Assembly (NCBI RefSeq): GCF_006345805.1
Contig: NC_043014.1
Span: 19,220,001 to 19,284,000, forward strand
DNA: 64,000 nt
Reading direction: 5' to 3'
From: Octopus sinensis
Taxonomy: Eukaryota
Shown here: positions 1 to 64,000 of the stretch, one piece after another
How positions within the stretch are numbered: position 1 is the stretch's first letter
Layout of the letters: each line of letters starts with the position of its first letter
Notes under the pieces: generated by a model
The model's input: only the letters and a program-made list of their open reading frames with translations
Told to the model about the DNA's origin: nothing
Database searches by the model: none
Translations under genes and position numbers: made by a program

Positions 1-228
1 CTTCTGAAAAATATAATAATGATTAATATTTTTCAATGCTATGGTGTATCAACATTTTAATAATCATTTATATATTCGTTATGCTTTGTAACAGAGATAG
101 GCAACTTTTGTGAGAAGCGGGCCGTATGAAATGTGAGTGATCATTAGTCGCGGGCCGCACAAGTAAAAACAATTCAAGATGATTTTTTACGTCAGCTGTG
201 CCATTCGGAAAGTCTTTCGGCCCATGGC

Positions 229-275
229 TGATTTATATCATCAACGTCGTCGTTGTCGTCGTTGTCATCGTTTTT

Positions 276-312
<37 letters not shown>

Positions 313-342
313 ACATCATCATCGTCTTCGTCGTCGTCGTCG

Positions 343-388
<46 letters not shown>

Positions 389-452
389 AATCATAATCAT
401 CATCATCATCATCATAATCATAATCATCATCATCATCATCGTCATCATTCAT
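229..452. repeat. (CAT/CGT)n trinucleotide tract
   Basis: Direct inspection. Confidence 0.97.
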
Positions 453-729
453 ACTAGCTGGACGTTTGTCGTATCGATCGAAATTTTATCTGTTTATTCG
501 TGTCTCCAAAACTTGTTAATTGTTTAATTTTGTTACAAAACGTTTGTTGATGCGACTAACATTGCACAGGCCTGGTCTGCTTGCCTGTTTGTTTCCCCTT
601 GCGGGGTTAAATTCGGAAACAAAATTTTCATTTCTTTTTCACGGAAAAATAATATTTAAAAGAAGCATGGTGATGTCTGCCCTGCTCGATGACATATAAT
701 AGGATGTCAGAGGTGGCTACCATAGTGAA

Positions 730-2060
730 TTGCAATACACGTCAGTGCCATTCGCTTCCAATCCTCAAATGCAAATGGAGGAAACCACTCACCAAGTTCA
801 GAGTCCAGTGGACTACATTACCACTATAATGACTAACAGCAGCAGCAACTGCAACGACAAAACAGCACGGGAATTTAATGCCAGCTATGAAATTGACTTC
901 CTCAATGAAATTGACAACACTGCAGGCATCAACCAACATAGTCTGCACCAACTTCATCACCACCACCGCTACAACAACAAAAAGTTTGTTTGAAGGAAAA
1001 GAGCAACAACAATGCAACACAAATGCAAATTTATTTCTGCAGCACAAATGCAAATTTATTTCCAACATGAATAGCAATAACAAGACTCAATACAATAACA
1101 ACAACAATGCATTCGCAGCAACGGTCGCTAAGGGTATTGAACTGTATAATATGGATATCCTACAAAAAGACAAGCCTGGCCCAAGTAACCAAATTAATGA
1201 AGCTGGAAAAATCACGGGCCTGAAAACCATCCCACCCGAGGTGTTGGCAGAAACACTAAAAAAAACAAACAAACAGTAAATGTTTTTCCATAAACAGAAA
1301 ATGGCCAGAGGCAGCTAGTCAGGCTAAAAGAAATAATGCTTCACATTCAATATATGTTCGCGCATTTCATTGCTCTTCAAGAGTGAAGTTGTGGTCGCCA
1401 AACACTCTGTGGTTCCGTTAGAGTAAAAATATGTTCCCCGTCAACCATATTTAGGAAGGCGGATGGTGAAAGGGAAGATCTCAGAAATTCCACCCGAGCT
1501 GAATATAGGATGGATTTTAGCTTGCGTTGTCTTGAAAGGGAATATCTGCCTCCTGGAAGTGAAGCGAACCCGTCATGAAAATTGGTCTCGGATCAGTGTG
1601 GAGGTGCTATTCAACATCAATCCAGACATAATCCACAATATCCTAGACCATTTTCGCTTTCGGGAGGGGGGGGGTTTCATGATATAGTTGAGGATAGAAG
1701 GCTTCAGTACCAAATTTTTGGAAAGACAGGTCACTTGAATGCTTTTTGCCTTCAACGTAAAACAGAGAACTATCTTACTGATAACATCAGATCCCCAAAG
1801 AAACAACAAAATCGTCAGCGAACAATGACAAAAGCGGCACCAATCCCTGCAAGAGCGGCAACCTCAACGTAAGGAACATCAAAATCAGCAACTGCTGGAA
1901 GGACACCAGCACAAGTAACAACTGAAACACCAGCAACAACACCAGCAGCAGATGCACTATTATTTCTTCAACAGCAGAAAGAAAAATGACGCACACATAC
2001 TCTCTGTCAACGAAGTTCTCCTCTCCTTCTTTCCATTTTTTCTATACTCAAATGCACACT
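730..2060 (+). mobile_element. Degenerate gag/ORF1-like element with CCHC-knuckle remnant (L1/Tx1-type ORF1?)
   Basis: VEDRRLQYQIFGKTGHLNAFC resembles CX2CX4HX4C; Asn/Thr-rich N-terminus; broken frames. Confidence 0.55.
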
Positions 2061-2089
2061 TAAATAAACTTTTGTAAAGTAAAGCATCT

Positions 2090-2673
2090 AATATTGGGTT
2101 TGAAGATCACACATTATTTTCAGATCCAAGAATTTCCACCACACTACTTAATTCCAGATCCAAAAGTTTCGGCAAATGCAAGCATATGTACAAAATTCTT
2201 TTGTCGAATTGGGGGACATCACCCTCTCCAAACGGAGCAGCTGTCCCTCGGACATTGGTTATGGTCGAAGAAAAGGTAACTCTAATTTCTTTCTTTCTTT
2301 CCTTTCAAATTCCATTTATTATATCTTTTACTATTTATTCCACTTTTTTCATTGACCTTCTCGTTTTTTACTGTGGTTTCTCATGAACCAGCGTTCTGTT
2401 TTTCAAATAGAACAAATCATGTACTCAGAGCCTCAAGATTGCTTGGAAATACAAGGCACATTTAAAACCCTGCCTGCCAACGTGTCCCAGTGGTAAGAAA
2501 TTATAACCGATTCTTATTGTAATACAATGTACTTTGAATTGATATTGATCTCCAACTGGATGTAGTACCTTTTCTGTTGATCCTAACAGTAAACTAGGAT
2601 ATACATATACATAAATATATACATACATTCACACATACATATATACATACAAACTATCTCTCTCTCTCACTCT

Positions 2674-2709
<36 letters not shown>

Positions 2710-3260
2710 GGCGTAATTTAATGACCACAGTTTTTACATAAGTGTTACTAACAACTTTTGCCATGCAATCTTCAGTCTTAGGGAACATGACAAGTTCTAT
2801 TATTTAAGGAACAAAATATAAACAGATCCCAGAATTCTGCCACAGCGCTTAATTCCAGACCTGAAATTTTCAGTAAATGCAAGCACATGAACAAATTTCT
2901 TTTCTTCGAACTAGAGAACACTACCCTCTCCGAAATGACCAGCGGTTTCGCAGACTCCGCACCGTGGAATTATTCTGCACCATTTAGATTAGTTATTTCT
3001 GCGGTTAAAAGTGATGTAACTCTTAATTTACCTTCTTTTCTTTCGTTTCTTTTCCGGTTTATTTACTCTTTGTCTTCTCATTCTACTTTTTGCATCAGCC
3101 TTCTGATTTTTCTTTCTCGTGGTTTCTGAGGTACCAATATCCTGGTTTTCAAATAGAATTAACCTTGTACCTTGATCCTGAATATTTTTTGGAGACAGGA
3201 AAGTTATATACCTAATTACGATATCTTCATGCCAAGAAATTATTAGCAGCTCTTATTCTA
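2090..3260. repeat. Diverged tandem pair of ~500-bp segments
   Basis: gatcc.agaatt..cttaattccaga..aaatgcaagca and ttttcaaatagaa blocks occur at 2120-2460 and 2825-3200. Confidence 0.6.
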
Positions 3261-3353
3261 AAACTGAGTTCATTAATTGGTTTTTCTCTCTTACTGAATG
3301 GAGTGCTTTTTCTGTTCATCCTATCTTAACGAAACAGTATAGTATACATACAT

Positions 3354-3467
<114 letters not shown>

Positions 3468-3599
3468 GTATATCATACTTACATGTATACATTCGTATAT
3501 ACGCAATGTTTGTTGATTTTAGCGAATATTATTGTCAACACTTATCGCAATATAACTGACACATTTTTTATTAAATGCAATAATCAAGAAATATGTTTT

Positions 3600-4450
3600 C
3601 ACCGTATATAATTGTCAAATGATCGTCTGCATGACGCACCAGAATAATCTATTTTGTCAGTAATTCCTTTTCTCTGCGCCTATCTAAGCATGATTTGACT
3701 TGTCAATGTTATTATCGTTTAGTATAACTTCAGCGACACAACCTGATTAGCATATGAATGGTTTCCTTGACAAGTTCAATTTATCAGCATTTTTTACCCT
3801 CTAGAGCAACAAACATCCGATTTAGTATATTCTTTTAGCGACAGATCCGTTAAGACTTCTGGATAAGTCAACGAGGTTTTATTTATGCTAAAGAGATTCC
3901 AATGAAATTCGAAACGCGTATGATCCTGTTGCCTGGATGAAAAAATTAATTCCGAATAATCGACTAATTCTGATTTGTGCTTCTTCACAACATATCTCAA
4001 AATAATTTGGCTTTGTAATGTAATGGCGATTATATATATAACCTCTTATATAACTGTTTTAGAGTCATGCTGACGGATTTCTAAACAAAGTTATATTGCT
4101 TAGTCGATGTCAACATATACACTATATAATGCTTACTTAGAAAATGTGTCAGAAAACCCTCAGCTAAGTTATTAAGCGAGAGTAAAATTTCACCGCTGTA
4201 TTCTGATAATTGAATGCTTGTGTTACATCGCTGTTTCATTATCATCGGATGGCAACTCATATTAATTTGATTTATCAGCATGTACTTGATTCTACACCGA
4301 CGCATTTAAGATTTAACAGAGAAACATAATCCAGAGCGATTGATGGTGCTATGCTTGTATTATTTGGGAAAATCGCCAGAGAGAGTACAGTGAAATTGCT
4401 TGGGGTGTGGGTATCCAACGTTTCGCATCGAGTCCTTCTTCAGAGTAAAG
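3600..4450. mobile_element. Degenerate Penelope-like fragments in mixed orientation
   Basis: KHKSELVDY...HW (minus), LNKVILLSRCQH (plus, ~4081-4115), decayed hammerhead nearby. Confidence 0.35.
4417..4446 (-). ncRNA. Decayed hammerhead core
   Basis: CUGAAGA-AGGAC-UCGAU-GC-GAAACGUU; stem II broken, stem I poor. Confidence 0.4.
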
Positions 4451-4699
4451 ACGACAGCAGAAGAATGTAAGAAAACAGGAGAGTTTTAAGTCCTCTCTAT
4501 TAGAGAAACTGACGGGCAATGATTAAATATTGACTTGTTTACGATTCAGTAAGTTATAGTAAACATTTTATTTATAGCGTCTATAGCTTCATTTATAAAC
4601 GTCTAATGAATTCATTAGATACTGCAATAATATAAGGGAATATAATGATGACAAGACGCATAGGTGCTAAGGTGTATGTCGTGCATACTATTATAAAAT

Positions 4700-5085
4700 G
4701 AGCAACTGTGAGGAAAGAAGCTTGTTTCCCAACCACATGCGGGGCAACTTAGGGAAATGTCTTCTACTATAGCTTCAGGCCGTCCAAAACCGTGTGAATT
4801 GACTCCATAGACGGTAACAGAAAGAAGCTCTATGTATATGTGTGTGTGTGTGTGTTTGACTTTGTGCCTATGTTTGCCACCTCCCATCATTACCACCACT
4901 TGACAACCAGTGTTGGTTTACGCTCTAGTAATTTAGCAGTTAAAACAAAAGATACCGGTAGATGAAGCACCAGGCTTTAAAAAAGTACTGGAGTCGATTC
5001 GTTCGACTAAAAATTCTCCCACGCGCTGCCCCAGCATGTCTGCAATCCATTGCCTGAAACAAGTAAAAGATGAAATACAAAAAGA
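4700..5085 (+). mobile_element. tRNA-derived SINE, family A (degenerate)
   Basis: Head, (TG)n middle and cagcatg..ctgaaacaagtaaaaga tail shared with other copies. Confidence 0.8.
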
Positions 5086-5087
5086 TA

Positions 5088-5339
5088 TACTCTTTTACTT
5101 GTTTCAGTCATGTGATTGTGGCTATGCTGGAGTAGCGCCTTTAGTCGAACAAATCGACCTCAAGACTTATTCTTTGTAAGCCTAGTACTTATTTTATGGG
5201 TCTCTTTTGCCGAACCGGTAAATTACGGGGATGTAAACACACCAGTATCGGTTGTCAAGCGATGTTGGGGGTACAAACACAGACACACATATATATATAC
5301 ACACACATACATACATAATACATACACACACACACACAT

Positions 5340-5370
<31 letters not shown>

Positions 5371-5537
5371 CACGACGGGCTTCTTTCTGTTTACATCTAC
5401 CAAATCCACTCACATGGCTTTGGTCGGCCCGAGGATATAGTAGAAGGCACTTGCTCAAGGTGCCATGCAGTGGGTCTGAACCCAGAACCATGTGGTTCGT
5501 AAGCAAGCTACTTACCACACAGCTACTTCTACGCCTA
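5088..5537 (-). mobile_element. SINE family A, full length, tail-to-tail with previous copy
   Basis: Reverse complement of ggcgtaggagtggctgtgtggtaagtagcttgc head; conserved tail. Confidence 0.88.
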
Positions 5538-5989
5538 CAGCTATGTAAGTAAATAAACAATAAGTTGTTGTTCGAGCTTCATTTTTCTGATATCATCCGA
5601 TAACATTTTTCTGTTATCATCCGATAAAGGCATCATCCCTTTTTATTTTGATAAAACATACTAAAAGTGCTAAAATCAGGAGCCTGTATCTATTCAATAA
5701 GTGTTACGTCCGGACATGTATAGTGATCAGAGCTGGAGAGAAATGCCATTAAGCATAACAGCACAAAAACTCAAGAACAACAAAGAGAAAACACCAATAA
5801 ACAATGACATTTTTATTTACATGACAACTTTACATTATATGGAGGTTGTGAAAAAATGGTGTATGTCTAAGCATGTGTGTGAATGTGTGCATGTATGTGT
5901 GTGTGTTAATGTGTGTGCATACACACGTGTATTTACAAATTTTGGTTGCTTGACAGACAGTGATTCACATAATCTCGTAATGGGTGTCA

Positions 5990-6870
5990 TTATGTCTTTG
6001 TGAAGACTTTATGGTGGGATTCTTGAGTTTCCTTGCTGTTGCGATAGTTGTTTGTGTGTATTTGTTTTGTTCTTGAGTGTTGTTGGCGTGTTTTATTCAT
6101 GTGTTTAGATGCTATTGTTCCTTGTGCCTGTGTATTTGTGTATGTACAAAATGGCGATCTTTATATGTATCACATACTTTAAAAAAAATTATTCCGTCTA
6201 GATAGGCAATACCTCCATCAGAATTTATCTTGCAGCTTGTTAGTTGTTGAATCTGAATCCCAAGTCAGTAGCGGTCAAACACACCTATGGTCACAAACTC
6301 TCAAATTTAAGAATCCTGAATCCTCAACGGTAAACAGAACTACATTATCCGCCACGTTCTTTAACGAAACAGGTTGTAGGATTTAATTTGGGAGAACCAT
6401 GGCTGCAACTTTCTGTTGGTCGATCGATCGCGCAAATTGTTACTAGTTGACTCGTGTAAATTATTGCTGTTATTGTTGTTGTTGTAGTGGTGGTGTTAGA
6501 TGAGTTAGAGGTGTGGATGGTTTTCGTATTTTTCTGTTGTGCTGATGCAGATGATGTTGATATTGCTTCTGTTTCTTTTGTTGAGAACACTGTTCTGTAG
6601 ATTGATGCCAATATTTTTAAAAGTTTTTATTTGTTGTTGATGATGATGTTGTTTTGATTGTATTTATTGATGATGTTGATGCAAATACTGATGATGTGTA
6701 TACTGAGCATGGTGATGAATATGATGTTTGTGGTGATTATGATGTTGTTGTTGACATTATTTGCCATATATCTGATGATATTTTTGTTCATCAAACATCT
6801 CATATTTTCATCTTTTGGCTTCGTGTGTCTTTACATTTGTAAAAAAAAAGTAAAAATCAAATAAAACAAA
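5990..6870 (-). mobile_element. Possible third ORF1-like copy
   Basis: Similar Asn/Thr/Gln-rich composition and an ILMEVL-like patch; weak. Confidence 0.25.
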
Positions 6871-7110
6871 CTCACCAAAACAAAAAAAACAATAAAATAT
6901 AACAGTGAGAGTGACATCCCCTCCTTAACATTTTATACCATTCTCTTCATATAAGAGTACAAAAATGTAAATGTCTTCATAGTCTTTTGGATTTTGCAAA
7001 GACCGTTTTCAAAGTCCCGGTTCATATAGCATTAAACACATGAAAAATCAATCGATTTATCCAATAGATTGATAGAAAGATAGTGAGAGACAGACAGACC
7101 AACAGCTGTA

Positions 7111-7190
<80 letters not shown>

Positions 7191-7443
7191 TGTATATACA
7201 CGTATATATATATATACATATACATACATATATGTGTATGTGTGAGAGAGAGAGAAAGAGAGAGAGAGAGAGTAGCGAGATAGATGGAGAGGTGGATAAA
7301 TATACCGGTAGGTAGACAGATGCCTTAGTCCTTTGTAATAAGTTTGAACTGACGCTTATGGAATATACATATATATTCACAAACTCACCCCAAACCCGGT
7401 CTACATATACAAACATACATACATACACACACATATATATATA

Positions 7444-7480
<37 letters not shown>

Positions 7481-7495
7481 TATATATATATATAT

Positions 7496-7551
<56 letters not shown>

Positions 7552-7905
7552 ATTTCCCTTTCAACGTTAATAATACATTCATATTAATGATATCCTAACG
7601 ACGTCATACATAGATAATTGCATGTTCTTTGGTTGAAGATCGGTAACATTAAACAGCTTATTTGCATAATAATAATAATAATAATAATAATAATATACAA
7701 TTTATTGTTATTATTAGTTGCATTATTATCTGCATATTAAGAATATAACGTATGCCTATATAACTATTAACATAAATTATAAGCACATACACTCTTAGTC
7801 GAATATCTTGTTTTTTTACAGCTCATCTACTCTGACTGCCCCTCTCTCTCATTCTGATATGCTTCTTCCCCTCTCTTTCTCATGTGCCTCTCTCACTCTG
7901 TGTGC

Positions 7906-7941
<36 letters not shown>

Positions 7942-8849
7942 CCGCTTCTTTCTTTTTTTTTTCTTTAATGTCCCTTTCACCCATCTATCTGTCTGTCACA
8001 TCATACTTAACTTTCATACTTCATCTTTGCAAAGTCCGCCCTACCGAGTCATAGATTCCATTAAAACTGCTGTACAGTAAGGGTCCTGTGAATATTACAT
8101 ATTTGCTTCACAATGAAGCCCAGCTACAAATCATATAATTTCTTCATGATTAACATAGCAAGCATTTGAATTATATGGATTGACTGATCGATCTTACGCT
8201 GATATTTTCATATATTCATATGTTCAACTCGTCGTGTGAACATCTGCTCATATCTTCATATGTTCACTGCAATTTGTTCATTGGATAATTTGGTGTGTTT
8301 ATGTTGTTTATTTTGCACATGTTGATAGGTGTTCATTTATTCAAACAAACATACTTCCATGTCTTTTTATATTTATATGTATTAAATGTTCATGGGCCCA
8401 AGCGTTTATATGAACACGCTGCTCGTGTGTTCACGTTGTTCATCTATTCATTATGTGAGCATGGCGTCAAATATTCATAAGATGTTTTGTACCAGTAACT
8501 TGTAATAATTAACTTATGTATCAATCGTGTCTCTTGAGACATTTATGTGGGCATTTGTTAATATATTTATTAACCTGCAGTTCACCATTAGTAAACCTGC
8601 TGTTAAACATTTGTTCACCATGTAGATGTGTTGAAATATTGAAGTGATCCTGAGCTCTATTTCCCCGCTCTGGTTTATTTACCATCGAATGAGATCAAAT
8701 ATACATTGGTCCGTACATAGGTTTCTATCGACAGACTTTCATCCCAATAAATGAAGAAGCATTTCAAGCGTTTGCTTGAAAATTTGATTCAATGTCTTCG
8801 CATTTAGTTTGAAATTGTTCACGTTATACAGTCATTTCATTTATGTACA

Positions 8850-9078
8850 CACAAACATACATTGATAATATATATGTCAATATATATATATGTATATATA
8901 TAAATGTATGTGTATATAAATGCATGTATGTATATTATGTATATATGGACACATATACACACACACATCTATATATATATATATACATACATAGATACAT
9001 ACATACACACATACATACATAATACAGATATATATATGTATATATAGATTTATATATATATATGTATATATATATGTG

Positions 9079-9155
<77 letters not shown>

Positions 9156-9621
9156 TATATATATATATACATTAATATGCAAATTTTTTGTCACTATAGT
9201 TTTTCATGTATTCGAGTGTATATAAAATCAGGCGTTAAAATTACAGCACCAGGTCAAAACTTGTGACATTTTTAGAAGATGAGCTATCGTATTCATGTAT
9301 CAGTGTGCCCTCTTTTCTTTCACTTAGAGTACTCGTATGAATATACATTCGAAATTAATGTTTTCCTGTATTTGCATCAGTTGCTCAAGACTTCACCTAA
9401 TCTGGATTCCTTTGGATATGTGTTCTTGTGCTAAACACATTGGAAAATGAAACCCGTTTTCTGGGGGAGAAATTTTATCATTTTGTCTTCTTAAAAATGT
9501 AATACAACAAAACAATTAACATTGAATTTTCACTTACGATACGTTTGAATTTTCCAAAACAACTGGGCACATTTAAGAGTTATCAAACTGCAAATAGAGA
9601 GTAAATTAGGCACAGAGGGCT

Positions 9622-9671
<50 letters not shown>

Positions 9672-9699
9672 CACATACATATATATATATGTATGTATG

Positions 9700-9781
<82 letters not shown>

Positions 9782-10502
9782 ATATATATACATATATATA
9801 CACGCACACACACACACATATATGTATATGTATATACATACATGCATATATATATACATATATACGTATATAGATATATAGATGTGTATGTGTATATATT
9901 AGTATATAGATCTATCTATATGTATATGTATATATGAATATATATATATATACATATATATGTATATATATTTATATATATATATATATACACAGAGTTA
10001 CAGACATGTACACACACACAAAGATGTATATATATATACATATGTATACGTGCATATATACATATACATGTGCATATATAATTACGTATATATTTATAAA
10101 TATGTACGAATATATATATATATGAACACATATATATGTATACATACATATATATATATAAACACATATATATATATATAAGATATATACATCCGCATAC
10201 GTTACATACAGGCGTGTATGTGTAACTGCGTGCGTTTTGATTATGCATGTATGTGTATAGATATGAATATTATATATCTATATCCACCTGTATGTATATG
10301 TTTGTGTAGGTTTGTATGTTCAACAATAAATCTATGTATGCATGTAGTATATAATAAATGTACAATCCGCGCGTCGTACAAAAAAAAAACGAATTTCTAT
10401 AATTTTTATATATGGCGATATAAATAAAATGTCCATCGTAAATATACAAATATCACTCACACACGCAGGTATATATGTATATGTGTATACATATACATAC
10501 AT

Positions 10503-10559
<57 letters not shown>

Positions 10560-10725
10560 CGCACACATATGTATATACATATATATATATATTCATACAC
10601 ATACAAACGTGTATTTGCGTACATATACAAATATATACATATTTGTATATATGACAGGTATATGGTATATATGTATATATAAATTATATATATACATATA
10701 TATATGTGTGTGTGTGTATTTGTAA

Positions 10726-10758
<33 letters not shown>

Positions 10759-11090
10759 AATAATTATATACATTTGCTTATTTAGATATGTATACATATG
10801 CTTATATACATATACGTACATTATATATATACATATACTTACATATATAGCGCGTAGTAGTTTGATAATCTTCTCGATTGCAATTAGCCGAAATAAGTAA
10901 TTAATAATATGATGGAGAGTGGAATAACTTCATTCATTCAAGTCTTAGAATGAATAAATACATATGTTTGCATGTGTATAAATATATACATGCATATATA
11001 TGTATGTATATATATGTATATATATGTGTGTTTTTATATATATGTATATTTATATTTATGTATATGTATATATAAATCATGTATGTGTAC

Positions 11091-11139
<49 letters not shown>

Positions 11140-11665
11140 TATAAGGTAACGAATTGAAATTGTACGATATGTGGAATTCCATGTTAGATACTTGTGTGTC
11201 TTTGTGTGTTCATATGTATGAATATAAAACATACATATATATAAGCCCATATTATGTATGTATATATGTATGTACATATATATGTAAATGCATTATAATG
11301 TGTGTGTATTTGTATATCTGTGTGCTTGAAATTATTTCTGTGGAACTATATGTATTCGTATACGTAGTTTTTATTCGTATAAAATAATCATCTGGTGTAA
11401 ATCTGTAGATATAAGTGTGTATAATAGTTTGTATAGAATGGTGTACAAAGTCAACACAGCCATAGTGTATGTGGTTTTAAAACATACATGTTTAAGGTAT
11501 TTTACAAAATATATATGCACATGTATATATGCATTTATATATCTATATATGTATATTCCAATCAGTAAAGTTATATTGGCATATAAGAATGTAGTATATA
11601 TATATATATGTGTGTGTGCATATATATGTATATGCATATGTGTGTTTGTTTCTATATATGTATGC

Positions 11666-11737
<72 letters not shown>

Positions 11738-11769
11738 TATGTATATATATATATATACATATATATGTA

Positions 11770-11806
<37 letters not shown>

Positions 11807-11810
11807 GTAC
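8850..11810. repeat. Long mosaic of (TA)n/(CA)n/(TATG)n microsatellites
   Basis: Direct inspection; source of many spurious Y/I ORFs. Confidence 0.95.
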
Positions 11811-12115
11811 TGATTGGTAAATTATTTTCAATTTTTCATTTTCTTCAATTGCCGATTTCATCTAATGTCTCTTGGGAATGTTCTGGAGGTACTGTGTACC
11901 TCGCTTCAAACAGTATCAATAATAATAATAATAATAATAATAATATAATAATAATAATAATAATAATAACAATAATAATAATAATAATAATAATAATAAC
12001 TGCTGATACTATTGTTATCAATAGTTATATTAATACTATTCATATTATGTTTATTATTAATATGAGGATAATAACGATAATGCCCGTTCATATTTCACTG
12101 GATTCCGCGTTATTC

Positions 12116-12331
12116 TCAGTCAGTCTCTTTATCAATATTAATTTTTTCTTCACTCTGGTTTATTGCAACGGTTTTGGTTTCAGAATCCGTTCCGTCAATA
12201 TTATTAAACTTAGAGATAACATCCATTTCTTCGGGTGTGTTTTTTCCTTCTTCAATTGGGTCAGGGAATTGCTTTTGGTAGAAAATGCTGTTCAGCTTCC
12301 CTTGATTTCGCTGAACAGCGGGTGGTAATTG
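12116..12331 (-). CDS. Putative readthrough/recoded C-terminal extension, 71 aa ([20 protein letters not shown]...[11 protein letters not shown])
   Basis: In frame directly after TGA, context TGA CAA TTA, open to a second TGA at 12118-12116; AATAAA at 12055-12050 downstream. Confidence 0.5.
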
Positions 12332-54536
<42,205 letters not shown>

Positions 54537-54989
54537 CTATAAATATAAAGAAAAGAAGGCAATGGGCATGAATAATTGATTATAAACGTACTGAGTGTCT
54601 GAACACAAATAAAAAATTATTATATAACACGTAACGTGATTGTCCCTGACATGTTAGCAACATAAGCCGAGCATTTAGTAGATATACTGTTACCTATGAA
54701 TACAGATTGGCTAAGTTTTAAGATACAATTTCATGAGACTTAGCGTAAATTATTCCTTACTACTAAGGTTTGATTAGCTGAGTAATTACGGTAGTATGTA
54801 TGGTTTCCTAGTATGATTTATAACTGATGTATGAATTCGTATATTGATTTATTACTGCATCAATCACACCAATTGCGGAAGCTCGTAAACAACGCAAGTA
54901 CTGTCCCATTGCCACTCCTTTCAACGACTTATTACAACAGAATGTGTACGATATTTTTACAGACACAGACACACAATCACAATCAAACA

Positions 54990-55166
54990 CACACAGACAC
55001 ACACACACCACACACACGCACGCACACACACGTGGCTTCCCATACACATGTTTTCGGATTCAGTCCCACTGCGTGGCAACTTGCGTAAGTGTTGTCAAGC
55101 ATAACCTTGGGTCGATTAAAGCTTTGTGGGTGGGTTTGGTAGATGGAAACTGAAAGAAGCCTCTCG

Positions 55167-55226
<60 letters not shown>

Positions 55227-55345
55227 TATATATGTATATGTATATATTTAAGCGACCGTGTCTTTCTGCCTGTGTTACCCCCACTACCATCACTTGACAA
55301 CCAACGTTAGTGTGCAATTGACTTAACCTTTCCCTCCAAATTTCA
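54990..55345 (+). mobile_element. SINE family A copy
   Basis: ggattcagtcccactgcgtggc...gaaactgaaagaagc, (TA)n, cacttgacaacc tail; further pieces at 45870-46080, 58490-58590 and 59310-59420. Confidence 0.75.
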
Positions 55346-55559
55346 AACATGCCAGGCGAAATGCTTAGCGGCACTTCGCCCGTCTTTACGCCCTGAGTTC
55401 AAATGCCACCGAGGTCGACATTGCCTTTCATCCTTTCGAGATCGATAAATTAAGTACCAGTGATACACTGGAGTAGATGTTATCAAGTAGACCCCTCCCA
55501 TGAATTTCAGGTCTTGTGCCTGTAGCAAAAAGGATATTTTTCTCTTTATCACAGGTTTT

Positions 55560-56050
55560 CTCTTTATTACAGGTTTTGTTGGAGCCCCTGGAGTCTTGCA
55601 TACGTAGTGGGCTTACTACCTGCTGCCTGGGGTACAATGCTATTCGTTCTTGCGAGTTATCTGAAACTTTCCTGATAATACTAGCTGTGCCAAGGAGGCA
55701 AACCTTTTGTTACAGTTCTATTGGGCACTGTATTCTCGTTTCCTTTATATTCCCCTTGATGCCTTCTGATACTGTTCCCAAGGACCCAACAATAATTGGC
55801 ACTGTCTTCACCTTCTTCATTTTCCTTATCCGGGCTACTTCGTACTTAAGAAGGTTTGCACCTTGTCCACCACCACTAGCTCCGGTCTCTTATGCTCTAG
55901 CAGCTGATCTATTGCGATTGGGAAATCCCACAGGATCTTGCTAGTCTCCGACTCCGCAGCCTTGTGCGGTTTGTGCTCATCCCACGTCCTTCCTCTCTCT
56001 AGCCCCCACTTTTTACACAGTTTATAGTGTAGCACTTTCTCTACTTGGTC
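55560..56050 (-). mobile_element. R4/Dong-like 3' fragment
   Basis: LHYKLCKKWG...W.EHKP...KILWDF.I..D..LEHKRPELVVVDK. Confidence 0.85.
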
Positions 56051-56416
56051 GTTTCGCTACAACCTGTAGTGGTTTGGGGCATGTCTAGGGCATTCGTTTG
56101 TAATATAGGCAATGGTTTCATCGACTCTATTGTAGATGTGGCACAGCGGAAACACATGCTAATTCATAAGGTTGACACTCCATTTCGCCCATCGCTACGT
56201 GCTGAGTTCAAATTCTGCCGAGGTCGACTTAGCCTTTCATCCTCTTGAGTTCGATAAAATAAGTACCAGTTGTTCACTGGTTTCCATGTAATTGACTTTC
56301 CCACCTACTTCGAAACTGCTAGCCTTGTGCTAAATTATTAATTCTATACATTCATTATAATGAATTAAGTACATTTCTCTGAAGTTCGTATAAAGAATTA
56401 TACTTGCCCGCGTGAT

Positions 56417-56419
<3 letters not shown>

Positions 56420-56465
<46 letters not shown>

Positions 56466-56637
56466 ACGCACACATATCTTACTGTTAATAATCACTAACA
56501 ATATAATTATATACTCATATTTTGAGTTCAATTTTCCTATTACATTGCCAATCCTATACCCACATATACGCACATATATAATACACATCCTATTCATATA
56601 TATTACACACAGTCACACACATACATATGTATATATA

Positions 56638-56686
<49 letters not shown>

Positions 56687-56910
56687 TACATATGTCGACC
56701 AGTTTTCATGCGAGTTAAAGTTAACATGGGTTTCCTTGACGACAACGTAACCTGCATTTGACTAACATATGTTTAGCCTGAAGAGTAGCTAACTGTGTAT
56801 CCCTCGTTGAGTAATTACTATTTTCGAGGTTCCGCTAGCTAGGAAACTTATGTAACCTGAATTTTATCCATTCCATTTCCTAAACTTGGATTTTTATTCG
56901 CATTTACTAT
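56420..56910 (+). repeat. ~490-bp dispersed repeat, copy 1 (hammerhead-like core at 56778-56855)
   Basis: Highly similar to 63310-63830. Confidence 0.85.
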
Positions 56911-58441
56911 AAACTCGGTTACTAACCGTAAACTATAAAATAATTTATTTCAGCTTATCAAACTTCGGTATGGGAAAAATTCACAACCTTCTACGGCCTG
57001 CTGGAAGCTTACTAACCTCCTACACCTTGATCCTTGGATCTTATCATTACACACATACACACAAACAAACCAACACGCGCGCGCACACACACACACACAC
57101 ACGCACACACACATACATACACACACACACATATAAACATATATATATATATATATATTATATCATGTAGTTATTCTTGAACCGGTAGAGAAGCACTTGA
57201 TCTGCTAAGTAAGTAAGTATAAGCTTATAATAAGAACCCACAAATCTTGTTAAATACAGTTATCCAGGGTATACTTGTGAAAATAATAATTCATTACGTC
57301 TTTTATCATGCTGGGAACAAGTCCGTTTGTCAGTTGTCTTTTGAGCAGACAATTTTGAAAGAAGTGATGTTGGTAAAGAAGAAAACAAAAAGAAAAACAA
57401 CACAATAGATTTAACCTATTCTACAATAATTCGATGCTAAGCATTTGCTATAATCGTTTCTGTTATAAGTAAAAGCCTAAAATTTTCAAGTTGGAGGCTT
57501 GTCAAATTTATTCACTATAGTGCTAAATTGGTACTTATTTTATCAAATCTGAAAGGATGAAGGCGAAGTCGACCTCGTTTGATATTTGATCTTAGAATGT
57601 AAATTCGGATGAAATGCCGCTAAGCATTTTGTCAGGTGTGCTAACGATTCTGTCTGTTCGATTCCTTTCCACTTACTTCAATAAAAACTATGGTTTGTAT
57701 GTTTGTTGTTGTCATAAAAGTTTCATATACTTTCGAAATGATAAAACGTGAAAGGATTCCTTTTTTGAATAGTATATCTCACAGCACACGTGTTAAGTTA
57801 TAAATAATAGCACGTAAATATTGAGTTGAAAAACCATTTTGGATAGAAAAATCGAAGACTATTGGTAGAACTAGAGCCTAAAACATTTGTGAGCATGCGT
57901 GCGTGTGTTTCAGTGCATTCACCTTTGAGCGCATGGTTATATGTGTATATGTGTTTTGACTATCGTAGCTGATGAAAAAGGTTAACTTGTTTCTCAACAC
58001 TTAGTGCACCCTATATGCTTGGTACACTCACTTTAATGATTTGTCTCATCTAGATCCCGTCAGAACCATTTTCAAAACGTGCGCAAAATATCGATATCGT
58101 GCAAAACGTGCAAAACGTGCGCAAAATATCGATATCGCTACCAGACAGGAAGAAATCAATATCTCCACCAAAATAGCTAATAAGTAGCAAAGTTGAAATT
58201 ACTGCTTAATAACTTACCAAAATTGGTATTACTTACACCCACTTCTATTGTATTGCCAATTTTTGTCTTCCCTATCGCTCTAACATATTCAGAGCGTGTA
58301 TGCGTGTGGGCACTCATATATATGTATTCCTCTAAAACACTTCAAGATGTTGCTCCTGCCTGGTCGGAGTCAAATGACAGAAACCAGTAAAAGAACATAT
58401 ATACATGCATACGTATATATATATATATATATGTGTGTGTA

Positions 58442-58473
<32 letters not shown>

Positions 58474-58689
58474 TGTGTGTTTGTATATGGTTAAATATGT
58501 TGTAAGAAGTTTGATTCGCAACACATGATTCCAAGTTCGCTCCCACCGCCTGACATCTTAGGTAAGTGTCTTGTATTCTCGCACTGCATCAAATACCGCC
58601 TTATCTGTTTGTATCCATGTGTGTCTTAATTTAGATCTCTCTATTTTGTATCTTATCTAAATGAACTATTACTTAACCATCCTCTCACA

Positions 58690-58740
58690 CCATCTCCGAT
58701 GAAGGGATATAATAAATGTCCTGGAAACCGCTATAAGACC
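58690..58740 (+). ncRNA. Decayed hammerhead core
   Basis: tct-CcGATGA-AGGGA...TCCT-GGAAAC cgct aTA AGA; several core changes. Confidence 0.4.
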
Positions 58741-58773
58741 TTCTATCTACAAATGTTCGAAAATCTACTCGGC

Positions 58774-58818
<45 letters not shown>

Positions 58819-59461
58819 ATGAAAATTAGAAAAGCATAAATATGACGTATTTTATAGTCTACACGTAAAAATAATTGGGAATTTAAACACACTCGCGTGC
58901 GCATACATGTACGAACACAAACACATATACGCGCGCGCACGGTCACGCGCACACACACATGCACACACACACACACACAAATATATATTTATATTCTCAC
59001 ATCATGTTCATAATTTAATCGTCCTCAATAGCGGCTGCATTGAAACAAACTCTATTAAATATATAGTACATATTTTGACACATAGTTAATGGATTTCTAT
59101 TAATGATCATTCATTTAATTCAAATAAATTAATTATGCAGCATAATTATGAAATTGTACATTTAATGATATTCGTCTTAATGAAACTGACGTGCAACACA
59201 TTGAAATAATTTACTAAATATGTTCCCTTAAATGCCATACGTCCATACATACATGCATAATACACATATACACACATACATACACACACATATATATGTA
59301 TACATGCACACACATATTATCTTTTACTTTTTAGTCAATAGACTGTGGCCATGTGGGGACACCGCCATGAAGGGTATTGTCGAGTGAATCGCGCACACTC
59401 CACCCCAGTACTTAGTTCTTTTTTCTAAGTCTATTTATATATATATATATAATATATACAA

Positions 59462-59516
<55 letters not shown>

Positions 59517-59662
59517 CATACACATATTTAAATGGAGGTATGTTGGATTTTTGGTATGGCTGTTATTCTATTATTGTACGATAGTATAGTTTTATAAGAC
59601 ACCTATTTGATATATATATATACATGCATACATACCTATATATATACATACCTCTATATATA

Positions 59663-59726
<64 letters not shown>

Positions 59727-60342
59727 CTTATGTATAAGAATGTATATGCATATACCTATATCTATATGTCTATCTGTCTGCTTGTGTGTCTCCCTATGTA
59801 TGTATGCATCTACCTATCTATAAAATACACTGCTTGTTTTGAGATTGCTAGTGTTAACAATACCCGCAAATATAATACAGACTGGCGTTGCAGTGCTCCA
59901 TGTGAGCTATATTCCGCTTAACACTCTCAATGGAGGCAATGTAAGCGGAAACTAGAGGAACATGATTAATAACCACACTCAAAATCAAATATATATGCAT
60001 TTATTCTTCTACATTTATAAAACGGATATAAAAATTTCAAATATATAAATATAAAAATACATATAAATAGATAAATATCGATGTGATACATAAAACACAG
60101 TGAAGCTTAGATTTAAAAGTTATAACACATTGCTGTAATAAAAATTTGAGATGATAAAACATTCAAAGGACGTACTAAAATACAACGAAAATAATATATA
60201 TATATATATATACGTATGTATGTATGTATGTATGTATGTATATAGTGAATCCAAACAAACAAGAACAAACAAGAAAAAACAATAACGCGGGGACGTGGTA
60301 CAAGTACTGTATTATCAGACGTTTAGGAAAGGAAAGAAAGAG

Positions 60343-60382
60343 GATTTAACGTTTCGAGCAAAGCTCTTCTTCAGAAATAGAG
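60343..60382 (-). ncRNA. Minimal type I hammerhead (Penelope-LTR type)
   Basis: AUUU-CUGAAGA-A-GAGC uuu GCUC-GAAAC GUU^AAAU; no stem III loop (AACGUU palindrome). Confidence 0.72.
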
Positions 60383-60452
60383 GAAAGTTCAAAGGAAGGG
60401 AAGACGATGAAATAAAATCGCCAACGATACACACGTGGCTCTCTCTCTCTCT

Positions 60453-60563
<111 letters not shown>

Positions 60564-60790
60564 GTTAATCAATATAGGGTGGCAAAAAAAATTTTGTAGA
60601 ATTTTTTTTGCCACCAGCGGCCTAGTGGGAAAAAATTAAATAGTCATAGACCATTTATAAGTTCAACATCACAATCAAGGAACGGCCATAATAGGCCATT
60701 CACCCACTAGAAATAACAGCCAAAGCTTCAACCGCAAAATAACATTAATTCCGCAAACCAGGAGAAAATTAAAAAAACATTTACCCTGTA

Positions 60791-60897
60791 ATTTCTTATA
60801 CGATGCACCGTTTCATCTCTTGTTTAATGGTAAACTAACCTGATTAAATTAAATCAAGCCAATCTTCCATAGGCCCTTAGATTCGTCAGTAAGAAAT
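60791..60897 (-). ncRNA. Type I hammerhead ribozyme (family 3)
   Basis: Reverse complement of 61277-61383. Confidence 0.82.
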
Positions 60898-61276
60898 AGC
60901 CAGATCGGAACAGATATTTTCACGAGGCACTTCTGTCCCTGCCTCGGCAATATCTGACCTAAAATTTTCAAATCATCGCACTCGCGCCAAATTTATCGGC
61001 AGCAAATAAATATAAGCCGCCGATTCCATTACGGAATCAACCAGAAAATTCATAATTAATCAATATAGGGTGGCAAAAAAAAATTCTACAAAATTTTTTG
61101 GCACCCTATATTGATTAATTATGAATTTTCTGGTTGATTCCGTAATGGAATCGGCGGCTTATATTTATTTGCTGCCGATAAATTTGGCGCGAGTGCGATG
61201 ATTTGAAAATTTTAGGTCAGATATTGCCGAGGCAGGGACAGAAGTGCCTCGTGAAAATATCTGTTCCGATCTGGCT

Positions 61277-61383
61277 ATTTCTTACTGACGAATCTAAGGG
61301 CCTATGGAAGATTGGCTTGATTTAATTTAATCAGGTTAGTTTACCATTAAACAAGAGATGAAACGGTGCATCGTATAAGAAAT
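61277..61383 (+). ncRNA. Type I hammerhead ribozyme (family 3)
   Basis: ATTTCTTA-CTGACGA-ATCT...AGAT-GAAAC GGTGCATC GTA^TAAGAAAT; 8-bp stem I, long stem II insert. Confidence 0.82.
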
Positions 61384-61553
61384 TACAGGGTAAATGTTTT
61401 TTTAATTTTCTCCTGGTTTGCGGAATTAATGTTATTTTGCGGTTGAAGCTTTGGCTGTTATTTCTAGTGGGTGAATGGCCTATTATGGCCGTTCCTTTAT
61501 TGTGATATATATATGTATATATATATATGTATATATGTAGATATCTATATCTA

Positions 61554-61639
<86 letters not shown>

Positions 61640-62399
61640 TACATATATGTACGTATGTATATATGTATGAGTGTGTATGTGTGTGCGTGTGTGCACTGTA
61701 AGGTTAGAGGAGAGTAAGAGAGAGATCTCTATATAAATCAGTGTAAAGTATACAACTGAAATAAGCCCCTCAACCGCCGGTACCGAATTTCACGACCGGA
61801 TGTTCAAACAAATAAAGTGTACGCATATAGTTAATCAAATGATTATATCAGAAGTTACAGGTGACATTTAAGAAGTTTGTAATTTGTAAAGGTAACCTTC
61901 GGCTCTCAAAAGTACACATGAAGCATTTACTGTCACGCGCAATAGAATGTAAATAGAATAATTTATTCCTAAGTTAATAGCTTACTTTCTATCTTACTTT
62001 GCAATCAGCAGGGCGATGAATTGCAAAAATTGTACAAGTTGTCAATGAAAAGTGAAAAAACAAAGTAATGCAGATGCAATTAAGTTCGCAAGAAGTAATA
62101 TGTAATGGAAAAAAGCAACAAGGAATGTATAGAAGGAAGGGTCTCATAAGAATTTAATTCACTTTTACCTATAGTGGTTTTCGAGTCTCCATGTGTCCTA
62201 GTTTTTACCATGACGATATGACTCGGTAAAAGACGTGACCACAAGAAGACGAATGGTGAAAACAAATCAATATACACACGAACGGAGTTTATTATTTGTT
62301 TCGTCTGTCTCTGTTAATCGTGAAATGGGCTTCCAAAATTATAACAGAAACTTGTTAAGCTTTCTACTGAAAAGTACTGATGTTGAATTTAAGCACTTA

Positions 62400-63050
62400 G
62401 TTAGGCACTGAATATTCAGTATAATGATTTCTTTCGCTCTGTATAAATGGAGTGACCATGTGAATATGTGTGTGTTATGCGTATAAGTGTGGCTTTGTTC
62501 GAGCTGTTGCGTGCTTGCTGAGCCGTAGCCATTGTTATCCCTGCTACATTTTAACTTAAACATATTTTTGAATTTCCATCTAATATTTTCCAATTTATTT
62601 GATAAATTATATTCCTCTCTTTCAGTTGCCAGATGTAATTAGATTAGTCTGTGGTTTACTATTTTATGTTAGAAGTAATCAGTGTTGTTAATATGAACTC
62701 GCATGAACTCGCCGTTTATCATTCCTGTGTAGAGTTTACTGTTGACTGATCCGTTTGAATCTATAGAGGTAACTTCCATGTCGAACAATAGTGCCTCAAT
62801 TTTTATTCAATTCCTTCGTGTATGCCACCTGCTTGTGTTCGTATCAATATTTGACGTGCTTTTATTGAACATTTTCCTTTAACAGTCATGTCTACTAGAA
62901 CCGGAAAGCTTGTAACTTTGTTAGTTTTTTGTGTTTAATGAGTTCGAGTGCGTGAAACATATATTATTGCTTTGTGTAATAGCTTTAAATAACATTTCGT
63001 ATGTACTTTTAATAGCCTAGACCAATAAACAGCTGCAACTAACAAAGTAG
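62400..63050 (-). mobile_element. Degenerate Penelope-like fragment
   Basis: FDMEV...NGSVNSKLY (RT thumb-like) and NYIWQLK...IRWK (endonuclease C-terminus). Confidence 0.5.
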
Positions 63051-63304
63051 AAATTTCAAATTTCTTAAAGATCTCATCTCTCTTAGAAAATTAAAACCCA
63101 ACAAGTTCAATGAACAAGTGATATGTTCATTGTTTCAAATTTTGGCACAGCGCCAGCAATTTCGGGCGTGGAAGTCAATTAAATCGAGCCCTGTGCTCAA
63201 CTGGTACTTATTGTATCGAGTCTGAAGGATGAAAAGTCGATCTCGGCGGAATTTGAAATTACAGCATAAAGGTGCTACGAAATGCCGCTAAACATTTTGC
63301 ACAG

Positions 63305-63309
<5 letters not shown>

Positions 63310-63344
<35 letters not shown>

Positions 63345-63513
63345 CTTATTGTTAATAATCACTAACAATATAATTATATACTCATATTTTGAGTTCAATT
63401 TTCCTATTACATTGCCAATCCTATACGCACACATACGCACATATATAATATATATGCTATTCATATATATTACACACAGTCACCTACAAACACACATACA
63501 TATGTATATATAC

Positions 63514-63571
<58 letters not shown>

Positions 63572-63830
63572 TCACACACACATACTCACACACACATACA
63601 CACACACACACACGTACATATGTCAACCAAATTTCGTGCGAGTTAACATGGGTTCCCTTGATGACAATCTAACCTGCATGTAGCTAACGTATGTGTCGCC
63701 TGAAGAGTAGCTAACTGTGTAGCCCTCGTTCAGTAATTACTATTTTCGAGATCTGCTAGCTAGGAAACATATGTAACCTGAATTTCATCCATTTCATTTC
63801 CTAAACTTGGATTTTTATTCGCATTTTCAG
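63310..63830 (+). repeat. ~490-bp dispersed repeat, copy 2
   Basis: cttattgttaataatcactaac...cctgaagagtagc...ggaaacatatgtaacc...ttattcgcattt. Confidence 0.85.
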
Positions 63831-64000
63831 CCGCCAGTCATTTCTGCCAGTCCGCTGCCATTACAAGTGATGTATATTGGTTTCAAACTTTGGCACAGGG
63901 GCACTGATTTAGGACTTCAGTATTCAACTGATACTTATTGTGTCGATCTCGAAGAAATGAAAAGCGAAGTCGACACCGGCGTCATTTGAACCCAGAGAGT

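What the first reader, a model, noticed from the sequence alone, without database searches (positions are those of the whole stretch)
12116..12340. Candidate programmed stop-codon readthrough (UGA-CAA-UUA) or A-to-I stop recoding in the RhoGEF
Seen: ...GUG CAU UUC UGA CAA UUA CCA..., then 71 sense codons (acidic, protein-like: [71 protein letters not shown]) to a second UGA, with AAUAAA ~60 nt beyond it. Established: CAR-YYA after a stop is the TMV-type leaky motif, UGA-C is the leakiest stop, and coleoid cephalopods recode extensively by A-to-I editing (UGA to UGI reads Trp). My rough estimate is that a 71-codon open frame at this AT content arises by chance about 1% of the time, and the motif makes chance less likely still.
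Basis: partly seen in the sequence, partly recalled or inferred. Interest (0 to 1): 0.8.

Follow-up and report, generated by a model that had tools for sequence, protein, structure and literature searches.

The report
Conserved coding extension past a UGA stop
The last exon of a RhoGEF gene has a UGA stop followed by 71 more codons that a related species keeps under protein-like selection, so some protein copies are probably made longer by reading through the stop.

Summary
On the minus strand the RhoGEF reading frame ends at TGA (12334-12332). CAATTA follows, then 71 open codons to a second TGA (12118-12116).

I found the same exon in genomic contigs of a related species (L001-L003). It has the same TGA, the same CAATTA, 71 codons with no indels, and the same second TGA. 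Between the two species the extension evolves like coding sequence in the upstream frame. dN/dS is 0.12, against 0.10 for the true coding part of the exon. Fifteen of 23 changed codons are synonymous, and no permutation out of 5000 reached that. The first 30 codons have no amino-acid change. The flanking intron and downstream DNA are 21-31% diverged and carry indels.

So the extension is very probably translated. How the stop is bypassed is not settled. Readthrough fits best. UGA-CAAUUA gave about 15% readthrough in human cells in a published test, and a conserved 10-bp hairpin starts 12 nt after the stop. No SECIS element, no conserved double-stranded RNA and no lowered synonymous divergence around the stop were found, and its A has the 5' G that ADAR disfavours. 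Editing and an alternative splice acceptor remain possible.

This is a new member of a known kind. The comparison rests on one other species, and the source organism was not verified.

The parts
12335..12529 (-). Coding part of the terminal exon. It encodes the C-terminal helix of the PH domain ([14 protein letters not shown]) and a 50-residue tail ending in ...SMDVVHF.
   Evidence: The acceptor ...ttctgcag|GGC is conserved, and identity to L001 jumps from about 0.6 to 0.83-1.0 exactly at this point. Substitutions by codon position are [5,1,12], with 12 synonymous and 6 non-synonymous codon changes and dN/dS 0.10.
12332..12334 (-). First in-frame stop codon, UGA, followed by C. This is the proposed bypassed stop.
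   Evidence: It is identical in the window and in three independent contigs of the related species.
12326..12331 (-). The hexamer CAAUUA immediately 3' of the stop. It matches the CARYYA motif and is the same hexamer as in tobacco mosaic virus.
   Evidence: It is conserved in L001-L003. The same hexamer placed after UGA gave about 15% readthrough in human cells, and all six bases mattered (PMC4132726).
12287..12319 (-). A hairpin starting 12 nt after the stop. The arms are GCUGUUCAGC (12319-12310) and GCUGAACAGC (12296-12287), with a 13-nt loop.
   Evidence: The folding energy is -17.7 kcal/mol, z = -3.8, and 0 of 200 shuffles fold as well. L001 has the same stem. L002 and L003 carry a U-to-C variant that gives one C.A mismatch and -13.2 kcal/mol. 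No covariation is available.
12119..12331 (-). The 71-codon extension ([30 protein letters not shown]...IDKETD), in the same frame as the coding sequence.
   Evidence: It has no indels against L001 and 11.7% divergence. Substitutions by codon position are [2,7,16], with 15 synonymous and 8 non-synonymous codon changes. dN/dS is 0.12, and dN is 0 in the first 30 codons. No permutation out of 5000 reached 15 synonymous changes, and the other two frames give 0-2 synonymous changes. The first ATG is at codon 36. There is no Pfam match.
12110..12118 (-). The second stop, UGA-G, then GAA, then an in-frame UAA. This looks like a tandem terminator.
   Evidence: TGAGAATAA is identical in L001-L003. Identity falls and indels resume downstream of it.
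12050..12055 (-). AATAAA, a possible poly(A) signal.
   Evidence: It is not conserved in L001, which has AATAGTATAC at the aligned place, so the real 3' end of the mRNA is uncertain.
47317..47490 (-). Upstream exon encoding the C-terminal part of the DH (RhoGEF) domain.
   Evidence: Pfam RhoGEF at E = 5e-11. It is conserved in the more distant contig L004 and has AG/GT borders.
37457..37579 (-). Upstream exon encoding the DH-PH linker ([22 protein letters not shown]...).
   Evidence: It is 82% identical to L004. Protein P0003 covers it.
32851..32940 (-). Upstream exon encoding the start of the PH domain (...[14 protein letters not shown]).
   Evidence: It is 79% identical to L004 and falls within the PH_5 and PH_13 matches.
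26558..26650 (-). PH-domain exon ([30 protein letters not shown]).
   Evidence: It lies within the PH matches. It has the acceptor ccag| and the donor |gtatgt.
22495..22587 (-). Probable PH-domain exon ([30 protein letters not shown]).
   Evidence: It lies within the PH_5 match of the concatenated exons and has AG/GT borders. At least one more PH exon between this one and 12529 was not located.

Best explanation
The UGA at 12334-12332 is a leaky stop that is read through by design. Most ribosomes terminate there and make a RhoGEF ending in ...SMDVVHF. A fraction decode the UGA with a near-cognate tRNA (Trp, Arg or Cys in known cases) and continue in the same frame for 71 codons, stopping at the strong UGA-G...UAA pair. 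This yields a second isoform with a conserved C-terminal extension. The leakiness is inferred to come from the UGA-C context and the CAAUUA hexamer directly after the stop. The 10-bp hairpin, which would sit at the leading edge of a ribosome paused on the UGA, may add to it. Shown here: the extension is kept under protein-coding purifying selection in the frame of the upstream coding sequence. Inferred: the bypass happens at the ribosome rather than in the RNA, its efficiency, and what the extension does.
For: The same exon in a related species keeps the TGA, the CAATTA, 71 codons without indels and the second TGA. Divergence is 9.2% in the coding part of the exon and 11.7% in the extension. 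It is 31% in the intron, with 27 gap columns, and 21% downstream, with 14 gap columns. In the extension dN/dS is 0.12 and dS is 0.51. Fifteen of 23 changed codons are synonymous, which 0 of 5000 permutations reached. The other frames give 0-2 synonymous changes, and the first 30 codons have dN = 0. All three polymorphisms among L001-L003 inside the exon and extension are synonymous third-position changes. There is no ATG before codon 36 of the extension, so an independent ORF does not explain the constraint. UGA followed by CAAUUA gave about 15% readthrough in human cells (PMC4132726). The hairpin has z = -3.8 and is conserved in L001. Neither a lenient scan of 10500-13000 nor a gathering-threshold scan of the whole window gave a SECIS match or any credible Rfam match. 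For ADAR editing, the A has a 5' G, found at only 8% of squid editing sites in the subset quoted (PMC4384741). No conserved or above-chance duplex involves that A. Synonymous divergence next to the stop is not lowered.
Against: There are no RNA, ribosome-profiling or protein data. Only one other species could be compared over this exon. The second species is polymorphic for a variant that weakens the hairpin, and no compensatory changes support the stem. The 12-nt spacer is longer than the roughly 8 nt I recall as typical of known structure-stimulated readthrough signals. Conservation of CAATTA over 6 nt at this divergence carries little weight, because the two codons are also constrained as Gln-Leu. 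Stop-loss editing is documented in coleoids (PMC8382921). If the organism is a coleoid, editing cannot be excluded from DNA alone.
Confidence: 0.58

Rival explanations
1. A-to-I editing removes the stop. ADAR deaminates the A of UGA at 12332 in some transcripts, the codon then reads as UGG (Trp), and ordinary translation produces the extended isoform.
For: This would explain the coding constraint in the extension just as well. Stop-to-Trp editing is recognised in coleoid transcriptomes, although the example that paper gives is UAG to UGG (PMC8382921).
Against: The target A has a 5' G and a 3' C. Squid editing sites are depleted for 5' G, at 8% in the subset quoted, and enriched for 3' G (PMC4384741). 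The small local hairpin that pairs this A in the window is lost in L001, where P(paired) is 0.15. The best long-range duplexes within 3 kb on either side (-23.6 kcal/mol) are no better than those of shuffled queries (mean -24.9). Synonymous divergence beside the stop is at neutral level (dS 0.39-0.66). From my own knowledge, conserved cephalopod editing sites sit in regions of lowered divergence, which would not fit. The organism is unverified.
Confidence: 0.2
2. An alternative 3' splice site is used. The upstream exon is sometimes joined to ...ccacccgctgttcag|CGA (new exon start at 12310, phase 0, the same phase as the normal acceptor). This skips the PH helix, the tail and the UGA, so the extension from Arg8 onward is an alternative C-terminus.
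For: The AG at 12312-12311 is preceded by a tract that is 73% pyrimidine. It is in phase 0 and is kept in L001-L003. This would explain coding constraint from codon 8 of the extension without any recoding.
Against: The product would lack the C-terminal helix of the PH domain, which is part of the fold (established knowledge of PH domains). The two changes seen in the seven codons between the stop and this AG (CCA to CCG; GTT/GTC) are both synonymous third-position changes, as expected if those codons are also translated. That is only two events. No usable internal donor exists that would remove the stop.
Confidence: 0.1
3. The extension is not translated. It is 3' UTR kept for an RNA-level role, or the open frame and substitution pattern are chance, or it is the remnant of a formerly longer protein.
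For: The open frame alone is weak evidence. Half of random placements of the observed substitutions create no stop, and about 3% of stop-to-stop intervals in the window are this long.
Against: RNA-level constraint does not produce a three-base periodicity of substitutions with 15 of 23 changed codons synonymous in one frame only (0 of 5000 permutations). A decaying remnant would show dN/dS near 1 and indels. The observed values are 0.12 and no indels, while the flanks have about one indel event per 60 nt. The antisense ORF (11417-12328, + strand) is codon-aligned, so the sense third positions where most changes fall are its first positions. It is therefore not the constrained frame.
Confidence: 0.06
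4. The UGA encodes selenocysteine, directed by a SECIS element.
For: The codon is UGA and is conserved.
Against: No SECIS match appears at E up to 10 in 10500-13000, and there is no Rfam match at gathering score anywhere in the 64 kb. The extension ends at another UGA that is evidently read as a stop. A disordered RhoGEF tail is not a redox site.
Confidence: 0.01

Closest known systems
Conserved readthrough candidates found by coding signatures past the stop (Drosophila, Anopheles and a few mammalian genes; Jungreis et al., Loughran et al.; PMC5100048, PMC4132726)
   Same: It has an in-frame extension with a protein-coding substitution pattern, a conserved UGA followed by C, an RNA hairpin just downstream, and a low-complexity, acidic extension. 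The logic of detection is the same.
   Different: The evidence here is one pairwise comparison, not a multi-species PhyloCSF score. The host is a non-insect invertebrate, said to be an octopus, a group for which my literature searches found no reported case. The mammalian cases use UGA-CUAG rather than CAAUUA.
Tobacco mosaic virus type I readthrough signal (stop + CARYYA; UAG-CAA-UUA)
   Same: The six bases after the stop are identical (CAAUUA). In human cells the motif works as well after UGA as after UAG (PMC4132726).
   Different: This is a cellular animal gene with UGA instead of UAG, and it has an extra downstream hairpin that the viral signal does not need.
Structure-assisted readthrough (Drosophila hdc and kelch; viral UGA plus a downstream stem-loop or pseudoknot)
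   Same: A stable stem-loop lies shortly after a UGA (background in PMC4132726).
   Different: The spacer is 12 nt rather than about 8 nt. The stem is only 10 bp, it has no covariation support, and one natural variant weakens it.
Stop-loss A-to-I editing in coleoid cephalopods (stop to Trp; PMC8382921)
   Same: The outcome is the same: a C-terminally extended isoform from a genomic stop codon.
   Different: The documented example is UAG to UGG, where the A has a favourable 5' U. Here the A follows G. No double-stranded partner was found, and the neighbourhood is not unusually conserved at synonymous sites.
Dbl-family DH-PH RhoGEFs of the ARHGEF1/11/12 (RGS-RhoGEF, Lbc-like) group
   Same: It has a DH domain followed directly by a PH domain. 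The best sequence matches among solved structures are ARHGEF12, ARHGEF1 and ARHGEF11.
   Different: Only the C-terminal third of the DH domain lies in exons I located. Orthology to a particular vertebrate GEF was not established. No readthrough is reported for these GEFs in the papers searched.

Membership tests
Conserved programmed stop-codon readthrough | An open frame continues in the frame of the coding sequence to a second stop. | tested here: met
   There are 71 codons at 12331-12119. The length and the second stop are the same in L001-L003.
Conserved programmed stop-codon readthrough | The extension shows a protein-coding evolutionary signature in that frame. | tested here: met
   dN/dS is 0.12. 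There are 15 synonymous and 8 non-synonymous codon changes, which 0 of 5000 permutations reached. The other frames give 0-2 synonymous changes, and there are no indels. Only one species pair was available.
Conserved programmed stop-codon readthrough | The stop codon itself is conserved and sits in a leaky context. | tested here: met
   TGA-C is kept in four independent sequences. UGA-CAAUUA is an experimentally leaky context (PMC4132726).
Conserved programmed stop-codon readthrough | Other routes to translating the extension are excluded (splicing, editing, Sec, second cistron). | tested here: inconclusive
   Selenocysteine is excluded. A second cistron is excluded, because there is no ATG before codon 36 and dN = 0 upstream of it. 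An alternative acceptor at 12310 is not excluded. Editing is disfavoured by context but cannot be tested from DNA.
Conserved programmed stop-codon readthrough | The extended product is seen directly (footprints, peptides or a reporter). | not testable with these tools
   No RNA, ribosome-profiling or proteomic data could be reached.
Type I (TMV-type) readthrough signal | A stop codon is followed immediately by CARYYA. | tested here: met
   TGA CAATTA lies at 12334-12326 and is conserved.
Structure-stimulated readthrough signal | A conserved stable RNA structure lies a short, fixed distance 3' of the stop and is supported by covariation. | tested here: inconclusive
   A hairpin is present and significant in the window and in L001 (z -3.8 and -3.2). 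There are no compensatory changes, one variant breaks a pair, and the spacer is 12 nt.
ADAR stop-loss editing site | The target A lies in a double-stranded region. | tested here: not met
   The local pairing is not conserved, and long-range duplexes are no better than those of shuffled queries. Predicted folding cannot prove that no duplex exists.
ADAR stop-loss editing site | The sequence neighbours suit ADAR (5' not G, 3' G preferred). | tested here: not met
   The context is G-A-C. Only 8% of a quoted subset of squid sites have a 5' G (PMC4384741).
ADAR stop-loss editing site | RNA differs from DNA, with G in RNA where the genome has A. | not testable with these tools
   All related sequences retrieved are genomic, since they include the intron.
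Selenoprotein gene | A SECIS element lies in the 3' UTR. | tested here: not met
   No SECIS match in either Rfam scan: E up to 10 over 10500-13000, gathering score over the whole window.
Dbl-family RhoGEF | A DH domain is followed by a PH domain. | tested here: met
   Pfam RhoGEF scores 43.4 bits (cut-off 27.6), and PH_5 scores 32.7 (cut-off 30), on the joined conserved exons.

The most novel reading that the evidence does not exclude
An animal nuclear gene uses the exact tobamovirus leaky-stop hexamer (UGA-CAAUUA) together with an adjacent hairpin as a two-part signal for efficient programmed readthrough. This would be the first conserved case in a mollusc. The extension would turn the free C-terminus ...V-H-F, which resembles a class II PDZ-binding end, into an internal sequence. 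Readthrough would then switch the binding partners or location of a RhoGEF.
Probability: 0.25. Interest if true: 0.72.

Novelty: new member of a known kind. Interest (0 to 1): 0.6.

Why it matters
Functional stop-codon readthrough is well documented in insects and in a handful of mammalian genes. My literature searches found no report of it in molluscs or cephalopods. If the organism is a coleoid, RNA editing offers a competing route to the same product.

A conserved, clean candidate with a known strong motif gives a locus where the two mechanisms can be told apart experimentally. It would also show that the CARYYA signal, known mainly from plant viruses, is used by an animal gene. For annotation, the RhoGEF would have a second, 72-residue-longer isoform that standard gene models miss.

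Tried and rejected
**Searches for more species**
- Three homologue searches were run. The last used all six frames of three exon regions, with TGA read as W.
- I also ran a full HMMER search of 1.84 billion representative proteins and two metagenome scans.
- Together these gave only one species covering the terminal exon (L001-L003).
- They also gave one more distant genomic contig, L004 (ENA ERZ21867824, ctg119256l). The held stretch of L004 ends 1.7 kb after the exon at window 32.9 kb, so its terminal exon could not be read.
- P0002 from the representative search is an unrelated repeat protein.

**Database artefact**
- P0001 shows W at both stops. This turned out to be a gene call made with TGA read as Trp on AT-rich eukaryotic DNA. 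The DNA has TGA, so P0001 is not evidence of a sense codon. P0003 has the same problem.

**Hypotheses rejected**
- Selenocysteine: no SECIS element.
- Independent downstream ORF: there is no ATG before codon 36, and the constraint is strongest before it.
- Antisense coding: substitutions fall on the antisense first codon positions.
- Internal intron removing the stop: there is no conserved donor, and the only in-phase partners have poor acceptors.
- Frameshifting: the extension is in frame 0.

**Other dead ends**
- Pfam scans of long minus-strand ORFs found no DH domain. The DH exons were recognised only after they were located through conservation with L004.
- Searching papers for the run accessions to name the second species gave nothing.

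Full report
**What is there.** The feature lies on the minus strand. The terminal exon begins at 12529, after a good acceptor (...ttattctgcag|GGC). It reads [14 protein letters not shown]...SMDVVHF and reaches TGA at 12334-12332. The next bases are CAA TTA. The frame then stays open for 71 codons (12331-12119) to a second TGA at 12118-12116, followed by GAA and TAA. AATAAA sits 61 nt further on, at 12055-12050.

**How likely by chance.** An open run of 71 codons has a probability of 0.3-2% from base composition. In this window, 3.2-3.5% of all stop-to-stop intervals are that long, a figure inflated by simple repeats and real exons. TGA followed by CARYYA occurs 13 times on both strands, against 7.2 expected. 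The motif behind this particular stop is therefore uncommon but not decisive alone.

**The gene.** Long-ORF scans of the minus strand found only a weak PH-like match. A more distant genomic contig, L004 (ENA ERZ21867824), aligns to the window only in short collinear blocks of 75-82% identity. These blocks are exons with AG/GT borders. Joined with two further PH exons and the terminal exon, they match Pfam RhoGEF (43.4 bits, cut-off 27.6, C-terminal third of the DH domain), followed by PH_5 and PH_13, both above their cut-offs. The best matches among solved structures are ARHGEF12, ARHGEF1 and ARHGEF11. At least one PH exon between 22.5 kb and 12.5 kb was not found. I could not verify that the organism is a cephalopod.

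**Comparative evidence.** A search with the exon, an X and the extension returned one protein, P0001, with W at both stop positions. That W is an artefact. The three contigs that carry it are genomic, since they include the intron. Their gene call used a code in which TGA is Trp, and the DNA has TGA.

The contigs L001-L003 come from three sequencing runs of one related species. They keep the TGA, the CAATTA, exactly 71 codons, the second TGA and the following TAA. Divergence from the window is:
- 31% in the intron, with 27 gap columns
- 9.2% in the coding part of the exon
- 11.7% in the extension, with no gaps
- 21% downstream, with 14 gap columns

Identity rises sharply at the acceptor and falls after the second stop, with no change across the first stop.

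**Substitution pattern.** In the extension, substitutions by codon position are [2,7,16]. Fifteen changed codons are synonymous and eight are not. The true coding part of the exon shows almost the same pattern ([5,1,12]; 12 and 6). dN/dS is 0.12 for the extension and 0.10 for the exon. None of 5000 permutations of the same substitutions reached 15 synonymous changes, and the other two frames give 0-2. The first 30 codons have eight synonymous changes and no amino-acid change, with dS 0.66. The three polymorphisms among L001-L003 inside the exon and extension are all synonymous third-position changes. This is the signature used to call conserved readthrough in flies, mosquitoes and mammals (PMC5100048, PMC4132726).

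**What this excludes.**
- A recent nonsense allele or a sequencing error is excluded. The stop is shared by four independent sequences, and the downstream frame has stayed under selection across a dS of about 0.5.
- A separate downstream ORF is excluded. The first ATG is at codon 36, after the most constrained part.
- Antisense coding is excluded. The antisense ORF is codon-aligned, so most changes hit its first positions.
- Frameshifting is excluded, because the frame is unchanged.
- Selenocysteine is excluded. No SECIS match appears at E up to 10 near the gene, no Rfam match appears at gathering score anywhere in the window, and the extension ends at another UGA.

**Mechanism.** Three routes remain.

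Readthrough fits best.
- UGA followed by C is the leakiest four-base context (established knowledge).
- CAAUUA placed after UGA gave about 15% readthrough in human cells. All six bases contributed, and UGA worked as well as UAG (PMC4132726).
- Twelve bases after the stop lies a perfect 10-bp hairpin, with energy -17.7 kcal/mol, z = -3.8 and none of 200 shuffles as stable.
- The hairpin is identical in L001. A U-to-C variant in L002 and L003 introduces one C.A mismatch, and there are no compensatory changes to test it.

Editing of UGA to UGG is possible if the animal is a coleoid, where stop-to-Trp edits are recognised (PMC8382921). The evidence leans against it.
- The target A has a 5' G. In squid, only 8% of a quoted subset of editing sites have G there (PMC4384741).
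- The small local pairing of this A in the window is lost in L001.
- Long-range duplexes within 3 kb on either side are no better than for shuffled queries.
- Synonymous divergence next to the stop is at neutral level.

An alternative acceptor 21 nt after the stop (ttcag|CGA, exon start 12310) is in phase 0, has a 73% pyrimidine tract and is conserved. Using it would delete the last PH helix. The two changes in the seven codons before it are both synonymous. I rate it as unlikely but not excluded.

**Function of the extension.** The extension has no family match. It is acidic and probably disordered, with a strictly conserved first 30 residues ([30 protein letters not shown]). The normal C-terminus ends V-H-F (M-H-F in the relative), which resembles a class II PDZ-binding end. 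Extension would bury it. This last point is my inference from general knowledge and was not tested.

**Verdict.** I put about 0.9 on the extension being translated and functional. By mechanism I put about 0.58 on ribosomal readthrough, 0.2 on editing and 0.1 on alternative splicing. It is a new member of a known kind. My searches found no earlier report in molluscs or for RhoGEFs.

The main limits are the single species pair, the lack of RNA or protein data, the unverified organism, and an uncertain mRNA 3' end, because the AATAAA is not conserved.

Noticed in passing
L001:387-797, L004:10001-10378 (proteins P0001, P0003): The public protein collection holds 'proteins' called on AT-rich eukaryotic contigs with a genetic code in which TGA is Trp. 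Their W residues are really stop codons. Such entries can mimic evidence for a sense codon or for readthrough.
   Followed up: yes
window 12159-12164 (-): A second AATAAA lies inside the extension (codons Ala-Ile-Asn) and is conserved in L001-L003. If it were used as a poly(A) signal, cleavage would fall before the second stop. It may simply be coding sequence.
   Followed up: no
The true 3' end of the mRNA is unknown.
   Followed up: partly
window 11640-11830 and 11915-12000: Long (AT)n and (ATT)n microsatellites begin about 120 nt after the second stop. The related species' contigs end in similar TA and ATT repeats, which probably explains why they are only about 940 nt long. The region also gives many sub-threshold miRNA-family matches in Rfam that reflect low complexity only.
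   Followed up: partly
window 39449-40109 (+): A broken reverse-transcriptase ORF (Pfam RVT_1, in two frames) lies on the opposite strand inside an intron of the RhoGEF. It is probably a decayed non-LTR retroelement.
   Followed up: partly
window 51983-52246 (+): An ORF with a borderline match to the Mos1 transposase HTH domain (23.8 bits, cut-off 24.1). It suggests a mariner-type transposon remnant in another intron.
   Followed up: partly
window about 29500-31500, both strands: The same short ORFs (for example [19 protein letters not shown]... and [28 protein letters not shown]...) recur several times on both strands. This indicates a cluster of direct and inverted copies of a repeat of a few hundred bases.
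   Followed up: no
window 12335-12343 (-): The normal C-terminus is V-H-F (M-H-F in the relative), a hydrophobic-x-hydrophobic end like class II PDZ-binding motifs found on several RhoGEFs. Readthrough would mask it. This is a resemblance from memory and was not tested.
   Followed up: no
window 12530-22494 (-): At least one PH-domain exon must lie between the exon at 22495-22587, whose donor is in phase 1, and the terminal exon, whose acceptor is in phase 0. It was not found among ORFs of 28 residues or more.
   Followed up: partly
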